Of a stretch of DNA of 64,000 nt, positions 1 to 64,000 are shown piece after piece; positions within the stretch are counted from its first letter, which is position 1; the number at the start of each line of letters is the position of its first letter. Below the pieces are notes generated by a model. The model made no database searches. It had not been told where the DNA came from and saw nothing but the letters and a program-made list of their open reading frames with translations. A program made the translations under genes and the position numbers. Source of the stretch: Acidobacteriales bacterium 13_1_40CM_3_55_5. Its GTDB lineage: Bacteria; Acidobacteriota; Terriglobia; Terriglobales; Acidobacteriaceae. The DNA lies in the NCBI GenBank assembly GCA_001918935.1, contig MNGW01000093.1, positions 5,302 through 69,301 on the forward strand, read 5' to 3'.

Positions 1-44
1 TGGCTCCAGTCTGGGACCGCGCAAATCGAATCTGGCGCCGAGTA

Positions 45-368
45 GTGGTTGCCCTAGCTGTTTGCAGCGGTTTGTTTTCGTTGATGGCAGTCTCTATCAC
101 TGCACAGCCGCCGGATCGGTTCCGTTGCGCTCTTACCCAGTTGCTGACGCCTTCCTTTTGGGCCGGCAAACTGTCCCTCAACCAGGCGTCCATGCTCACA
201 CTTTCAGAGAATGCTGGTGGACAAGCTCACGGTGCATTCAACCTTGGAGAACTTATAGGAATGCATGGTTTGCCTAGTTTAATTCCGCTATTCGTGATCT
301 GGGGCGTAGCTGCATTTCTGTGGAGAAGACTGAATCAAGTTGAACAGCGAGCGGCGACAAATTATTAG
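45..368 (+). CDS. hypothetical small membrane protein; the frame stays open to position 3, so this may be the 3' end of a longer gene
   Basis: 107-aa ORF. It has a hydrophobic N-terminus and a C-terminal hydrophobic stretch followed by WRR. No family recognised. Confidence 0.25.
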   Translation: MVALAVCSGLFSLMAVSITAQPPDRFRCALTQLLTPSFWAGKLSLNQASMLTLSENAGGQAHGAFNLGELIGMHGLPSLIPLFVIWGVAAFLWRRLNQVEQRAATNY

Positions 369-404
369 ATCTAACTGGAAGAAGTTTCCTTACTGACCAC
401 TGGA

Positions 405-1640
405 TTACTGGCCAGCGCGTAATGGCGAAATCAGCAATCGGCCGGCAGCTTTTTTCTTGCCATCGGCCTTGTCATGCCGGTAGGTCAGGTCCAGCGAACC
501 TTCGGCCGTGGCTGAAGCATCGGCCAAGGTAGCCGCCAGAGAGCGGAATGAACGGCCAATATCGTGGTTATCGTGTAATGCCACAGGAGCGCCTTTGTCG
601 ATGGCGGGCGCTATCGATTGATAATTGTTGGGCAGCTTCCAAAGTAGCGCGCAATTGGTGGCCTTGGCTACATCCTCATCGCTGAATCCAGGAATTTTCT
701 TGTAGCGATTGAGTACCAGACGCACTCGGTCGCGGCCCGATCCCTCTTCCAAGAAACCACGTATTTTGCTGGCGCTCCACAGCGAAACCACATCGGTCTG
801 AGCCACCAGCAAGACGGCATTGGATAAGTCACAAAGCATCCGCGAGGTCTGGTCAAGCCGGCCCGAGCAATCCACAATCACGTATCGGAAGTGCGCCACC
901 AGGAGGTCGAAGAGCCGTGCCATTTCCGCCACAGTCGGCACCAGCGAGTGGGGCTGCTGCGGGCCGGCCAACAGCTGTAAGCCGCCTTTGCAGTGAGTCA
1001 TCAACCCTTCAAGCAGAGAAGAATCCATGCGGTGCAGGTTCTGCAATGCGTCAACGATCCCGAAAGTGGGCCGTGCGTTAAGGTGAAGAGCTGCATGGCC
1101 CAGCGGCGCAAAATCGACCAGCAGCACACCACCATGAGATTCCTGAAGGGCAATGGCCGTATTGACCGCAACCGTGGTTGCACCCGCTCCGCCCTTAGCG
1201 TTGGTGACAGTGAATACCCGCGCCCGACCGGAAGAAGTACGCGTCTTGCCTCGCGCCGACGCGAAGCGCGTGAAAGCCTCGACCAGAGCTTCGGAGCCGG
1301 CATGCAGTTCAAGATATTCACGAGCCCCCGCACGCATGGTGGAGACAATCGTAGACGGGTCATTCATGGGGCCGATCGCGAAAATCGCGATGTCGCTGGT
1401 AGTCGAATGGATCAGCTCGATAGCGCTGATCGCACGTTGCACGTTGTAGGAATCAATATCGACCAGCACGACTTCGGTTCGGACATCCTGGATCTGGCGC
1501 ACCACAGGATCGATGGCGCTGGCGGGAAAGCCGACATGGGTGAAAACGTTTCGCCCCATGTGGGTCGCCTCCAGACGATGCTGGAGCACCGAAACTCGCT
1601 CTTTGTCCTCGGTTAGAAGGGTGACTGCTATGCCGTGCAT
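405..1640 (-). CDS. receiver-like domain fused to a MinD/ParA-type ATPase (CpaE/TadZ-like)
   Basis: N-terminal receiver-like region (VVLVDID). Deviant Walker A motif TNAKGGAGATTVAVNTA. Confidence 0.75.
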   Translation of the reverse strand: MHGIAVTLLTEDKERVSVLQHRLEATHMGRNVFTHVGFPASAIDPVVRQIQDVRTEVVLVDIDSYNVQRAISAIELIHSTTSDIAIFAIGPMNDPSTIVSTMRAGAREYLELHAGSEALVEAFTRFASARGKTRTSSGRARVFTVTNAKGGAGATTVAVNTAIALQESHGGVLLVDFAPLGHAALHLNARPTFGIVDALQNLHRMDSSLLEGLMTHCKGGLQLLAGPQQPHSLVPTVAEMARLFDLLVAHFRYVIVDCSGRLDQTSRMLCDLSNAVLLVAQTDVVSLWSASKIRGFLEEGSGRDRVRLVLNRYKKIPGFSDEDVAKATNCALLWKLPNNYQSIAPAIDKGAPVALHDNHDIGRSFRSLAATLADASATAEGSLDLTYRHDKADGKKKAAGRLLISPLRAGQ

Positions 1641-1973
1641 CGCTGGGGCCTCACGCGTACCACTAATATCAGCATGTTATGAATGGACGAAGGCAGCGCC
1701 AAGTGACTTAAGTAATACCGCGTGACCGCCAACGAAAGTCCCTCTCCGTCAATTCTCAAAGCAACTGGAATCAAGAACAAATTCAGGAGCGGAAAGACTC
1801 AAGCGAAAGAGTATCCCCTTTGGACACGTATTCTATGCGAAACCGGCTCGCTTGGGAAGGACCAAAGCGAGCCAAAATCCGCGCCCACCAAGCTCACTGA
1901 CTTCCAATGTAGTGGGTAAATATTGGGCAAATATTTGGTTGTTTTGGCAGGGAATGCCAGGGCTATTTTTGGG

Positions 1974-2363
1974 CTAATGATCGTGCAGCCCTGAGATGCG
2001 ATCGTAACCCCGGGAAGCTCCCGTCACAGTCTCGGCCTCGGGCAGGAATTCATATCCCTGCAAGTGGACGGCAACCTCAAACCTCGTCCCACTTAAGGGC
2101 GGGACCACCCGCATGACTTTACCCCGGCATCGGACTCGCATGTTTTCGGCGAGCGTAATTTCGGACGGCATCACTAGGGTCAACTCTATGGCATCTCCTT
2201 CAGTCAAAGAAAAATCGGTACAGAAGAATGCTCCCCTCGCGCTCAAATTCTGGGTGACTCCTTGTCCTTCACCCTGTGGAATGACCGATCGGACGGCCAC
2301 GGGAAGTGAGAAGCCAAACCGCTGTGCCGCTCGCCGCTCGAGATGACCTTGGAGAGTACTCAT
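1974..2363 (-). CDS. PilZ domain protein
   Basis: RRAAQRF near the N-terminus followed by NLSARGAFF (RxxxR ... D/NxSxxG pattern). Confidence 0.7.
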   Translation of the reverse strand: MSTLQGHLERRAAQRFGFSLPVAVRSVIPQGEGQGVTQNLSARGAFFCTDFSLTEGDAIELTLVMPSEITLAENMRVRCRGKVMRVVPPLSGTRFEVAVHLQGYEFLPEAETVTGASRGYDRISGLHDH

Positions 2364-2548
2364 AGCTCTGGAAGCTGAGAAATCGTTTACGATTACTATA
2401 CTGAACGACCCTGCCCGTAACCCGCCTTCACCGCGCGTTAGGGCGCAGGCAAACTTTACCGCAGCTTGGGACAGGAAGGAAGCGCTAAATCAAAAAACGT
2501 GAAATTCCGGCACCAGCAAGCGACCAGGCAGCATCCATAAAGAGCGCA

Positions 2549-3889
2549 TTGAACGCGGCGGATTCGTCTATTTCGAACTCACTCACAAATCAATTACCCC
2601 GCGATTCCACCCCTTTGCAGCCGAAACAGGGCCGGGTGCAAGTGACCTTGCGTGCCCTGCGGCATCGTAATTTCCAGCTCTTCATCAGCGGACAACTCAT
2701 CTCCCTGATCGGCACGTGGATGCAGACTGTAGCCCAGTCATGGCTGGTCTACCGTCTGACCGGTTCATCTCTATTGCTTGGGCTAGTGGGATTTGCCAGC
2801 CAGATCCCAGTGTTCCTGGTAGCCCCCTTGGGCGGCATTATGGCGGACCGGCACAATCGCCACCGCGTGATTATCGCGACCCAGACCGCAGCCATGCTGC
2901 TGGCCGGTATTCTAGCGACCCTAACCCTGCTGGGAGTGGTGCAGGTGTGGCACGTTTTTGTGCTGGCGAGTTTGCTGGGCGTGGTGAATGCGTTTGATAT
3001 CCCCGCACGCCAGGCTTTCCTGGTGGACATGGTGGGCAAGGAAGACCTGATGAACGCCATTGCCTTGAACTCGTCCATGTTCAACGGCGCGCGGATTATC
3101 GGCCCAGCCATCGCCGGTGTGCTGGTCGCAAAGATTGGCGAAGGCTGGTGTTTCTTCGCCAATGCCGTCAGCTACATCGCAGTAATTATCGGCCTGTTCA
3201 TGATGAAATTGCCGCCTCGGATTTATCAGAGGCATTCTGCTTCCCCAATGGCGCACATCATTGAAGGCTTTCGCTTCGCCCGGGAAACCGGTCCGATCCG
3301 CGCAATATTGCTGTTGTTGGGACTCGTCAGTCTGGTCGGGATGCCTTACACCGTGCTGATGCCCGTATTCGCAGACAAGATCCTGCATGGCGGAGCCCGC
3401 GGATTGGGAATTCTGATGGGTGCCACTGGAGTAGGAGCGTTACTGGGTGCGCTGACGCTGGCTTCAAGAACCGGCGTCCGCGGACTCGGGCGTTGGGTGG
3501 CACTTTCCTGTGCCGGGTTTGGCGTCAGCTTATTTCTGTTCTCCTGGTCCCGACATTTCTGGCTCTCGGTGGCATTGTTGCTGCCGGTAGGATTCTGCAT
3601 GATGCTGGAAATGTCCTCGTCTAACACGCTGATTCAAGCCATGGTCCCCGATCACCTGCGTGGACGAGTGATGGCGATGTACTCCATGATGTTCATGGGC
3701 ATGGCGCCATTTGGAGCGCTGATCGGTGGCGCACTTGCAGATCGGCTGGGTGCGCCCGTTACGGTTTCAATCGGAGCTGTAGCTTGTATCGGCGGCGCCA
3801 TCTGGTTCGGTATGTACTTGCCAAAAATACGTGTGGAGGCGCGCCAGTTGATCGTGCAACAGACAGTGGACGGTACTGAACCTTCATGA
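2549..3889 (+). CDS. MFS transporter
   Basis: 446 aa, about 12 hydrophobic segments. N-terminal LRHRNFQLFISGQLISLIGTWMQ is typical of MFS_3/EntS-like exporters. TTG start is uncertain. Confidence 0.85.
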   Translation: MNAADSSISNSLTNQLPRDSTPLQPKQGRVQVTLRALRHRNFQLFISGQLISLIGTWMQTVAQSWLVYRLTGSSLLLGLVGFASQIPVFLVAPLGGIMADRHNRHRVIIATQTAAMLLAGILATLTLLGVVQVWHVFVLASLLGVVNAFDIPARQAFLVDMVGKEDLMNAIALNSSMFNGARIIGPAIAGVLVAKIGEGWCFFANAVSYIAVIIGLFMMKLPPRIYQRHSASPMAHIIEGFRFARETGPIRAILLLLGLVSLVGMPYTVLMPVFADKILHGGARGLGILMGATGVGALLGALTLASRTGVRGLGRWVALSCAGFGVSLFLFSWSRHFWLSVALLLPVGFCMMLEMSSSNTLIQAMVPDHLRGRVMAMYSMMFMGMAPFGALIGGALADRLGAPVTVSIGAVACIGGAIWFGMYLPKIRVEARQLIVQQTVDGTEPS

Positions 3890-3937
3890 GAGATTTGACT
3901 GGGATGTTGGATTGCGAGCTTGAGAAAGATATTAACG

Positions 3938-4954
3938 CTATTGTCCTGATCTCATCTCGCGCACGACATCGAGCAATGAGCTGTGCGCGAACGGCGCTGG
4001 CGTCAACGTCAGGATTAGCATTACCAAACCAAACAGGGCGATCCATCGCCTTGCCCCCGTCACGCCTGGCCACTCCGAAACGACAGGATGGCGCATTCCG
4101 CTGATGCGCAGCAGAATCGCCCAGATTATCCAGCCAACCCAGAAATAAATCGCAAGCGGAATCAGCGCGAGAATTGTGACCCGAGAAACAATCCTATGAG
4201 CCCGCGGAGCCAAAGCAAAAACTATGTGTCCGCCGTCGAGTTGGCCCCCGGGGAGAAGATTCAACGCCGTGGCAAACATTCCCACCCAGGCGGCAATTGC
4301 CGTGGGATGCAAATAAATCCCATGTAACGAAGTGCCACGCGCGTTCGCCAGTGGAATTGCCGCCCAGGCCAAGTGAAAAATCACTGGAAAGCCAAGCTGG
4401 ATCTCGGAAGCAACAGCGGCAGGCGCCATTATCTTCGAAAGGGGCAAGGCAAAGACCAAAACCGTAAGCGCGACTAAGAACCCCGCGATCGGCCCCGCGA
4501 TTCCGATATCAAACAACGCGGTGCGGGAGCGGATTGGAGAACGAATCCGAATGAAAGCTCCCAGTGTGCCAATCAATGTCGGCGCGGGAATGAAAAATGG
4601 CAGGGTTGCGTACACCCCGTAATAGCGGCAATAAAGATAGTGCCCCATCTCGTGCGCCAGCAGGATCAGCATCAGCGTTGAGGCGAATGGCAATCCCAGC
4701 AGCAGGCGCGATGGCTCGGCCAGCGCCCAACGCGCGGGGAAGAACGGCAGCGCGTCGTCATTCATCGAAAACGCCGGCTGGTTATTCTGAAAATTGAACT
4801 CCATGCGCGCCCCGACTACCAGCGTAGTGAACACAGTCGCCAGAAATAGCAAAATGTGCAGCCAGTAACGCCGTTTTTGGGGACGGGGCAGATAAATTTC
4901 TGACGGACGGTAATAATCAATGGTGGGAGGCAATGCGGGAGTGGGGTCAGACAT
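3938..4954 (-). CDS. site-2 protease family (peptidase M50) membrane metalloprotease
   Basis: HEMGHYL zinc motif in a polytopic membrane protein. Confidence 0.85.
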   Translation of the reverse strand: MSDPTPALPPTIDYYRPSEIYLPRPQKRRYWLHILLFLATVFTTLVVGARMEFNFQNNQPAFSMNDDALPFFPARWALAEPSRLLLGLPFASTLMLILLAHEMGHYLYCRYYGVYATLPFFIPAPTLIGTLGAFIRIRSPIRSRTALFDIGIAGPIAGFLVALTVLVFALPLSKIMAPAAVASEIQLGFPVIFHLAWAAIPLANARGTSLHGIYLHPTAIAAWVGMFATALNLLPGGQLDGGHIVFALAPRAHRIVSRVTILALIPLAIYFWVGWIIWAILLRISGMRHPVVSEWPGVTGARRWIALFGLVMLILTLTPAPFAHSSLLDVVREMRSGQ

Positions 4955-5042
4955 GAAAATTCCAGGTTAGGAGTCAATCAATGTTCGGGACGCCATGCAG
5001 GCGCGAACTCCGCGGCAGGCAAGTCGTAGTCCTCAGCCAGGC

Positions 5043-5312
5043 TCAGTCAATAGACTGCAACTCCTTTCCTGGTTTGAAGCGTACGGCTTTGCCGGGAGGG
5101 ATAGAAACTTCCGCGCCGGTGCGCGGGTTCCGACCGATACCGGTCTTTCGCGGCCGGACATTGAACACGCCAAAGCCCCGCAGTTCAATGCGATCGCCTT
5201 TGGCAAGGGCTCGCTTCATGCTCTCGAAAACAGTTTCCACGGCCGTCTCGGCCTTGGTCTTGGTGATGCCGGTCTTGTTGACCACTTCGTTGATGATGTC
5301 CAGCTTAATCAC
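5043..5312 (-). CDS. HU/IHF family DNA-binding protein
   Basis: 89 aa. Contains RGFGVF..R.RK.R.GRNPRTG, the beta-arm signature. Confidence 0.9.
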   Translation of the reverse strand: MIKLDIINEVVNKTGITKTKAETAVETVFESMKRALAKGDRIELRGFGVFNVRPRKTGIGRNPRTGAEVSIPPGKAVRFKPGKELQSID

Positions 5313-5412
5313 AGGCGGCTCCCGGCGGCGGGCTCAGTACGATCTACCAAGTGGTTGATGCTAAGGGACATAACCGAGATTGTCAAACGGCAGAGAAAAG
5401 AAGAAGTGGCTC

Positions 5413-5465
5413 GTGATTAGTGGCTAGTGGCGAGTGGCGAGAGATCAGTACTAGCCACTAATCAC
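5413..5465 (-). terminator. candidate intrinsic terminator downstream of the Hfq-like gene
   Basis: 16-bp perfect stem (5413-5428 pairs with 5450-5465) with a 21-nt loop. A U-rich tract follows on the minus strand (cttcttcttttctc). Confidence 0.4.
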
Positions 5466-5484
5466 TCGCCACTAACCACTGAAA

Positions 5485-6048
5485 CTATCCCTTCCGCTCT
5501 GCTTCCTTGTACATGTACTTAATCGAGGGCTTGTAAATCATCAGATTAGGCTGGCCGTTGCGATTCACCTTGATGCAAGACTTGTCATACCACTCGATGA
5601 CGCCATGAATTTCTTCACCGTCCTTGAGCACCACCACCATCGGCGTCCTGGATTGCATTTGCTTCTGGTAGTAAAAATTTTCGGCGTTGGTCTGTTCCGG
5701 AGGCGCTATCTTTCTGCCACCGCCGCTGCTTCCACCACTAACGCGATCGTTTCGGTCGCGGTCATTGCGATCGTTGCGCTCCACGCGCTCCGGCCGGTCA
5801 CGGCGATCGCTGATAGAGAGCTGCGCATGGTTGTGCTCGGCGCGGTTTAAGGACGGCCGGATGAGCTTACGGTTGGCAAAGCCTTCCTGTTCAAGTGGCC
5901 GCGCGGCTGGCAAGGCATCAATAGCATCTTTCATGGCACCACCATTCGACATGTTTTTTAGCGGGCCACAATACGTCGCTGCTGTGATTGTGGGTGCTGA
6001 AGGTGTGAAACGTTGCAATACCGTAGCACAGGAATCGAGCTGTGACAA
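5485..6048 (-). CDS. Sm-fold (Hfq-like) RNA-binding protein with a long N-terminal Arg/Asp-rich extension
   Basis: C-terminal [24 protein letters not shown] ... [11 protein letters not shown] resembles the Hfq Sm1/Sm2 motifs. The start may instead be the internal Met at 5952. Confidence 0.65.
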
Positions 6049-6127
6049 TCCTCAACTAGTAGGGAGGGAAGGATTTAGCAAAGTAGCTGTTTCTGGCGAG
6101 TTCTCCAATGCAGCTTCAACGCGCGAA

Positions 6128-6186
6128 GACGGCTGAATGCTGACGAATGCTGACGGCTGAATGTTGACGGCTGAATGTTGAGGGCT
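6128..6186. repeat. tandem GACGGCTGAATGYT 14-mers (two 7-nt sub-units each)
   Basis: About four tandem copies read directly from the sequence. Confidence 0.7.
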
Positions 6187-6206
6187 ATTGATGACGACCA
6201 GGTTGC

Positions 6207-7337
6207 TCAACCCCGCTCCACCGCCGTAGCAAACGCGTCCAAAGAGAGCGAACGTAAGAGATTGCGGCGCATGCCGCGCTCCACCTCAGCCAGGCGATCG
6301 GACGCAAAACTAATCCAGTTAAAATCCGAAGATTCTGCAAATTTCTTCAAATCAGCTTGGATATCGGTATTGCGAACCAGTTCCGGAGTGCCGCTATGCA
6401 AGAACGTCAGATCCTGCAATAGAGAATAAAGGGTGCGCAGCAGTTTCTCCGTCTTTTCGCGCCCTTCGGCTCCGGCACGATACGTCTCGGTCACTTTAAA
6501 CAGTTCGCTGTGATCGGTGGTGCGCAACGCGGAGCCAAGAATCGTCAGAGCATGAGCCCGGGCCGCAGTGTAGGCAGCGAGGTCAAAACTACGCGCGCGT
6601 CCGATGGCCCCCTCGCAGAGACGCGCTACCAGGGCGCGTTGTTTCGAGTTCCAATCAGGACGATGTTGGGCCAAATACTCCTCGACCTCTTGCGCGGGAA
6701 GAGCAGCCAGCGAGCAGATCATCGAACGCGAGCGGATTGTCGGTAGCAGTTCACCGGGGTTATCCGCCAACAGAAAAATGGTGGCGAATTCGGGCGGCTC
6801 TTCCAGTACTTTGAGTAGCGAGTTCGCCGCTTCTTTCATGAACGCAGAATCGGCAAAGATATAAACCCGTTCTTTCGCCTCTCCAGGGCGAAAATAAATG
6901 GTCTCAATCACACGGCGCACTTGGTCCACTTTAATCATCATCTGGGGCGGATCGGGCGGAATCACCAGTACGTCGGGATGAGTCTGCACAAAGAGGCGCG
7001 TTTCTTTCTTGTCGCTTTCACGCAGCCCTTCGCGTGCTTCAACGGCTTCAGTAAATCGAGTTTCAAGATCCTCTGCCTGGGCGATGCGAACACAATTCGA
7101 ACACTTGCCGCAGAAATCCGGCAGGTTGTCGGTAAAGATCGGCGCCAGGCAATTCATCGCCCTTGCCAGCATCAGCGAAAGCGTATATTTCCCGGAACCC
7201 GCCGGGCCCGCCAGGATCACCGCGTGGGGAAAGCGATTCCGCGCCAACATATCGCGCAGGCGATGAATGACGTCGGAGTTACCGTAGAAGTCGGAGAAGC
7301 CCATAAAGTCGGAGCACTCAGCAATCAGCGTGAGCAT
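6207..7337 (-). CDS. holB: DNA polymerase III delta' subunit
   Basis: HAVILAGPAGSGKYTLSLMLARAMNC, a clamp-loader AAA+ P-loop. The first 11 codons overlap a heptad repeat, so Met at 7304 is the more likely start. Confidence 0.85.
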   Translation of the reverse strand: MLTLIAECSDFMGFSDFYGNSDVIHRLRDMLARNRFPHAVILAGPAGSGKYTLSLMLARAMNCLAPIFTDNLPDFCGKCSNCVRIAQAEDLETRFTEAVEAREGLRESDKKETRLFVQTHPDVLVIPPDPPQMMIKVDQVRRVIETIYFRPGEAKERVYIFADSAFMKEAANSLLKVLEEPPEFATIFLLADNPGELLPTIRSRSMICSLAALPAQEVEEYLAQHRPDWNSKQRALVARLCEGAIGRARSFDLAAYTAARAHALTILGSALRTTDHSELFKVTETYRAGAEGREKTEKLLRTLYSLLQDLTFLHSGTPELVRNTDIQADLKKFAESSDFNWISFASDRLAEVERGMRRNLLRSLSLDAFATAVERG

Positions 7338-7476
7338 TCAGCAATCAGCACTCAGCATTCAGCCACAACACATTTGATCACCTCTGGAGTATCAACTCAG
7401 CATACTCGCAAGCACATTGAAGAGCACCGTCCAGCGACCTGAACTTTGCGGGCTGAATGCTGAATGCTGAGTGCTG
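7314..7476. repeat. heptad-periodic inverted repeat pair (GCTGAAT/GCTGAGT type)
   Basis: 7346-7364 cagcactcagcattcagcc is the reverse complement of part of 7451-7476 ggctgaatgctgaatgctgagtgctg. The loop is about 86 nt. Confidence 0.7.
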
Positions 7477-7481
7477 GGTTT

Positions 7482-8165
7482 TCATGCCGTCTTCGCGGCC
7501 AGCTTCAACTTGCGTCTGACCACCTTCACGATTTGTGCGTGAGTCTCGTCTGCGCTACCGCGTGCGTCTACTAAAACAACACGCCCCGGTTCCCGGGCGG
7601 CAATCGCCAGATATGTGTTTCGCACACGGCCGAAGAAGGCGCGACTTTCTTGCTCGAAGCGATTTTCATTTTCTCCGCGCCCAGTCGGGTCACGCCTCCG
7701 ATTGCGCCGACGGGCGCGTTCAACGCTGGCGGCGACGTCGGAATCCATCAGGATCGTGAGCTCGGGTTTCAGATCGCCGCACAAAATACGATGAAGCGCC
7801 AGAACCGGTTCGCTGCCCAACTTGCGTCCGCCGCCTTGGTATGCCTCCGTGGAATCAGTGAAGCGATCACAGAGCACCACCTGACCTTGAGCGAGAGCCG
7901 GTTGGATCACTTCCTCAATGTGCTGCGCCCGTGAAGCGAACATCAGCGCCAGTTCGGCAAATGGCGAAAGCCCCGCAGTTGAAGTATCAAGCAGCAAGTG
8001 GCGGATTTTCTCTCCAGTCGCGGTACCTCCCGGCTCACGCGTTACCAGCACCTGGAACCCTTGTTCGCGCAACACTGCTGCAAGTTTCTCCGCTTGCGTG
8101 CTCTTGCCGCAACCATCCAGCCCCTCAAAGGTGATGAATTTTCCGCGATGGAGATGGGCAGGCAT
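7482..8165 (-). CDS. tmk: thymidylate kinase
   Basis: GKFITFEGLDGCGKSTQ P-loop. Start placed at the internal Met (MPAHLHRGKF). Confidence 0.9.
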   Translation of the reverse strand: MPAHLHRGKFITFEGLDGCGKSTQAEKLAAVLREQGFQVLVTREPGGTATGEKIRHLLLDTSTAGLSPFAELALMFASRAQHIEEVIQPALAQGQVVLCDRFTDSTEAYQGGGRKLGSEPVLALHRILCGDLKPELTILMDSDVAASVERARRRNRRRDPTGRGENENRFEQESRAFFGRVRNTYLAIAAREPGRVVLVDARGSADETHAQIVKVVRRKLKLAAKTA

Positions 8166-8191
8166 CGAGAAATGATAGCACTGGCAAAGAC

Positions 8192-8275
8192 AGCACTTGG
8201 AACTTAGCAATTAGCCCCTTGGCGTCTGGGGAAGTTGCTAAGTGCAAATTGCTAAGTGCCAAGTGCTGCTTTTTC
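8192..8275 (+). repeat. long imperfect hairpin of GCTAAGT-type heptads followed by T5
   Basis: agcacttgg/ccaagtgct, acttagcaa/ttgctaagt and cccc/gggg can pair. ttttt lies at 8271-8275. Confidence 0.55.
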
Positions 8276-8362
8276 TCCCGCGTGACTGCAATCGCTTGCT
8301 GCTGATATATTCGTGAGCCTCGCTTGCATCTTGTGCGATGAATCTCTGCAGGAGCGTCTTCG

Positions 8363-10240
8363 ATGACTACTTCCCGGTGTCGTGTGCTGTCCTGCCTTCT
8401 GTTTTTGCTCACACTAACAGTTCCTATCTTCGCGGCCGGACCAGCTCCGCACATCACAATCGCACTAGACGCCACGGAGGCGCCTCGCAAGATCTTTCAC
8501 GCACGCATGACAATTCCTGTGACAGGTGGCGCGCTCACTCTCTATTATCCGAAATGGATTCCCGGCGAGCATGGGCCAACCGGGCCCATCCAGGATCTTG
8601 CGGGACTGAAGTTCACTGCCAACGGTCAGATTCTGAAGTGGCGGCGTGACCTGCTCGATGGCTGGACGATCCACGTAGAAGCGCCGACTGGAGCTGCCAG
8701 TGTGGATGCATCGCTGGACTTCCTTTCCCCCGCGGGCGCAGAAGGCCTCTACACCGGTGGGCGGTCGGCTACGGACAAAATGTCCGTAATAAGTTGGAAC
8801 ACCATGCTGCTTTATCCCGCGGGATGGACTTCGGACGAGCTCACCTACGAAGCAACTCTCCGTCTTCCGGCAGGATGGAAATTCGGCACCCCGTTGCCGG
8901 TTGCGTCGCAAGCGGCAGGCGAGATCAAGTTCAAGCCTGTGTCACTGACCACGCTGGTGGATTCGCCAGTAATCACCGGCGAATTCATGCGAGTAGTGCC
9001 GCTGGCACAGAATCCGCTTCGCGAGATGGATATCGCTGCGGACAGCGCCGCTGCTCTTGACGCGCCGCAAGAAGTCCTCGATCACTATAAGAACCTGATC
9101 GACCAGGCTGAAAAGTTATTTGGCGCTCATCATTATCGTGAATATCACTTTGTATACAGCCTGAGCGACCATGTTGCTCATTTCGGCCTCGAACATCACG
9201 AATCGAATGACAGCCGGGTGGACGAGCGCGGCATGGTGAACCCAGGCAAACGGCTTCTTTCGGCTGGGCTTCTACCCCATGAATATGTGCATTCGTGGAA
9301 CGGAAAATATCGCCGTCCGGCAGACCTCACCACGCCGGATTACGAGAAGCCGATGCAGACCGATTTGCTCTGGGTGTACGAAGGATTGACTTCCTATCTG
9401 GGTGATGTGCTGACTGCGCGTAGTGGACTGCGCACGCCGGAAGAAGCTCGGGACGAGTTGGCATCGATTGTAGCCGATTTGGATCACCGGCCAGGCCGCG
9501 TCTGGCGTAATTTGCAGGACACGGCCGACGGCGTGCCCGCAATGCAGGGAGCCCCTCAGCAATGGGCATCATGGCGCCGTCCTTTGGATTATTACGACGA
9601 AGATGTCCTGAACTGGCTATGGGTGGATACGATCATTCGTCAGCAGACTCAAGGCAAGAAATCGGTGGACGACTTTTGTCACCTCTTTCACGGCGGACAG
9701 AGTGGACCTCCCGAGGTCAAAACCTACACCTTTGATGATGTCGTAAATGCGCTTAACCAGGTCGCCGCCTATGACTGGCGCGGCTTTTGGACCGAGCGCC
9801 TGACCAACCACGGCCCGGGAGCCCCATTGGGAGGAGTCGCGAACAGCGGCTGGAAGGTCGTCTATGACGATACCCGTTCAAACGTTGTGAAGACCAGCGA
9901 AGAAGAACACAACCACATTGATGCTTCCTACTCGATCGGGCTGTTGTTGCGTGACGACGGTTCCATCATTGACACCATTGAAGGCATGCTCGCAGCCACG
10001 GCGGGTATCGGCCCGGGAATGAAAGTCGTCGCAGTAAATGGACGACGGCTCACTACGGAAGTTTTGCGGGATGCGCTGAAGGCGGGAAAAACCAGCTCTC
10101 AGCCCCTGGAACTGATCGTGGAAAACACAGATTATTACAAAACTTACAAGCTCGACTATCACGATGGGGAGAAGTATCCACACTTGGTCCGTGATGATTC
10201 AAAGCCCGACAGGCTGAGCGAGATCATCAAGCCACGTTGA
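8363..10240 (+). CDS. peptidase M61 (glycyl aminopeptidase-like) with C-terminal PDZ domain
   Basis: HEYVHSWNGKYRRP motif, a signal-like N-terminus, and a PDZ-like GIGPGMKVVAVNG. Confidence 0.85.
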   Translation: MTTSRCRVLSCLLFLLTLTVPIFAAGPAPHITIALDATEAPRKIFHARMTIPVTGGALTLYYPKWIPGEHGPTGPIQDLAGLKFTANGQILKWRRDLLDGWTIHVEAPTGAASVDASLDFLSPAGAEGLYTGGRSATDKMSVISWNTMLLYPAGWTSDELTYEATLRLPAGWKFGTPLPVASQAAGEIKFKPVSLTTLVDSPVITGEFMRVVPLAQNPLREMDIAADSAAALDAPQEVLDHYKNLIDQAEKLFGAHHYREYHFVYSLSDHVAHFGLEHHESNDSRVDERGMVNPGKRLLSAGLLPHEYVHSWNGKYRRPADLTTPDYEKPMQTDLLWVYEGLTSYLGDVLTARSGLRTPEEARDELASIVADLDHRPGRVWRNLQDTADGVPAMQGAPQQWASWRRPLDYYDEDVLNWLWVDTIIRQQTQGKKSVDDFCHLFHGGQSGPPEVKTYTFDDVVNALNQVAAYDWRGFWTERLTNHGPGAPLGGVANSGWKVVYDDTRSNVVKTSEEEHNHIDASYSIGLLLRDDGSIIDTIEGMLAATAGIGPGMKVVAVNGRRLTTEVLRDALKAGKTSSQPLELIVENTDYYKTYKLDYHDGEKYPHLVRDDSKPDRLSEIIKPR

Positions 10241-10251
10241 GAGCGGTCGCA

Positions 10252-10995
10252 CTACATTTCGCTAACGCCCGCAAACAGATCTGTCTGCTGCGCACTTGAC
10301 CTGGAACTCGAGACCGCCAGGTGAAACATTTCCTGCCGCGCCCCCTTGCGTATATTCTCTTCAAAACGCGGCCAGAGAGGCGACTGGCTGGCATGGGCCT
10401 TGAATGCCGCAATCTTGGCCTCCAGGAAATCCCCAATATCGATGCTGGCGGTGGGAAAAGAGAGCAGGATTGGCTGTCTGTCAGACAGAGTGAAGTTGGC
10501 GGTAGCGTAATACAATTTCTGAGCGTGGTGCGGCGTGATCCCGCCTTGCAATTGGTCAGGATAACGATTCGCGCGGCCTGCCCAATGAAAAGCAAGTGTC
10601 GCGAATACTGAAACCATGGAATGGTCGGTGTGACCCGTAAGGCCTCCTTCCGGTCCAAAGGTGAGTAGTACTTGAGGACGAAATTCGCGCAAGTGCCGGC
10701 TCAGATCGCAAGCCACCTTATAGGAATCCTGGCGATAAAGCTGGCCGTCGGGATAGTCAAGCACAATTCCGCGATTGACTTTCAAAATCTCGCACGCCGC
10801 AGCAAATTCTTTTCGGCGAATGGCCGCTAGTTCCTGATCGCTCTTTGCCCCGCCGCGATTGCTGGCTGCCTGTCCCGGCGTGAGACATACGACGCAAGTC
10901 TCCACCTGGCGCTCACGATACAGACGCAGCACGCCGCCGAAGCCGCCCGCTTCGTCGTCAGGATGTGCCGTGATGACCATCAACCGCAGAGGCAT
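10252..10995 (-). CDS. PIG-L/LmbE family deacetylase
   Basis: N-terminal MVITAHPDDEAGGFGG. Confidence 0.85.
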   Translation of the reverse strand: MPLRLMVITAHPDDEAGGFGGVLRLYRERQVETCVVCLTPGQAASNRGGAKSDQELAAIRRKEFAAACEILKVNRGIVLDYPDGQLYRQDSYKVACDLSRHLREFRPQVLLTFGPEGGLTGHTDHSMVSVFATLAFHWAGRANRYPDQLQGGITPHHAQKLYYATANFTLSDRQPILLSFPTASIDIGDFLEAKIAAFKAHASQSPLWPRFEENIRKGARQEMFHLAVSSSRSSAQQTDLFAGVSEM

Positions 10996-11027
10996 GCAGC
11001 GATTGTAATGGAGAGACGACGACAGCT

Positions 11028-11783
11028 CTAAACTGCCTGCACCTCAAGTTCGCGGGCAGACTCTTCCGGATCCTCCCCCAGCATAAATGCCAGCACCTCC
11101 TGCGGCACGGGAGCATTCCAAACCGGAGCAAACGATTGGCGGTGCAAAGGAGAAGGCCCATGCTGGCGCAGAGCGGCGAGATGGTAAGGAGTGCTGTATC
11201 CCTTATTCGAAGCTAGCCGGTAAACCGGAAATACAGGATCCCATTCCCTGACCATGCGATCACGCTCAACTTTAGCCAGGATGGAAGCGGCAGCGATAGA
11301 AGCGGAAAGCGCGTCACCATGAATAATGGCCCTTTGCGGCAGATCGCAGTCCAGCCGCAAGGCATCGATCAGCAGATGGTCCGCCCTGGGCTGGAGCCGA
11401 GTCACTGCCTCCAGCATGGCCACTCGTGAGGCCTGATAAATATTGATCTGATCAATGCGGGCTGCATCCACCGCAGCAACGGCCCACGCAATAGCGTGCT
11501 GGCGAATACGCTCAGCTAATATCTCCCGCCGCTCCGGCAGCAGCAGCTTCGAATCACGCAGTCCGCGGACTCTATATGCTGGATCGAGAATCACGGCAGC
11601 CGCGACGACTGGCCCAAACAGAGAGCCACGTCCTACTTCATCTACTCCTGCGACCAAACGAGCTCCGCACTCCCATGCTTTATTTTCGTATCGGAGCGTA
11701 CATCGCAGCCTTTTGAGCAGACGAAGTTTTGCTGCGGATGCAGAAAGTTTCTTTTCGGGTGCGAGTTTTGCTTTAGTGGCCAC
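11028..11783 (-). CDS. rnhB: ribonuclease HII
   Basis: VAGVDEVGRGSLFGPVVAAAV and the DSK motif. Confidence 0.9.
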   Translation of the reverse strand: MATKAKLAPEKKLSASAAKLRLLKRLRCTLRYENKAWECGARLVAGVDEVGRGSLFGPVVAAAVILDPAYRVRGLRDSKLLLPERREILAERIRQHAIAWAVAAVDAARIDQINIYQASRVAMLEAVTRLQPRADHLLIDALRLDCDLPQRAIIHGDALSASIAAASILAKVERDRMVREWDPVFPVYRLASNKGYSTPYHLAALRQHGPSPLHRQSFAPVWNAPVPQEVLAFMLGEDPEESARELEVQAV

Positions 11784-12159
11784 GAACTGGAGATAAGTGC
11801 ATCTTCGCCCAGTCCAGTTTGCGATGCAACTGTGGAAAATGGCGAAATCTTACTGAAAATGTGTTCTGGCGCCGTCAACTTGGAAGCCTCCGCACAAGAT
11901 AACAACGGGTGCGGTTACCACCGTACTTTGACCCCAATTCGGTCACTTGTTATTTTCACCCAAGGATTTGTCCGTCCGCGAACGTGCATAGTGCCAGAAG
12001 ATCTCTCCAACAAACCGCCGGATCGGAGTAGCAAGCGCATCCACGTCGCTCTACCCATTCGTGTCACTTATTGGGACAGCGAGAACAAACCATCCCTGGA
12101 AATGGCCTGCACCTGAAGAAGTCTACGACCCGCTTCAAAGGGATAACGGAATTTTGCGT

Positions 12160-12543
12160 ATGAATTACAGTTCGCCGGTGGGAAGCGGCAACCGCAGGCG
12201 TCAGCAACGCTTTTCAGCCGAAGGCGCGGCGGACTTGCTGAAGCGTGGCCCAGACGCGACCCATACCGAGGCGGACTTGAAGAATTTGTCTGAGGGCGGC
12301 TGCCTCATTAAGACCAAGCAAGCTGTGCTGCCAGGCACGGATCTGAAACTAGTGTTGAATGTCTCCAACTACGATCTCAGCGTGAAAGGACAAGTCCGGC
12401 ACGCCGCAGAGGTGGGATTGGGGGTCGAGTTTCGCGAAATTCGCAAAGGCGACTGGGAAGTCCTGCAATATCTATTGCGCAAGCTGTCCGAACAGAGAGA
12501 AGAAGAGAAACCTAAAGCCAAGTCTGCCGTCATCTCGTTCTAA
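12160..12543 (+). CDS. PilZ domain protein
   Basis: RRRQQRF ... NLSEGGCLI. Start moved to the internal ATG (MNYSS). Confidence 0.7.
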   Translation: MNYSSPVGSGNRRRQQRFSAEGAADLLKRGPDATHTEADLKNLSEGGCLIKTKQAVLPGTDLKLVLNVSNYDLSVKGQVRHAAEVGLGVEFREIRKGDWEVLQYLLRKLSEQREEEKPKAKSAVISF

Positions 12544-12547
12544 AATT

Positions 12548-12928
12548 CTAAGACTTCCCAACAGCCTCCGCCGCAGCATGCTCTCGCTCCACGTCTTTGA
12601 GGCGAGCCGCTTTGCCCCTCAGAGTACGCAAATAATACAATTTTGCGCGGCGGACCTTCGACGAACGCAGCAAGTCGATCCGATCAATCACCTTGGAGTT
12701 GATGGGGAATATGCGCTCCACACCATGGCCAAAGCTTATCTTTCTCACAGTAAAGCTGGCTTGCGGACCACGCGTGCGCGCAATCACGACGCCTTCAAAT
12801 GCCTGCAATCGTTCCTTGTCACCTTCTTTGATTTTCACATGCACGCGAACGCTATCTCCCGGAACAAAGCTGGGAAGATCGGTGCGCAGGGTCTTAGCCA
12901 GAAGTTTTTCGATAATCAGATTCGACAT
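12548..12928 (-). CDS. rplS: 50S ribosomal protein L19
   Basis: [27 protein letters not shown]. Confidence 0.95.
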
Positions 12929-12946
12929 GTTGATGTCCCTTCGTTT

Positions 12947-13756
12947 CTATATGTCTTTGCCCCTAATCTGGGCCAACAATTCTTTATCTTCGTCGCTCAG
13001 CACGATCTGCTGCAGAAGATCGGGGCGGTTCCGCACAGTTTTTTCAAGCGCCGTGCGCCGCCGCCAGCGCCGGATATCTTCGTGATTGCCTGAAACCAGC
13101 ACTTCCGGTACTGTCATGCCCCGAAAATCCGCAGGTCGCGTGTAGTGCGGGTAATCCAGCAATCCGCCTGAAGCGCAAGTGGAAGTCGGTCCATCCGCAG
13201 CCTGGAAATCAACCTGCGCAGTAAATGATTCCTGTTGCGACGAAGCTTCATTCCCCAGCGCCCCTGGAATCAGCCGTGTCATTGCGTCCAAAATCACCGC
13301 CGCCCCTAGTTCGCCGCCGCTGAGCACGTAGTCTCCGATGGACAGTTCACGGTCCGCCAGATATTCCCCGACTCGCTCGTCGACCCCTTCGTAGCGTCCG
13401 CAAATCAGAACGATCCGTTGCAGCCCCGCAAGTTCCTTGGCCGCGGCCTGGTCGAAGCGTTTACCTTGCGCCGAGAGCAGCACCACGCTTTGCTCCGTTC
13501 CGCCGGCGATGCGATCTTCCCACGACCGCACCTTGAGCGCTTCCAAACATTCAAAGATCGGTTCCGGCTTCAGGACCATGCCCTCGCCGCCGCCAAATGG
13601 GCGGTCATCCACAGTGCGGTGCCGGTCGTGCGCAAACGCCCGCAAATCGTGGATTTCGACATCTACCAATCCAACTTCCCGAGCCCGTCGGACAATGCCG
13701 AAATCCAGAGGTCCGCGAAAGAAATCGGGAAAGATCGTTAAGATATCGACCTTCAT
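12947..13756 (-). CDS. trmD: tRNA (guanine37-N1)-methyltransferase
   Basis: MKVDILTIFPDFF ... LICGRYEGVDERV ... SIGDYVLSGGE. Confidence 0.95.
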   Translation of the reverse strand: MKVDILTIFPDFFRGPLDFGIVRRAREVGLVDVEIHDLRAFAHDRHRTVDDRPFGGGEGMVLKPEPIFECLEALKVRSWEDRIAGGTEQSVVLLSAQGKRFDQAAAKELAGLQRIVLICGRYEGVDERVGEYLADRELSIGDYVLSGGELGAAVILDAMTRLIPGALGNEASSQQESFTAQVDFQAADGPTSTCASGGLLDYPHYTRPADFRGMTVPEVLVSGNHEDIRRWRRRTALEKTVRNRPDLLQQIVLSDEDKELLAQIRGKDI

Positions 13757-13840
13757 CGCGGATCTAAAAATTCTCTAACCCAAAAAGGACCGGAGATCGA
13801 TGAGATTTTCTTCCTCCGTGTCCCTCTGCGTCCTCTGTGG

Positions 13841-14377
13841 TTAGCGTTTTCGCCCTTCTTGCTCCCGCTTTTCCTCCGCTGTCAGAGGTGAATTCACTTC
13901 CAACATCCCCTCAGGCAAGAGCATCTGAATCCTTCGATTCTTGAGATCCACACTTTGAAGATAAGCTTCAGCGTAGGGAATCTCATATTCTTTCGGTGGC
14001 GCGCTTACGATCAGCAGCGGCGCTTCGCCGGCCCCGAACTGCACATTCCGAATCGTGCCCACCTCACGATCCCCGGAAAAAACAATGCATCCGATCAGAT
14101 CGCTGACATAGTTCCAACCCGGCTCAAGTGCGGCACGTTCAGTCGCTGGAACTTGTAATTCACAACCCACAAGGGTTTCCGCGTCTGAAATCGAGCCCAC
14201 CCCCGCGAACTTCAGAACCAGGTGCCCTTTGTGCGGCCAGAGTTCTTCAATCTGCAACTCGCGCCGGCTGCCACCTTCTTCGAGGGCCCAAAGTTTCATG
14301 CCTTGGGAAAAACGATCCGGCACGTCACTATGCACTTCGATGGCAACTTCACCGCGGCGACCTTGTGTCTTGAGCAC
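13841..14377 (-). CDS. rimM: 16S rRNA processing protein RimM
   Basis: Conserved position between the KH gene and trmD. PRC-barrel-like C-terminus. Confidence 0.9.
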   Translation of the reverse strand: MLKTQGRRGEVAIEVHSDVPDRFSQGMKLWALEEGGSRRELQIEELWPHKGHLVLKFAGVGSISDAETLVGCELQVPATERAALEPGWNYVSDLIGCIVFSGDREVGTIRNVQFGAGEAPLLIVSAPPKEYEIPYAEAYLQSVDLKNRRIQMLLPEGMLEVNSPLTAEEKREQEGRKR

Positions 14378-14403
14378 GCGGGCGAGAGTAATGAACTCGT
14401 CGG

Positions 14404-14655
14404 CTATTCCAGAATCTCCAGCGTGAACCGCTTATTAAACTTCATCCCCGTCGCGCCCAACAAATTGCGCATGGCGCGGGCCGTGCGTCCCCGCTTGCCG
14501 ATCACCCTGCCTAAGTCGTTTGGCGCCACCTTCAGTTCGAGCACGCTGCCCTGGCTGGCGTCAATTTGATTGACCGAGACTTGGTCCGGTTCATCGACCA
14601 GTGCTTTCGCAATCTGCTCAATCAAAGCGCGCATATCCCCAGCTTGCTCGTCCAT
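14404..14655 (-). CDS. KH domain RNA-binding protein (YlqC/UPF0109)
   Basis: VIGKRGRTARAMRNLL GXXG loop. Start placed at the internal Met (MDEQAGD). Confidence 0.85.
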   Translation of the reverse strand: MDEQAGDMRALIEQIAKALVDEPDQVSVNQIDASQGSVLELKVAPNDLGRVIGKRGRTARAMRNLLGATGMKFNKRFTLEILE

Positions 14656-14692
14656 AGCGGATTCCCGACGGGATAAGATTGCGATCTGCGGA

Positions 14693-14950
14693 TCAGGCGG
14701 CGGGCTGCGCACTCGGCGAGGCCGGCTTGGAGTAAATTTTGCTGACCCGGTCCGACATCCTGGCGCCCTTCGATACCCAATAATCAATGCGCTCGCGTTT
14801 AAGATCGATGCTGGCAGGATTGGTGCGTGGATTGTACGTTCCTACCACCTCGACCGGCCGGCCATTGCGCGCCCGCTCCTTCTCGATGACCACCACCCGA
14901 TACTGCGGCTGTTTTCGCGCACCCGTGCGCGATAGACGAATCATTAACAC
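14693..14950 (-). CDS. rpsP: 30S ribosomal protein S16
   Basis: MIRLSRTGARKQPQYRVVV. Confidence 0.95.
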   Translation of the reverse strand: MLMIRLSRTGARKQPQYRVVVIEKERARNGRPVEVVGTYNPRTNPASIDLKRERIDYWVSKGARMSDRVSKIYSKPASPSAQPAA

Positions 14951-15049
14951 TGAGCTTAAATTCCTTTCCTAATTCCTTCTGGAGGGATAAAGCAAACTGT
15001 TATTTTTGCAGAATTTACCGGGATTGGCAAGTTGAGGCGCCTAGCGGGC

Positions 15050-15193
15050 GTGAGCGAAGCGGGAGCCCGCTGCCGAAATTCTGAGCGAAGCCGAAGGATC
15101 CCACGTTAAGCGGACACCTCCCCTTCGGTAGGTTGCTCAGGCACGCTAAGAACCGAGCCCGCTGCCGAAATCCTGAGCAAAGCGAAGGATCTT
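15050..15193. repeat. cluster of CCTGAGCGAAG...CGAAGGA box repeats
   Basis: Direct repeats at 15064-15102 and 15156-15193 (gagcccgctgccgaaatYctgagcRaagc(c)gaaggatc). A reverse copy lies at 15121-15142. The boxes are the same as those flanking the GIY-YIG gene. Confidence 0.65.
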
Positions 15194-15264
15194 AAGGATT
15201 GCGAAATGCCCTCGGACAGCCTGTGCTATGTTTTAACTTTCTCCCCTAAACCAGCGAGGCCGCT

Positions 15265-16027
15265 ATGCCCCGATACGAATATCGCCCTCTGACTCCGACG
15301 GCAGAAGCAGAGCAGACCTTCCTGTCGTGGATCGACCGCCTGGATCAGGAGTTCATGAATCGCGATCCGGAGCACCGCTGCCTGGTGGTGCGAGACGCGT
15401 TGCACCAACTTTATCTTGGACGCCCTTATTCACCTCCGGATGCCGCTGGCCCTTTGGCAGCACAGGCGCTGGTTCACACTTTTGACCCGCGCAACGCCAC
15501 CCTTGAGCCGGAATACTACGGTGACGTGGATGCTTCGAAATACGCCGAGCGCAAACCGCTCATCTGGTTCTGGATGATGTACGACCGCTCCCCGGTTGGC
15601 CTCAACCATTGGCTGGGATTTCGCATGCGCGCCACTCTCGCCCGCCACGTCTTCAAGTTTTGCGGCAAGAACGTGAAGATTTTCCACGGCGTCGAGTTTT
15701 CCTTCGGCTACAACTTGACCGTAGAAGACAATTGCACCATTCACAAGTACGTGCTACTCGACGACCGCGGCGAAATCATCATTCATGAAGGCAGTTCCGT
15801 CTCTGACCAGCAATCACAAGACGGAGATTGGCCCTAAGGCTCGCATCACTTATCACGCTACGGTGCTGAGCGGCGTAAAAGTCGGAGAACATGGCATGCT
15901 CGGATCGATGGGCGTCGCATCCAAAAATGTCGATCCCTTCACGGTAGCTGCTGGTATCCCCGCCAAACCTGTGAAGGTAAAAACCATCGCGCCCGAGGAA
16001 GTGCGTAAGGCCATGCAAAAGCAATAA
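15265..16027 (+). pseudogene. hexapeptide-repeat (left-handed beta-helix) acyl/acetyltransferase, interrupted by a +1 frameshift
   Basis: The frame-1 ORF ends at 15837 (..IIIHEGSSVSDQQSQDGDWP*). The helix continues in frame 2 from about 15800 (..IGPKARITYHATVLSGVKVGEHGMLGSMGVASKNV..AAGIPAKPV). Confidence 0.7.
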
Positions 16028-16105
16028 CGCCTGAGTCGGTGCGCCTCATCGCCGTCTCCGCACCCTGGTGCCCGCCCTGCATGGTAGTATCGGAGCCAAA
16101 TTGGC

Positions 16106-16810
16106 ATGACCCTGCAACATGTAGACATTCTGTTCAAGCTGATCGTGTTTTTGTTTGCGATCAGCTTTCACGAATCCGCGCATGCTTGGATGGCCAACCG
16201 TTGCGGCGATCCGACCGCGCGCATGCTCGGCCGCATTAGTCTGAATCCGATAAAGCACATTGATCCTCTGGGAACGATTCTGCTGCCGCTGGTCGCGATG
16301 TTTACCCACATCCCCGTATTGGGATGGGCTAAGCCGACACCGGTCGATCCGCGCAACTTTCGCCGACCGGTGCTGGATGACATCCTCACCTCTGTGGTCG
16401 GACCAATCAGCAACTTTATAGTAGCCAGCGGCGCGGTTCTGATTCTGGCTGCTATTTCATTTACCTCACAAATCGGGCACGGCATCGTGCAAAACATGCC
16501 TTGGGCATATCTGACCAATAACCTGGATGTGCTCGCCGCGCAAACCAACTCGGTGCTCATGCCTATCAGTCTGCTCGCATATGAGTTGATGGTGATCAAC
16601 ATAGTCTTGGGCGTTTTTAATCTGATTCCGGTTCCCCCCCTCGACGGCAGCCACGTGCTGCGGCATTTGCTGCCCGAGCCAATTCGCCGCGTCTATGACA
16701 CGATGGGCTGGTTTGCACTGCTGGCGCTGGTCTACTTCGGTGGGAACTTCCTGGGGCGGTTGATCTTCCCCGTCCTGGGGTTATTCAATTCTCTGTTGAT
16801 GAGAATGTGA
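16106..16810 (+). CDS. site-2 protease family (M50) protein
   Basis: HESAHAWMA ... SLNPIKHIDPLGT, in a membrane protein. Confidence 0.85.
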   Translation: MTLQHVDILFKLIVFLFAISFHESAHAWMANRCGDPTARMLGRISLNPIKHIDPLGTILLPLVAMFTHIPVLGWAKPTPVDPRNFRRPVLDDILTSVVGPISNFIVASGAVLILAAISFTSQIGHGIVQNMPWAYLTNNLDVLAAQTNSVLMPISLLAYELMVINIVLGVFNLIPVPPLDGSHVLRHLLPEPIRRVYDTMGWFALLALVYFGGNFLGRLIFPVLGLFNSLLMRM

Positions 16811-17859
16811 TGTCTTCTCGTTCCAATCATCGCAAACGCGTGCTCAGCGGTATGCGCTCTACGGGCAAACTGCATCTGGGGAATTTTGTCGGCGCCCTGG
16901 ACAACTGGGTACGCATGCAGGAACAGTATGAATGCTTCTTCTTCGTGGCCGACTGGCACGCACTGACCACGGACTACGCCGATACTTCGCGGATCAAACA
17001 AAATTCGCTCGAGGTTCTACTCGACTGGCTAGCAGCCGGACTCGATCCCGACCACTGCACCATGTTTATCCAGTCGCATGTGCCACAGCATGCCGAATTG
17101 CATCTTCTGCTTTCCATGATCACTCCGCTGGGCTGGCTTGAGCGTGTCCCTACGTATAAGGAGCAGCGGGAAAACATCAGCGAAAAAGATCTCGGCACCT
17201 ATGGCTTCCTCGGATACCCGGTGCTGCAAGCTGCCGACATTCTGATTTATAAAGGCGACTTCGTTCCCGTGGGTGAAGATCAAGTGCCCCACGTCGAATT
17301 GACTCGCGAAATTGCGCGCCGCTTCAACATGTTTTACAGCGGCAAGCGTTCTTACGTTTTCCCTGAACCGCAGCCGCTGCTGACTCCAGCGGCGAAACTG
17401 CCCGGAACCGATGGGCGCAAGATGTCGAAATCCTACGGAAACACCATCCTGCTAACCGATCCGGAGCCGGTGGTGCGGCAGAAATTGAAGACCATGGTCA
17501 CCGACCCCGCCCGTGTGCGCAGGACCGATCCCGGCAATCCCGATATCTGTCCCGTTGGGGACCTGCACAAGATTTTCAGCGACCGGGCCACCATTGCCAA
17601 AGTTGATGTAGGCTGCCGTTCGGCGGCCATCGGATGCATTGAGTGCAAGGGTTGGGCCGCCGATGCACTAGTTAGCATTCTGAATCCCATGCAGGAGCGT
17701 CGGAGAAAATATGAGGAAAATCCACACCTCGCCTGGGATATTCTGGAAGCAGGCTCGGCCCGCGCTCGTAAGGTCGCTTCTGGCACCATGGATGAGGTTC
17801 GGGCCGCGATGAATATGTCGTTGGAATATGAGGCTCTTAGGGTGACTCGGAAGCAGTGA
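16807..17859 (+). CDS. trpS: tryptophan--tRNA ligase
   Basis: GKLHLGNFVGAL (HIGH-like) and KMSKS motifs. Confidence 0.95.
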   Translation: MMSSRSNHRKRVLSGMRSTGKLHLGNFVGALDNWVRMQEQYECFFFVADWHALTTDYADTSRIKQNSLEVLLDWLAAGLDPDHCTMFIQSHVPQHAELHLLLSMITPLGWLERVPTYKEQRENISEKDLGTYGFLGYPVLQAADILIYKGDFVPVGEDQVPHVELTREIARRFNMFYSGKRSYVFPEPQPLLTPAAKLPGTDGRKMSKSYGNTILLTDPEPVVRQKLKTMVTDPARVRRTDPGNPDICPVGDLHKIFSDRATIAKVDVGCRSAAIGCIECKGWAADALVSILNPMQERRRKYEENPHLAWDILEAGSARARKVASGTMDEVRAAMNMSLEYEALRVTRKQ

Positions 17860-18734
17860 CCATGGCTGAAAATCTGAAGGTCATATCGGACAACCCACCA
17901 TCGCTGACGTCTTCGCCGACCACTGCGTCGCCCTCCGGGCAGCAATCAAATCGCCAGGAAAGCGATTCCCCTTTCGCAGTCACCGTAGGCGATGTCTACG
18001 AGGGCCCACTCGATTTACTGCTAGACCTGATCCGCAAGCAGGACATCGATATCTACGACATCCCCATCGCCAGAATCACAGCACAGTATCTTGCCTACGT
18101 CGAAAAATTGCGCGAGCTGGACGTGAACATTGCGGCAGACTTTATTTACATGGCTGCGGTGTTGATCCACATCAAGTCGAAGATGCTTCTACCGCGAGAC
18201 CCAGATGCCGCTGCCGAGGCCGAAGACGATCCCCGCGCCGAACTAGTCAACCGGCTGCTAGAACATGAAAAATTCAAGTCCGCGGCGCAAATGTTGATGC
18301 AGAAGCAGCAAATCGAAGACGCCGTGTGGTCCAACCCAGCGCTCAAAGATTTCAAAGACGCCGAGGGCACAGATCCCGAAATCGCCGCCGACGTAATTGA
18401 CCTGGTAAAAACCTTTCAGCAGATCATGGAGCGCGCCCGCTCGCGTCCCATGCTTCAGGTTGACGAGGAAACCGTTAACGTCGGCCAGATGATTGAGTAT
18501 TTGCAGCGGCGACTGTCCCTGGAAGACCGCCCGATTCGCCTGAAGCAGTTGCTGCGCAACGTGAATTCGCGGCAAGCACTGGTTTGCATGTTCCTTGCAT
18601 TGCTGGAATTAGTGCGCCTGCAAGCCATCCAATTGCGCCAAGACCGGCTCTTCGGTGAAATCCTGGTCCGCAAACACACCGGCTTCGAAGCGATCATGGC
18701 CGAGCAGATAGCAGTGCGCGACGATTGGAGATAG
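17856..18734 (+). CDS. scpA: segregation and condensation protein A
   Basis: YEGPLDLLLDLIRKQDIDIYDIPIA. Overlaps the trpS stop. Confidence 0.85.
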   Translation: MTMAENLKVISDNPPSLTSSPTTASPSGQQSNRQESDSPFAVTVGDVYEGPLDLLLDLIRKQDIDIYDIPIARITAQYLAYVEKLRELDVNIAADFIYMAAVLIHIKSKMLLPRDPDAAAEAEDDPRAELVNRLLEHEKFKSAAQMLMQKQQIEDAVWSNPALKDFKDAEGTDPEIAADVIDLVKTFQQIMERARSRPMLQVDEETVNVGQMIEYLQRRLSLEDRPIRLKQLLRNVNSRQALVCMFLALLELVRLQAIQLRQDRLFGEILVRKHTGFEAIMAEQIAVRDDWR

Positions 18735-18873
18735 GAAATCAGTGGCCAATGGCTAGTGGTAAGCGGGCCAGCAGTCTGTAGCCACGCCAGATAGGCAGCG
18801 CCGGAGGCGCAAAACAACTTAGCCCAGCTCTTTAGGGCTGGGACATCGGAGTACGCGAGTCTTAAATCACAGC

Positions 18874-19623
18874 ATGAGTCTAAAAGCCAAACTCGAAGCC
18901 ATCATCTACGCGGCGGAAACGCCGATCACGCTCGACCATATTTTCCAACTGGTAAAAGAATCGGTCATCAACGACGGTGCAACCGACGAGGCCGAAGCGA
19001 AATCCCGCGTCCGAGCAACTCTGGACGACCTGGTTGCGGATTACAGCTCCGGCGATCACGGCGTCGAAATCCGTCAAGTCGCAGGCGGATATCGCATGTC
19101 CACCAAGCCCGAGCATCACGACGTGGTGCGTATGTTTGCCAAAAGTCTGAAGCCGCCGATCCGCCTCTCGCTACCCGCACTCGAAACCCTGGCCGTCATT
19201 GCCTACAAACAGCCTGTCACAGTCCCTGAGATCAGCGAAATTCGCGGCGTCGATTCCAGCGGCGTCATTGGCACCCTGCTGGACCGCAAGCTGATCACAA
19301 CTGCAGGGCGAAAAGCAGTGGTCGGGCGGCCCATCCTTTACCGGAGTACAAAAGAATTCCTGCTACGCTTCGGCCTCAAAGACGTCACCGAACTACCAAG
19401 CATGGAGGAGTTTGAAAAGCTGGTCGCGAAGTCTTTTCAGAGTGATCTGCTCCCAGTGGACGATCAACGTTCCGATTCGCCTGCGGAGGGTTCCACTCTG
19501 TCCGACTCTACGCTCAGCGAATCCACCGAACAAGAGGCAGACCTCCAGTCTGTGGAAGCCGCCGAAGATGAAGGAATGGCAACAGCCGAGCGCAATCGCG
19601 GTGAAAATGATCCCGCCGCCTGA
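18874..19623 (+). CDS. scpB: SMC-Scp complex subunit ScpB
   Basis: LSLPALETLAVIAYKQPVTVPEISEIRGV; follows scpA. Confidence 0.85.
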   Translation: MSLKAKLEAIIYAAETPITLDHIFQLVKESVINDGATDEAEAKSRVRATLDDLVADYSSGDHGVEIRQVAGGYRMSTKPEHHDVVRMFAKSLKPPIRLSLPALETLAVIAYKQPVTVPEISEIRGVDSSGVIGTLLDRKLITTAGRKAVVGRPILYRSTKEFLLRFGLKDVTELPSMEEFEKLVAKSFQSDLLPVDDQRSDSPAEGSTLSDSTLSESTEQEADLQSVEAAEDEGMATAERNRGENDPAA

Positions 19624-19663
19624 ATTCCGCGCTGCACAATACTTGTTCGAAGGTTCATAACCC

Positions 19664-20395
19664 ATGCCCGCCGAACGTCTGCAAAAAATTATTGCTGCCG
19701 CAGGAATTGCTTCGCGCCGCAAGGCCGAGCAGCTAATTACCGGCGGACTCGTCTCCGTAAATGGGAAGGTTGTAACCGAACTGGGGAGCAAGGCCGATGC
19801 CGAGCATGATCACATCCGGGTAAACGGCAAGCTTCTGCGCGGCGCCGAGCGGCACGTCTACCTCGTGATGAACAAACCCAAGGGATATGTCACCACGCTC
19901 AGCGACCCCGAGCGCCGTCCCACAGTGATGGATCTTTTGCAAGGCGTGGGTGCGCGCGTCTATCCCGTCGGACGCCTAGACTATGCCAGTGAAGGCCTGC
20001 TCCTGCTCACCAATGACGGCGAATTCGCCAACCGCCTGATGAAAGCGGCTTCCCATGTGCCGAAGACTTACATGGTGAAGCTTGCCGGCACGCCTTCCGT
20101 CGAGGGTCTTTCACGCCTGCGTTCCGGCCTCTTCATCGCGGTTCCAGGCGGTCGGAGAGTAAAGACGGCGCCAGCCAAGGTTCGGCTGATTCGCGAAGCC
20201 AATAATCCCTGGTATGAAGTCACGCTGATTGAGGGACGGAATCGCCAGATCCGCAAAATGTTCGAAGAAATCGGACACCACGTGGAAAAAATCAAACGCG
20301 TCCGCTACGGACCGCTAGAGTTGGATGTACACCCCGGAGAATTTCGCCGCCTCACGCCGCAGGAAGTCACACGATTGAAGGCCGCCACTAAATAA
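19664..20395 (+). CDS. rluB: pseudouridine synthase, RsuA/RluB family with S4 domain
   Basis: RLQKIIAAAGIASRRKAE (S4 domain) and GRLDYASEGLLLLTNDG. Confidence 0.85.
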   Translation: MPAERLQKIIAAAGIASRRKAEQLITGGLVSVNGKVVTELGSKADAEHDHIRVNGKLLRGAERHVYLVMNKPKGYVTTLSDPERRPTVMDLLQGVGARVYPVGRLDYASEGLLLLTNDGEFANRLMKAASHVPKTYMVKLAGTPSVEGLSRLRSGLFIAVPGGRRVKTAPAKVRLIREANNPWYEVTLIEGRNRQIRKMFEEIGHHVEKIKRVRYGPLELDVHPGEFRRLTPQEVTRLKAATK

Positions 20396-21461
20396 TTTTT
20401 CTCATCGTCGCGCCGGCTGGATGGATATCAGAAACCGTCTCGGCCGCAATCATTGGCAACCTCGCCGCGCCGTACAACCCAGCATCACTGCCTAGCAGCG
20501 CTCGAGTGACGATCGTCCGAGTTGGACCGCCCGGCTCCACTTGGGCCGAAGCTCCTTGCTCTTCGCCCGCAACCGAAGGCGGAGCTGTCGCGGCGTACAC
20601 CATCGACCGCTTCTTCAGCTCATCAAAGATGGCGGGTGAAAACGCTTCCCAGGCGCTCGACACTCCGCCGCCAACCACATACATGGGAAGATTGAGAGCA
20701 TTCACCAGATCGGCAATCACAATTCCCAGCGCGCGTCCCACGCGGCGAAAGATTTTCTTGGCTTCATCGTCTCCCTGGATGGCCAGGTTGTACACCGCCT
20801 TAGCGCTGAACTCCGGATTCGCACTGGCAGCATGCGAAAGTCCTGGCGCGATATGCTGCTCGATTGCCTCGCGCGCCATGCGCACCACTGCCGTGGCGGA
20901 AGCGTACTGCTCCAAGCATCCCCGGTTTCCGCACCCGCACTGCACACCCTCGGGCTCCACGGTGATATGTCCAAACTCGCCCGCCATGCCGGTCATCCCA
21001 TGCCATATCGCGCGCCTCAGCACGATGCCTCCACCCACCCCGGTGCCGAGCGTCAACATTGCCATGTCTTCCACGTTGCGGGCCGCCCCCAGCCAATTCT
21101 CGCCAAACGCCGCGGCGTTGGCATCGTTTTCCAGAATCACTCGCGTACCCAGCATCTGCTCGATTTGCGCTCGCACCGCCGATTCCGCCCACCCCGGCAA
21201 ATTAGGCGACTCGCGCAACGTGCCCGTCTTCATGTCGATGATTCCGGGCACGCCGATGCCGATACCTTGCAGCGCCCCTGAACCCTCATACTTGTGTGCC
21301 AGATGGCGGATCGCTTCGCACATGTCGTGGATCACACGATCCCGGCCCAACGCCACCTGCGTGCCCAACGTGACTTTCTCCAGCAGCACTCCGTGCTCAT
21401 CCACCGCCGCAATGCGAAGGTTGGTTCCGCCGAGATCAACGCCAATCGAGAAGTCAGCCAT
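20388..21461 (-). CDS. ROK family glucokinase
   Basis: IGVDLGGTNLRIAAVD and the CGCGNRGCLE zinc motif. Start placed at ATG 21461, not the TTG at 21479. Confidence 0.9.
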   Translation of the reverse strand: MADFSIGVDLGGTNLRIAAVDEHGVLLEKVTLGTQVALGRDRVIHDMCEAIRHLAHKYEGSGALQGIGIGVPGIIDMKTGTLRESPNLPGWAESAVRAQIEQMLGTRVILENDANAAAFGENWLGAARNVEDMAMLTLGTGVGGGIVLRRAIWHGMTGMAGEFGHITVEPEGVQCGCGNRGCLEQYASATAVVRMAREAIEQHIAPGLSHAASANPEFSAKAVYNLAIQGDDEAKKIFRRVGRALGIVIADLVNALNLPMYVVGGGVSSAWEAFSPAIFDELKKRSMVYAATAPPSVAGEEQGASAQVEPGGPTRTIVTRALLGSDAGLYGAARLPMIAAETVSDIHPAGATMRKII

Positions 21462-21465
21462 GTTA

Positions 21466-21577
21466 TTTCCGATTTCCAATTGCCGATTTCCGATTTGAAA
21501 TCCAAACCTGTCTAAACGTCAAGGTAGCGCCGGCGTCCCGCCGGCAACGTCAGGAAATAGGTAAGCGAAATCGGAAG
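21466..21577. repeat. composite palindromic element: CCGATTT heptad arms around a GC hairpin
   Basis: tttccgatttccaattgccgatttccgatttg (21466-21497) faces cgaaatcggaag (21566-21577). The inner hairpin is gccggcg-tcc-cgccggc at 21529-21545. Confidence 0.6.
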
Positions 21578-21579
21578 TG

Positions 21580-22410
21580 TCACGTCTGGCACTTCGGACA
21601 ATAATGACTGCTGCGTCCCGCGATGACGATCCGCTTGATGGCAGCCTTACAACTAAGACACCGCTCGCCCTCGCGTCCGTAAACCCGGTGTTCCAATTGG
21701 AACGAACCTTCCTGCCCATCGGAATCAACGTAGTCAGACACTGACGATCCGCCCAGCGCAATGGCTTCCTTCAGCACTTCCTGCACCGACTTATACAGAC
21801 GCCGAAGGTTCTCTCTGGTCAGCGATGCCGCACGCCGCCGGGGACGAATGCCTGCCCGGAACAGGGATTCATCAGCGTAGATATTTCCCACTCCACGCAA
21901 CAATTTTTGGTTCAGCAGCGCACTCTTGATAGGTGTCTTGCGTCCATGAAACAGCGTGATAAAGCGATCGAGTTTAACGTCCAGAGGTTCGCAGCCGACG
22001 GCATCAAAATCGCGCGCCACGCTCAACCGTCCAAACCGGCGAGGGTCCACGAACCGCAGTTCGCGCCCTGATGCCAGTTTCACTACTGCATGCGTGTGCT
22101 TTGCGATTTCCAGTTCGGGCTTGCAAACCAGCATGCTGCCCGTCATCCCCAGATGCACGATCCACTGAGCCTTAGCACTCACCCGTTTTTCTGACCGCCG
22201 TCCGCGCGTACTCACCAACTCGAACACAATATGTTTTCCCATGCGACGCACATCCGCAATCCGTCTGGATTGAAGGGTGGCCGCAATCTCAGCCGCGGAT
22301 GACTTCAATGGCTCAGGTTTCGACCCCAGCCAAACGGACTCGATAAAATCGCCGGTCAGGCGACTCGCCAGCCCGCGTGCGATGGTTTCGACTTCCGGTA
22401 ATTCAGGCAT
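21580..22410 (-). CDS. mutM: formamidopyrimidine-DNA glycosylase
   Basis: MPELPEVETI N-terminus and a C-terminal zinc finger (C..C...C..C). Confidence 0.95.
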   Translation of the reverse strand: MPELPEVETIARGLASRLTGDFIESVWLGSKPEPLKSSAAEIAATLQSRRIADVRRMGKHIVFELVSTRGRRSEKRVSAKAQWIVHLGMTGSMLVCKPELEIAKHTHAVVKLASGRELRFVDPRRFGRLSVARDFDAVGCEPLDVKLDRFITLFHGRKTPIKSALLNQKLLRGVGNIYADESLFRAGIRPRRRAASLTRENLRRLYKSVQEVLKEAIALGGSSVSDYVDSDGQEGSFQLEHRVYGREGERCLSCKAAIKRIVIAGRSSHYCPKCQT

Positions 22411-22431
22411 TTGAATTCAGTCTACAACGTG

Positions 22432-22474
22432 TCTGAGACCTGAGACCTGTCACCCGCGACCTGAGACCTGACCC
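22432..22474. repeat. ACCTGAG heptad tandem array
   Basis: tctgag acctgag acctgtc acccgcg acctgag acctgac cc. Confidence 0.6.
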
Positions 22475-22663
22475 ACAAACCGCATTGCCATCCACCATCC
22501 TGCAGGTTATCATTTCCGGTACACACCTGCTCTTACATCCCAGCCATTCAGCAACTGCGCAGTTTTTATTGCGGGCAACCAGTGTGTGCGACCCGGGAAA
22601 TGCGGCTAGGCCTGTTTTAAAGCGACGCCGAAGCCGCGCCAGTCTGTTAAATGGAGTGTACTT

Positions 22664-24025
22664 TTGAGCAAAGTGAGAACTGCGGTCATCGTCGGCGCGC
22701 AATGGGGCGACGAAGGCAAGGGCAAGATTGTCGACGTGCTCTCCGACAACTTTTCCATCGTGGCCCGCTATGCCGGAGGCCACAATGCCGGCCACACGGT
22801 CATCATCAAGGGCAAGAAATTCATCCTGCAACTGGTTCCTTGCGGCGTGCTGCGTTCCGGTTGCCGCAGTGTGATCGGCAACGGTGTTGTGCTCGATCCC
22901 ATGGCTTTCCTCAAGGAAGTTGCGGCACTTCGTGAAAACGGAGTGAAGGTGGACGGCAATCTGTTCGTCAGTAGCCGCGCTCAGGTGATTCTGCCTTATC
23001 ACCGCATGATTGAGTTGGCCTCGGAGAACGCGCCCGGACGAGTAAAAATTGGTACCACTTCTCGCGGCATTGGGCCTGCCTACGAAGACAAAATGGGCCG
23101 TCGCGGCTTGCGCGTTGCTGATCTCCTTGACCTCGGATTATTGAAAACGCATATCGAAAATGCCTGCCGCGAGAAAAACATGATCGCGCATGCGTTATTC
23201 AATTCGGAACCGCTGGATTCCGACAAGATGTATCAAGAATATGCTCAGGCTTCGGCCCAAATTGCTCCCTTCGTGAGTGACACGGCCGCACTCCTGAACC
23301 AGGCTCTGGCGGAAGGCGAATCCGTCATGTTCGAAGGGGCGCAAGGCACCATGCTCGACATCGATCATGGAACTTATCCCTTCGTCACTTCTTCCAGCGC
23401 CACTTCCGGCGGCGCCGCGATCGGCACCGGTGTTGCCCCTAACGCAATCGATAGCGTCATTGGCGTCACCAAGGCGTACTGCACGCGTGTAGGCGGCGGA
23501 CCTTTCCCCACCGAAGCGCTGGATGCCACCGGCGACTTGTTGCGTGCGCGCGGCAATGAATATGGTGCAGTGACGGGACGTCCCCGGCGGTGCGGATGGA
23601 TCGATTTGCCACTGTTGCGCTACGCTGGCATGATTAACGGTATCTCGTGGCTGGTCGTGACCAAACTCGATGTGCTCGATGAACTCGATCAGATTCCGGT
23701 TTGCATGGCTTACACCATCAATGGCCGCAGCACCACCGAAATTCCGGCGCAATCCAGTGTCTATGATCAGATCAAATGTATCTATGCGAAAATGCCTGGC
23801 TGGCGTACTCCCACTCTGGGGATCACAAAGCTTGAGAAGCTGCCAAAAGCAGCCCGTGAGTATCTGGCTTTCCTCGAGAAAGAAAGTGGAGCTCGCATCG
23901 GCATGATCTCCACTGGTCCCGGACGAGAGCAAACTATTTTCGTGGATGAGTTTGCCGATGAGTTAAAAACTTTGGCGGAACGAAAAGTAAGGACAACTAA
24001 AAATCTAAAACGGAGCAGCAGGTAA
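22664..24025 (+). CDS. purA: adenylosuccinate synthase
   Basis: VIVGAQWGDEGKGKIVD and GTTSRGIGPAYEDK. TTG start. Confidence 0.95.
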   Translation: MSKVRTAVIVGAQWGDEGKGKIVDVLSDNFSIVARYAGGHNAGHTVIIKGKKFILQLVPCGVLRSGCRSVIGNGVVLDPMAFLKEVAALRENGVKVDGNLFVSSRAQVILPYHRMIELASENAPGRVKIGTTSRGIGPAYEDKMGRRGLRVADLLDLGLLKTHIENACREKNMIAHALFNSEPLDSDKMYQEYAQASAQIAPFVSDTAALLNQALAEGESVMFEGAQGTMLDIDHGTYPFVTSSSATSGGAAIGTGVAPNAIDSVIGVTKAYCTRVGGGPFPTEALDATGDLLRARGNEYGAVTGRPRRCGWIDLPLLRYAGMINGISWLVVTKLDVLDELDQIPVCMAYTINGRSTTEIPAQSSVYDQIKCIYAKMPGWRTPTLGITKLEKLPKAAREYLAFLEKESGARIGMISTGPGREQTIFVDEFADELKTLAERKVRTTKNLKRSSR

Positions 24026-24312
24026 TGGTCGTTCTGGCGGTGACGTGGATTGCAAAGGCAGGTCAAGAAGCGGAAGTAACTAGTATCTTTTCCAAGCTGA
24101 CCGAAGCGTCACGACAGGAACCCGGCTGTGTGGCTTTCCAGGTACATCGCCACAAAACTGAGGCTCTCCGCTTTTTTATTTACGAGGAATATAAGGACGA
24201 CGCAGCCCTCGAAGCTCACCGCGCCACTGCTCACTTTCTTCAGTACGCTCGCAAGGAATTGCCCCGCGTCGCTGATCGCGTCGAGGGCGTCGTCTATGAG
24301 CCGCTAGGCTGA
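24025..24312 (+). CDS. antibiotic-biosynthesis-monooxygenase (ABM) domain protein
   Basis: 95 aa. FFIYEEYKDDAALEAHRATAHF is typical of the ABM dimeric alpha-beta barrel. Confidence 0.75.
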   Translation: MVVLAVTWIAKAGQEAEVTSIFSKLTEASRQEPGCVAFQVHRHKTEALRFFIYEEYKDDAALEAHRATAHFLQYARKELPRVADRVEGVVYEPLG

Positions 24313-24324
24313 ACGTGTGACAAT

Positions 24325-24516
24325 CTATTTCCCCTTATCCGCCATCAATACTCCGGCGGAAGCGTAACTCTCGCGCTCAACTTCGAGGAATGTAATTACA
24401 ACCGCTTCACGCCTGGCCCCGGCTTCTTCGACCATCGCATCGGTAATACGTGTTGCCAGCTTGCGTTTCTGATCGGCCGTGCGGCCGGTCAACATTGTGA
24501 TTTGAACCAAGGGCAT
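24325..24516 (-). CDS. 4-oxalocrotonate tautomerase family protein
   Basis: 63 aa starting MPLVQITM (catalytic Pro1 context). Confidence 0.8.
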   Translation of the reverse strand: MPLVQITMLTGRTADQKRKLATRITDAMVEEAGARREAVVITFLEVERESYASAGVLMADKGK

Positions 24517-24561
24517 GAAAGCTCCTAGTAAAGCTACGGTCTCGACACGACCTAGCCGTAG

Positions 24562-24934
24562 CTATTTCGCCAGCTCGAATCCGGCAAAGAAAAAACTCAA
24601 CTCAAACCTTGCCGTATCTTCGGCATCCGATCCGTGGATGGCATTAAATTCGATGGTCGAGGCCCATTTCTTTCGGATCGTGCCCTCCTCCGCATTGGCG
24701 GGATTGGTCGCGCCCATTAGCTTGCGCAGATCGGCGATGGCATTCTCCTTCGCCAACGCCAGCACTACGATCGGTCCGCTGGACATGAAGTTGGTGAGCG
24801 AGTTGAAGAAAGATTTGCTCGCATGCACGGCGTAAAAAATCGTTTTTTTCGAATTGCTCAATGATGTCGCCGACCGCGTTTTTGCGCACCGCGTCCGGCT
24901 TGATGATGGTAAGAGTACGTTGTAGGGTTTTCAT
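24562..24934 (-). pseudogene. ndk: nucleoside diphosphate kinase, internally shortened and frameshifted
   Basis: The N-terminal part [33 protein letters not shown] and the C-terminal part [24 protein letters not shown]...NAIHGSD lie in different frames. They meet at the T6 run near 24841. Confidence 0.85.
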
Positions 24935-24979
24935 TATTTGGATTTCGTGATTTTCGATCTCAACTTCGCCACTTATAAA

Positions 24980-25864
24980 TTAAGCTCTCGCAGTCACACC
25001 CAGAGCTGCAATCACAGTCTCACCGATGTCGGCTGGAGACCTGGCGATATGAATGCCCGCGGCTTCCATCGCCTTGATTTTCTCCGCTGCAGTTCCTTTT
25101 CCGCCGGAAATAATCGCTCCCGCATGGCCCATGCGGCGTCCTGGAGGCGCCGTCTGCCCGGCGATGAATCCGATCACCGGTTTCCGCATGTGAGTCTTCA
25201 CGTACTCGGCCGCGGCTTCTTCCGCGCTTCCGCCGATTTCGCCGATCATCACAACCGCCTCGGTCATCGGATCCCGATTGAACAGGTCGATCGCGTCCAC
25301 GAAATTAGTGCCGATGATCGGATCGCCGCCAATGCCGATCGCTGTCGACTGCCCAACGCCACGAGTGGTGAGCTGATAAACCGCTTCATAAGTAAGCGTG
25401 CCGGAGCGCGAAACAATTCCCACCGGGCCCTCGCGGTGAATGTGACCCGGCATGATTCCGATTTTGCAATGTCCCGGCGAAATGATTCCAGGACAATTTG
25501 GTCCGATCAGCCGTGAGCGCCGGTTCTGCAAGAACTCCCATGCGCGTACCATGTCCAGCGTGGGAATACCTTCGGTGATGCAGACAATCACCTCTACCTC
25601 GGCATCGGCGGCCTCCATGATGGCGTCAGCCGCATACGGAGGGGGAACAAAAATGACGGAGGCATCCGCCCCAGTCTTGTCTACGGCTTCCTGCATGCTG
25701 TTGAAGATGGGCCAGCCTTCATGCCTGGTTCCACCTTTTCCAGGTGTGACCCCACCCACAATCCTGGTCCCGTACTCCGCGCAAGTCTTAGCGTGAAATG
25801 TTCCTTCCCGCCCCGTCAGTCCCTGCACGATTACCCGTGTCGATTTATCTATAAGAATGCTCAT
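24980..25864 (-). CDS. sucD: succinate--CoA ligase subunit alpha
   Basis: [14 protein letters not shown] and [15 protein letters not shown]. Confidence 0.95.
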
Positions 25865-27036
25865 GACGCTCGCGCCGCCGCGACTACTTTCTCAGCCGCG
25901 TCCTTCATCGTGTCCGCCACAATAAAATTCAAACCCGATTGCTTCAAAATCTCGCGTCCCGCCTCGACATTCGTACCTTCCAGCCGCAACACAACCGGCA
26001 ACTGAATATGTGTCTTGCTCGCGGCTTCGACTACGCCTTTCGCCAGCGTATCCACGCGCAGAATGCCGCCAAAAATATTAATCAGCACGGCCTTCACATT
26101 CTTGTCGCTAAGCAGGATTTCGAATGCATGCGTCACCTGTTCTGCATTCGCCCCACCGCCAACATCCAAAAAATTCGCCGGCATCCCGCCCGCGTACTTG
26201 ATGATATCCATGGTCGCCATCGCAAGTCCGGCGCCATTCACCATGCAGCCCACGTTTCCATCGAGCTTGATGTAGTTGAGGTTGTACTTCGAAGCTTCCA
26301 CCTCGAGCGGATCTTCTTCGCTGATATCCCGCAGCTCGCGAATCTCCGGATGGCGGAAGAGCGCGTTGTCATCAAAGTTAATCTTCGTATCCAGTGCGAA
26401 CAGCCGCCCATCCGTGCAGGTAACGAATGGATTGATCTCCATCAGCGAACTATCGGTCTCCGCAAATGCCTTGTACAAGCTGGTCATGAATTGCGCTGCG
26501 GAATTGATCTGCTGCGCCTTCAGACCCAGCGCGAAGGCCAGCTTGCGCGCCTGGAAAGCTTCCAGGCCCAAGCCCGGATCAATGTATTCCTTGAGAATCG
26601 CAGCAGGATTCTCCGCCGCCACCTGCTCGATTTCCATGCCACCCGCGGCCGACGCCATAAATACCGGCCTGGCTTCGGTTCGATCAATCACGATTCCCAG
26701 GTAGAGCTCTTTTTCGATGGGCAAAGTTTCTTCGATCAGCAACCGTCGCACGATACGGCCTTCGGGCCCGGTCTGATGTGTGACCAGTCTCATCCCCAAC
26801 ATGTTCGTGGCGATCTCGACTGCCTCCTTCACTGACTTTGCAATCTTTACCCCGCCGCCCTTTCCTCGCCCACCCGCATGAATCTGTGCCTTTACGACTA
26901 TTGCCGAAGCTCCGGCGCCAAAGAGATGCTGCGCGGCGGCTTCGGCTTGATCGGCCGTCTCGGCTACCTCGCCGCGAGGCACAGCCACACCATACTTTTT
27001 CAGGATGCCTTTGGCTTGGTACTCATGAATCTTCAT
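25861..27036 (-). CDS. sucC: succinate--CoA ligase subunit beta
   Basis: [17 protein letters not shown]. Start placed at the internal Met. Confidence 0.95.
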
Positions 27037-27373
27037 AATGATTCGATTCCGGATCGGCAGGACCATGCTTGCGGCGTACTACTGCGGCAGCAAACCTTAG
27101 ATTTTATCTCAAAACCCGGCGACGGCGCCCCCGCGCTCCGCCTTTTTCGAAGCAGCGGATGATATCTGCGAGAGGGTCCTTGTTTGCGCTGTGAACTGGG
27201 AACTGAGAGCTAAACACTGCCTTGGAAACACCGTCTGAATGAAGGCTACTCTCCAATTCATATGTTGTACGTACATCCTCGTAACCACAAATGTTCCACG
27301 TGGAACGTTTCGACATTTTGGCAGATGTCTGGAATAAGGAATTGTCCCGCAATGCTACCCTTATACCCACACC

Positions 27374-28420
27374 ATGATCCTCGACGCTCTCCACCGCATC
27401 GCCAACCATCGCGAATCACTCTCGCGTGAAGAGTCCCGTCAGGTCATGTCCCAGATTCTTGCCGGCGAATGTACGGATGCGCAAATCGCAGCCTTGCTTG
27501 TCGCACTGCACATGAAAGGTGAAACCGTGGAAGAGATCGTCGGTTTCGCCGAGGCGATCCGCGCGGCTGCAACGCCTTTGACCACTCTTCAGAATTCTAC
27601 GGTGGATGTCTGTGGCACGGGCCGCGATGCGCTGGTGGATACTTGCGGCACCGGCGGCGATGCCAGCGGAACCTTCAACATTTCTACGGCAACGGCGTTC
27701 GTAGTCGCTGGCGCCGGCGTACGCGTCGCCAAGCACGGCAACCGCAGCGTGACGTCAAAATGCGGCTCTGCGGATGTGATGGAATCTCTGGGCGTGAAGA
27801 TCGAATTGCCTGCGGCGCGGATTGCCGCCTGTTTGAAAGAAGTTGGAATCGCATTTCTTTTTGCCCCCGCCTTGCACTCGGCGATGAAACATGTACAGAG
27901 CGCCCGCCGCGAGCTTCGGCTGCGCACCGTCTTCAATCTCTTGGGTCCGCTCACAAATCCGGCTCACGCCCCCGCGCAAGTAGTCGGAGTTTATTCCGCC
28001 GAACTGGTAGAGAAACTTGCCGAAGCGCTCAGCATGTTGGGTCTGCACCGTGCGCTGGTTGTGCATGGAAGCGATGGCCTGGATGAAATCACCGTGACTG
28101 GTCCTACACGCATTGCGGAAGTCCGCGAAGGAACAGTCCGAAACTACGAAGTGACTCCAGAAGAATTCGGAATAAAACGAGCACGAATCGAAGACCTGGC
28201 GGGAGGAGGCGCTGCCGCTAATGCCGCCATCATTCGCGAAATCCTGACTGGAAAGAAATCACCCCGACGGGATGTCGTCCTCTTGAATGCGGCGGCCGCA
28301 TTGGTGGCGGCGGGCAAGGCTGATCATCTAGTCGATGCGGTGGCTCCCGCGGCGCAGTCCATCGACTCCGGTGCCGCGGCGGGCAAACTAGATGCCCTAC
28401 TACGTTTCACGAACGCATGA
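27374..28420 (+). CDS. trpD: anthranilate phosphoribosyltransferase
   Basis: [19 protein letters not shown] and [17 protein letters not shown]. Confidence 0.95.
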
Positions 28421-28884
28421 CGGTCGAGCAAACACAGCGGCTTATTTTGACCGCCGCCATGCCCCGACATCTTTTCGATCATCTCGGCCACAGTCACTTC
28501 CCGTTGCAATTCGGGATGAAACGCCGACTTGGTGAGATCTGGCGGCTTCAGGCGACGCAGTAAACGCAGGGTAGAATGCCGGTTCAGTCCGTACAGAGCT
28601 ACGAGTTCTGCGGGCGGAGTTTCGGTATAGCCAAGATTGCGCGCCCAGTCGTCGCCGTCCATGGGAGCAATCACAGGCTTCTTGTCGGCAAGCATCTGGC
28701 GTATGCGATACGCGTATACAACTTCAATGTCAGCCAGATGGCCCAGCACTTCCAGAATGCACCACTTGTGTGGCGCGGGCTTGTAGCGCAGAGTCTTGTC
28801 GGGCAATCCAGATACGGCTGCTGCGATCTGCTTGGGACTTTTTTCCGCGGCTTCGAGGTGTTGTTTCAGTTCGGCTTCGTTCAT
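28324..28884 (-). CDS. DinB-family protein
   Basis: [16 protein letters not shown] is a DinB_2-like His motif. The last 32 or so codons overlap the trpD 3' end by 97 nt, so the C-terminus is suspect. Confidence 0.65.
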
Positions 28885-28891
28885 GATGTTC

Positions 28892-30319
28892 TCACTTGAT
28901 TTCGACTTTTTGCATCCACTGCACGACCTCCACGTCCCAGCCCAACTCCTTCTTCATGGTATCGCGCAATTGCGTTGACGCGGCGGGTTCCCCATGCACC
29001 AGATATGTGACGGCGGGTTTGCGCGGAAAAGTGCCCAACCATTGCAGCAATTCCGGCGGATCGGCGTGGTCGCTGAATTGTTCGAACGCGGCCACTTGCG
29101 CCCGGATGGGGACTATCTGGCCGAATATCTTCACTTCAGGCGCGCCGCTTTTTATCGTGGCGCCGCGCGTTCCCGGCGCCTGGAATCCGATGAAGATGAC
29201 CGTATTCTTTGGATCAGGAAGTCGTTGCGCGAGGTGATGCTGGATTCGTCCGCCAGTCACCATGCCGCTGGAGGAAATAATAATCAACGGGAACCTATTC
29301 TCATTGATCTTCTTTGACTGCTCCGGAGTTGAAGCGAAGGTGACTCCAGGCCAATTAAGGGGTGAGCCATATTGCTTGATAAGCTGACGAGTCTCCTCGC
29401 TGTACTCTTCGGTGTGTTTGAGAAAAATCTGCACCGCCTTGATGGCCATTGGACTGTCGCAATAGAGAGGAATGCGTGGGATTTGCCCAGCCTCCATCAA
29501 CTGCTTAAGGATGAACAAGAACTTCTGGGTTCGCTCCACCGCAAAAGCCGGCACGATGACGCTGCCGCCGCGCTCGACCGTTTTACGAATCAGCGCCGCC
29601 AGTTCCGGACGTGGGTCGTTCGTGGGATGTTGCCGGTTGCCATAAGTGGATTCCATCACTAGCACATCCGCGATCTCACCTTCGGTTGGGCCAGAGCGAA
29701 GCACTTTTCCTGGATCAGGGTCACGCACTCGTCCAATGTCCCCGGTGAAAAGCAATTGCCGTGACTGCCCATTGGTGGTGAGTTTCAGCTCTACCATGGA
29801 GGAACCGAGAATGTGGGCAGAGCGCACGAAGCGGAACGAAATCTCCGGGGAGAGTTGTTTGCTCTCCTCGAATCCCAGCGGGCGGAAATATTGCAAACAC
29901 TCTTGTGCCTCTTCGAACGTGTAAAGCGGCAGCGCTGGGTGGTGCTTCGAGCTTTTGGTTTTGTTGTAGAACGCCGCGTCTTCTTCCTGCAGGTGACCGG
30001 AATCAGGAAGAATAATTCCGCAAAGATCGATGGTGGACGATGTCGCGTAAATTGGGCCCCTAAATCCTTGCTTCACCAGTCGCGGAATCCAGCCGCAGTG
30101 ATCGAGATGGGCGTGGGTGAGCACGACTGCATCAATTTCACGCGCGGGCACCGGAGAATCCTGCCAGTTGCGATCGCGCCATTCCTTTGGGCCCTGAAAC
30201 ATTCCGCAATCAATTAGAGTTTGAAGGCCATTTTTCCCACTATCGTCCGGTGAGGTGTTGATGAGATGCTTGGATCCGGTAACTGTTCCGGCTGCGCCGA
30301 GGAACTGAATGTAGGCCAA
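28892..30319 (-). CDS. MBL-fold beta-CASP family metallo-hydrolase (RNA-metabolising type)
   Basis: LIDCGMFQG and VLTHAHLDHCGWIPRL. Length of 475 aa is typical. Confidence 0.85.
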   Translation of the reverse strand: MAYIQFLGAAGTVTGSKHLINTSPDDSGKNGLQTLIDCGMFQGPKEWRDRNWQDSPVPAREIDAVVLTHAHLDHCGWIPRLVKQGFRGPIYATSSTIDLCGIILPDSGHLQEEDAAFYNKTKSSKHHPALPLYTFEEAQECLQYFRPLGFEESKQLSPEISFRFVRSAHILGSSMVELKLTTNGQSRQLLFTGDIGRVRDPDPGKVLRSGPTEGEIADVLVMESTYGNRQHPTNDPRPELAALIRKTVERGGSVIVPAFAVERTQKFLFILKQLMEAGQIPRIPLYCDSPMAIKAVQIFLKHTEEYSEETRQLIKQYGSPLNWPGVTFASTPEQSKKINENRFPLIIISSSGMVTGGRIQHHLAQRLPDPKNTVIFIGFQAPGTRGATIKSGAPEVKIFGQIVPIRAQVAAFEQFSDHADPPELLQWLGTFPRKPAVTYLVHGEPAASTQLRDTMKKELGWDVEVVQWMQKVEIK

Positions 30320-30389
30320 TGAAGCCTCCGGTAAGATGGCATTGATTTCAAATTAATATCGCTCACCATTTCAATTTTAATATTCAGAA

Positions 30390-32075
30390 TCAGTTCGCGT
30401 TGGGTTTGATCTTAAATATATTGTTTGTCATGTCGCTCTCCGGCACACTGCCGTCATTGACGACAATTTCCTGAGGCGTACCCGCGGCCTGGATTCGCAT
30501 TACGCTCTTCGATTTCGAGTGCACTTCAACAAGACGTGTAACTTGGCCGCCCTCCATAAGTAGAGTTACAGGTACCTGGGCGCCAGCTTCGCCAAGATTT
30601 TCAATGGTGATGGTTACGACGTAGCCGCCGCCCAGCAGTTGACGTGGATACGCCGATTCCACACGAAAGTCGGGTAGTCCGCGGTCGCGATATACCCAGT
30701 CGTCGAAAAACCATTCGAGCTCTCGCTTGGATTGCGCTTCGATCAGACGCTGCAGGTAGGATGCCTCTTTGTCCTGGTCTGGACGATAGAGCGCCAGCGC
30801 CTTCCTTAATGTTTCTTCGCCAATCATGTCGCGCAGCATCCACCAGACATACATTGCCTTACTTCGGTAGAACTCCTCGCGAGAGGTGCTGACCAGCGAC
30901 TCGTTCGCGGACGCGCTCGAGGTGCGCTCCGCGGCAAATGCTTTCTCGGCGTCTATGAGCGCGGTGCGATGCTGGGCCATGAAATCGAGCGCTGTCCGCC
31001 TTCCGCTCTGTTGCTCAAGGTAAGCCGCCTGAGCAAAGTGGGCGAGGCCTTCGTAAATCCAGAGACGCGGAGACTGAAACGCAGAGTGCGTCAATTGGTG
31101 AACGACGGTTAGGGCTGCGATCCGCGAGTCACTGTTAAGCGGTGTCAGCAACATGCTGCCGCTCTCAAATGGCGATGCTTTGGCGTCAGCAAGTTCTACG
31201 ATCTTTAGTTTTCGTCGAGAGACGCCGAACCATTCTTTAACGAAGGGCATAGCTAACTGCGTCGCGAGTTCATAGTTTTCTGCTGCCGGTTTGTGCTCAG
31301 GAAAATAGTGAACGTCGAGCGTCGATGGATTCAGGACAGAGTAGGTTGCGATAGCAAATGCCTGGACCGTCGCGCCGAGTGGTTCGAATGAACAATCGAT
31401 AAGAGCGTTCTGCCCGTGTCCATTGTCAGCAGAAGCTGGCTTGCATGCTTCAGCGTTTACGATGAGTTCCGATGAAGAGCCCGCGCTGTCACCTACCACG
31501 CCGAACTTCCACCGGCCCAGGGTTTCGAACAAATTATTACCTTCCGACAAATTTGCCGATAGCAGGCCCACCGGATACCAGGCTACATATCCAATTCCGC
31601 GAATTGCGGTAGACGATGCGCCGATCTGATCCCAATCATTGTGCCTGGCTAACTCCTCGGGCACACCGATTCGAGTCAAGCGTGTGGCATCAAGCGGAAT
31701 GACGCCTTCGTAGCCAATGTCCAGCTCTATTTTTCCTTTCGGAGGAATTTCCTGAGGGAGAGTGATGATCGCTTCGGAGAGTACACCGGTATGATCGATA
31801 TCCGAGGTGTAGGGCTGAGAAACGAACTGCACGGCTTTGCCACCGAGTTTGATGGACCTCCAGTCCAGGGTTGAGGAAATCTGGAGGGACACGTTTTTCT
31901 GGGGACCGTTGGAATCATTGCGCAATGTAATCTGCCCGCGCACCGCGAGCCGCTGCTGTGCGGGCTCAATGCGAACATTCAAGTCGTATTTGGTGAAAGT
32001 GAAGGCTTCGCGGTCGAGGGCAGACGCCGGAGCCAGTAAACCACACAGGACACAGAGGACGTGAAGCAACTTCAT
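30390..32075 (-). CDS. secreted M1-like (gluzincin) protein with variant active-site motif HQLTH
   Basis: Signal peptide MKLLHVLCVLCGLLAPASA. VVHQLTHSAF...LWIYEGLAHF aligns to HExxH-x18-E. Confidence 0.7.
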   Translation of the reverse strand: MKLLHVLCVLCGLLAPASALDREAFTFTKYDLNVRIEPAQQRLAVRGQITLRNDSNGPQKNVSLQISSTLDWRSIKLGGKAVQFVSQPYTSDIDHTGVLSEAIITLPQEIPPKGKIELDIGYEGVIPLDATRLTRIGVPEELARHNDWDQIGASSTAIRGIGYVAWYPVGLLSANLSEGNNLFETLGRWKFGVVGDSAGSSSELIVNAEACKPASADNGHGQNALIDCSFEPLGATVQAFAIATYSVLNPSTLDVHYFPEHKPAAENYELATQLAMPFVKEWFGVSRRKLKIVELADAKASPFESGSMLLTPLNSDSRIAALTVVHQLTHSAFQSPRLWIYEGLAHFAQAAYLEQQSGRRTALDFMAQHRTALIDAEKAFAAERTSSASANESLVSTSREEFYRSKAMYVWWMLRDMIGEETLRKALALYRPDQDKEASYLQRLIEAQSKRELEWFFDDWVYRDRGLPDFRVESAYPRQLLGGGYVVTITIENLGEAGAQVPVTLLMEGGQVTRLVEVHSKSKSVMRIQAAGTPQEIVVNDGSVPESDMTNNIFKIKPNAN

Positions 32076-32821
32076 TTCGAATCCGTGGTTGCTTTCTCGC
32101 GGCGCTGGCGCACGATTTCATAGAGCATGACTCCCGCGGCCACCGATACGTTCAGCGATGACACCTTTCCCAGCATGGGGATCGAGATCAGAAAATCACA
32201 TTTCTTGCGGACCAATTCGTGCACGCCTTTACCTTCAGCGCCCAGCACGATGGCGCAATCCATTTTGTAATCGAGCGAATCATAGTTTTGGGGCGCACGT
32301 TCATCGAGCCCAACAATCCACAAATTCTTGGACTTTAATTCTTCCAACGTGCGCCCGATGTTCGTCACCTTTGCGATAGGCAAATGCTCACTGGCGCCGG
32401 CGGAGGCTTTGGTCACAGTGGGAGTCACTCCCGCGGCCCTCCGCTCGGGAATCACGACGCCGTCGGCGCCCGCAGCATCCGCGGTGCGAAGAATCGCGCC
32501 CAGATTGTGCGGATCTTCCACGCCGTCGAGCACGACCACCAACGAAAATTGGCCTCGCTTGGCTGCGACTACGTCGTCGAGATCGTTATATTGTTTGGCC
32601 GAGGTGACGGCGACCACGCCTTGATGGGCGTTGTTTCCGGCCATGCGATCGAGTTCCGGACGCGAGACAAAGCGCACAGCGATTCCTTGCCGCCGGCACT
32701 CGTCCACGACACGCTGTAAGCGTAGGTCGTGGCGTTCTTTGGCGACCCCTACCCATGCAAAAGAGCGTCCACGAGCTTTCAGTGATTCGGTGACGGCATT
32801 GATGCCGTAGATGAAATTCAT
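32072..32821 (-). CDS. rlmB: 23S rRNA (Gm2251) 2'-O-methyltransferase, SpoU/TrmH family
   Basis: LDGVEDPHNLGAILRTA and SLNVSVAAG. Confidence 0.85.
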   Translation of the reverse strand: MNFIYGINAVTESLKARGRSFAWVGVAKERHDLRLQRVVDECRRQGIAVRFVSRPELDRMAGNNAHQGVVAVTSAKQYNDLDDVVAAKRGQFSLVVVLDGVEDPHNLGAILRTADAAGADGVVIPERRAAGVTPTVTKASAGASEHLPIAKVTNIGRTLEELKSKNLWIVGLDERAPQNYDSLDYKMDCAIVLGAEGKGVHELVRKKCDFLISIPMLGKVSSLNVSVAAGVMLYEIVRQRREKATTDSK

Positions 32822-33005
32822 CGCTCATTAGTTTACTGCGTTGACTCGTTTTCGCGAGGGTGCGCGGCCAATTCGTCCTCTGCGCACCCAGCGCTGGAAG
32901 CGCTGGGCTAAATTGTTTCGTCCTCCGGACTGGGCCGTTGGTTGCTCGACGCGCTCGAGAAACAAGGCGCTTGGGGAATGCTAGACTGAAGACTCGGCGC
33001 ATTGA

Positions 33006-34187
33006 ATGCAAGACGTCTACATTCTCTCAGCGGTACGCACGCCTATCGGCAAGTTTGGAGGCTCGCTGGCCTCGTTGACTGCGGCTGACATGGGCGTGGC
33101 GGCGGCTAAGAGCGCGATTGAGCGTGCCAGGATTCGTCCGGAACAGGTCGAGGAGACCATCATCGGCAATGCTCGGCAGGCGGGAGGTGGTCCTAATCCC
33201 GCACGGCAGATTTCCATTCGCTGCGGGGTTCCACAGGAAGTGCCCGCGTATACGGTGAACAAGGCTTGTGCCTCAGGGATGAAATCCATCGCTCTCGGAT
33301 ACCAGGAGATCGCAACCGGCAATCTGGATTGCGTGCTGGCGGGTGGGACTGAGTCCATGTCGCGACTTCCGTATTATCTGGATGGCGCACGCTGGGGATA
33401 TCGGCTGGGCCACCAGGAATTGGTGGATGGGATGTATCGTGACGGATTTTTCTGCCCCATGGCGAAGATGGTGATGGGCGAAACTGCCGAGGTGCTGGCT
33501 GAACAATACAAAATTTCGCGCGAGGAGCAGGATCAGTACGCACTCTGCTCCCAGAATCGCGCCGCGGCAGCCACTCAGTCGGGGCGCTTTGATGACGAAA
33601 TGGTTCCTGTCATGCTGGAAAGTAAGAAAGATACACAGATTTTCAACCGGGACGAACATCTTTTTACCGGGGCTAGCCTGGAAAAACTAGCTAAATTGTC
33701 CCCGGTGTTTTCCAAGTCTGGGACCATTACCGCTGGCAGCTCTTCCGGAATTACGGATGGCGCTGCCGCGGTGGTGATCGCTGGCGAATCGTTTGTATCG
33801 AAACATAATCTCAAGTCGCTGGCTCGGATTATGGCTGTGTCTGCAGCAGGAGTTGATCCGCGAATCATGGGGATCGGCCCAGTGCCGGCGCTGCGAAAAA
33901 TGGAGCAGAAGCATGGGCTTCGTCTTGAGGATTTCGATCTGGTCGAATTGAACGAAGCATTTGCCGCCCAAGTGCTCGCTTGCGACCGCGAACTACACTT
34001 CAATCACGAGAAGCTTAATGTGAATGGCGGCGCGATTGCGTTGGGACATCCCATCGGCTGTACTGGCGCACGCATCACGGTGACGTTGCTGCATGAAATG
34101 CGCAGGCGCAAGGCGAAGCGCGGGGTGGCAACGCTGTGCGTGAGCGGTGGCATGGGTATGGCGTTGGCGCTGGAGAACGTCGCCTAA
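33006..34187 (+). CDS. acetyl-CoA C-acetyltransferase (thiolase II)
   Basis: VNKACASGMKS, NVNGGAIALGHPIGCTGAR and CVSGGMG. Confidence 0.95.
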   Translation: MQDVYILSAVRTPIGKFGGSLASLTAADMGVAAAKSAIERARIRPEQVEETIIGNARQAGGGPNPARQISIRCGVPQEVPAYTVNKACASGMKSIALGYQEIATGNLDCVLAGGTESMSRLPYYLDGARWGYRLGHQELVDGMYRDGFFCPMAKMVMGETAEVLAEQYKISREEQDQYALCSQNRAAAATQSGRFDDEMVPVMLESKKDTQIFNRDEHLFTGASLEKLAKLSPVFSKSGTITAGSSSGITDGAAAVVIAGESFVSKHNLKSLARIMAVSAAGVDPRIMGIGPVPALRKMEQKHGLRLEDFDLVELNEAFAAQVLACDRELHFNHEKLNVNGGAIALGHPIGCTGARITVTLLHEMRRRKAKRGVATLCVSGGMGMALALENVA

Positions 34188-34218
34188 GGCCGATATACTT
34201 TTGTTGACTGGAGTAACG

Positions 34219-34998
34219 ATGCCTCTGTCGGCCGTCATTGTGGATGATGAGCAGTTGGCGCGAGATGAACTCGCATTTCTGCTGAAGAGTGTGGACGATG
34301 TGAATGTCGTGGCGCAGGGGAAAAATGGCGTGGACGCCATCAACCTTATCCGCGAATTTAATCCTGACCTGGTTTTTCTCGATGTGCAGATGCCGGGGCT
34401 GGACGGCTTTGGAGTCATCAAGAAGCTGCTCGATAAGAAAATTCCGCTGCCGAAGATTGTTTTTGCTACTGCCTTCGATCAGTATGCGGTGAAGGCATTT
34501 GAGGTGAATGCAGTTGACTACTTGCTCAAACCTTTTGATAAGAAGCGGGTGGCGCAGTCGGTGCAGAAGGCAAGGGCCAAAATAGAAACCAGCGGCACTT
34601 CGTCAGAGAAATTAGAGACGCTGGTGCGGATGCTGGAGTCGCAGAAGCCGCAAGCGTCCAAAGTTCTGCTGAAATCCGCGGGCCGGTTGTTTCTGATTAG
34701 TCAGAAAGATATTTGCTACGCTTCCATCGAAGATGGCGTTATCAGCGTGATGACTACTGGTCCCAACGGCATGGAAGGTCAGTCGAACTGCCGTACCTTG
34801 GAAGAGCTATTGGACAGTCTGGATCCCAATCTTTTTTGGCGAGCGCATCGCTCCTATCTGGTGAATATCAATCGCATCAAGGAAGTTGTTCCCTGGTTCA
34901 AGAGTTCGTATCAACTGCGCATGGATGATAAGAAACAGACTGAAATTCCGGTAAGTCGCGCCCAGACCAAGCGGCTGCGGGAATTGTTCGGACTATAG
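34219..34998 (+). CDS. LytTR-family response regulator (receiver + LytTR DNA-binding domain)
   Basis: VIVDDEQLARDEL...DLVFLDVQMPGLDGF, then a LytTR C-terminus (FWRAHRSYLVN). No histidine kinase lies adjacent. Confidence 0.9.
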   Translation: MPLSAVIVDDEQLARDELAFLLKSVDDVNVVAQGKNGVDAINLIREFNPDLVFLDVQMPGLDGFGVIKKLLDKKIPLPKIVFATAFDQYAVKAFEVNAVDYLLKPFDKKRVAQSVQKARAKIETSGTSSEKLETLVRMLESQKPQASKVLLKSAGRLFLISQKDICYASIEDGVISVMTTGPNGMEGQSNCRTLEELLDSLDPNLFWRAHRSYLVNINRIKEVVPWFKSSYQLRMDDKKQTEIPVSRAQTKRLRELFGL

Positions 34999-35195
34999 AA
35001 TCCAGCCCAAGTTTCTTAGTGCCTGCGATGCATTGTTCCCACAACAGGCCAAGCCGGCTCCGAAGAGTTTCCGAACCAGGTACTCTCGTTGCATTCACGT
35101 CTGGTTGCGTGTAGATTCAATAAAAGTAGCCGGTTATCCACATCTCAAGTAGCGTTCCTTTCTCAGGCAGTATTACTGATCTTTTCAAGACATTA

Positions 35196-35732
35196 TCAAA
35201 GAATGGCGGGCAGGCGAGAGGCGCGGGCGGGATGTTGCATAAAGGCGAGTTGACCGGCCAGGCTGCTGAGATGCTGATAGTTATCCACCAATCTTCCAGC
35301 GGAGAGGTGAGCTCCGGGCAACGCGATCCCTAGATACAGCCTGACGGTTGCCAGAAGAGCATAGTGTCGGAGACGCAAAGCGGTATCGAGCAATTGGCGC
35401 CCCGCCTCAGCAATCTTGGGGTCGAGGCTAAGACGCGCAGCCTCTCCCAACCGCACCAGGACGGCGGCATTGTGCGCCGCGCAGCTCACGTATTCCATCG
35501 CAGCGTACAAGCGCTCCTTTTGGATGGCAAGAAACTCACTCGCCGGCAGGTTCTCACGAAGGAAATCTTCTTCGGCAGGATCAATGAGATTTCGGAAGGC
35601 CTCGATATCGACGGGCCGTGTGCGGCCCGCCAAGTCGTCCAAGTCGCCGATGGCAGAAGTCTTTCCTCGGGCAGCGTACATCAACAACAGTGCCGTCAAG
35701 GAGACAAGGACGAGAACAAAAGCAAGAATCAT
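35196..35732 (-). CDS. hypothetical single-pass membrane protein
   Basis: N-terminal TM segment MILAFVLVLVSLTALLLMYAA. The start ATG overlaps the stop of the upstream reading frame (ATGA). Confidence 0.6.
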   Translation of the reverse strand: MILAFVLVLVSLTALLLMYAARGKTSAIGDLDDLAGRTRPVDIEAFRNLIDPAEEDFLRENLPASEFLAIQKERLYAAMEYVSCAAHNAAVLVRLGEAARLSLDPKIAEAGRQLLDTALRLRHYALLATVRLYLGIALPGAHLSAGRLVDNYQHLSSLAGQLAFMQHPARASRLPAIL

Positions 35733-36501
35733 CGTAGTAGCAAGCGTTGCATTTCAGTATTCCACTGTTCGAGGTTATTGTCAGGCACGTGTTTGACCGC
35801 ACGTCTGGCAGTATCGGGCGCCAGCAGATACACAAGCCAGATCAGTACACAGCAATGATAAGTTGCCATCGTAATAAAATCCAGGCTGTAACTCCCGGCA
35901 GCAGGCCCGGTTCCAATTCGCAGCGCCGTAGTTGCTAAAGTTACGCTTGAAAAAATTCCCAGTCCCGCGGGCCGTAAACATAATTTTGCCAGGAAAGCCC
36001 AAAGTAGGATGAAAATAGAAACAGGAACACCAACAACCCGCTCTGCATGAGACTAACGGCACAATTCGCAACGTGAATTCCGGAGAGTAGCGGCGTCGAG
36101 TCGTTGGGTGCGCGCGCGGCCACCGCAACTGCCACAAGCAGCAAAACTACTACACCCCAGCGAAATAGTATTCGACCGAGTTCCGCAAGCGCAGGATAGG
36201 GATCGAAAATCCGGTTGAATATCTCGTAAATCAAAGCGAAACGCAGCACGATACTTCCGATAGTATCTACCCATTGTGCATTGACGTACTGGTCGGCCGA
36301 GACGGCTGAAATGTGGTCCAACATGAAAAGCGTTCCGCCCATTACGATCTGAAACAGCGTATAGGTCAGGAATACCGGAAATTCACGTACCAATCGACGG
36401 CGGATCATAATAAGGGCGATCGCCACCCTGGAGGACGTGGGGCGCGACCCAGAGATAGTGCCATATTGGCGAGTGAGGGTACATAGCCGACGCTCCGGCA
36501 A
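35729..36501 (-). CDS. hypothetical polytopic membrane protein, apparently frameshifted at a T6 run near 35950
   Basis: The 186-aa ORF ends ..GPRDWEFFQA*. Adding one T continues it as ..EFFSSVTLATTALRIGTGPAAG..CCVLIWLVYLLAP..RLLLR*, which ends in ATGA overlap with the next gene. Confidence 0.55.
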
Positions 36502-36595
36502 TATACCCTCTTTTGCCGATCACTAGCAATCGCAATGGTGTGCCTACCGCCCTGTTTCAGGCATTTTTACGTCGCACACTTGCACACCAGGCATG

Positions 36596-36724
36596 TTATG
36601 GTTTACATACCTGATTGGGCAGACAGCTCGGACCAGGGTTTCCATCGGCCTTCAGAGTTGTAGGGATAGACAGCGCGCCTGCGAGCAATAGCGCATTTAA
36701 CAGCAGGAGTAGGATCTTTTTCAC
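36596..36724 (-). CDS. small secreted peptide precursor (42 aa), not in the ORF track
   Basis: AAGGAG lies 7 nt upstream of a GTG start. Product is VKKILLLLLNALLLAGALSIPTTLKA/DGNPGPSCLPNQVCKP. An in-frame TGA lies 8 codons upstream. Confidence 0.55.
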   Translation of the reverse strand: MKKILLLLLNALLLAGALSIPTTLKADGNPGPSCLPNQVCKP

Positions 36725-36795
36725 GGTAGAACTCCTTTGTGTAGTTCAGGTGGTTCAACCGTGGTAATGTGGGCGGGATTCCGTTAGTCGGAGAG

Positions 36796-36815
36796 CCGAA
36801 CGCTGGATCGTTCGG
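36796..36815. promoter_or_regulatory. perfect inverted repeat CCGAACG-N6-CGTTCGG in a divergent intergenic region
   Basis: Read directly. TTTT follows on the plus strand. It lies 23 nt upstream of the ATG at 36839. Confidence 0.3.
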
Positions 36816-36838
36816 TTTTCTGAAATTGGAACAAGGGA

Positions 36839-37267
36839 ATGACTCTAAAATCTGCGCTCGACGACGTGCTAGACGTGACGCTTACTGCGGTTTCCGGGAT
36901 CGTCGGAAAGCTGGAGTATCTTTCCGGTCTGCAAGAAACGTCCTACTCCTATTCCCATTGGGGACTGTCGAGAGTTTATGGGGAAGGGGCTGCACAACAG
37001 GCGTTGGGGGAAGCGCACTCCGCGTGTTTCCTGGCTACCCTGCGTACTTCCTTGCGAACATTACGGGACGATGTAGAAGTTTCAAGCCGAGGGAAACAGA
37101 AGCCGGCAGAGGAATATATAAAGAACTTACGGGGTCGTTGGGCTGCCTTATTGCCAACTGATCTTGGTGGGGGGTCGGCGCGGCATTTCAGTTCAGTGCT
37201 GCACGCCCTTTCGAGTCTGGCTTCGAATCAGACAAAGAGTCAGCCGCGCGCCACTCCCCCAAGCTAA
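36839..37267 (+). CDS. hypothetical protein
   Basis: 142-aa ORF with no recognisable motif. Its 3' end overlaps the convergent XRE gene by 80 nt. Confidence 0.45.
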   Translation: MTLKSALDDVLDVTLTAVSGIVGKLEYLSGLQETSYSYSHWGLSRVYGEGAAQQALGEAHSACFLATLRTSLRTLRDDVEVSSRGKQKPAEEYIKNLRGRWAALLPTDLGGGSARHFSSVLHALSSLASNQTKSQPRATPPS

Positions 37268-38042
37268 CCGCGATGCCAATCACTTGGCCGATCACTTCCG
37301 CATCCTGTGGATGACGTAAGATGCGCACCGGCACTGGCGATAAGGGGTGGGGCTGGAGGACGACGTGGTCTCCCTTCAGAGTGCACCAACAGCAAGTGTA
37401 GCCGTCGCGTGTTTCCACGAAATAAATGGGACGCTCGTATTCGGAACGCCACATACCTTGCAGAATCTTATTTCTGGACTCATCCACTTGAAGGAAAGTT
37501 CCCGGCGGCAAAATCGGATACATAGTGAAGTCTTCACTGCCAACGTAACCGTACGTGTATTTATCGCTGGCAAACTGGGACAAGTAAGCCAGTGGAACCA
37601 ATCCCCATTGCTCCACCATACGGCCTAAGTTGTTAGTCCGGCGTGGGTCAAACGCAGGATCCAATCTGGTGGGCATTTGCACTACCGAAGCACCTTGCAG
37701 AAGTTCGGACGGATGAGACTTGGGGGGAAGGTTAAGCTTCATATCCGCAGTGCTGGCATTCAAATCGATGCCATACCAGGACAATATTTCACGCAAGTCG
37801 CGCCGATAAATCACCGCCAAGGAATATAGACGATAGATACTGGGCACCAGACCCTTAGTCTCGATGTCGGAGAGACGGCTGGGACTGACCGAGAATTCGT
37901 CGTTTCCGTGTTTGTCAGCGATGCGCGCACTTGCAGTTTCGACCTCTCGCATTGTGAGGCCCAGACGTTCCCGCGAGATTCGTAGATTCAGGCCAGCAAC
38001 AACGATGGCAATCTTCCTTTCAGCAGCTGGTTCAAGCTGCAT
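37188..38042 (-). CDS. XRE-family HTH regulator with degenerate S24 (LexA/CI-like) C-terminal domain
   Basis: The HTH is ISRERLGLTMREVETAS. The C-terminal part aligns to the S24 fold, with FTMYP in place of GDSMxP and CCWC in place of VKR. Confidence 0.7.
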   Translation of the reverse strand: MQLEPAAERKIAIVVAGLNLRISRERLGLTMREVETASARIADKHGNDEFSVSPSRLSDIETKGLVPSIYRLYSLAVIYRRDLREILSWYGIDLNASTADMKLNLPPKSHPSELLQGASVVQMPTRLDPAFDPRRTNNLGRMVEQWGLVPLAYLSQFASDKYTYGYVGSEDFTMYPILPPGTFLQVDESRNKILQGMWRSEYERPIYFVETRDGYTCCWCTLKGDHVVLQPHPLSPVPVRILRHPQDAEVIGQVIGIAVSLGEWRAADSLSDSKPDSKGRAALN

Positions 38043-38272
38043 TTACAGAAGTGTCAACCAATTACTAAGCCCGTATTTCAAACCGGCTAAGTATTCATCG
38101 CCCGAAAGCTGTAGTGCACGCCCTGGAAGTTGAAACAAAACTTTACACTAGTCAGCAGCATATTAGACCAGCTTTCGTCACCGACACAAGCCATGGAAGA
38201 ATGCTCTTTCAGGTAGTCAATGCCGACATTTCGGCACATGATGTGACGAGCAGGACTGGCTATAATTTATGC

Positions 38273-38515
38273 ATGGCACGAGGGTGGGAGAGCAAGGCAG
38301 TTGAGGAGCAACAAGCCGAGGCAAGGACGAAGCCGGATCCGAACAAAGTGCGGCTCGAACCTGAACAGGTGGCCAAGCAAAAGGAACGGCAAGGGCTGTT
38401 ATTGTCTCGGCAACGTGTGCTGCAGCAACTTCAGACTGCGCAGAACCCCTTTCATCGCAAGATGTTGGAAGCGGCTTTGGGGGATTTGGAGGCACAACTC
38501 GCACGCCTGGGCTAG
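38273..38515 (+). CDS. small conserved-looking hypothetical protein (80 aa, charged, helical)
   Basis: MARGWESKAVEEQQAEA... TATAAT at 38261-38266 ends 6 nt before the ATG. Confidence 0.5.
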   Translation: MARGWESKAVEEQQAEARTKPDPNKVRLEPEQVAKQKERQGLLLSRQRVLQQLQTAQNPFHRKMLEAALGDLEAQLARLG

Positions 38516-38573
38516 GTCTGAGGTTTAATTAAAAGAGGGCGGCGCTGAAGTATAATAATATTCATCATCCCCC

Positions 38574-38819
38574 ATGAAAGCATACGTGTACGTTTCGCTT
38601 AAGAAGAGCGTACTGGACCCCCAGGGCAAGACTATCCAAAGCGCTCTCAAAAAGATGGGTTACAAGGGTTTAGAGGACGTTCGACAGGGCAAGTATTTCG
38701 AGCTCACCCTGGATGGTGGGCTGACGCGAATTGAAGCTGAGACTGAGATCGCACGCATTGCCCGCGAGGTTCTCACGAATCCGGTCATGGAAGAATTCCG
38801 ATTCTCGTTAGAGGACTAA
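38574..38819 (+). CDS. purS: phosphoribosylformylglycinamidine synthase subunit PurS
   Basis: 81 aa: MKAYVYVSLKKSVLDPQGKTIQSAL. Confidence 0.9.
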   Translation: MKAYVYVSLKKSVLDPQGKTIQSALKKMGYKGLEDVRQGKYFELTLDGGLTRIEAETEIARIAREVLTNPVMEEFRFSLED

Positions 38820-38964
38820 CCGAACCTCCCCGATTCGGTGAGAAAAATTATCCTGCTCAGGCAGGCTGTAGTGACGGAATTCGCGTGCTTGCCTTGCGCG
38901 GCGCAGCGTCTTCCTACTTTCATTGCGAACCTTCGGTCCCCTGCCGAAATAAGGAGCATACAAG

Positions 38965-40839
38965 ATGTGCGGGATTGTCGGATACGTAGGTAAGAAGCGG
39001 GTGGTGCCGGTCATCATTGACGGGCTGAAGCGACTGGAGTATCGGGGCTACGACTCAGCGGGAATTGCGGTGTGCGGGAACGGCGAAGGCTTGCAGATTC
39101 GGCGCGCCGAGGGCAAGTTGCGCAATCTGGAAGAAGTCATTCGTCTCAAGCCGCTCGATGGCACATACGGCATCGGCCATACCCGCTGGGCCACGCACGG
39201 GCGTCCCACGGAAGAAAACGCGCATCCCCACCGTGATTGCACCGGGCGGGTTGTGGTCGTACACAACGGGATTATCGAGAATTACGTCCTGCTGAAAAAG
39301 CAGCTGATCGAAGAAGGTCACAAATTCTCCACCGAAACTGACACAGAAGTGATTGCGCATTTGGTGGAGAAATATTACTTAAAACGCAGTAATGGAAGCC
39401 GACCGTCGCTGGAAGAAGCGGTGCGTAAATCCGTAGGACAGCTAAGCGGTGTTTTCGCGCTGGCCGTGATTGCGGTGGATGAACCCAACAAGATTGTCGC
39501 TGCTCGAAATGGTCCCCCAGCAGTTATCGGCCTCGGAAAAGATGAGTATTTTGTAGCGTCAGATGTGCCCGCAATTCTCTACCACACTCGCGATCTTTTC
39601 TTTCTTGCCGACGGCGATCTGGCGGTCATTACGCCGGACGGCGTACAACTCACGGATTTCAACGGGCAGCCGATCGTAAGACAAGTTCAGCACGTCACTT
39701 GGGACCCGATCATGGCGGAAAAGGGCGGGTTCAAGCATTTCATGCTGAAGGAAATCTACGAGCAGCCGCGCTCGGTACGCGACACGACGCTGGGGCGCGT
39801 CTCACAGGAGACGGGGCACGTTTTCCTGGACGAGATGGAGATCACGGAAGCGGAATTTCGCGCCGCAAAAAAGATCAACATTGCAGCTTGCGGGACAAGT
39901 TGGCACGCCGCCCAGGCAGGCAAATTCATGATTGAGCGCCTGGCGCGTGTGCCGGTTGAAGTGGACTATGCCAGCGAGTGGCGGTATCGCGATCCGATTC
40001 TCGGGCCCGACACTATTACGATGCTGATTTCTCAATCGGGCGAGACTGCAGATACCATCGCCGCCCAGAGAGAAGCCAAAGCCAAAGGCTCCAAGACGGT
40101 GGCGATTTGTAATGTGGTGGGCTCGATGATTACGCGCGAGTCCGGGGGAACGATCTACACGCATGCCGGTCCCGAGATCGGGGTTGCGTCCACCAAAGCG
40201 TTTACCGCTCAACTCACTGCCCTCTACCTTTTTGCACTTTATCTGGGCCAGCTGCGCGGCACACGCAGTGCCGAGCAGGCGAAGGATGCAATTCAGGAAC
40301 TGACACGTATTCCGGGCAAACTCGAACACTTGTTAACCCACGAAGAGGATTGCGAAGACCTGGCCAAGGAGTACGTACGCTCGCAGGATTTCCTCTTCTT
40401 AGGACGAGGCATTCACTATCCCATTGCGCTCGAAGGCGCGTTGAAACTGAAGGAAATTTCCTACATTCACGCCGAAGGCTATCCGGCGGGAGAAATGAAG
40501 CATGGGCCGAACGCGCTGATTGATGAGAATCTGCCGGTAGTAATTATCGCGACTCGCGATCCGAAAGACCCCCTCTCGATGGTGCGTTATGAGAAGACGA
40601 TGTCTAACCTGAAGGAAGTTAAGGCGCGCTCCGGAAAGGTCATCGCACTGGCTACCGAAGGGGACGACGAAATCAAAGAGGCCGCGGACCACGTGCTGTA
40701 CATTCCTCCAGCGCCGGAAGAATTGCTGCCGATACTGGAAATAGTTCCACTCCAATTGCTGGCGTATCACATTGCCGTGCGGCGTGGCTGCGATGTCGAT
40801 CAACCCAGGAATTTGGCCAAATCAGTGACTGTGGAGTAG
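38965..40839 (+). CDS. glmS: glutamine--fructose-6-phosphate aminotransferase
   Basis: [10 protein letters not shown]-terminus, two SIS domains, and C-terminal NLAKSVTVE. Confidence 0.97.
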
Positions 40840-40915
40840 GAGTTCCTGATCTGCGGGATCGTTGCTCAATGTGATCCAGCTTCGCCGTGTCACTTAAACT
40901 CATCTAAAGAGATAC

Positions 40916-41638
40916 ATGCCCGTATTCCAGACTCACACCGCGCGACTGGTGCGGTCCGTCCCATTGTCAGAGCCGACTAAGCACCTGGAATTCGAAAAGG
41001 AGGGAGTCCTGCGCTTCGGCTTTGTGGCCGGCCAGTGGCTCTCGCTGAAACAGGCAAGGCCCGATGGCGAAGAACTGACTCGCGCTTACTCCATCGCTTC
41101 ACCGCCCGCGGACGATAACCATTTCGCTCTCTGCCTCAATCGAGTACAGGACGGCTTTATGTCGAACTTTCTCTGTGAGATGAAAGAGGGCGACGAAATC
41201 AGTTGTCAGGGGCCGTTTGGCGATTTCATCCTGCGTCCGCCATTACGCGACACCATCTTCATTGCAACCGGGACGGGTATCGCGCCCTTTCGTTCCATGC
41301 TGCACTGGCTCCTGGCCGATCCCTCCCGCCATCAGGGCCGGAGTTTCTTTCTGCTTTTCGGAAGCCGCACCGAGAAAGATATTTATTATCACCAGGAATT
41401 TCTGCAACTCGCTGACGAGCATGCGAACTTCGATTATCTGCCAACGCTCAGCCGAGGCGGTCCGGAATGGAAGGGCTTGCGCGGTTACGTTCAGGAACAC
41501 GTTCCTGGTATTGTTCAAGGTCGAGCCGAAATGATCGCGTATATCTGCGGCCTGGACAAAATGATCAAGGCCAATCGCGACTTGCTGAAGGGGCTGGGGT
41601 GGGATAGGAAATCGATTCGATATGAGAAATATGATTGA
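40916..41638 (+). CDS. FNR-like FAD/NAD(P)-binding oxidoreductase
   Basis: RAYSIAS (FAD-binding) and IATGTGIAPFRSM (NAD-binding). Confidence 0.8.
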   Translation: MPVFQTHTARLVRSVPLSEPTKHLEFEKEGVLRFGFVAGQWLSLKQARPDGEELTRAYSIASPPADDNHFALCLNRVQDGFMSNFLCEMKEGDEISCQGPFGDFILRPPLRDTIFIATGTGIAPFRSMLHWLLADPSRHQGRSFFLLFGSRTEKDIYYHQEFLQLADEHANFDYLPTLSRGGPEWKGLRGYVQEHVPGIVQGRAEMIAYICGLDKMIKANRDLLKGLGWDRKSIRYEKYD

Positions 41639-41687
41639 AGGCAGCTTTCAGCTATCAAGCCTCAGTGGGCTGGCGTTCGGAAACGAA

Positions 41688-42086
41688 CTATCTTTTCCGT
41701 ATCGGCTGCACTGGTGGGGTTATGCTGCGTCGAACCGGAACTATGGCGCCTCGGGAAGGATCAGCGGCGACGCTGGCACGTGACAAAACTTCTTCCTGGA
41801 TATATTTCACGAAATCCTGAATCTGGCGCTGCATTTCTTCCATACGCTCGCGCATTTGTAGAATGATCGCAATGCCGGAGATATTTACTCCCAGGTCGCG
41901 AGCGAGGGAAAGAATGAATTCGAGGCGCTGAAGATCCTCGTCGGTATAAAGACGGGTGTTGCCTTCGGTGCGGGAGGGTTTGAGAAGACCTTCGCGTTCA
42001 TAAAGACGCAACGTCTGAGGATGAATGCCATACATCTCGGCCACCGCCGAGATCATGTATGCGCCTTTGGATCTTCTCTTGGTCAT
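41688..42086 (-). CDS. hspR: MerR-family heat-shock repressor HspR
   Basis: ISAVAEMYGIHPQTLRLYEREGLLKPSRT. It is the last gene after dnaJ. Confidence 0.8.
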   Translation of the reverse strand: MTKRRSKGAYMISAVAEMYGIHPQTLRLYEREGLLKPSRTEGNTRLYTDEDLQRLEFILSLARDLGVNISGIAIILQMRERMEEMQRQIQDFVKYIQEEVLSRASVAADPSRGAIVPVRRSITPPVQPIRKR

Positions 42087-42108
42087 GGATCTTCCCGCTC
42101 AGAAGTTT

Positions 42109-43335
42109 TCAAACGTTCTTCCAGAGGTCCCCGCGGGGATCTTCGGGATTCAGGCGGGCAAGTTCGCGCAGAATTTCTTTGGAGCGCTCATCCCGCGGCA
42201 TGGGGACATTCACTTGTATCTCAACGATCTCATCGCCGCGTGTGCCCTCTTTGGTTGCGGATGGGACACCTTTTTCCCGCAAGCGGAGCTTCTGACCGGA
42301 TTGTGTCCCCGGCGGGATTTTAAGCAGAGTGCGACCATCGATGGTTGGCACTTCAATCTTGCTCCCCAGTGCGGCCTCTGTAGCAGTCACCGGGACCGTT
42401 AAATAAATATCGTCGCCCTCGCGGCGGAAGACGGGATGATCGCCGGTGCGGATGATCACGTACAGATCGCCAGGGGGACCTCCCCGCACACCCGCATTTC
42501 CCTTGCCCGGGATACGAATGCGCTGGCCGTCGCGAGTTCCTGGCTTGATGCGGACTTCGAGCGGTTCGGTACGCTCGACCGTTCCCTCGCCGTGACAGAC
42601 ATTGCAAGTGGTTATATTGCGGCCCGTGCCGTTACACCGCGGGCAGGTGACGTTGAACTTCATGCGTCCGCCGGTCTGCTCGATCGTTCCCTTGCCTTTG
42701 CATTCCGGACATACACCGGCCGCTTCGATATAGCCCTTACCCGAACAGTTGGAGCAGACATCGCGCCGGGTGATATTGAGGCGCATTACGCCGCCACGAA
42801 CAGCAGTCCAAAAAGGTACGTTGACTTGATATTCAAGATCGTCGCCAGGTTCAGGACCTTCCTGCGCCTGCGCGCCGCGCCCGCCAAACATGCTGGAAAA
42901 AACGTCGCGGAAGCCGCCGCTTGAATTCTTTTTTCCTCGCCCGCCGCCTTCGAACATGTCGGAGAAATCGAAGCCTCCGAAATCGAAGTGCACCCCCTGG
43001 CCTCCGGCGTTTCCACCCGGCTGGCCACCAGGGAAACCACCCGGAAAGCCACCGCCGCTACTGCCGGCGCGGGCGTAGGCATCGGCCGTTTCAGGACTGA
43101 TATTGTCGGAATAATAGCCGAGCTGGTCGTAAATCTTCCGCTTCTTGGGATCGCTCAGGACATCGTTGGCTTCGGAGATGGCCTTGAATTTCTCCTCTGC
43201 TGTCTTGTCCCCGGGATTAACATCAGGATGATATTTGCGCGCAAGTTTACGAAAGGCTTTCCGGATTTCTTCCGCCGAGGCAGACTTCTTGACTCCAAGT
43301 AAGTCGTAATAATCTTTTTTAGCAGCGGTCGCCAT
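42109..43335 (-). CDS. dnaJ: molecular chaperone DnaJ
   Basis: J domain with YHPDVNP, a G/F region, and four CxxCxGxG zinc repeats. Confidence 0.97.
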
Positions 43336-43354
43336 GAGTTGCCAAACTTTATTC

Positions 43355-43416
43355 TGTCATCCTGAGCGAAGTTGTCGTTCGCGACGGCGAACGACAACGC
43401 AGCCGAAGGACCCCAT
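43355..43416. repeat. left terminal inverted repeat with internal 12-bp hairpin
   Basis: TGTCATCCTGAGCG..[GTTGTCGTTCGC GACG GCGAACGACAAC]..GCCGAAGGACCCCAT. Confidence 0.8.
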
Positions 43417-43454
43417 GCCTGTCAACTCGGGCAAGAACGCTTCAAGGCGTTCTC

Positions 43455-43784
43455 TCATCGGTCCTTGATCGGCTCTGCTGCAAACGCCATCGGCGCTCCC
43501 CATTTCTCTGCGAGGTCCTGCCCTGTGGGGTTGATCGATGTAATCACAGCGATCTTCTTCGCCCGAATCCAGCCTTTCAATTGTTTCTCGCGATCAATTG
43601 CGTTTTGAACGTCGTCAAAGCTTTCGTAATACACCAAGCGATCGCAATGATATTTAAGGGCGAATCCTTCGAACTCCCTGCTTTTGTGTTCTGCTATGCG
43701 TCGGTCGATGTTATTGGTCATGCCGATGTAGAGTGTGCCGGTGAGGCTTCCGACAATGTAAACCCAATACTTTTTCGGGTTCAT
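43455..43784 (-). CDS. GIY-YIG nuclease family protein
   Basis: WVYIVGSLTGTLYIGMTNNIDRRIAEHK ... EKQLKGW. Confidence 0.9.
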   Translation of the reverse strand: MNPKKYWVYIVGSLTGTLYIGMTNNIDRRIAEHKSREFEGFALKYHCDRLVYYESFDDVQNAIDREKQLKGWIRAKKIAVITSINPTGQDLAEKWGAPMAFAAEPIKDR

Positions 43785-43872
43785 ATCAATTCGTGTCGTG
43801 GTCGGTAAGAAGCCTGCAGCGTTTGGGGCATCTTGGGAATTCCTTCTTGCGCTTCTGGTGGCGCACGCGGGT

Positions 43873-43936
43873 ATGGGGGTCCTTCGACTTCGTAGCTGCT
43901 TCGCTTGGCGAAGCAGCTACTCCGCTCAGGATGACA
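43873..43936. repeat. right terminal inverted repeat with internal 13-bp hairpin
   Basis: Its reverse complement reads TGTCATCCTGAGCG..[GTAGCTGCTTCGC CAA GCGAAGCAGCTAC]..GTCGAAGGACCCCCAT. Confidence 0.8.
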
Positions 43937-43945
43937 AGAGTTTTT

Positions 43946-45871
43946 TTACTTCTTGTCTTCCACGTCCACGTACTCCGCGTCGATTACTCCTTCGTCTTTC
44001 TTTTGCGCTTCGCCGTTGCTTCCTGGAGTCGGACCTGCCGTCGGTCCTGCTCCGGGCGCGCCTTGGGGTTGAGCTGCTTTGTACATCTGTTCAGCCAGCT
44101 TGTGCGACGCTTGAGTCAAACGCTCACGGGCTTGGTCCATGCTGCTCTTGTCATTTGATTCCAGGGCTTTCTTGGCGTCGGCTATTGCGTTCTCGACATC
44201 GCCGCGCTCGGAACCCGAGATCTTGTCGCCCTGTTCACGAAGCATCTTCTCGACGCTGTAAACCAAGGTGTCGAGCTGATTGCGCGACTCGATCTCTTCG
44301 CGTTTGGCCTTATCCTCGGCGGAGTGAGCGTCGGCTTCTTTGGCCATGCGCTCGACTTCTTCTTTGCTCAGACCCGAAGAAGACGTGATCGTGATCTTCT
44401 GGTCCTTGCCGGTGGCATTGTCTTTCGCGGTCACGTTCAGGATGCCGTTTGCATCGATGTCAAACGTAACTTCGATCTGCGGCACTCCACGAGGAGCCGG
44501 CGGAATACCGGTCAAGTGGAATTTGCCGAGTGTACGATTGTCTCGAGCCAGCGGACGCTCGCCTTGCAACACATGGACTTCCACTGAAGTCTGACTATCC
44601 GCCGCGGTGGAGAAAGTCTCCGTCTTGCGGGTAGGGATGGTCGTGTTGCGCGGGATCATCGGCGTGGCAACGCCTCCCAGAGTTTCGATTGAGAGCGTGA
44701 GCGGAGTGACGTCGAGGAGAAGAAGATCCTTTACCTCGCCTCCCAGCACGCCACCTTGAATCGCCGCACCAATCGCGACTACTTCGTCGGGATTGACTCC
44801 ACGGTGCGGCTCCTTGCCAAACAACTCCTTCACCAGAGCCTGAATGCGAGGCATACGGGTCTGCCCGCCGACCAGGACGACTTCATTAATCTTGCTCGCG
44901 TCCACTCCCGCGTCCTTCATACATTGCTTGCATGGACCAACAGAACGTTGGATGAGGTCTTCAACCATCGACTCCAGCTTGGCCCGGGTCATCTTCTTGA
45001 CCAAATGCTTGGGACCATTGGCATCGGCGGTGATAAAAGGCAGGTTGATCTCGGTCTCCATGGTGGTGGAGAGTTCGATCTTGGCGCGCTCGGCCGCGTC
45101 ACGCAGACGCTGCAGCGCCATTTCATTGCCTTTGCCGCGAAGGTCGAGGCCTTCGTCCTTTTTGAACTCGTCGATTAGCCAATCCACGATGCGCTGATCG
45201 AGGTTGTCGCCGCCCAAATGGGTGTCGCCGTTGGTGGCCTTGACTTCGATGACGCCTTCGCCCACTTCGAGGATCGAGATATCGAAGGTACCGCCGCCGA
45301 AGTCGTAGACCGCAATGGTTTCGTCTTTCTTTTTGTCCAGACCGTAAGCCAGCGCGGCCGCAGTCGGCTCGTTAATGATGCGCTTCACATCCAGCCCGGC
45401 GATTTTGCCTGCGTCCTTGGTGGCCTGACGCTGCGCGTCGTTGAAATATGCCGGAACGGTGATAACGGCTTCGGATACCTTCTCGCCGAGGTAGTCTTCC
45501 GCAGCTTTCTTCAGTTTCTGAAGAATCATTGCGGAGACCTGAGGCGGGGTGTACTCCTTGCCCTGGGCAACGATGGCCACGTTGTCGCCTGACTTCACGA
45601 CCTTGAAGGGCACCATCTTCATTTCTTCGCTGACTTCGGCGTAGCGCCGCCCCATAAAACGCTTAATCGAGAAAATCGTGTTTTCTGGATTGGTGATGGC
45701 TTGACGCTTGGCCACCTGTCCAACAAGGCGTTCTCCGGTCTTGGTAAAACCGACCACGGAAGGGGTCGTCCGACCACCCTCCTCGTTGGGAATGACCTTG
45801 GGTTCTCCACCCTCCATGACCGCTACCACAGAGTTGGTCGTGCCCAAGTCAATTCCTATGATCTTTGCCAT
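43946..45871 (-). CDS. dnaK: molecular chaperone DnaK
   Basis: [10 protein letters not shown] and DLGGGTFD, over the full 641-aa length. Confidence 0.98.
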
Positions 45872-45946
45872 AAGTTTCTCCCTCCCTCAATTATAAGTGC
45901 TTATAAGTTAACGAGTTACACGGACAGCTCGCTTTCCAGCAGCCAC

Positions 45947-45976
45947 ATGATAGAACTTGAGTGACTTTGTGTCAAC
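45947..45976 (-). promoter_or_regulatory. dnaK promoter (TTGACA-N17-TATCAT) overlapping a HAIR-like HspR operator
   Basis: The minus strand reads aaaagTTGACAcaaagtcACTCAAGttcTATCATg, i.e. GTTGACA-N7-ACTCAAG against the consensus CTTGAGT-N7-ACTCAAG. Confidence 0.5.
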
Positions 45977-46064
45977 TTTTAGATGCTCTACAAACCACAC
46001 AGGATGCAGGGATTAAGCCCGGGATGGGACAGCTGGCAGGCGAGTATTATGAGGCGTTTGAGCC

Positions 46065-47048
46065 ATGCTTCCTTTTAAATTGGTCTACAGCAATGACTAC
46101 TACCTTCCCATCGGGGTCCACGTCTTCCCGGCCCAGAAATATCGCTACATTCACCAGCGGCTGCTGGAAACCGGGGTCGCGGAGCCGTCGGATTTCCTGG
46201 AGCCATCGTTAGCGTCCGACGAGGACGTCCTGCTGGTACATACGCCCGAGTACGTTCACAAGCTGAAGACCGGAACTCTCTCTGCACGCGAGGAGCTCCA
46301 GATGGAGGTTCCCTATTCTCCGGAATTGGTACGAGCTTTTTATCTGGCAGCGGGGGGCTCGATCCTCGCCGGCCAAAGCGCGCTGAGGGACAAGGTTGCG
46401 TTTAACATCGGCGGTGGTTTTCATCACGCATTCCCCGATCACGGTGAGGGTTTCTGCGTGATTCATGACGTGGCGGTCGCTATCCGCCGGTTGCAGCGCG
46501 ACAAGAAAATCGTGCGAGCAATGACCGTAGACTGTGACGTACACCAGGGAAACGGTACCGCCGCCATTTTTGGTGCGATGCGTGAAGTCAACGATCCACT
46601 TCCGTCAAAAGCTTCCTTTACGCCGAGCCCTGCAGATCTACGCGGTGCCACTACCGGCGACGTGTTCACGATTTCGCTTCATCAGGAAAACAATTATCCG
46701 ATGTGGAAGCCGCCATCGTCGATTGATGTGAATCTGCCGGACGGTACGGCTGACGACGATTATCTTGCCTGGCTGGACAACGCGCTCAGTTCCGGCCTGC
46801 GTCAGTTCGAGCCAGAACTAATTTGTTACATTGCGGGCGCCGACCCTTATCGCGAAGATCAGCTTGGCGGACTGGCACTCACCATCGAGGGACTCAAGCG
46901 GCGCGATGAACTGATGTTCCGGGTAGCACGGACGCGTGACATTCCGGTGATGGTGACGTTCGCTGGGGGCTACGCACGTCGCGTGGAAGATACGGTAACG
47001 ATTCACTGCAACACGGTGATTGCTGCGAAAGAAGTTTTCGGTACCTGA
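46065..47048 (+). CDS. histone deacetylase / acetoin-utilisation family deacetylase
   Basis: GGGFHHAFPDHGEGFCVIHD and DCDVHQGNGT. Confidence 0.9.
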   Translation: MLPFKLVYSNDYYLPIGVHVFPAQKYRYIHQRLLETGVAEPSDFLEPSLASDEDVLLVHTPEYVHKLKTGTLSAREELQMEVPYSPELVRAFYLAAGGSILAGQSALRDKVAFNIGGGFHHAFPDHGEGFCVIHDVAVAIRRLQRDKKIVRAMTVDCDVHQGNGTAAIFGAMREVNDPLPSKASFTPSPADLRGATTGDVFTISLHQENNYPMWKPPSSIDVNLPDGTADDDYLAWLDNALSSGLRQFEPELICYIAGADPYREDQLGGLALTIEGLKRRDELMFRVARTRDIPVMVTFAGGYARRVEDTVTIHCNTVIAAKEVFGT

Positions 47049-47101
47049 TTCGTGGGGCGGAGCACTCGTCGCCGCTGCTGCTAAAATAACTGCTGACACC
47101 T

Positions 47102-48460
47102 ATGTTTGAGAATCTTTCAGAAAAACTCCAGCGCGCGTTTAAATCCCTGCGCGGACAAGCCGTCCTCAGCCCCGAAAACATGGAGGAGGCGCTGCGGGAA
47201 ATCCGTCTGGCCCTACTTGAAGCCGACGTCAACTTCAAAGTAGTCAAGCAGTTGATCGATCACATCCAGGAGAAAGCGATCGGCCAGGAAGTGGCGACCG
47301 CACTGTCGCCGGGCGACCAGGTGATCAAGATTTTGCGTGATGAGTTGGTCGAAACCCTGGGCCGCGACACCGCGAAACTGAAATTCGCCTCCCAACCGCC
47401 AACTGTGGTGCTCATGGCGGGATTGCAAGGATCCGGCAAAACCACCACCTCGGGCAAGTTGGCAAACTGGCTGAAGAATGGCGGCCACCGTCCCTTGCTG
47501 GTTTCTGTTGACGTATATCGGCCCGCTGCCCGCGAGCAGCTCAAAGTGGTTGCCCAAGCGATCAAGGCCAACATCTACGAAGGTCAGGTTGGCGAGGCGA
47601 ATACGGCAACCGTGGAGCGTCTCGCGAAGGAAGCGCGTCGCGAAGCGATCAACACCGGTTCCGACGTTCTCATCGTGGACACTGCCGGTCGTCTACACAT
47701 CGACGATCAATTGATGGAGGAGATGCAGTCGCTCAAACGTCTGCTGAATCCCCAGGAAATTCTGTTTGTGGCTGATGCCATGACCGGTCAAGATGCGGTG
47801 CGCTCGGCGGACGAATTTCACAAAAAACTTTCGCTGACCGGCGTTGTGCTCACAAAAATGGACGGCGATGCGCGCGGTGGCGCGGCGCTTTCTATCCGCC
47901 AGGTCACAGGTCAACCGATTAAGTTCATCGGCGTAGGCGAGAAATACGACGCGCTCGAACCTTTCCATCCTGATCGAATTGTGTCGCGGATCCTCGGAAT
48001 GGGCGACATTCTCTCGCTGATCGAAAAAGCGGAACAGCAGATAGATAAGAAGAAGGCCGAGGAGATGGCCGCCAAGGCCATGACTGGGGATGGCTTCTCC
48101 CTGGAAGATTTTCGCGATCAGCTGCGCCAAGTCAAGAAAATGGGATCGCTGCAGAGTCTGATGGGAATGCTGCCCAGCATTGGGCCATTTGCAGGATTGC
48201 AGAAGGCTGCGGACAAGGTTGACGAAAAACAGCTCGGGCACGTCGAGGCCATCATCAACTCGATGACGGTTCACGAACGCCTGCATCACGAAGTCATCAA
48301 TGGCAGCCGGCGCAAGCGCATCGCCCGTGGTTCCGGCAGAACCGTGCAAGAGGTCAATAATCTGCTGCGCCAGTACGCCCAGATGCGAAAAATGTTCAAG
48401 CAGATGGGCAAACCGAGCTTCGCCAGGAAACTTGCAGGGATGAAACTACCCGGAATGTAG
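47102..48460 (+). CDS. ffh: signal recognition particle protein Ffh
   Basis: GLQGSGKTTTSGKLA, DTAGRL, TKMDGDARGGAA, and a Met-rich M domain. Confidence 0.97.
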   Translation: MFENLSEKLQRAFKSLRGQAVLSPENMEEALREIRLALLEADVNFKVVKQLIDHIQEKAIGQEVATALSPGDQVIKILRDELVETLGRDTAKLKFASQPPTVVLMAGLQGSGKTTTSGKLANWLKNGGHRPLLVSVDVYRPAAREQLKVVAQAIKANIYEGQVGEANTATVERLAKEARREAINTGSDVLIVDTAGRLHIDDQLMEEMQSLKRLLNPQEILFVADAMTGQDAVRSADEFHKKLSLTGVVLTKMDGDARGGAALSIRQVTGQPIKFIGVGEKYDALEPFHPDRIVSRILGMGDILSLIEKAEQQIDKKKAEEMAAKAMTGDGFSLEDFRDQLRQVKKMGSLQSLMGMLPSIGPFAGLQKAADKVDEKQLGHVEAIINSMTVHERLHHEVINGSRRKRIARGSGRTVQEVNNLLRQYAQMRKMFKQMGKPSFARKLAGMKLPGM

Positions 48461-48462
48461 AA

Positions 48463-48527
48463 ACCAGTGGCTAGTGGCTAGTGGTCAGTGTCCAGCTTCG
48501 AACGGCCTCGGCTTACACGCTAGCCAC
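48463..48527. repeat. GTGGCTA-type heptad array with distal complementary arm
   Basis: ccagtggctagtggctagtggtcagtg is complemented by gctagccac at 48519-48527. Confidence 0.55.
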
Positions 48528-49895
48528 AATCTCACTTCTGTATCCAATAACTTGATCACCCTGGCGCGCAAACTCCGCGTGGTCGACTACTTCACCCTGG
48601 GCTGGGGCACGATGGTTGGTGTCGGGTGGCTGGTGGTGATGTGGGACTGGCTGCTGCGCGGGGGAGTGCTGGGCGGTGTTCTAGGATTTGCTATCGGCGG
48701 CGCGCTGCTATTGCCCATCGGCTATGTGTATGGACGACTGGTGATGGTCATGCCGGATGCCGCCGGCGAAGTTGCTTACACTGCAAAAGTTTTCCCGCCT
48801 GCTATAAGCTTTGCCACCGGTTGGATGATGGTTCTCGCGTACTTTATTGTGTGTCCGTGGGAAGCAGTGGCCGTGGGCAAGATTGCGGGCTACATCTTTC
48901 CCGCACTGGATTCAATCGAGCTTTATCGCATTGGCGGACAGCCGGTCTATTTGCCGCGAGTCATTATCGGGCTGGGATTAACGGGGCTGCTGACTCTGCT
49001 AAATTATCGCGGCATCCGCTTGAGTGCGACCTTCCAGAATTGGACAGCTTTTGGAACGCTCGCGCTATTCGTTGTATTTGTTGCCTGCGGAGTGAGCAAG
49101 GGTTCGCCACGAAACTTTCCGCCTCTATTCACACACGGTGCATTCGTATCCATCCTACTGGTGATGCAAATCGTCCCCTATTATATGACGGGGTTCGAGT
49201 CGGTGGCCAAGGCCGCGGAAGAATGCAGCCCGCAGTTTCGGGCGCGCGGATTCTCGAAGGCAATTTTAATGTCGATCATTGTAGGGATTCTTTTCTATAC
49301 CATCGTCATCGCGGCTGTGGGCTACGTTGCTCCGTGGAGAGAACTTACTAACGAAAAATTCATGACTGCCGTCGTCTTTGAGAGAGCAATGGGGTCGCGC
49401 TGGATTGTCAGCGTAATTCTGGCGGCGGCGCTGCTTTCGTTATTGAAAGTGTTCAATGGAAATTTCATCGCCTCCAGCCGCTTGCTGTTCGCTATGGGAC
49501 GTCGCGGGCTACTGGATCGTCGTGTGGCAGAGATCCATCCGCGCAATCAGACGCCGGCCGTCGCCGTGGTGTGCATCGGGCTTGCTACCGCGGTGTGCAT
49601 GTTCCTCGGGGATGCCATCCTGGTGCCGATTTCTGAAGTGGGGTCAGTCGCCTCGGCGGCGGGTTGGATGGCAGCCTGTGCTGCCTACTTCCGAATGCGG
49701 CCAGCGCCGCGCGAGCGTATGGTTGCCGCTGTAGGAGTCACGGTTGGGCTGCTTATGATTCTGATGAAGGTCGTGCCAGGCATTCCCGGTCATTTCAGCG
49801 GATACGAATGGTTGGCCCTGGGAGTGTGGAGCGCGCTTGGATTAGGTCTGGGCTGGCGGCAGCGGATGGTTCGCGCCGCGGTTATTGCAAAATAA
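48474..49895 (+). CDS. APC-superfamily amino acid/polyamine permease
   Basis: About 12 TM segments with a GWGTMVGVGW-type N-terminal region. The first ~26 codons overlap a heptad repeat, so the true start is probably downstream (for example TTG 48552). Confidence 0.8.
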   Translation: MASGQCPASNGLGLHASHNLTSVSNNLITLARKLRVVDYFTLGWGTMVGVGWLVVMWDWLLRGGVLGGVLGFAIGGALLLPIGYVYGRLVMVMPDAAGEVAYTAKVFPPAISFATGWMMVLAYFIVCPWEAVAVGKIAGYIFPALDSIELYRIGGQPVYLPRVIIGLGLTGLLTLLNYRGIRLSATFQNWTAFGTLALFVVFVACGVSKGSPRNFPPLFTHGAFVSILLVMQIVPYYMTGFESVAKAAEECSPQFRARGFSKAILMSIIVGILFYTIVIAAVGYVAPWRELTNEKFMTAVVFERAMGSRWIVSVILAAALLSLLKVFNGNFIASSRLLFAMGRRGLLDRRVAEIHPRNQTPAVAVVCIGLATAVCMFLGDAILVPISEVGSVASAAGWMAACAAYFRMRPAPRERMVAAVGVTVGLLMILMKVVPGIPGHFSGYEWLALGVWSALGLGLGWRQRMVRAAVIAK

Positions 49896-49905
49896 ATTAA
49901 TCACC

Positions 49906-51615
49906 ATGAAATTTAAAAAATGTCTCCTGTTGGTTTGCCTTCTGTCACTAGGGTCGTTGCTTGCGGTTTATCTTTGGGCAGCGCCGCAGGCGTCCCCCTT
50001 CGATCTCGTGATTGTCAACGGTCACGTTATCGACGGAACCGGGTCTCCCTGGTATTCGGGAGATGTCGGAATTCGCGGCGGCAAGATCGTTGCGATCGGG
50101 ATCTTGAAAGATGCGCCGCGAACCCGAACCATCGATGCACATGGCATGGTGGTGGCGCCGGGCTTTATTGACATGCTGGGGCAATCAGAGTTGACTATTC
50201 TTGTCGATCCGCGTCTCCCGTCGAAAATTTATCAGGGCATTACGACCGAAATTACGGGCGAAGGTGGTTCGGCAGCGCCGTTGAGTGACGCCGTCATTCA
50301 GGCAGACGGCGCCGCCTATGCCCACTACCACATCACCCCGGACTGGAGAACGCTTCAGCAGTATTTCGCCCGTCTGGAAAAACAAGGCATGGGAATTAAT
50401 CTCGCCACCTACGTAGGTGCCACGCAGGTGCGCCGCATGGTCCTCGGCGATGACGATAAGCAGCCCACTGCGGCACAGCTTGAGCAAATGAGGGAACTGG
50501 TGCGCCAAGCGATGCAGGAAGGAGCGGTTGGCGTTTCGACTTCCCTGGAATACGCGCCGGCTCCTTATGCTAAGACAGAAGAATTGATTGCACTCGCCAG
50601 CGAAGCGGGAAAGTTTGGCGGGATTTACGCCACTCACATGCGCAATGAAAGCAATGCCGTGCTGCCGGCCATCGATGAAGCGATTCGCATCGGACAGGAA
50701 GGCCATCTTCCGGTGGAAATCTGGCACATCAAGGTTGCAGGAAAACAAAACTGGGGACGGATGCCCGAGGTTGTGGCGAAAATTAACGCTGCCCGCGCTG
50801 AAGGCATGGATATCAGCGCCAATACCTACGCCTATCCCGCGTGGTTCAACAGTATGTCGGCATTCATTCCGCCCTGGGCTCATGACGGCGGTGATGCCAA
50901 GCTGGTCCAACGCCTGAAAGATCCTGCGACGCGGGCGCGTATCCGTAAAGATCTGATGACGCCATCCAATGACTGGGATAACGAATGGCACGAAATCCCA
51001 GGACCTGAGGCCGTTCTGATCGGAGTAGTACAGAACCCGAAGCTGCTGCCGTTGCAAGGCAAACGACTTTCTGAGATTGCCAAGCTCTGGGGCAAGGATC
51101 CGATGGATGCATTGTTCGATCTCCTGATTGAGGACAATGCGTTCACCGAGGTCGCTGTCTTTGGCATGTCGGAACCTGATGTTGCGCTCGCGCTTCAGCA
51201 GCCTTGGGTTTCCGTGGACAACGACTCTTCGGGCACATCGCCCGAGGGAATTCTGGGGCAGGAGCATCCGCATCCCCGAGCCTATGGCACGTTCCCGCGC
51301 ATTCTTCGGAAGTATGTTCGAGAGGAGAAGAAACTTACGCTCGAAGAAGCCATTCGGAAGTTCTCGGCGTTACCGGCGCAGCGCATGCGGCTGACCGATC
51401 GTGGAGTGCTGAAGGCCGGAATGTGGGCCGACATTCTAGTCTTCGATCCGGCAACCGTGCGCGATGTGGCGACTTTCGAAAACCCGAATCAGCTATCTCA
51501 GGGCATGCAGTATGTGCTGGTGAATGGAGTGCCGGTGATTGACGAAGGAAAGATGACGGGAGCATTGCCCGGGAAAGTATTGCGAGGAGCGGGGTACGTT
51601 GGGAAAAGTGACTAG
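49906..51615 (+). CDS. N-acyl-D-amino-acid deacylase (D-aminoacylase) family amidohydrolase
   Basis: Signal peptide, then PGFIDMLGQSE and GITTEITGEGGSAAP. Confidence 0.85.
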   Translation: MKFKKCLLLVCLLSLGSLLAVYLWAAPQASPFDLVIVNGHVIDGTGSPWYSGDVGIRGGKIVAIGILKDAPRTRTIDAHGMVVAPGFIDMLGQSELTILVDPRLPSKIYQGITTEITGEGGSAAPLSDAVIQADGAAYAHYHITPDWRTLQQYFARLEKQGMGINLATYVGATQVRRMVLGDDDKQPTAAQLEQMRELVRQAMQEGAVGVSTSLEYAPAPYAKTEELIALASEAGKFGGIYATHMRNESNAVLPAIDEAIRIGQEGHLPVEIWHIKVAGKQNWGRMPEVVAKINAARAEGMDISANTYAYPAWFNSMSAFIPPWAHDGGDAKLVQRLKDPATRARIRKDLMTPSNDWDNEWHEIPGPEAVLIGVVQNPKLLPLQGKRLSEIAKLWGKDPMDALFDLLIEDNAFTEVAVFGMSEPDVALALQQPWVSVDNDSSGTSPEGILGQEHPHPRAYGTFPRILRKYVREEKKLTLEEAIRKFSALPAQRMRLTDRGVLKAGMWADILVFDPATVRDVATFENPNQLSQGMQYVLVNGVPVIDEGKMTGALPGKVLRGAGYVGKSD

Positions 51616-51657
51616 TGGCTAGTACTCACGAATTACTGGCTACTAACCACTAATCAC
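51611..51657. repeat. GTGGCTA-type heptad hairpin element
   Basis: actagtggctagtactcacgaattactggctactaaccactaatcac. Confidence 0.5.
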
Positions 51658-52253
51658 TATTTTTGCGTGATCGTGAGCTTGTGCAATCCGACTTTTGCGG
51701 TGTCGATGCGGTCAGGCAATGCAAACTTCGAATCTAGTCCAACGCCGGGATACTTTGGTTGAAGATATTTTTCGACAAACATCTGCAGAGCGAAACGGGG
51801 TATTTCCACGCCATCCAGTGAGACCGTATCCACATTCACGTATCCCTGCCCACCGGCGCCGCGGACATGCGCGGCAACCACGACATCATGAATCCCGCTA
51901 AACATTGACAACAGCGGATTAGAAGAACGGTGTCCGGCTTTGAGTTGGTCAAAATCAACCCGCGCGGTTGCGGTCACGACTTCGGGTTGACCTTGGAACA
52001 TTACCGACTGTACGCCGGCGGGAGGCTTGACCGCTCCTGAGGCGAAGTAAGCGTTGACTTCCTGCTCAGTAAATTCGGTTGGCGTCTGATCCGGCTGCGA
52101 TACCTTGGCATTGCTTTGAATGTGCTGTAACTTGCGCTCCATGCTGGCGACTGCGGCGCTCGACTTCGATGAAGAAGAAACCTGCGCTAACGGATCGTTA
52201 GTCAACGTCAAAACGGTGATGGCGCCGAGCACAAGGGTTAGGAAAAGCCTCAT
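51657..52253 (-). CDS. hypothetical secreted protein, translationally coupled to asmA-like gene
   Basis: Signal-like N-terminus. ATGA overlap with the upstream gene. Confidence 0.6.
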   Translation of the reverse strand: MRLFLTLVLGAITVLTLTNDPLAQVSSSSKSSAAVASMERKLQHIQSNAKVSQPDQTPTEFTEQEVNAYFASGAVKPPAGVQSVMFQGQPEVVTATARVDFDQLKAGHRSSNPLLSMFSGIHDVVVAAHVRGAGGQGYVNVDTVSLDGVEIPRFALQMFVEKYLQPKYPGVGLDSKFALPDRIDTAKVGLHKLTITQK

Positions 52254-54808
52254 GGTTTGAGCGCGGCCTGAGTTTCCTGAGCCTTTACCGGCGCCACACG
52301 AGGTTCAGTCAGTGGGCCGATAATGTTGAACCCGGGCGCGCCAGCGCGTACTAGTTTCAGGTCCAATGTGCGTGTCAGTGAGGCAGTGCCGCTTAATTGA
52401 TAGATGCCGCCAGGAGTCTCTAGTTTGCCTTGTTGGATCTCGAACCTGCCGTCGCGCAAGACAAGATTTCCAACCAGCCGATGGATGTGCAACGGTTCAT
52501 TTCCCTCTGCAAGTACGATATGAGGGAATAATCCGTCGCGTACTTCTACCTTCAAGCTTGCTTTCGCGGATGAAATTAATTGGGCTGCGTCTACTCCGGA
52601 AGCGCTGGCGCGATAAGTTGCCGTGGCGGTACCTGTAACCCATCCGTCACGCATTGCTTGAGCGAGTTGTTGCAGGTCGATCCCTTGCAGAGTTCCGCTA
52701 CCGCTATATTCCGGAGGTTTCACGGAGAAATCGGCTTGCCAATCCCCCAAGTGCTTGCCGCCCAGCAGATCTCCGCGCAAGTCGGACAGCCGAACTATCC
52801 CACTCTCCAATTCAACGTGGGCGGAGACCCAGGTTGCGACCAGATTCTGTATCGCGAGTCGATCGACGTTAAGTTTCCCTGTGGCATGAAGCGTGAGCAG
52901 GTAAGGAGTCGCCGTTTGCGGAGACGTTGATAAGAAACGATACCAAGGCTGTTTCCTAGGATGGGGATTTAGCGATTGATTCAATTCATGGATGTCGATC
53001 TGACTGGCATGAAGATCAAAACTCACGGGGCAGCGGTCGGGCAGAGCACAATTGCGCGGCAGTAGCAGGGAACCGCGCCATGCGCTGCTACTTAGGGAAG
53101 CGTTTATGTTTTGTACTTGAACATTCTCCGGCGTGAGCAAGAGGTTTGCAGAGGCAATTTCTACCGGCGCATTGAGGCCTCTCACTTCGGCGCGGACTGA
53201 CTGCAGTTGCACTTTCCCTGTCACCTGAGGAGCAATGAATCCGGACCAACCGCCGGCGATCTGCAGATCGACTCTGGCTACTCCATCCGCGGTGAGTTGA
53301 GGAGCGCGGAAGCCTGCCGTCCTTGCCGTCTGAAGCAGTCTCTGCACTTGAGCGTCGCCGGTGACTAGAAGACTGTATCCCGAGCGTGAAATCGAACCAC
53401 GCACCACCGCTGGGGATGGTCTCCCGAGCGCCAGATTGAACGGACCAATCTCCACTTGGGGTTCGGCCGGTGCGAATAACCTGCGCCCATTTTTCCTGCT
53501 TTGCTCTATGTTTTGCGAGACCTGGAAAGGGATCCGATCCAGCACCATTTCCGTCTTGTTGACTTTGGAGCCGATGCGAACGCCCAGGCTTTCTCCGCTG
53601 CCGTTCCACTCTGCATAACCGGCATCCTTTCGTTGTACCTTGACACTGCCATTCAACTTGCCGCTAGCCACGAGATCATCGGGAATGTCTTTCTTGGCGT
53701 GCCGTGCCAATGCAATCAGCGATTGGAGGGGGAGCTCGTTGGCGACCAGTGCCAAATCGTATGTACGAGCACCAAAGACGCCGGCGACAGCGCCATTCAC
53801 CGAGAGAGTGCCGTCACCCACCGGCGTATGGCACGCGAGGTTTGACAGAGAGTGATCAACCGAACTGTAGTGACTGCTGCACTGGGCCGCTAAACGCAAC
53901 GCGCCGCCTCCCAGAATGTCATACCGGCGGAAGTCCTGAACCGAAGTATCGGTTTCAACTTCGAGGTCCGCAGGAGTGCCGGAAAGTGTGGCCGACAACT
54001 TGAGGGTTCCACGCCAGCCTTTGTCTTTACCTGAAACTAATTTACTTACCTGCCCCAGTTGCGCTCCCGTCCATTCCATGACGAATTTAAGAGGAGTCTG
54101 GCGCAGAGTCACTGCCCTCTGCCATGAACCGTCGACGTTGACGGTGCCGGTGTCGCTCAAGTTGAAATCCATGCGTACCGGTTGTGCTTTCAGCCTCATA
54201 CCCCAGACATTTTCCGACTCCTGCCAGAGAGCGAAGTCCGCATCCATCAGTGCATAAGGTTTTTTTTCCTGCTCTAATTTCAGATTGATGCGGCCGCGAT
54301 CGGCCTCAATGTAGGGGAATCCCGGACGCGCTTCGGTGTTGGCTTTTTTCGTAGGTGCGACCGGGATCTGTGCCGCGCGTTCGAGAAGATTTTCGAGATT
54401 CCAGCGTCCTTCACGGTCACGAACCAGATTGAGGCTGGGCTCGGACAGGCTCAAGCGGGCGATCTCCAGGTGTCCCCGCAAGAGCGAACTGATTCTCAGT
54501 TCAGCCGTGACTTGTTGAGATCGAATGACCGGTTCGGCGCTGAATGCCGGATCATCATGAACCACAAAGTTCTCGAGATCGAAACCGGGATGAGGCAACA
54601 GTCGGATATGAACCGAGGAAACGTCCACCTGCCTTCCCAGAGCCATGCCAATGGCCGTAACAATCCGCGACCGCAATCGCCCCGCCCCGGGCCGAATCAA
54701 AAACAGAGCCAGAAGCAGGGCGAGAATCAAAGTAACGATTCCTACCCTCGATCGCACGAAACTTGTTTGTTTCCGACTCACTGAACTATCCGGAACGTAC
54801 GCCGCCAT
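52250..54808 (-). CDS. AsmA-family outer-membrane biogenesis protein
   Basis: N-terminal TM anchor followed by 800 aa of repetitive beta-rich sequence. LSLSEPSLNLVRDREGRWNLENLL is typical of the AsmA N-terminal domain. Confidence 0.75.
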   Translation of the reverse strand: MAAYVPDSSVSRKQTSFVRSRVGIVTLILALLLALFLIRPGAGRLRSRIVTAIGMALGRQVDVSSVHIRLLPHPGFDLENFVVHDDPAFSAEPVIRSQQVTAELRISSLLRGHLEIARLSLSEPSLNLVRDREGRWNLENLLERAAQIPVAPTKKANTEARPGFPYIEADRGRINLKLEQEKKPYALMDADFALWQESENVWGMRLKAQPVRMDFNLSDTGTVNVDGSWQRAVTLRQTPLKFVMEWTGAQLGQVSKLVSGKDKGWRGTLKLSATLSGTPADLEVETDTSVQDFRRYDILGGGALRLAAQCSSHYSSVDHSLSNLACHTPVGDGTLSVNGAVAGVFGARTYDLALVANELPLQSLIALARHAKKDIPDDLVASGKLNGSVKVQRKDAGYAEWNGSGESLGVRIGSKVNKTEMVLDRIPFQVSQNIEQSRKNGRRLFAPAEPQVEIGPFNLALGRPSPAVVRGSISRSGYSLLVTGDAQVQRLLQTARTAGFRAPQLTADGVARVDLQIAGGWSGFIAPQVTGKVQLQSVRAEVRGLNAPVEIASANLLLTPENVQVQNINASLSSSAWRGSLLLPRNCALPDRCPVSFDLHASQIDIHELNQSLNPHPRKQPWYRFLSTSPQTATPYLLTLHATGKLNVDRLAIQNLVATWVSAHVELESGIVRLSDLRGDLLGGKHLGDWQADFSVKPPEYSGSGTLQGIDLQQLAQAMRDGWVTGTATATYRASASGVDAAQLISSAKASLKVEVRDGLFPHIVLAEGNEPLHIHRLVGNLVLRDGRFEIQQGKLETPGGIYQLSGTASLTRTLDLKLVRAGAPGFNIIGPLTEPRVAPVKAQETQAALKP

Positions 54809-55575
54809 CGCGTGCCATCGAAGAAATGGATCACGACGTGGGCCAGGAACTTAAGCCGCTCGCTGACTTCTTTCTGTAAATATTGGTTAGGCGGCGTCTC
54901 GAATGACCAATAAACAAACATGGGTCGCCCGATCACATTTTCCTTGGGAATGAATCCCCAATAGCGGCTGTCGTAGCTTACGTCGCGGTTGTCGCCCATG
55001 CCGAAATAACTGTCCGGAGGTACTACCAGATCGTCGCCCTGGATGTGCTGCTTCATCAGCAGTTGCCATTCCGGCGTGACGCTGTTGAAATCCGCTGGTG
55101 GCACGGCAGGAAAATTGTCGCGATAGGGATTGTAACCATCTTTAGTTTTGTGGATGACATAAGGCTCATCCAACTTTTCACCATTGCGATAGACCACGCC
55201 ATCGCGCAGATGAATACGGTCCCCGGGGATACCCATGATCCTCTTAACTACATACAACCCCGGTTCCGCCGGCGAAAGGAAGACCACGATGTCACCACGT
55301 CGAATCTGGCGGTAGGGGAGTAGGGAGCCAGTCCAATGCGTAGCTGGCGCGAACTGCTCACGATTGACAAAAACATGGTCACCGATGAGCAAGGTATTTT
55401 CCATGGAACTGGAGGGAATCTCGAAAGCCTGCACGAGGAACGTGATAATGAACAGGCCGGTCACCAGGACGGCTGACAATGAGGCGAGAAACTCCACTGT
55501 GGTCTCGCGCGGTTTTTCAGCCTGCTTGGTTTCTTTTTTTGCCACTACGACTTGTCCTGTCGAACGGGCATTCAT
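54778..55575 (-). CDS. lepB: signal peptidase I
   Basis: IPSSSMENTLLIGD, VKRIMGIPGD and GDNRDVSYDSRYWG. Start placed at the internal Met. Confidence 0.9.
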   Translation of the reverse strand: MNARSTGQVVVAKKETKQAEKPRETTVEFLASLSAVLVTGLFIITFLVQAFEIPSSSMENTLLIGDHVFVNREQFAPATHWTGSLLPYRQIRRGDIVVFLSPAEPGLYVVKRIMGIPGDRIHLRDGVVYRNGEKLDEPYVIHKTKDGYNPYRDNFPAVPPADFNSVTPEWQLLMKQHIQGDDLVVPPDSYFGMGDNRDVSYDSRYWGFIPKENVIGRPMFVYWSFETPPNQYLQKEVSERLKFLAHVVIHFFDGTRWRRTFRIVQ

Positions 55576-55582
55576 ACGTTCC

Positions 55583-56374
55583 TTAGTTGACCAATCGAAA
55601 TGTGCGATCCCAACGGGTGATCTGAAAAATGTGGCTGACGGCGTAAGCGAAGTGGAAAAGTCTATCACCCGGCGAAGCAGTGACTGGCATGTCCTGATCG
55701 ATATTCCGCACCGACCAGTAAATGAGCAGAGGACGCCCAATCACATTTTCCCTGGGGACGAAGCCCCAGTATCGGCTGTCCAGGCTTTCGTCGCGATTAT
55801 CACCAAGCACGAAATAATGTCCTTCGGGCACAATCAGTTCGCCATCTTCCACTAGTTTCTTCATTTGCAGCCACCAGCGCCCCTCCAGCCCGGGAACCGG
55901 GATATTCAAGCGAGGGAACTCGTCGCGAAAAGCATCATGCACCCGAGAACTGAAACGCACATAGGCTTCGTCCGTAGGAACGCCATTTACGTACACACGT
56001 CGATTGATCAGGCGGACCCGGTCGCCTGGAACGCCTACCACACGTTTCACAAAATGCTGGGTGGGATTTACGGGATAACGGAAAACGATAATATCGCCGC
56101 GGCGCAGCCGCCGGTAAGGCATCAGAGGATCCCAGAACCCTCCGCCGCCGTATCGTAATTTGTCCACCAGCAGGTAATCGCCAATCAATAACGTGTTCTC
56201 CATAGATTCTGAGGGTATCTGGAAAGCCTGCACCACGAACGTAATCACAAAGACAGCAATGACCACAGTCGCCAGCAGCGATTGCATGGAGCTGAGTCCA
56301 TCTGTCGGCGGCTTCTTTGGCGCCACTTCGGTTACGATCGGATTAACAACGTCCCCTGCTTGAAGAACGGCCAT
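55583..56374 (-). CDS. lepB: signal peptidase I (tandem paralog)
   Basis: IPSESMENTLLIGD, VKRVVGVPGD and GDNRDESLDSRYWG. Confidence 0.9.
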   Translation of the reverse strand: MAVLQAGDVVNPIVTEVAPKKPPTDGLSSMQSLLATVVIAVFVITFVVQAFQIPSESMENTLLIGDYLLVDKLRYGGGGFWDPLMPYRRLRRGDIIVFRYPVNPTQHFVKRVVGVPGDRVRLINRRVYVNGVPTDEAYVRFSSRVHDAFRDEFPRLNIPVPGLEGRWWLQMKKLVEDGELIVPEGHYFVLGDNRDESLDSRYWGFVPRENVIGRPLLIYWSVRNIDQDMPVTASPGDRLFHFAYAVSHIFQITRWDRTFRLVN

Positions 56375-57128
56375 TAAACTCGTTCACCTGCGATACAAGA
56401 TATTCGAGCACTTGTCGAGCAGCATCCTGCTCTGCGTTTTTCTTCGTGGAACCCTGGGCGCGACCGACAAATTCGGGCCGGCTCTCGGTATCCAATGCCT
56501 GCAACCGCGCCTCGACGGTAAAAGTCTTGCTATGCTCGGGGCCCTGCTCCTTCACTAATACATACGATGGTTGCGGACGCCCAATGGCTTGTAATTTTTC
56601 CTGCAACGCCGACTTGTAATCGTTGGACGGAAGACTATTGCCGCTGGTAGCGATGCGCTCCAGTTCCGGCGTTACGATGTGCCGGAGTACCAACGAGCGG
56701 GCCGTTTCCAGTCCGTCATCCAGATAAACAGCGGCAAGAACCGCTTCGAGAGCGTCCACCAGCAGAGCCGTTTTGTTGCGGCCGCCACTCTTTTCCTCGC
56801 CTCGACCTAGCCGTAAAAACTTCCCGATTTCCAATTGCTGGGCCACTTGGATCAGATGTCTTTCGCTGACCAGGTGGGCCCGTAATTTCGATAGCTCTCC
56901 TTCTCTAAAATGCGGAAAGCGGTGAAAAAGTTCCTCGCTGGTGATCAGTCCCAGGATGGCGTCTCCCAGGAACTCGAGTTGCTCGTTATCCCCCACCCGG
57001 CTGCCCTCGAGTGCAGCCTCAATCTCGCGCGCCTGCGAAGTGTGAGTGAGAGCCTGCTCCAGCAGTTCCGCTCGAACGAAACGGTGACCCAGCACAGCTT
57101 GCAACTCGGAAGTTTCCTGTGACTTCAT
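56343..57128 (-). CDS. rnc: ribonuclease III
   Basis: NEQLEFLGDAILG and a C-terminal dsRBD. Confidence 0.92.
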   Translation of the reverse strand: MKSQETSELQAVLGHRFVRAELLEQALTHTSQAREIEAALEGSRVGDNEQLEFLGDAILGLITSEELFHRFPHFREGELSKLRAHLVSERHLIQVAQQLEIGKFLRLGRGEEKSGGRNKTALLVDALEAVLAAVYLDDGLETARSLVLRHIVTPELERIATSGNSLPSNDYKSALQEKLQAIGRPQPSYVLVKEQGPEHSKTFTVEARLQALDTESRPEFVGRAQGSTKKNAEQDAARQVLEYLVSQVNEFNGRSSSRGRC

Positions 57129-57179
57129 GAGCGAGACGGCCCGACACATCAGATATGCGGCAAAATGGACTGCGGTCGC

Positions 57180-58145
57180 CTAGTTTTTGGGCGGAGCCGG
57201 ATTCTGAGCACTCGCGGGCGGCTTCGAAGCTGGAGTAGGAGTGCCGCCTGTCAATTGCACTAATCTATCGCGCTCGCGGCGAGCCAAACCCCCAGCTGTC
57301 GTGCCTTCCGGAGTTAATTGAACGGCGTGGTTCGCTTCCTTCAAGGCTTCTGGGTACTTTCCCTGTTTGTCGAGTGCCAGTGCGAGCCGCAGAACCACTA
57401 CTGGATCGAGCTGAGCGGGAAACGCATCCATCGACTTGCGATAAAAATTCTCCGCGTCCGCGTACTTTTCTTTGTTGAATTCCAGTGTCCCCATGATGGC
57501 GTAAGCACTGGAGCGCAAAACGCCTTTATAGGCATCGATTTTTTCCTGCGGCGTGTCTGCCCGCGGAGCGATATCGGTGTCTACGGTAACGAGCGATCGC
57601 TGAGCCAATTTCATGGCCTCATCCAGGCGTTGATCTTTATCTAAATCCGTGTCCCGGGTGCGCTCGGCAAGCACTTGCGCCACACCCACCAGGGCAGTCG
57701 GCTCATCAGGATCGATCTTCAGCACCTTGCGCCCCATCTCCATCATTTTGTCGGCATTGTTGGCGCGCTGATAACTCTGCATAGCCGCCTCGTACAACAG
57801 GCCTCGCAGTTCGCTGTCCGGGTATTTGGTCGCGAAAGCATCTGCTGCTTTTTCCACCGCAGCTGGATCATTCGTATTGGCTATGGCGGTGTTGAATTCG
57901 GCAAACTCGGCGTCCGTTTTGGCTTGTGGTGGCCGCTTCCCTTGCGGGGTCGCAGGCGCTGCCCCTGGTTGCGGAGCTCCCGGCTGCTGCCCCTGACTTT
58001 GCTGAGCCGCGCCAGACTGAGATGCCCCAGGCTGAGCGCCGCCGGTCTGGGACGTAGCAGGCTTCTGCGGGGATGAAGCTTGAGGCTCCCCAAATACAAA
58101 GGTTGCCAGACCCAGCATCATTGCTACCATCGCTGCTCGCTTCAT
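57180..58145 (-). CDS. secreted TPR-repeat protein with Q/G/P-rich N-terminal region
   Basis: Signal peptide, a low-complexity region, and TPR-like helices. Confidence 0.7.
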   Translation of the reverse strand: MKRAAMVAMMLGLATFVFGEPQASSPQKPATSQTGGAQPGASQSGAAQQSQGQQPGAPQPGAAPATPQGKRPPQAKTDAEFAEFNTAIANTNDPAAVEKAADAFATKYPDSELRGLLYEAAMQSYQRANNADKMMEMGRKVLKIDPDEPTALVGVAQVLAERTRDTDLDKDQRLDEAMKLAQRSLVTVDTDIAPRADTPQEKIDAYKGVLRSSAYAIMGTLEFNKEKYADAENFYRKSMDAFPAQLDPVVVLRLALALDKQGKYPEALKEANHAVQLTPEGTTAGGLARRERDRLVQLTGGTPTPASKPPASAQNPAPPKN

Positions 58146-58199
58146 ACTGTCTCCTTAGGATAGATCTTGATCGCGGAATGCTTAGGGTGTCGCCCCGTA

Positions 58200-59786
58200 C
58201 TATTGTGGATGGCTCGGCGGCTCATATGGTTGTTGCAAGCCCCGTTCCGCCGCCGCTTTGGCTTCCGGCAGTGACGCGCCGGCATTAAGCGCCGCCCGGT
58301 ATTGGTCAACCGCTGCTTCCCGGTTTTCCTGCAAATCAAATATTCTTCCCAGGTAAATGTGGGACCAGGCCACTACCTTGGGTTCTCGGGCTATCTCAAG
58401 AGCCCTCTGGAAATAATTGCGGGCGCCCTGCATGTCACGGTTCATAGTCGCAACTTGCGCGAGAATGAATAGCGCTCGGCCGGGATCCTCATTTTTTTCG
58501 TCTAGAGCTTCCTGGGCCAGTTTTTGCGCAGTGGTGGCGTCACCCGCGGAAAGCCGCTGCTCAGCGGTTACCAGCAGTTTGCCTTCTATGGGGCGGGACA
58601 GATGCAACAGTTCCGGGTCGGCCCGGTTTGCAAATTGGACCTGAGCTGCGAGTTTCTCTTCCTTCCGAACGTCGATACTGGAAACCAGGTCGCCGTATAC
58701 ATTGCGCAGACCCGCTGGATCCTTCTCGAACTTGATCAGCGCATCGTAAAAATATCGAGTCAGGATGAATCCTTGCTGTAACGATTGTTCCACCAGTTGC
58801 TCGCGTTGTGTCTCAGGCGCTTTACTGCCGCCCGTTGTGCGCGCTTCGATGGCTCGAATGAAACACTCGGTGAGCAGAAGCGTGACATCGCTCTTGAAAC
58901 TTTCGTCGATGGGCGCAGTCTTCACCGAATCGAGCAGGGGCGTCAATCGCTTCATGGTGCTGGGATACTTCAGCGCCAGGGGATCCAGCAAATAGTGCAG
59001 ATATGTGTGCCGGATCTGCTCCATCTTCAAAGACGATCCAGAACCTGGAGAAATAATGACAAAGTAATTCGGTCCGTAATTACGCGCATTGATCTGACCC
59101 GGCGCGCCCATCGGATCCAGATAGACGGTGAACCCCTGCCCTAAATATTGCGAAGACGGTATCTTTAAATATATTTCGGTGTCGAACAACATCTTGGCTA
59201 CCGGTTCGTGATAACGCGCCGTCAGCTGCGAATAGGCTTCCCGACGTGGCTCCCAGATAGCATGCAATCCCGCGGCATCATAAAACTTTTGCAGCAGCGG
59301 CAGGATTCCTACTACATAGTTCGCATCCGGCGGAATATCTGCTTCTTTGACTTTGAGAGAAAAAGGCGCGGGTGGTCCGTTGAGATAAAGCGCCAACGAT
59401 ATGTATTGCGCGAGCGTGCGGGATGCATCCGGTTGCCGCCGCTCATCGTAAAACTGGCACATCGCCTGAGTGGCTTCCTTGGCTTCTGGTGAGGACTGAA
59501 TGGACTCACCCACCTCGGCGCGAACCTGGCTTCTCAGCGGATGAGACACGCCCAGCTCCTGATCATATCCGCAAGCGTTGATGGCGGTCAGAACCGAGAA
59601 TAGTGTCTCACTTGTATCCAGCGCCACCTTGGGGGGATTCTGGGCCGCAGACACTTGTGCCAACAATCCAATCAACACCGCGCACCACACGGATCGAAAC
59701 CTAGTAACCAGGGAGCCTCCTCGATGCAGGTGAGTATTCTTTAGTTTAAGGGCTTCCAAGCAGAGGGTCAAACAATGACAAGCCAT
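58200..59786 (-). CDS. hypothetical secreted protein with C-terminal TPR repeats
   Basis: 528-aa ORF. TPR-like ALFILAQVATMNRDMQGARNYFQRALEI. Confidence 0.65.
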   Translation of the reverse strand: MACHCLTLCLEALKLKNTHLHRGGSLVTRFRSVWCAVLIGLLAQVSAAQNPPKVALDTSETLFSVLTAINACGYDQELGVSHPLRSQVRAEVGESIQSSPEAKEATQAMCQFYDERRQPDASRTLAQYISLALYLNGPPAPFSLKVKEADIPPDANYVVGILPLLQKFYDAAGLHAIWEPRREAYSQLTARYHEPVAKMLFDTEIYLKIPSSQYLGQGFTVYLDPMGAPGQINARNYGPNYFVIISPGSGSSLKMEQIRHTYLHYLLDPLALKYPSTMKRLTPLLDSVKTAPIDESFKSDVTLLLTECFIRAIEARTTGGSKAPETQREQLVEQSLQQGFILTRYFYDALIKFEKDPAGLRNVYGDLVSSIDVRKEEKLAAQVQFANRADPELLHLSRPIEGKLLVTAEQRLSAGDATTAQKLAQEALDEKNEDPGRALFILAQVATMNRDMQGARNYFQRALEIAREPKVVAWSHIYLGRIFDLQENREAAVDQYRAALNAGASLPEAKAAAERGLQQPYEPPSHPQ

Positions 59787-59817
59787 CCGGCATCAGCTTG
59801 CCTGATGGCTCTCATTA

Positions 59818-60480
59818 CTATCCGCGGACGCTGATTTTAGAAAAGGACAGCACCGCACGCCCGGTTGTCGGACGCCCCATGGAGGTCGCAGGACGGAACG
59901 TGGTGAAGATCAGCATGTTCTTGACCTTCGGCAGCAACTCCTTGGATTGCACAGAATCGGAGAGAATGCGGTAATCCTGTACCCGGCCTTTGGAATCGAC
60001 GTCGGCTTCAATGACCAGGGAATCCTCATTGATGGAATCAAGCGGAGCCCCAAAGGCTGACTGCTGCAATTGCGGCGCGGTGTACAGCACCAGGGGCACG
60101 TCAGGATTATCCGCTTGTAAAGGCGCGAGGAATCCCATTAGAACAATGAAGATTGCAATCGCGGTGACCAGTCCTGCAGTGGCGGGAACCATGAATGCGT
60201 TCAAAGCATTCTCCAGCCGTATCTGCGCGTGGTTGAGGTATGGACGCTTCGATTGCGCGACTTCCTGCGAAATAGCGACCCGAAGCTTCAGCGCCAGATC
60301 ATTTGGCGCTTTTCTGCGAGCCAGTTTCGCCAGCAATTGCTGGGTGTGCTGCAACGACAAGTATTCCTGCCTGCAATCACCACAAGTTTGCAGATGCTGG
60401 CTGAGAGCACGCATCTGCGTGCCGGTTACTGCGCCGTCCAGGTAAAGCGAGAACAACGATTTTGCCTGGGCGCACTTCAT
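59818..60480 (-). CDS. anti-sigma factor (zf-HC2 type)
   Basis: N-terminal C..LSQHLQTCGDCRQEY, a central TM segment, and ATGA overlap with the sigma gene. Confidence 0.75.
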   Translation of the reverse strand: MKCAQAKSLFSLYLDGAVTGTQMRALSQHLQTCGDCRQEYLSLQHTQQLLAKLARRKAPNDLALKLRVAISQEVAQSKRPYLNHAQIRLENALNAFMVPATAGLVTAIAIFIVLMGFLAPLQADNPDVPLVLYTAPQLQQSAFGAPLDSINEDSLVIEADVDSKGRVQDYRILSDSVQSKELLPKVKNMLIFTTFRPATSMGRPTTGRAVLSFSKISVRG

Positions 60481-61319
60481 GGCGTCACCTCGACTTCTCT
60501 GCCATCGGAACGAACCGGGGAGCGTGACCGCGTTTTTGATTGGTGCTCCTCGGGAGCCTCTAGGCCCAGTTCGCCGCCTACTTCCCGGACATACGCCAGC
60601 AGTCGCTGCTTAAGCGCCTCGCGGCCTCGAGTCAATCTTGATTTCACTGTGCCCAGAGAAACCTCGGTGATCTCCGCGATCTCTTCATAAGACATCTCTT
60701 CCAGATCACGCAGGATCAGCGTGGTGCGATAGGGCTCCGGAACTTTTTGTAATTCTTCTTCCACCCGTGCCTGAACCTCATGATGAGCCACATTATCGAA
60801 GGGCGATTCTCCTTCATCCACCAGCGTGTCTTTGATCGCGGGGGACGCACCCATTTCGAAATCACCATGCAGTGGCTCCATGGACATTTCTTTCGCCTTA
60901 TGACGGAACCACCAACGCCGGCGATTGGAAGCCTCGTGCAAAGCAATCCGGTATATCCATGTCTTCAGACTGGACTGGCCGTTGAAGTGTTTCATTCCGC
61001 GGAACACCTTCAGGAAAACTTCTTGCGTGGTGTCAGCGGCATCGGCTGGATCAGCTACCATGCGATAAACCAGGCTGTAGATCGGCTGATGAAATTCTCC
61101 GATAAGCCAGGCGTAGGCCTCTTCCGAACCAGCCTTCAGTTCCGCAACGATGGCGGATTCCTGAGCTCGAACTCCTAGCGCGCCTACCAGGTCACCCAAG
61201 TTGATTGCTCCCGCCACCAACCTCATGGCGTCACATCCATTATAAGTTCTTTTCGAGCCCGAAGTCTGGCCCAAAGCGGACACCGAGTTTGCGGCGCGCA
61301 TAACAACAAGAGCATCCAC
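60477..61319 (-). CDS. ECF-type RNA polymerase sigma factor
   Basis: Region 2 (DTTQEVFLKVFRG) and region 4 (LRDLEEMSYEEIAEITEVSLGTVKSRLTRGR). The true start is probably downstream (for example Met at 61226). Confidence 0.85.
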   Translation of the reverse strand: MDALVVMRAANSVSALGQTSGSKRTYNGCDAMRLVAGAINLGDLVGALGVRAQESAIVAELKAGSEEAYAWLIGEFHQPIYSLVYRMVADPADAADTTQEVFLKVFRGMKHFNGQSSLKTWIYRIALHEASNRRRWWFRHKAKEMSMEPLHGDFEMGASPAIKDTLVDEGESPFDNVAHHEVQARVEEELQKVPEPYRTTLILRDLEEMSYEEIAEITEVSLGTVKSRLTRGREALKQRLLAYVREVGGELGLEAPEEHQSKTRSRSPVRSDGREVEVTP

Positions 61320-61404
61320 CTTCTTAGTTAGACCCCGCAGCGGCGTGCGGAGTTCCAGAGCTGGAAGTGGTGTGATTTCAGCTGGTTAGCAGGCAGCAAC
61401 AGCG

Positions 61405-61506
61405 CTTGGCATTTAGCACTCAGCACTTGGCCCATCTTGGCTGGAAGTGTTTTCGAAGACACCCGTGCCGTGGCTGGCTAAATGCTAAGTGCTAATTGCT
61501 AAGTGC
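61405..61506. repeat. GCTAAGT-type heptad inverted repeat pair
   Basis: cttggcatttagcactcagcacttgg faces ggctaaatgctaagtgctaattgctaagtgc. Confidence 0.6.
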
Positions 61507-61549
61507 GGTTCGCTGACTCGAAACCAGAAACTGTAAACCTGAAACTGCC

Positions 61550-62221
61550 CTACTGAGGCTTAGTCTGCGGCGGCGGAGGAGTAGATTTCGTGGAAGATTT
61601 CTTTCTGGCAGGTTTCTTGGGAGACTCGTTGTCATCCACAATCACTTTTTTTGGCTGCTGCGAATTCGTCCCACCCTGTCCGGTTTGAACCGCCGTGCGT
61701 AGCCGAGCGAGCTCTGCTTCTTTAACGCCGGCAAGAGTCTCCATACGATCGGCAAATGCGCGCCGGGATCGTTCAAGCATGCTCAGGTCATTTTCCAAAG
61801 CCTGGAATTCATCCTTGGTACCGAATGCTCCCGCGGATTCGGCGACAGCGGCAAACACATCATAAAGCGCGGTCAGGTTGCGATAGACCCTGAAAGTGGC
61901 AGTCAGATTCTCCGGAGACATTCTTAACTGGCTGATCATTTCGGGAAGTGCACTCTGCAGATTGCGCTCGAGGGATTCCACGTTAGTTTGCATCTGCCGT
62001 TTATTGTTGGAATCCGTCTTCCACTTTTCCACCCGCAACTTTGCCAGGTCGAGTTGGGTCTGCTGCGATGTTTGTTCCAGTTGTGATAGCAACTGGTTTA
62101 GTTGGGTAATGGATGAATACGACACCGGTGGCGACGGAGCGGATTGATTTTGCGCCATCGCTGGTGTAAGTAGCACTAGTAGCAGTAAACAACGTGGACT
62201 TAGAATGGATCTTTTATTCAT
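61550..62221 (-). CDS. hypothetical secreted coiled-coil protein
   Basis: Signal peptide, a helical Q/L/E-rich body, and a lysine/proline-rich tail. Confidence 0.6.
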   Translation of the reverse strand: MNKRSILSPRCLLLLVLLTPAMAQNQSAPSPPVSYSSITQLNQLLSQLEQTSQQTQLDLAKLRVEKWKTDSNNKRQMQTNVESLERNLQSALPEMISQLRMSPENLTATFRVYRNLTALYDVFAAVAESAGAFGTKDEFQALENDLSMLERSRRAFADRMETLAGVKEAELARLRTAVQTGQGGTNSQQPKKVIVDDNESPKKPARKKSSTKSTPPPPQTKPQ

Positions 62222-62311
62222 GATTTCGTCGCTTGACCGTCCACAGGATACTCATTTTCCGCGGTTTCGCAAAGTCGGCCCGCAGAGTAGATGCAGCTCG
62301 CTGGACAAGGT

Positions 62312-62340
62312 TTGACTATCCCCAAGCGGTGAGCGAGAAT
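62312..62340 (+). promoter_or_regulatory. possible promoter of tRNA-Ala (TTGACT-N17-GAGAAT)
   Basis: Hexamers and spacing read from the sequence. It lies 45 nt upstream of the tRNA 5' end. Confidence 0.3.
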
Positions 62341-62385
62341 TGAAAGTGTCCAAGCTGGTTTGAGCAGCTTTCCCTTTCAGCAAGT

Positions 62386-62461
62386 GGGCCTGTGGCGCAG
62401 TTGGGAGCGCGCTTCCATGGCATGGAAGAGGTCGTCGGTTCGAACCCGACCAGGTCCACCA
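62386..62461 (+). tRNA. tRNA-Ala (anticodon GGC), CCA encoded
   Basis: The cloverleaf folds by hand: acceptor GGGCCUG/CAGGUCC with G3:U70, anticodon loop AUGGCAU, and T-arm GUCGG UUCGAAC CCGAC. Confidence 0.93.
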
Positions 62462-62487
62462 AAGATCCCTTCATCGCTGACAAACTT

Positions 62488-63496
62488 CTAGGCTGCTTGT
62501 CTATCTGCGGGGGAAATCTTTTCACCCTCGGCCTTTGCCTCAGGATGGCCGCGCTCGGCCGCGGCGTGTTCAATTTCTGCGTTGATCTCGCCTCCCACCA
62601 GGAAGGCCAGGCCGGTTACATAAAACCAGACCAGTAGAATAATCACTGCGCCGAGCGACCCATACGTACTTGAGTAAGAATTGAAGAAATGTAAGTAAAC
62701 GCGGAATCCGAAGGATGCAGCTACCCAAAAAAAACACCGACCACCGATCCGGGCGTGATCCAATACCAATGTTGCTGTTTAACATTGGGAGCGTAGTAAT
62801 AAATCAGGGAGAAAGCCAATATGACGAAGAAAAGGGCCGCCGGCCATTGCAGTATCTTCCAGGCAGTCACAGCTACCCAACCGAGATGGAGTCTTGCACC
62901 TACAAAATTGGCAATGTGGCCTCCCGCCAGCACCAGAGCCAACGCCGCGATAACGAGCATTGAAATCGCAATAGTCAATCCGACTGCAATGGCATGGCAT
63001 GGACCTTGAGCCAGGATCGCGATTCTCGTACGCCATACGCTTGATTCAGAGCGGAAATCATGGCCGTCATCCCACCCGACGCTGCCCATAACGCCAGCAC
63101 GATACCCAGCGTCACTTTTCCGCCAGTGGAGTTCTTGGTTATCTCATCAAGAGTTTTCGACAGAAGTTCATAAGCGGCAGGCGGGAGCACTTCGGAGAAA
63201 TAGAACAACAGATTGGTTCGCAACACAGTGCCGCGCGCGGCAAAGAGTCCGAAAACCGACAGGAGAAAAAGCAGGAAAGGGAAGATTGCGAGCAGATAGC
63301 TGTAGGCCAGTTCGGCCGCCAGGCCCAGCACGTTGTCTTCGTCGATCTGCTTCCAGACGTTCTTAATAAGTCGTAGAGGAATAAGCCCACCCAAGTCCCA
63401 AATGGATTCGACCTGCTGTTTCGTAGTGAGCTTCGACGTCGCCATGGCGAACGTTATTCGGCCGAGTGTTTTTTCGATTCGTTCCCCTTGGGGCAC
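62488..63496 (-). pseudogene. YihY/BrkB (ribonuclease BN-like) family membrane protein, split by two frameshifts
   Basis: Three consecutive minus-strand ORFs carry the N-terminal, middle and C-terminal parts of one YihY-like protein. The breaks are at a CATGC-CATGC duplication (about 62990) and a T8 run (about 62725). Confidence 0.8.
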
Positions 63497-63565
63497 GTTG
63501 TATCAGCAACCCCGATTATGCCCACGAGTTTCAGAGATGATGAAGTGCTACTCTAAACTCGGAGA

Positions 63566-64000
63566 ATGGAACCAACGCGCATACATCCCGTGGACAGCTG
63601 GAGCAGGAAACTTCGTTGCCTGGCCGTTGTTCTATTTTTTGCTACCGTTTTTCTTGCCGCGGAACAAGTATCTTCGGTACCGCGCCATACCAAGTTCACA
63701 GCGACCAAAACCTGGTCGGTGCGGTGGCAGCCCACGCGTGTTGTGAACGGCGCCCCGCTTTTTCTCCGAGTGACGGCGCCTGTACGACTCGAATCGCTCT
63801 CCGGAAATTGGCAGGGGCACGAAGTATTTCTTAATTTTGATACCGCGAACAAGACCTGGTATGGAATTGCCGGCGCCAGCCTTCAGACCCGCCCCGGCAG
63901 TTATCCTCTTAAACTGGAAGCGACCACCATCAGCGGCAAGAAAATTACTTTCGAACGAAAGGTCACCGTTCACGCCGCAAAATATCCGCGCATAGCCATT
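63566..64000 (+). CDS. hypothetical secreted protein, 5' partial view (runs off the window); possibly the N-terminal region of an M23-type peptidase
   Basis: Frame 2 is open from ATG 63566 to the window end. A TM/signal-like segment (CLAVVLFFATVFLAA) is present. The M23 suggestion is from memory only. Confidence 0.4.
   Translation, partial: MEPTRIHPVDSWSRKLRCLAVVLFFATVFLAAEQVSSVPRHTKFTATKTWSVRWQPTRVVNGAPLFLRVTAPVRLESLSGNWQGHEVFLNFDTANKTWYGIAGASLQTRPGSYPLKLEATTISGKKITFERKVTVHAAKYPRIAI

What the first reader, a model, noticed from the sequence alone, without database searches (positions are those of the whole stretch)
36596..36724. Unannotated 42-codon gene for a signal-peptide-bearing C-X5-C peptide heading a membrane-protein operon
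The gene is on the minus strand and is not in the ORF track because it is under 60 aa. AAGGAG is followed after 7 nt by a GTG start. The product is VKKILLLLLNALLLAGALSIPTTLKA-DGNPGPSCLPNQVCKP.

It has a classical n/h/c signal peptide with an A-x-A-like LKA site. The predicted 16-residue mature peptide has two Cys spaced for a small disulfide loop.

The SD is the strongest I saw in this window, and an in-frame stop lies 8 codons upstream.

The gene sits about 95 nt upstream of a polytopic membrane protein, which is translationally coupled to a single-pass membrane protein. A LytTR response regulator gene (34219-34998) lies next to the operon end.

In Firmicutes, LytTR regulators (AgrA, ComE, PlnC, BlpR) control peptide signalling and bacteriocin loci.

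Inference: this is a candidate exported signalling or bacteriocin-like peptide module of a kind not described for this lineage.
Basis: partly seen in the sequence, partly recalled or inferred. Interest (0 to 1): 0.62.

Follow-up and report, generated by a model that had tools for sequence, protein, structure and literature searches.

The report
Exported mini-peptide paired with 7TM protein
The 42-codon gene is real: it encodes a small exported peptide that, across soil Acidobacteria, almost always sits beside the gene for an uncharacterised seven-helix membrane protein, so the two very likely work together, and not with the neighbouring LytTR regulator.

Summary
**Observation.** The ORF at 36596-36724 (minus strand) is there as described: AAGGAG, 7 nt, then GTG.

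**Evidence that it is a gene**
- It is conserved in synteny across many genera. pN/pS is 0.21-0.29 against same-genus relatives.
- A profile of 13 homologues hits 58 of 63 independent related loci. Every hit lies on the same strand, within 450 nt upstream of one membrane-protein gene. There were no hits elsewhere in 508 kb.
- The product is a Sec-type signal peptide ending in A|DG, followed by a short mature peptide. The core motif is DGxPxP, usually followed by C-x(2-7)-C-K-P.

**Partners**
- The constant partner is a family with no Pfam or NCBIfam model. Its model has seven transmembrane helices, and its cytoplasmic half is more conserved than its periplasmic half.
- In 45 of 63 loci the pair sits with an HTH regulator and a 142-aa protein; a largely overlapping set of 46 loci also has a single-pass 178-aa protein.
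- A LytTR orthologue is nearby in only 1 of 63 loci, so the quorum-sensing/bacteriocin reading is not supported.

**State in this genome**
- In the window the seven-helix gene carries two frameshifts. Both are seen in independent soil metagenomes, so this copy of the module is probably decaying.
- A second, intact pair lies on another contig of the same genome.

**Best reading.** The peptide is a dedicated periplasmic ligand or modulator of the seven-helix protein. This is inferred and untested.

The parts
36596..36724 (-). Small gene: 42 codons plus stop, GTG start. Residues 1-26 (36647-36724) form a Sec-type signal peptide. Residues 27-42 (36599-36646) form the mature peptide DGNPGPSCLPNQVCKP.
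   Evidence: Searches show the sequence. Searches show syntenic homologues. One search gives pN/pS of 0.21-0.29. One search finds it in 58 of 63 loci. One search gives a genome-wide E of 9e-20.
36732..36737 (-). Shine-Dalgarno AAGGAG, 7 nt before the GTG.
   Evidence: AAAGGAG followed by a GTG start is conserved in most of the 58 related loci: 43 GTG calls, plus TTG calls that are artefacts lying upstream of a GTG.
36500..36529 (-). Promoter-like pair: TTGCTA, 18 nt, TATATT. It ends 15 nt before the 7TM ATG.
   Evidence: The same arrangement is present in 52 of 60 related loci. Function was not tested.
36475..36510 (-). Predicted RNA hairpin (GAGGGUAUA / UAUGUACCCUC) that encloses the 7TM start codon.
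   Evidence: z = -3.2 for the whole spacer; 3 of 9 pairs have compensatory changes; a different covarying stem sits at the same place in 24 more distant loci.
35729..36484 (-). Gene for the seven-helix membrane protein (about 250 aa when intact). Here it is disrupted by a +1 indel near 36426 and a -4 indel at 35971/35970.
   Evidence: alignment with the intact genes of G001 and G002; both indels are present in the independent metagenome contigs X1, X2 and X4, and X3 lacks the +1; family alignment, structure model and fold search.
35196..35732 (-). Gene for a 178-aa protein with an N-terminal TM helix and a cytoplasmic helical bundle. Its ATG overlaps the 7TM stop codon (ATGA).
   Evidence: Present in 46 of 63 related loci.
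36839..37267 (+). Divergent gene for a 142-aa protein of unknown fold. It is a constant companion of the HTH gene.
   Evidence: Present in 45 of 63 loci, always together with the HTH gene.
37188..38042 (-). Gene for a 284-aa protein with a weak XRE-type HTH and a C-terminal domain carrying a CCWC motif. Its 3' end overlaps the 142-aa gene.
   Evidence: HTH_31 and HTH_3 score below threshold and there is no S24 hit; present in 45 of 63 loci; also present in rearranged paralogous loci.

Best explanation
The ORF is a real gene for a Sec-exported mini-protein. Signal peptidase I most likely cuts after ...LKA. That releases a peptide of about 16 residues, DGNPGPSCLPNQVCKP, into the periplasm, where the two Cys can form a small disulfide loop.

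The peptide belongs to a family restricted to one acidobacterial family (Terriglobales). Members share an A|DG cleavage site and a DGxPxP core, usually followed by C-x(2-7)-C-K-P. The family is genetically locked to an uncharacterised seven-helix membrane protein.

My best reading is that the peptide binds the variable periplasmic face of that 7TM protein as its dedicated ligand or modulator. The conserved cytoplasmic face and C-terminal helix of the 7TM protein would then talk to the co-translated 178-aa single-pass protein. In most loci the signal would pass onward to the adjacent 142-aa protein and HTH regulator.

- **Shown:** the gene is real and under purifying selection, and its linkage to the 7TM gene is conserved in two gene orders.
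- **Inferred:** export and cleavage, physical binding, and any signalling output.

In this particular genome the cognate 7TM gene carries two frameshifts, so this copy of the module is probably no longer functional. An intact second pair exists on contig C136.
For: **Gene reality**
- Homologues with an intact frame lie about 1 kb upstream of the 178-aa gene in many genera.
- There are 20 synonymous against 11 non-synonymous differences versus G001, giving pN/pS of 0.21.
- The SD and GTG start are conserved.

**Linkage to the 7TM gene**
- There are 59 profile hits at E < 0.01 in 58 of 63 loci. All lie on the same strand within 450 nt upstream of the 7TM gene, with none elsewhere in 508 kb.
- A second gene order exists: a roughly 300-aa 7TM gene followed by a downstream peptide gene. 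It occurs in at least 9 genomes, including this one.
- Rearranged paralogous loci keep all five genes.

**Export**
- The peptide has an MKK n-region, a hydrophobic core of 12-15 residues and a Pro at -6/-5.
- Ala at -1 directly before DG is conserved.

**Receptor-like design of the partner**
- The AF2 model shows 7 TM helices plus a C-terminal helix, with pLDDT 85.7.
- The best fold matches are GPCR transmembrane domains and microbial rhodopsins, at TM-score about 0.5.
- The cytoplasmic half is more conserved than the periplasmic half: 0.71 against 0.52, p = 1.5e-12.
- The 178-aa partner is very conserved and is coupled by an ATGA overlap.

**Module.** The HTH and 142-aa genes are present in 45 of 63 loci.
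Against: - There is no experimental or structural evidence of binding.
- The fold matches are not significant (E of 0.2 or worse).
- Topology rests only on the positive-inside rule.
- One clade of peptides lacks Cys, so the disulfide loop is not essential to the family.
- Thirteen to eighteen loci have the pair without the 178-aa, HTH or 142-aa genes, so a transcriptional output is not universal.
- Transcription evidence is thin. One ambiguous 'RNA?' contig covers the ORF (X25), and one true metatranscriptome contig covers only the upstream spacer (X26).
- In the window the 7TM partner is frameshifted twice. A variant strain (X27, X28) has lost the GTG start and changed D27 and P32.
Confidence: 0.55

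Rival explanations
1. The peptide is an exported quorum-sensing pheromone or bacteriocin whose locus is controlled by the neighbouring LytTR response regulator, as in Agr, Com, Pln or Blp. The membrane proteins would act as exporter, receptor or immunity.
For: A LytTR response regulator lies 197 nt beyond the operon end in the window. The peptide is small, exported and contains Cys.
Against: - A LytTR orthologue is nearby in only 1 of 63 related loci. In G016 it is 4 kb away behind two other genes, and in G018 it is absent.
- No histidine kinase, AgrB-like or C39/ABC exporter was recognised among the module genes or seen beside the pair.
- The leader is a Sec signal peptide, not a double-glycine leader.
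- In a diderm cell, Sec export ends in the periplasm.
- The locus is core-like and syntenic with glmS rather than patchy.
Confidence: 0.05
2. The peptide is a structural or accessory subunit, or an assembly factor, of a 7TM transporter or enzyme. It would have no signalling role, like small subunits such as KdpF or CydX, except that this one is soluble and periplasmic.
For: - Pairing with the 7TM gene is obligate in two gene orders.
- Some loci have the pair but no regulator genes.
- The 7TM protein has a conserved membrane-embedded Glu in YEIF and a conserved Gln in TM5. These could serve transport or catalysis.
Against: - No similarity to any transporter or enzyme family was found.
- Conservation is concentrated on cytoplasmic loops rather than in a membrane-embedded site.
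- An HTH regulator is the usual neighbour.
- L109 carries a duplicated PDGNPFPSGR unit, and G024 has three tandem peptide genes. Both look more like ligand precursors than like a stoichiometric subunit.
Confidence: 0.22
3. The peptide is a periplasmic redox or metal reporter. The thiol/disulfide state or metal loading of its Cys pair would be read by the 7TM protein, in the way MgrB's periplasmic cysteines couple DsbA activity to PhoQ.
For: - A Cys pair is present in most members.
- The HTH protein carries a CCWC motif, and TM7 of many 7TM proteins carries HCC.
- The second-arrangement (7TM-then-peptide) loci of G009 and L109 lie next to a large gene that by eye resembles thioredoxin-domain (YyaL-like) proteins; this was not checked with a family search.
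Against: - Cys spacing varies from 2 to 7 residues.
- A whole clade (DGNPWPH...) and the L109 peptide have no Cys, yet keep the 7TM partner.
- HCC is not conserved in distant 7TM members.
Confidence: 0.1
4. In this genome the gene is a relic. The module is being lost, and the peptide ORF is intact only because too little time has passed.
For: - The 7TM gene carries a -4 indel in all four metagenomes examined. It also carries a +1 indel in three of them.
- The truncated 186-aa product is seen 25 times on 10 contigs.
- Variant contigs X27 and X28 have GTG changed to GCG, plus D27A and P32R within 190 nt.
Against: - The peptide ORF and the 178-aa gene are intact and unchanged in X1-X4.
- This concerns the state of one copy, not what the family does, so it is compatible with the best explanation.
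Confidence: 0.5

Closest known systems
MgrB-PhoQ (E. coli/Salmonella) and CpxP-CpxA: small envelope proteins encoded beside, and modulating, a membrane sensor (from my own knowledge of the literature)
   Same: A small exported or membrane peptide with a periplasmic Cys pair (MgrB), or a small periplasmic protein (CpxP), is encoded next to the sensor it modulates. The logic is autocrine and confined to the envelope of a diderm cell.
   Different: - The partner here is a stand-alone 7TM protein with no kinase domain.
- The peptide appears to be cleaved and soluble, whereas MgrB keeps its TM helix.
- There is no sequence or Pfam relation.
- The output would run through a single-pass protein and an HTH protein, not a two-component system.
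Agr-type peptide signalling (AgrD peptide, polytopic AgrC receptor, LytTR regulator AgrA)
   Same: A short Cys-containing peptide is encoded beside a polytopic membrane receptor. In the window, a LytTR regulator is nearby.
   Different: - AgrD has no Sec signal and needs AgrB.
- AgrC is a histidine kinase.
- Here there is no AgrB and no kinase, and LytTR adjacency is found in only 1 of 63 loci.
Peptide-binding 7TM receptors of eukaryotes (for example Ste2 with alpha-factor, class B GPCRs) and bacterial 7TMR-DISM sensors
   Same: The partner is a seven-helix bundle with the N terminus outside and the C terminus inside. Its outer face is variable and its inner face is conserved. The top fold hits are GPCR transmembrane domains and rhodopsins.
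   Different: - The fold matches are not significant (E of 0.2 or worse, TM-score about 0.5).
- There are no Pfam 7TM families, no fused signalling domain, and no G-protein equivalents.
- Homology is not shown.
Sec-dependent class II bacteriocins (for example enterocin P) with membrane immunity proteins
   Same: A Sec signal peptide, a Cys pair, and an adjacent small membrane protein gene.
   Different: - The mature peptide is only 12-30 residues long.
- The host is a diderm.
- The locus is vertically inherited and core-like.
- There is no YGNGV box.
- The partner is a 7TM protein linked to a regulator.

Membership tests
Type I (SPase I) Sec signal peptide | A positively charged n-region, a hydrophobic h-region of 10-15 residues, and a c-region with small residues at -1 and -3 | tested here: met
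   MKK, then ILLLLLNALLLAGAL, then SIPTTLKA|DG. Ala at -1 and L/V/A at -3 are conserved across 13 aligned homologues and about 55 further ones. This was judged by inspection only, because SignalP was not available.
Bacterial lipoprotein (SPase II) | A lipobox L-[AS]-[GA]-C with Cys at +1 | tested here: not met
   LLAGAL has no Cys. The LPAM_1 hit scores below its cut-off: 16.7 against 20 bits.
Agr/Com-type peptide quorum sensing | A conserved adjacent LytTR (or other) response regulator together with a receptor histidine kinase | tested here: not met
   A LytTR orthologue is present in 1 of 63 loci. No kinase domain is found in the 7TM or the 178-aa protein.
Agr/Com-type peptide quorum sensing | A dedicated processing or export protein (AgrB, ComQ, or a C39-ABC transporter) | tested here: not met
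   None was recognised among the five module proteins by Pfam, NCBIfam or PADLOC scans, and none was seen in the ORF lists of the G018, G016, G008 and paralogous loci. Neighbouring genes were not scanned systematically.
Class II bacteriocin locus | A double-glycine or Sec leader plus an immunity gene, with patchy, mobile distribution | tested here: not met
   The leader is a Sec leader. However, the locus is syntenic with glmS across genera, and the 7TM family was found in 18 of 20 genomes sampled from the taxonomic family.
GPCR / microbial rhodopsin / 7TMR-DISM 7TM receptors | Significant sequence or fold similarity to a known 7TM receptor family | tested here: inconclusive
   There is no Pfam or NCBIfam hit. 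Foldseek's best hits are GPCR transmembrane domains and rhodopsins, but at E = 0.24-1 and TM-score about 0.5. The PDB profile search gave only a spurious PsbY hit.
MgrB-like small membrane regulators | An uncleaved N-terminal TM anchor and binding to a sensor kinase | not testable with these tools
   A conserved A|DG site argues for cleavage, and no kinase is present. The binding partner cannot be tested in silico here.
LexA/CI-type (S24) C-terminal domain in the neighbouring HTH protein | A Pfam Peptidase_S24 match and a Ser-Lys dyad | tested here: not met
   Only sub-threshold HTH_31 and HTH_3 hits were found, with no S24 hit, in three orthologues and paralogues. No PDB relative was found.

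The most novel reading that the evidence does not exclude
The peptide and the 7TM protein form a bacterial peptide-ligand / seven-helix-receptor signalling pair. It would have GPCR-like logic without G proteins. The periplasmic DGxPxP peptide would bind the receptor's variable outer face. The conserved inner face and C-terminal helix would switch the 178-aa single-pass adaptor. The 142-aa protein would then relay this to an XRE-type regulator. That would be a new class of envelope-to-gene signal transduction, so far confined to Acidobacteriaceae.
Probability: 0.2. Interest if true: 0.85.

Novelty: new variant of a known kind. Interest (0 to 1): 0.62.

Why it matters
- Acidobacteria are among the most abundant soil bacteria, yet their signalling is almost unknown.
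- This small gene is missed by routine gene calling. A search of 5.8 billion proteins with the peptide returned only the query itself.
- Its partner is a large family of 'hypothetical' proteins with no Pfam model. It has 3,318 representatives in a library of 1.84 billion proteins.
- Near-obligate pairing of an exported mini-peptide with a stand-alone 7TM protein is, to my knowledge, not a described bacterial architecture. In most loci the pair also has a conserved adaptor and regulator set.
- If the pair is a ligand-receptor system, it is a compact five-gene model for a new signalling route, testable in cultured Acidobacteriaceae.
- It is also a reminder that ORFs under 60 aa can be the key to reading a neighbourhood.

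Tried and rejected
- **Protein search with the 42-aa peptide.** A search of 5.8 billion proteins returned only the query itself. Six-frame genome searches were needed instead.
- **Family libraries.** Pfam, NCBIfam and PADLOC found nothing for the peptide, the 7TM protein, the 178-aa protein or the 142-aa protein.
- **Fold searches.** The 178-aa model gave only generic helical bundles. The 7TM model gave only non-significant GPCR and rhodopsin matches. The PDB profile search gave a spurious PsbY hit.
- **LytTR link.** Rejected on synteny.
- **Sequencing-error explanation for the frameshifts.** Rejected, because Illumina-era contigs from different studies carry the same indels.
- **A programmed frameshift.** Considered unlikely. 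There are two indels of opposite sign, one of them is polymorphic (X3), and the same-genus relatives have intact genes.
- **Location of the downstream break.** Alignment with relatives places it at 35971/35970, because the frame that matches relatives already reads GLGIF before the T-run.
- **Literature.** A full-text search found nothing relevant.
- **RNA evidence.** Only two short contigs were found, one of ambiguous library type.
- **S24 domain in the HTH protein.** Not detected.

Full report
**1. The observation**

The minus strand at 36596-36724 carries a 42-codon ORF. It has a GTG start preceded by AAGGAG at a 7-nt spacing, and it gives MKKILLLLLNALLLAGALSIPTTLKADGNPGPSCLPNQVCKP.

The window is contig C111 of a 2.9-Mb, 74%-complete acidobacterial (Terriglobales) metagenome-assembled genome from soil.

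**2. Is it a gene?**

Yes.

- A six-frame search of 60 related genomes with the peptide found intact homologues. Each lies about 1 kb upstream of the homologue of the 178-aa downstream gene, in the same orientation, in many genera.
- Examples:
  - G001: ...TTLKADGDPLPSCPPHQICKP
  - G018: ...TSVRADGGPGPSCPPPQLCKP
  - G016: ...IQVQADGGPRPQCQPGQMCKP
  - G013: ...VAHADGGSSNGGNCSGQVACKP
- Against the two same-genus genomes, differences are mostly synonymous. There are 20 synonymous against 11 non-synonymous changes versus G001. pN/pS is 0.21 and 0.29.
- I built a profile from 13 homologues (A5) and ran it on 63 independent loci fetched through the membrane protein. It gave 59 hits at E < 0.01 in 58 loci. 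All lie on the same strand within 450 nt upstream of the membrane gene, with no hit anywhere else in 508 kb of six-frame sequence.
- In the window's own genome the ORF scores E = 9e-20 among 80,856 ORFs, and the next hit is at E = 0.2.
- The AAAGGAG box and, unusually, the GTG start are conserved in most loci: 43 GTG and 5 ATG among 59 calls, with the TTG calls being artefacts.
- Gene callers almost never report it. A search of 5.8 billion proteins returned only the query.

**3. What the product looks like**

- All members have an MK(K/R) n-region, a hydrophobic core of 12-15 residues, a Pro at about -6/-5, and Ala at -1 directly before Asp-Gly. That is a standard signal peptidase I substrate. 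There is no lipobox Cys.
- Cleavage and export are inferred. SignalP was not available.
- The mature part is 12-30 residues long. Its most conserved feature is DGxPxP at or near the new N terminus.
- Most members continue with two Cys spaced 2-7 residues apart and end in K-P.
- One clade has no Cys at all (ADGNPWPHVTAVSN; PPDGNPWPHLVGGRL). One peptide carries the unit PDGNPFPSGR twice.

**4. The partners**

*The seven-helix membrane protein*
- Intact relatives of the downstream 'polytopic' gene are 250-265 aa long and start MYPHSxLWHYLW.
- The family has no Pfam or NCBIfam model.
- An AlphaFold2 model built on 58 sequences has pLDDT 85.7 and pTM 0.84. It shows seven transmembrane helices plus a C-terminal helix.
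- Foldseek against the PDB returns GPCR transmembrane domains and microbial rhodopsins first, but only at E = 0.24-1 and TM-score about 0.5. I treat it as a generic seven-helix bundle, not as a member of those families.
- By the positive-inside rule the RRRLxREFP loop is cytoplasmic. That puts the N terminus outside and the C-terminal helix inside.
- On that topology the cytoplasmic half is clearly more conserved than the periplasmic half. Mean column conservation is 0.71 against 0.52, Mann-Whitney p = 1.5e-12. The motifs FSSYFGLSWR, YEIFxxxFRPYP and LExWNxELxRLL are all on the inside.

*The 178-aa protein*
- Its ATG overlaps the 7TM stop codon (ATGA).
- It is highly conserved, with 70% mean column identity.
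- Its model shows one N-terminal TM helix and a cytoplasmic helical bundle with no structural relative.

*Distribution*
- The 7TM family is confined to one taxonomic family, plus two genomes of the same class, among 251 genomes sampled across the phylum. It is nevertheless large in metagenomes: 3,318 representatives at E ≤ 1e-3, and the top 150 are all stand-alone proteins of 175-312 aa.

**5. A five-gene module, and a second arrangement**

- Upstream and divergent from the peptide gene lies a 142-aa protein gene. Its 3' end overlaps a 284-aa gene for a protein with a weak XRE-type HTH.
- Both genes are present, in the same arrangement, in 45 of 63 loci. They are also present in G018, G016 and G008, which have otherwise different flanks.
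- Paralogous loci in G016 and G018 keep the same five genes in a different order (peptide, 7TM, 178-aa, HTH, 142-aa homologue), with peptides ...SSFAAGGAPMPNCSPGHCPGK and ...ASFADGGAPPAMCYPSDCGK.
- A second subfamily of 7TM proteins is about 300 aa long, with a C-terminal extension. It is followed, not preceded, by a peptide gene of the same kind in at least nine genomes. In one case there are three tandem peptide genes.
- The window's own genome has such an intact pair on contig C136. The 7TM gene is at 16656-17552 and the peptide is MQRAIRMLILVVGLACTCLAASAPMATSFDGGPLCSFHACK.
- The invariant core is therefore peptide plus 7TM protein. The 178-aa, 142-aa and HTH genes are a frequent but not universal extension.

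**6. The LytTR neighbour**

- The LytTR response regulator at 34219-34998 is real, but it is convergent with the operon.
- A true orthologue lies within 4 kb in only 1 of 63 loci.
- In G016 it sits 4 kb away behind a sigma-54 activator and a Crp-family gene. In G018 it is not in the neighbourhood.
- Its adjacency in the window is a by-product of local gene loss, not a functional link.
- No kinase, exporter, peptide-processing or known immunity family was recognised among the module genes.

**7. State of the locus in this genome**

- Alignment with the two same-genus genomes shows that the window's 7TM gene carries a +1 insertion near 36426 and a 4-nt deletion at 35971/35970.
- Contigs from soil metagenomes of different studies carry both indels (X1, X2, X4) or only the deletion (X3). 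They are therefore real alleles, not assembly errors.
- The truncated 186-aa product occurs 25 times in public assemblies.
- The peptide ORF and the 178-aa gene are unchanged in those runs. Two other runs (X27, X28) hold a variant with GTG changed to GCG at the start, plus D27A and P32R.
- Module A thus looks as if it is decaying in this species, while the C136 pair is intact.
Comparison with relatives places it about 20 nt further upstream in the gene.

**8. Regulatory anatomy (partly followed)**

- Between the peptide stop and the 7TM ATG, 52 of 60 loci have TTGNNN, then 16-19 nt, then TATAGT/TATATT/TATGCT. This element ends 13-20 nt before the ATG. In the window it is TTGCTA-18-TATATT at 36529-36500.
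- That suggests the 7TM and 178-aa genes have their own promoter and a very short leader. The peptide gene may then be a separate transcription unit.
- The same stretch also forms a hairpin that ends at, or includes, the start codon.
  - In 24 distant loci the stem GGGCYRCC/GGYRGCCC covaries (UA 9 / CG 13; AU 11 / GU 6 / GC 7). The G-U pairs point to RNA rather than DNA.
  - In the window's clade the stem is GAGGGUAUA/UAUGUACCCUC.
- Which of the two signals is functional, or whether read-through transcripts are translationally masked, is open.
- Transcript evidence is thin. One contig of an ambiguously labelled RNA library covers 36427-36712. One metatranscriptome contig covers 36744-36943.

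**9. How it most likely works**

- **Shown:** a selected, conserved small gene is obligately linked to a 7TM gene in two gene orders. The 7TM and 178-aa genes are coupled. The HTH and 142-aa genes are frequent companions.
- **Inferred:**
  - The peptide is exported by Sec and cut after Ala-26. In a diderm cell it stays in the periplasm.
  - There it binds the fast-evolving outer face of the 7TM protein.
  - The conserved inner face would then act on the 178-aa protein and, where present, on the 142-aa/HTH pair.
  - The aromatic N-terminal segment LWHYLW of the 7TM protein is a plausible docking site for a Pro-rich turn peptide. This is speculation.
- I put 0.55 on 'dedicated periplasmic ligand or modulator of the 7TM protein'. 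About 0.2 of that is on a true ligand-receptor signalling route.
- The main rival is a non-signalling accessory subunit (0.22).
- A redox or metal reporter role (0.1) is weakened by the Cys-free clade.
- The LytTR/quorum-sensing/bacteriocin model is at about 0.05.

**10. Comparison with known systems**

- The closest in logic are MgrB-PhoQ and CpxP-CpxA. Each is a small envelope protein encoded beside the sensor it modulates.
- Next closest is Agr (peptide plus polytopic receptor).
- In shape only, it also resembles the peptide-binding 7TM receptors of eukaryotes.
- It is a member of none of these. There is no kinase, no AgrB, no conserved LytTR and no significant fold or sequence match.
- I rate it a new variant of a known kind (small exported modulator plus membrane sensor). 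There is a 0.2 chance that it is something more novel.

Noticed in passing
window 35729-36484 (minus): The 7TM gene carries a +1 indel near 36426 and a -4 indel at 35971/35970 relative to the intact same-genus genes. Both indels are present in independent soil metagenome contigs, and the +1 is polymorphic. The gene is a recent pseudogene, not an assembly error.
   Followed up: yes
own genome, contig C136: 16656-17552 (minus) and 16223-16345 (minus): A second, intact 7TM paralogue of 298 aa with a C-terminal extension. It is followed downstream by a small gene, MQRAIRMLILVVGLACTCLAASAPMATSFDGGPLCSFHACK. The same 7TM-then-peptide order recurs in at least 9 genomes.
   Followed up: partly
window 36475-36529 (minus); L054-L116, the 50 nt before the 7TM ATG: A conserved promoter-like element (TTGNNN-N16-19-TATAGT) ends about 14 nt before the 7TM ATG in 52 of 60 loci. 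It is superimposed on a covarying RNA hairpin that ends at or includes the start codon. Possible readings are a near-leaderless 7TM mRNA, translational masking in read-through transcripts, or both.
   Followed up: partly
window 36796-36815 and 36816-36838: The CCGAACG-N6-CGTTCGG palindrome has compensatory counterparts in relatives (G001: CGGACG-N7-CGTCCG; L054: AAAACCGGA-N5-TCCGGTTTT). A conserved TTTCnGAAA / TTCCGGAA motif lies next to the start of the 142-aa gene. A metatranscriptome contig (X26) spans 36744-36943, which suggests a long 5' UTR for the 142-aa gene.
   Followed up: partly
window 37188-37267: The HTH gene and the 142-aa gene overlap 3' to 3' by 60-80 nt. This convergent overlap is kept in all 45 related loci that have the two genes.
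   Followed up: partly
window 37188-38042 (minus); 7TM TM7 (about 35800-35870): Cys clusters recur across the module. The C-terminal domain of the HTH protein has a conserved CCWC motif, also in paralogues. TM7 of many 7TM proteins has HCC. The peptide has its Cys pair. Pfam does not detect an S24 domain in the HTH protein.
   Followed up: partly
window 36630, 36645, 36723 (runs X27, X28): A variant strain has GTG changed to GCG at the peptide start codon, plus D27A and P32R. All three changes are non-synonymous or disabling, within 190 nt at about 98% identity. This is consistent with relaxed constraint on the peptide once the 7TM partner is broken.
   Followed up: partly
L109:5107-5295; G024:C72:33431-34046: One peptide of the second (7TM-then-peptide) arrangement carries the unit PDGNPFPSGR twice and has no Cys. 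Another genome has three tandem peptide genes downstream of one 7TM gene. Both are reminiscent of multi-copy peptide precursors.
   Followed up: no
L077, L071, L089 (long-read MAGs): Several related loci show frameshifts in the peptide, 7TM and 178-aa genes at once. These are probably long-read assembly errors rather than biology, and they should be excluded from any pseudogene count.
   Followed up: no

Follow-up and report, generated by a model that had tools for sequence, protein, structure and literature searches.

The Ssn family consists of GIY-YIG proteins with a single domain and about 94 amino acids (CDD cd10448), and SsnA of Neisseria meningitidis is the type member of the Ssn/SRM system (Chenal et al. 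2025, Nat Commun 16:2388; PMC11893778). The ssn genes are flanked by hairpin repeats, termed NTS in Neisseria (CGTCATTCCCGCGMAVGCGGGAATCYRG) and 'SRM' in general (PMC11893778). N. meningitidis SsnA binds the repeat solely as single-stranded DNA (ssDNA); double-stranded DNA (dsDNA), RNA and the reverse strand are not bound (PMC11893778). Cleavage is strand-specific and occurs a few nucleotides upstream of the repeat, just 5' of the GTC leader, and the exchanges Y6A, Y17A and E64A abolish it (PMC11893778). Within the repeat, the three bases before the palindrome are the most important for cutting and the C that follows the palindrome for binding, and the loop tolerates removal as well as replacement by extensions such as longer stems (PMC11893778). 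SsnA reduces transformation by NTS-bearing DNA, and its discoverers compare NTS-ssnA-NTS with an insertion sequence and with REP/RAYT units and raise the hypothesis of a mobile element (PMC11893778).

In the 64-kb stretch of acidobacterial DNA analysed here (the window), we found a locus that resembles this system. Like Ssn, its product is a single-domain GIY-YIG protein of roughly 100 amino acids in which the catalytic Tyr, Tyr and Glu are conserved. As with NTS, the gene has on either side an oriented hairpin repeat in which a GTCAT leader precedes the stem and a C follows it, the repeats also occur without the gene, and the repeat-gene-repeat layout is IS-like. Unlike the published cases, the host belongs to the Acidobacteriota (Terriglobia), a phylum absent from the main text of PMC11893778, the protein has a conserved 18-residue C-terminal tail, and the cassette is located inside a heat-shock operon, with few copies in the 64 kb examined. 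The repeats differ as well: the acidobacterial stem is broken by invariant purine-rich internal loops, and in place of the 4-nt loop of the Neisseria repeat there is a free-sequence hairpin of 0 to about 25 bp. Our literature search, which included the main text of PMC11893778, found no mention of the acidobacterial repeat, of Acidobacteria in the context of Ssn or of a link to dnaK.

Gene layout of the heat-shock operon

The ssn-like gene encodes a 109-aa single-domain GIY-YIG protein (43455-43784, minus strand; Pfam PF01541, residues 5-77, E 3.9e-15). Its upstream operon neighbour is dnaK (43946-45871, minus; Pfam HSP70, E 3e-264), its downstream neighbour is dnaJ (42109-43335, minus; Pfam DnaJ, DnaJ_C and DnaJ_CXXCXGXG), and a gene for a MerR-family (HspR-like) regulator (41688-42086, minus; Pfam MerR_1, E 1.8e-20) is the last gene of the operon. 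This position of the 109-aa ORF on the operon strand had been recognised in a first-pass annotation made from the sequence alone, with which the ORF list and Pfam agree.

A sigma-70-like promoter (TTGACA-17-TATCAT, 11 of 12 matches) is located upstream of dnaK at 45947-45976 on the minus strand. A scan of the dnaK-dnaJ spacer for promoter-like or terminator-like sites found none. Since the spacer contains no such site and a strong sigma-70-like promoter precedes dnaK, ssn is probably co-transcribed with the heat-shock operon. A HAIR operator was not retained as a candidate: the search yielded only a site with 3 mismatches overall, which overlaps the promoter, includes one perfect CTTGAGT half and is at chance level by count. 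Its position at the dnaK promoter is its sole suggestive feature.

Identity of the encoded protein

Beyond the GIY-YIG domain, Pfam matched no other domain in the 109-aa protein, and no NCBIfam model matched it. The AF2 model comprises one compact domain with a beta-beta-alpha-beta-alpha-alpha fold, followed by a C-terminal tail of low confidence (residues 86-109, pLDDT below 50). In a BLASTP comparison with the 94-aa SsnA orthologue of N. gonorrhoeae, the window protein showed 44% identity over 85 residues (E 4e-22), and tblastn in a 7.3-Gb database gave a gonococcal match with E 1e-12. This orthologue (L091, 1489-1773) comes from a chromosome that is mislabelled in a plasmid collection; it has Y6, Y17 and E64, and NTS copies lie all around it. 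Residues Y9, Y19 and E66 of the window protein align with these three. Among 41 acidobacterial homologues, Y9 and E66 never vary and Y19 reaches at least 90% conservation. The conserved 18-residue tail is marked by WGAxMAFAGESIK. At E <= 1e-3 this large family has 11,109 representatives, and at the stricter E <= 1e-10 it still has 3,265.

The closest solved folds belong to UPF0213/YhbQ-type proteins and Slx1 (PDB 1zg2, 1ywl, 4xlg). A profile search placed UPF0213 (1zg2) nearest (E 9.6e-8), and the top Foldseek matches were UPF0213 (1zg2) and Slx1 (E 2.8e-4, TM 0.51-0.58). However, the identity to these proteins is 22-28%, compared to 44% for SsnA. Slx1 requires Slx4 and acts on branched DNA, and we know of no association of UPF0213/YhbQ-type or Slx1 proteins with flanking repeats.

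The two repeats flanking the gene

The upstream SRM-type repeat (43873-43936, minus strand; its forward strand is the coding strand) begins 9 nt after the dnaK stop codon. It consists of a TGTCA leader, the outer stem P1 (TCCT/AGGA), the conserved GAGCG..AGTCGA internal loop, a 13-bp variable hairpin and a CCCC tail. The downstream SRM-type repeat (43355-43416) is inverted, with its forward strand on the plus strand, and lies 19 nt from the dnaJ start codon. It shares the boxes of the upstream copy and has its own 12-bp hairpin of different sequence. Both inner stems are perfect (43892-43904 with 43908-43920 upstream, 43371-43382 with 43387-43398 downstream), and the outer arms of the two repeats form an 18-nt inverted repeat with 94% complementarity. 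Coordinates, inverted orientation and perfect inner stems were confirmed as first annotated, and the gaps of 9 and 19 nt had also been given correctly.

Within the window, the 13-mer GTCATCCTGAGCG occurs with 0 mismatches at just two places, 43356-43368 (plus) and 43923-43935 (minus). A covariance model built from related copies (CM R1) scored the upstream repeat at 84.1 bits (E 5.5e-23) and the downstream repeat at 65.2 bits (E 2.7e-17). Its strong matches in the window were solely those at 43873-43938 and 43353-43417; one further, weak match was located at 15072-15105. A degenerate pair of related repeats at about 15040-15195 represents the sole other candidates. The solo repeats elsewhere that had been proposed at the outset were therefore not found as canonical copies in the window, where only this degenerate pair exists, but they do occur in relatives, as solo copies, doublets and arrays. 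With two canonical copies only within 64 kb, a large genomic repeat population is thus not established for this genome.

RNA folding on the operon strand gave -31.6 and -30.3 kcal/mol for the two repeats (z -3.9 and -2.4 versus shuffled controls), and DNA folding of repeat copies reached z -3.5 to -5.6 versus shuffles. Comparison of DNA and RNA folding energies on both strands did not distinguish the functional strand. Rfam placed no family over the repeats, either at gathering thresholds on the whole window or at E up to 10 on 43250-44050. Acido-Lenti-1, an Rfam family with two matches in the window, was rejected as the identity of the repeats, as its sequence is different. A hammerhead-like or other ribozyme or a K-turn, prompted by CUGA..GAA, was rejected too: the core misfits by inspection and none of the ribozyme families gave a match.

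The published degenerate SRM string HGTCWYN(0-2)YYVSBRHN(0-5)WNVSBRGN(0-2)RNCYNB, as implemented here, matches the canonical Neisseria NTS and misses both window copies as well as short acidobacterial forms. This string is the search device of its authors and not a definition of the family; leader, stem and following C are all present here. Based on the 44% identity to the SsnA orthologue, the conservation of the residues mutated in SsnA, the single domain and the flanking oriented hairpin repeats, we assign the dnaK-dnaJ nuclease gene and its repeats, from their sequence, to the Ssn family. They are an acidobacterial member of a kind of system that has already been published.

Structure and covariation of the repeat

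Across relatives, the repeat ranges from a 33-nt short form (TGTCATCCTGAGCGAAGCGAAGGACCCC) up to forms with a hairpin of ~25 bp inserted mid-repeat. In a set of 39 ungapped 66-nt copies, both partners change in 14 of the 19 proposed stem pairs, and pairing holds in 94.5% of the cells, compared to 76.7% in shuffles and 32-43% when the partners are slid. The 4-bp outer stem P1 covaries as well, from TCCT/AGGA to CCCT/AGGG, TGCT/AGCA, TCTT/AAGA and TTCT/AGAA. That the inner stems vary and yet keep pairing, read as compensatory change from the two window copies in the first-pass annotation, is thus upheld by the larger set.

A covariance-model scan gave 278 matches in 621 kb, corresponding to 145 distinct copies. 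In these, the GTCA leader, the loop strands GAGCG.A and G.AGTCGA and the C after the stem are essentially invariant, and the inner hairpin is free. When the stems of the 145 distinct copies are read on the GTCA strand, G·T (76) exceeds A·C (32; p 2.8e-5) in an alignment that, being fitted to the model, leans slightly towards G·U pairs. This excess favours the GTCA strand and points to its folding as a single strand.

Association of the repeat with ssn homologues

Scanning one genome per species, we obtained at least 591 stretches that encode relatives of the window protein, and analysed the best 80 of these at least 591. Nearly all of the best 80 loci belong to Terriglobia/Acidobacteriota. When box 1 of the repeat was accepted with at most 1 mismatch in 14, its density in the best 80 loci was 4.2 per kb over the 320 nt that precede the gene and 3.0 per kb on the downstream side, versus 0.08 per kb beyond 700 nt, i.e. 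the repeat is enriched roughly 40- to 50-fold beside the gene relative to the distal flanks. A forward copy was found upstream in 63 of the 80 loci and an inverted copy downstream in 51; 41 loci had both, and at least one side was flanked in 75. The boxes therefore do accompany other GIY-YIG genes, as had been surmised from the window.

The layout of the window (forward copy, gene, inverted copy; > ssn <) is the commonest architecture (19/80). Gene-less inverted doublets and tandem arrays occur in relatives (e.g. L025, L061, L011, L014, L045 and L075). Only about 10 of the best 80 homologous loci are dnaK-linked, and the rest are located at many unrelated chromosomal loci. Hairpins with a TGTCAT leader that closely resemble the acidobacterial short form flank the homologues of Neisseria, a cyanobacterium and a Bacteroidota species.

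The dnaK-dnaJ spacer in relatives

Ten soil contigs, including Acidobacteria MAGs, encode an identical protein in the same dnaK-dnaJ spacer with an almost invariant sequence; compared for population variation, these near-identical contigs were too alike to inform. The dnaK-ssn-dnaJ layout was found in ten other species. Relatives were also sampled through DnaJ and hence without bias for ssn, which gave six with dnaK beside dnaJ (L092, L093, L094, L099, L100 and L102). None of these six carries ssn in the spacer. As regards the cassette, L092 and L093 have repeats only, and L102 has just a decayed remnant of box 1.

The same synteny as in the window is present in L099, whose DnaK is 98.8% and DnaJ 96% identical to the window proteins, and its 295-nt spacer contains neither ssn nor the repeat. 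Close relatives without the gene, which the first-pass annotation had thought worth seeking, are thus represented by L099. Nucleotide homology between the window and L099 breaks at the dnaK stop codon and resumes at the dnaJ ATG. A clean empty-site junction was sought in L099 and none could be defined, as the whole spacer differs.

The L099 spacer encodes a small ORF (MQFEVNGQVYFLSF...) without a Pfam match. L092-L094 and nine of the ten dnaK-linked ssn loci share this ORF, which the window lacks. It is located before ssn in eight dnaK-linked loci and after ssn in L024. In a neighbour-joining tree, which with about 100 residues is weakly resolved, the dnaK-linked ssn genes are not monophyletic. 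Taken together, the absence from L099, the 0/6 among DnaJ-sampled relatives, the varied position beside the small ORF and the non-monophyly indicate, at the level of sequence comparison, that the cassette was repeatedly gained, lost or rearranged within the dnaK-dnaJ spacer. The window lineage appears to have lost the native small ORF, the cassette having replaced the native spacer content.

The initial comparison with Streptomyces-type operons, in which grpE fills this slot, has to be abandoned, since in this clade the slot natively holds the small ORF and grpE is absent from the window: an E. coli GrpE query gave no match within the 64 kb.

Discussion

Several features of the cassette are shared with REP/REPIN-RAYT systems. 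One nuclease gene sits between hairpin repeats in inverted orientation, the repeats are also found as inverted doublets and clusters that lack the gene, and persistence is mostly within one lineage. The nuclease would likewise recognise a folded single strand that carries a short conserved leader. In contrast to RAYTs, the protein is a GIY-YIG protein by Pfam, profile search and fold, not an HUH/Y1 (IS200/IS605-like) transposase, and the repeat sequence is unrelated. Lacking an HUH transposase, the SRM-ssn-SRM cassette falls outside REP/RAYT, and by analogy it may work like such a unit. The same analogy had been drawn in the first-pass annotation, in agreement with the published work on the homologous Ssn family. 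The accompanying idea of a nuclease that recognises hairpins holds by homology for DNA, as shown for that family; its extension to RNA does not, because Ssn enzymes recognise the hairpin as ssDNA.

In our view, the most probable explanation (roughly 0.8) is that the ORF encodes an Ssn-family ssDNA endonuclease, that the flanking repeats are its cognate SRMs and that the cassette is mobile or often lost, with cleavage specificity, expression and role inferred. By homology with N. meningitidis SsnA, the GTCA strand would fold when the DNA becomes single-stranded during replication or repair or enters as incoming DNA. The nuclease would then bind the base of the hairpin and the following C, and nick a few nucleotides 5' of the leader. 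Both nicks would fall at the outer edges of the cassette and on opposite strands, in the 9-nt and 19-nt gaps beside dnaK and dnaJ. SRM-ssn-SRM would constitute a mobile or frequently lost unit that took the place of native spacer content in the window lineage and is probably transcribed with the operon. In Acidobacteria it may restrict incoming ssDNA, help to spread or maintain the repeats, or do both. The long variable hairpins at the loop position fit the experimental dispensability of the loop.

One alternative is that the repeats act mainly as RNA stem-loops, stabilising the upstream mRNA or setting the dnaK:dnaJ ratio in the manner of REP elements in certain operons, with the nuclease being incidental. 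Such a function would suit the folding energies of -31.6 and -30.3 kcal/mol on the operon strand, the lack of a promoter- or terminator-like site separating the genes and the unrelated G+C-rich hairpin that L099 has right after dnaK. However, the repeat accompanies ssn homologues at many unrelated loci and only about 10 of 80 are dnaK-linked, the operon transcript contains the downstream copy in antisense, the invariance of leader and loop bases far exceeds the needs of a stability hairpin, no Rfam family matched and SsnA does not bind RNA (PMC11893778). We therefore regard this explanation as very unlikely, and an RNA-level effect would at best be secondary and co-opted.

The cassette might instead be an autonomous transposon, its GIY-YIG protein acting as a transposase that moves the unit and the gene-less doublets, like IS200/IS605 or REPIN/RAYT, rather than as a restriction-like nuclease serving the host. 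The Ssn authors raised the same hypothesis, although the sole demonstrated function of the family is the cleavage of incoming ssDNA (PMC11893778). The cassette is bounded by terminal inverted repeats whose conserved leader points outward, doublets that lack the gene exist, as do tandem arrays, the distribution among close relatives is patchy and the cassette varies in position within one spacer. But the flanks CTTTATTC and AGAGTTTT reveal no target-site duplication, and L099 differs over the whole spacer and offers no readable junction. Nor do we know of any strand-transfer or transposition chemistry among GIY-YIG enzymes. On balance, we attach little probability to a transposase. This idea overlaps with the cognate ssDNA endonuclease favoured above rather than excluding it. 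A free-standing homing endonuclease of the I-TevI or Seg type, cutting the dsDNA of cassette-free dnaK-dnaJ alleles and spreading by repair, would equally have a GIY-YIG domain and a presence that varies at one locus among close relatives. Yet the 109 residues comprise one domain plus a tail of pLDDT below 50, leaving no second, DNA-binding domain, the homologues occupy many chromosomal loci with the same flanking repeat instead of one target gene, and the closest relative with known biochemistry leaves dsDNA uncut (PMC11893778). Homing is thus an extremely improbable explanation.

Within the favoured reading of an Ssn-family endonuclease with cognate SRMs, a bolder version is conceivable. SRM-ssn-SRM could be actively mobile, driven by its GIY-YIG protein, and insert repeatedly into the dnaK-dnaJ spacer of Terriglobia, where HspR-controlled heat-shock transcription would lead to stress-induced nicking of ssDNA, with mobilisation of the repeats or restriction of incoming DNA. 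We consider this speculative and rather unlikely. If true, it would provide the first evidence of moving Ssn cassettes and the first link of Ssn to a stress regulon.

None of our findings overturns current understanding. They extend the Ssn/SRM system modestly, to a member from the Acidobacteriota, to a repeat whose loop position is taken by a long hairpin of variable sequence, and to a cassette that recurs in the dnaK-dnaJ-hspR operon. The case suggests that the nuclease recognises the leader together with the hairpin base, and the long free hairpins that occur naturally in the loop mirror the published loop-replacement experiments. Gain or loss of the cassette between close relatives bears on the open mobile-element hypothesis of the Ssn authors. 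In addition, the repeat model could be used to annotate such repeats in genomes from soil, in which they give rise to spurious ORFs, and it may help to pick new enzyme/site pairs for ssDNA tools.

Two details of the repeat concern the folded strand itself. By inspection, the loop strands put 5'-GA-3' opposite 5'-GA-3' beside P1, and the purine-rich internal loop might form sheared G·A pairs. A frequent tip of the inner hairpin is GCGAAGC, a very stable DNA mini-hairpin.

The dnaK-dnaJ spacer

A conserved small open reading frame of about 58-73 aa (MQFxVNGxxYFLxF...RIPVYVDAP) lies in the dnaK-dnaJ spacer of many Terriglobales and appears to be its native occupant. We located it at 2812-2988 of L099, the close relative that lacks ssn, at 3245-3466 of L092, a locus from another genome, and in two dnaK-linked ssn loci, L012 (3548-3679) and L024 (4586-4738). 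It is present also in loci L093 and L094 and, overall, in 9 of the 10 dnaK-linked ssn loci. A Pfam search with this small protein gave no match, and the reading frame is absent from the spacer of the window.

Upstream of dnaK, a promoter-like site (TTGACA-17-TATCAT, 45947-45976, minus strand) is overlapped by an inverted-repeat remnant. One half of this remnant is a perfect CTTGAGT of the HspR operator consensus; the second half has diverged, with three mismatches.

Repeats and distant homologues

A related second repeat family was found in an intergenic region of the window (15040-15195, plus strand). There the hairpin module TAGCGGGCGTGAGCGAAGCGGGAGCCCGC precedes GAAATTCTGAGCGAAGCCGAAGGATCCC, an SRM-like core that carries the leader GAAAT in place of GTCAT. 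Another, partial copy lies about 90 nt further on. The same composite of hairpin module and core, with the leader GTCAT, begins the dnaK-dnaJ spacers of L092 and L093, and GAAAT-leader variants were found in loci L035 and L025 as well. The window also contains two Acido-Lenti-1 RNA motifs (RF01687; gathering score 37), at 18797-18842 (minus strand, 42.4 bits) and 32887-32931 (plus strand, 37.1 bits). In sequence they bear no relation to the ssn-flanking repeats.

The homologue on Planktothrix agardhii plasmid p1 (L096, 698-982, 51.7% identity) is flanked by an MmeI-type restriction-modification gene on one side and DISARM drmA on the other, amid many TGTCATTCTGAG and TGTCATCCTGAATG repeats, and therefore lies inside a defence island. 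The gonococcal SsnA orthologue could be retrieved from the plasmid collection because two entries there from N. gonorrhoeae, each about 2.17 Mb long (NZ_CP119140.1 and NZ_CP119142.1), carry a plasmid label but are evidently chromosomes.

In four loci, long tandem arrays of the SRM repeat adjoin ssn homologues: L045 (about 2270-3975; at least 11 units with a period of 161 nt), L075 (3638-4614), L085 (4361-5058) and L014 (3754-5220), where forward and inverted copies alternate about 340 nt apart.
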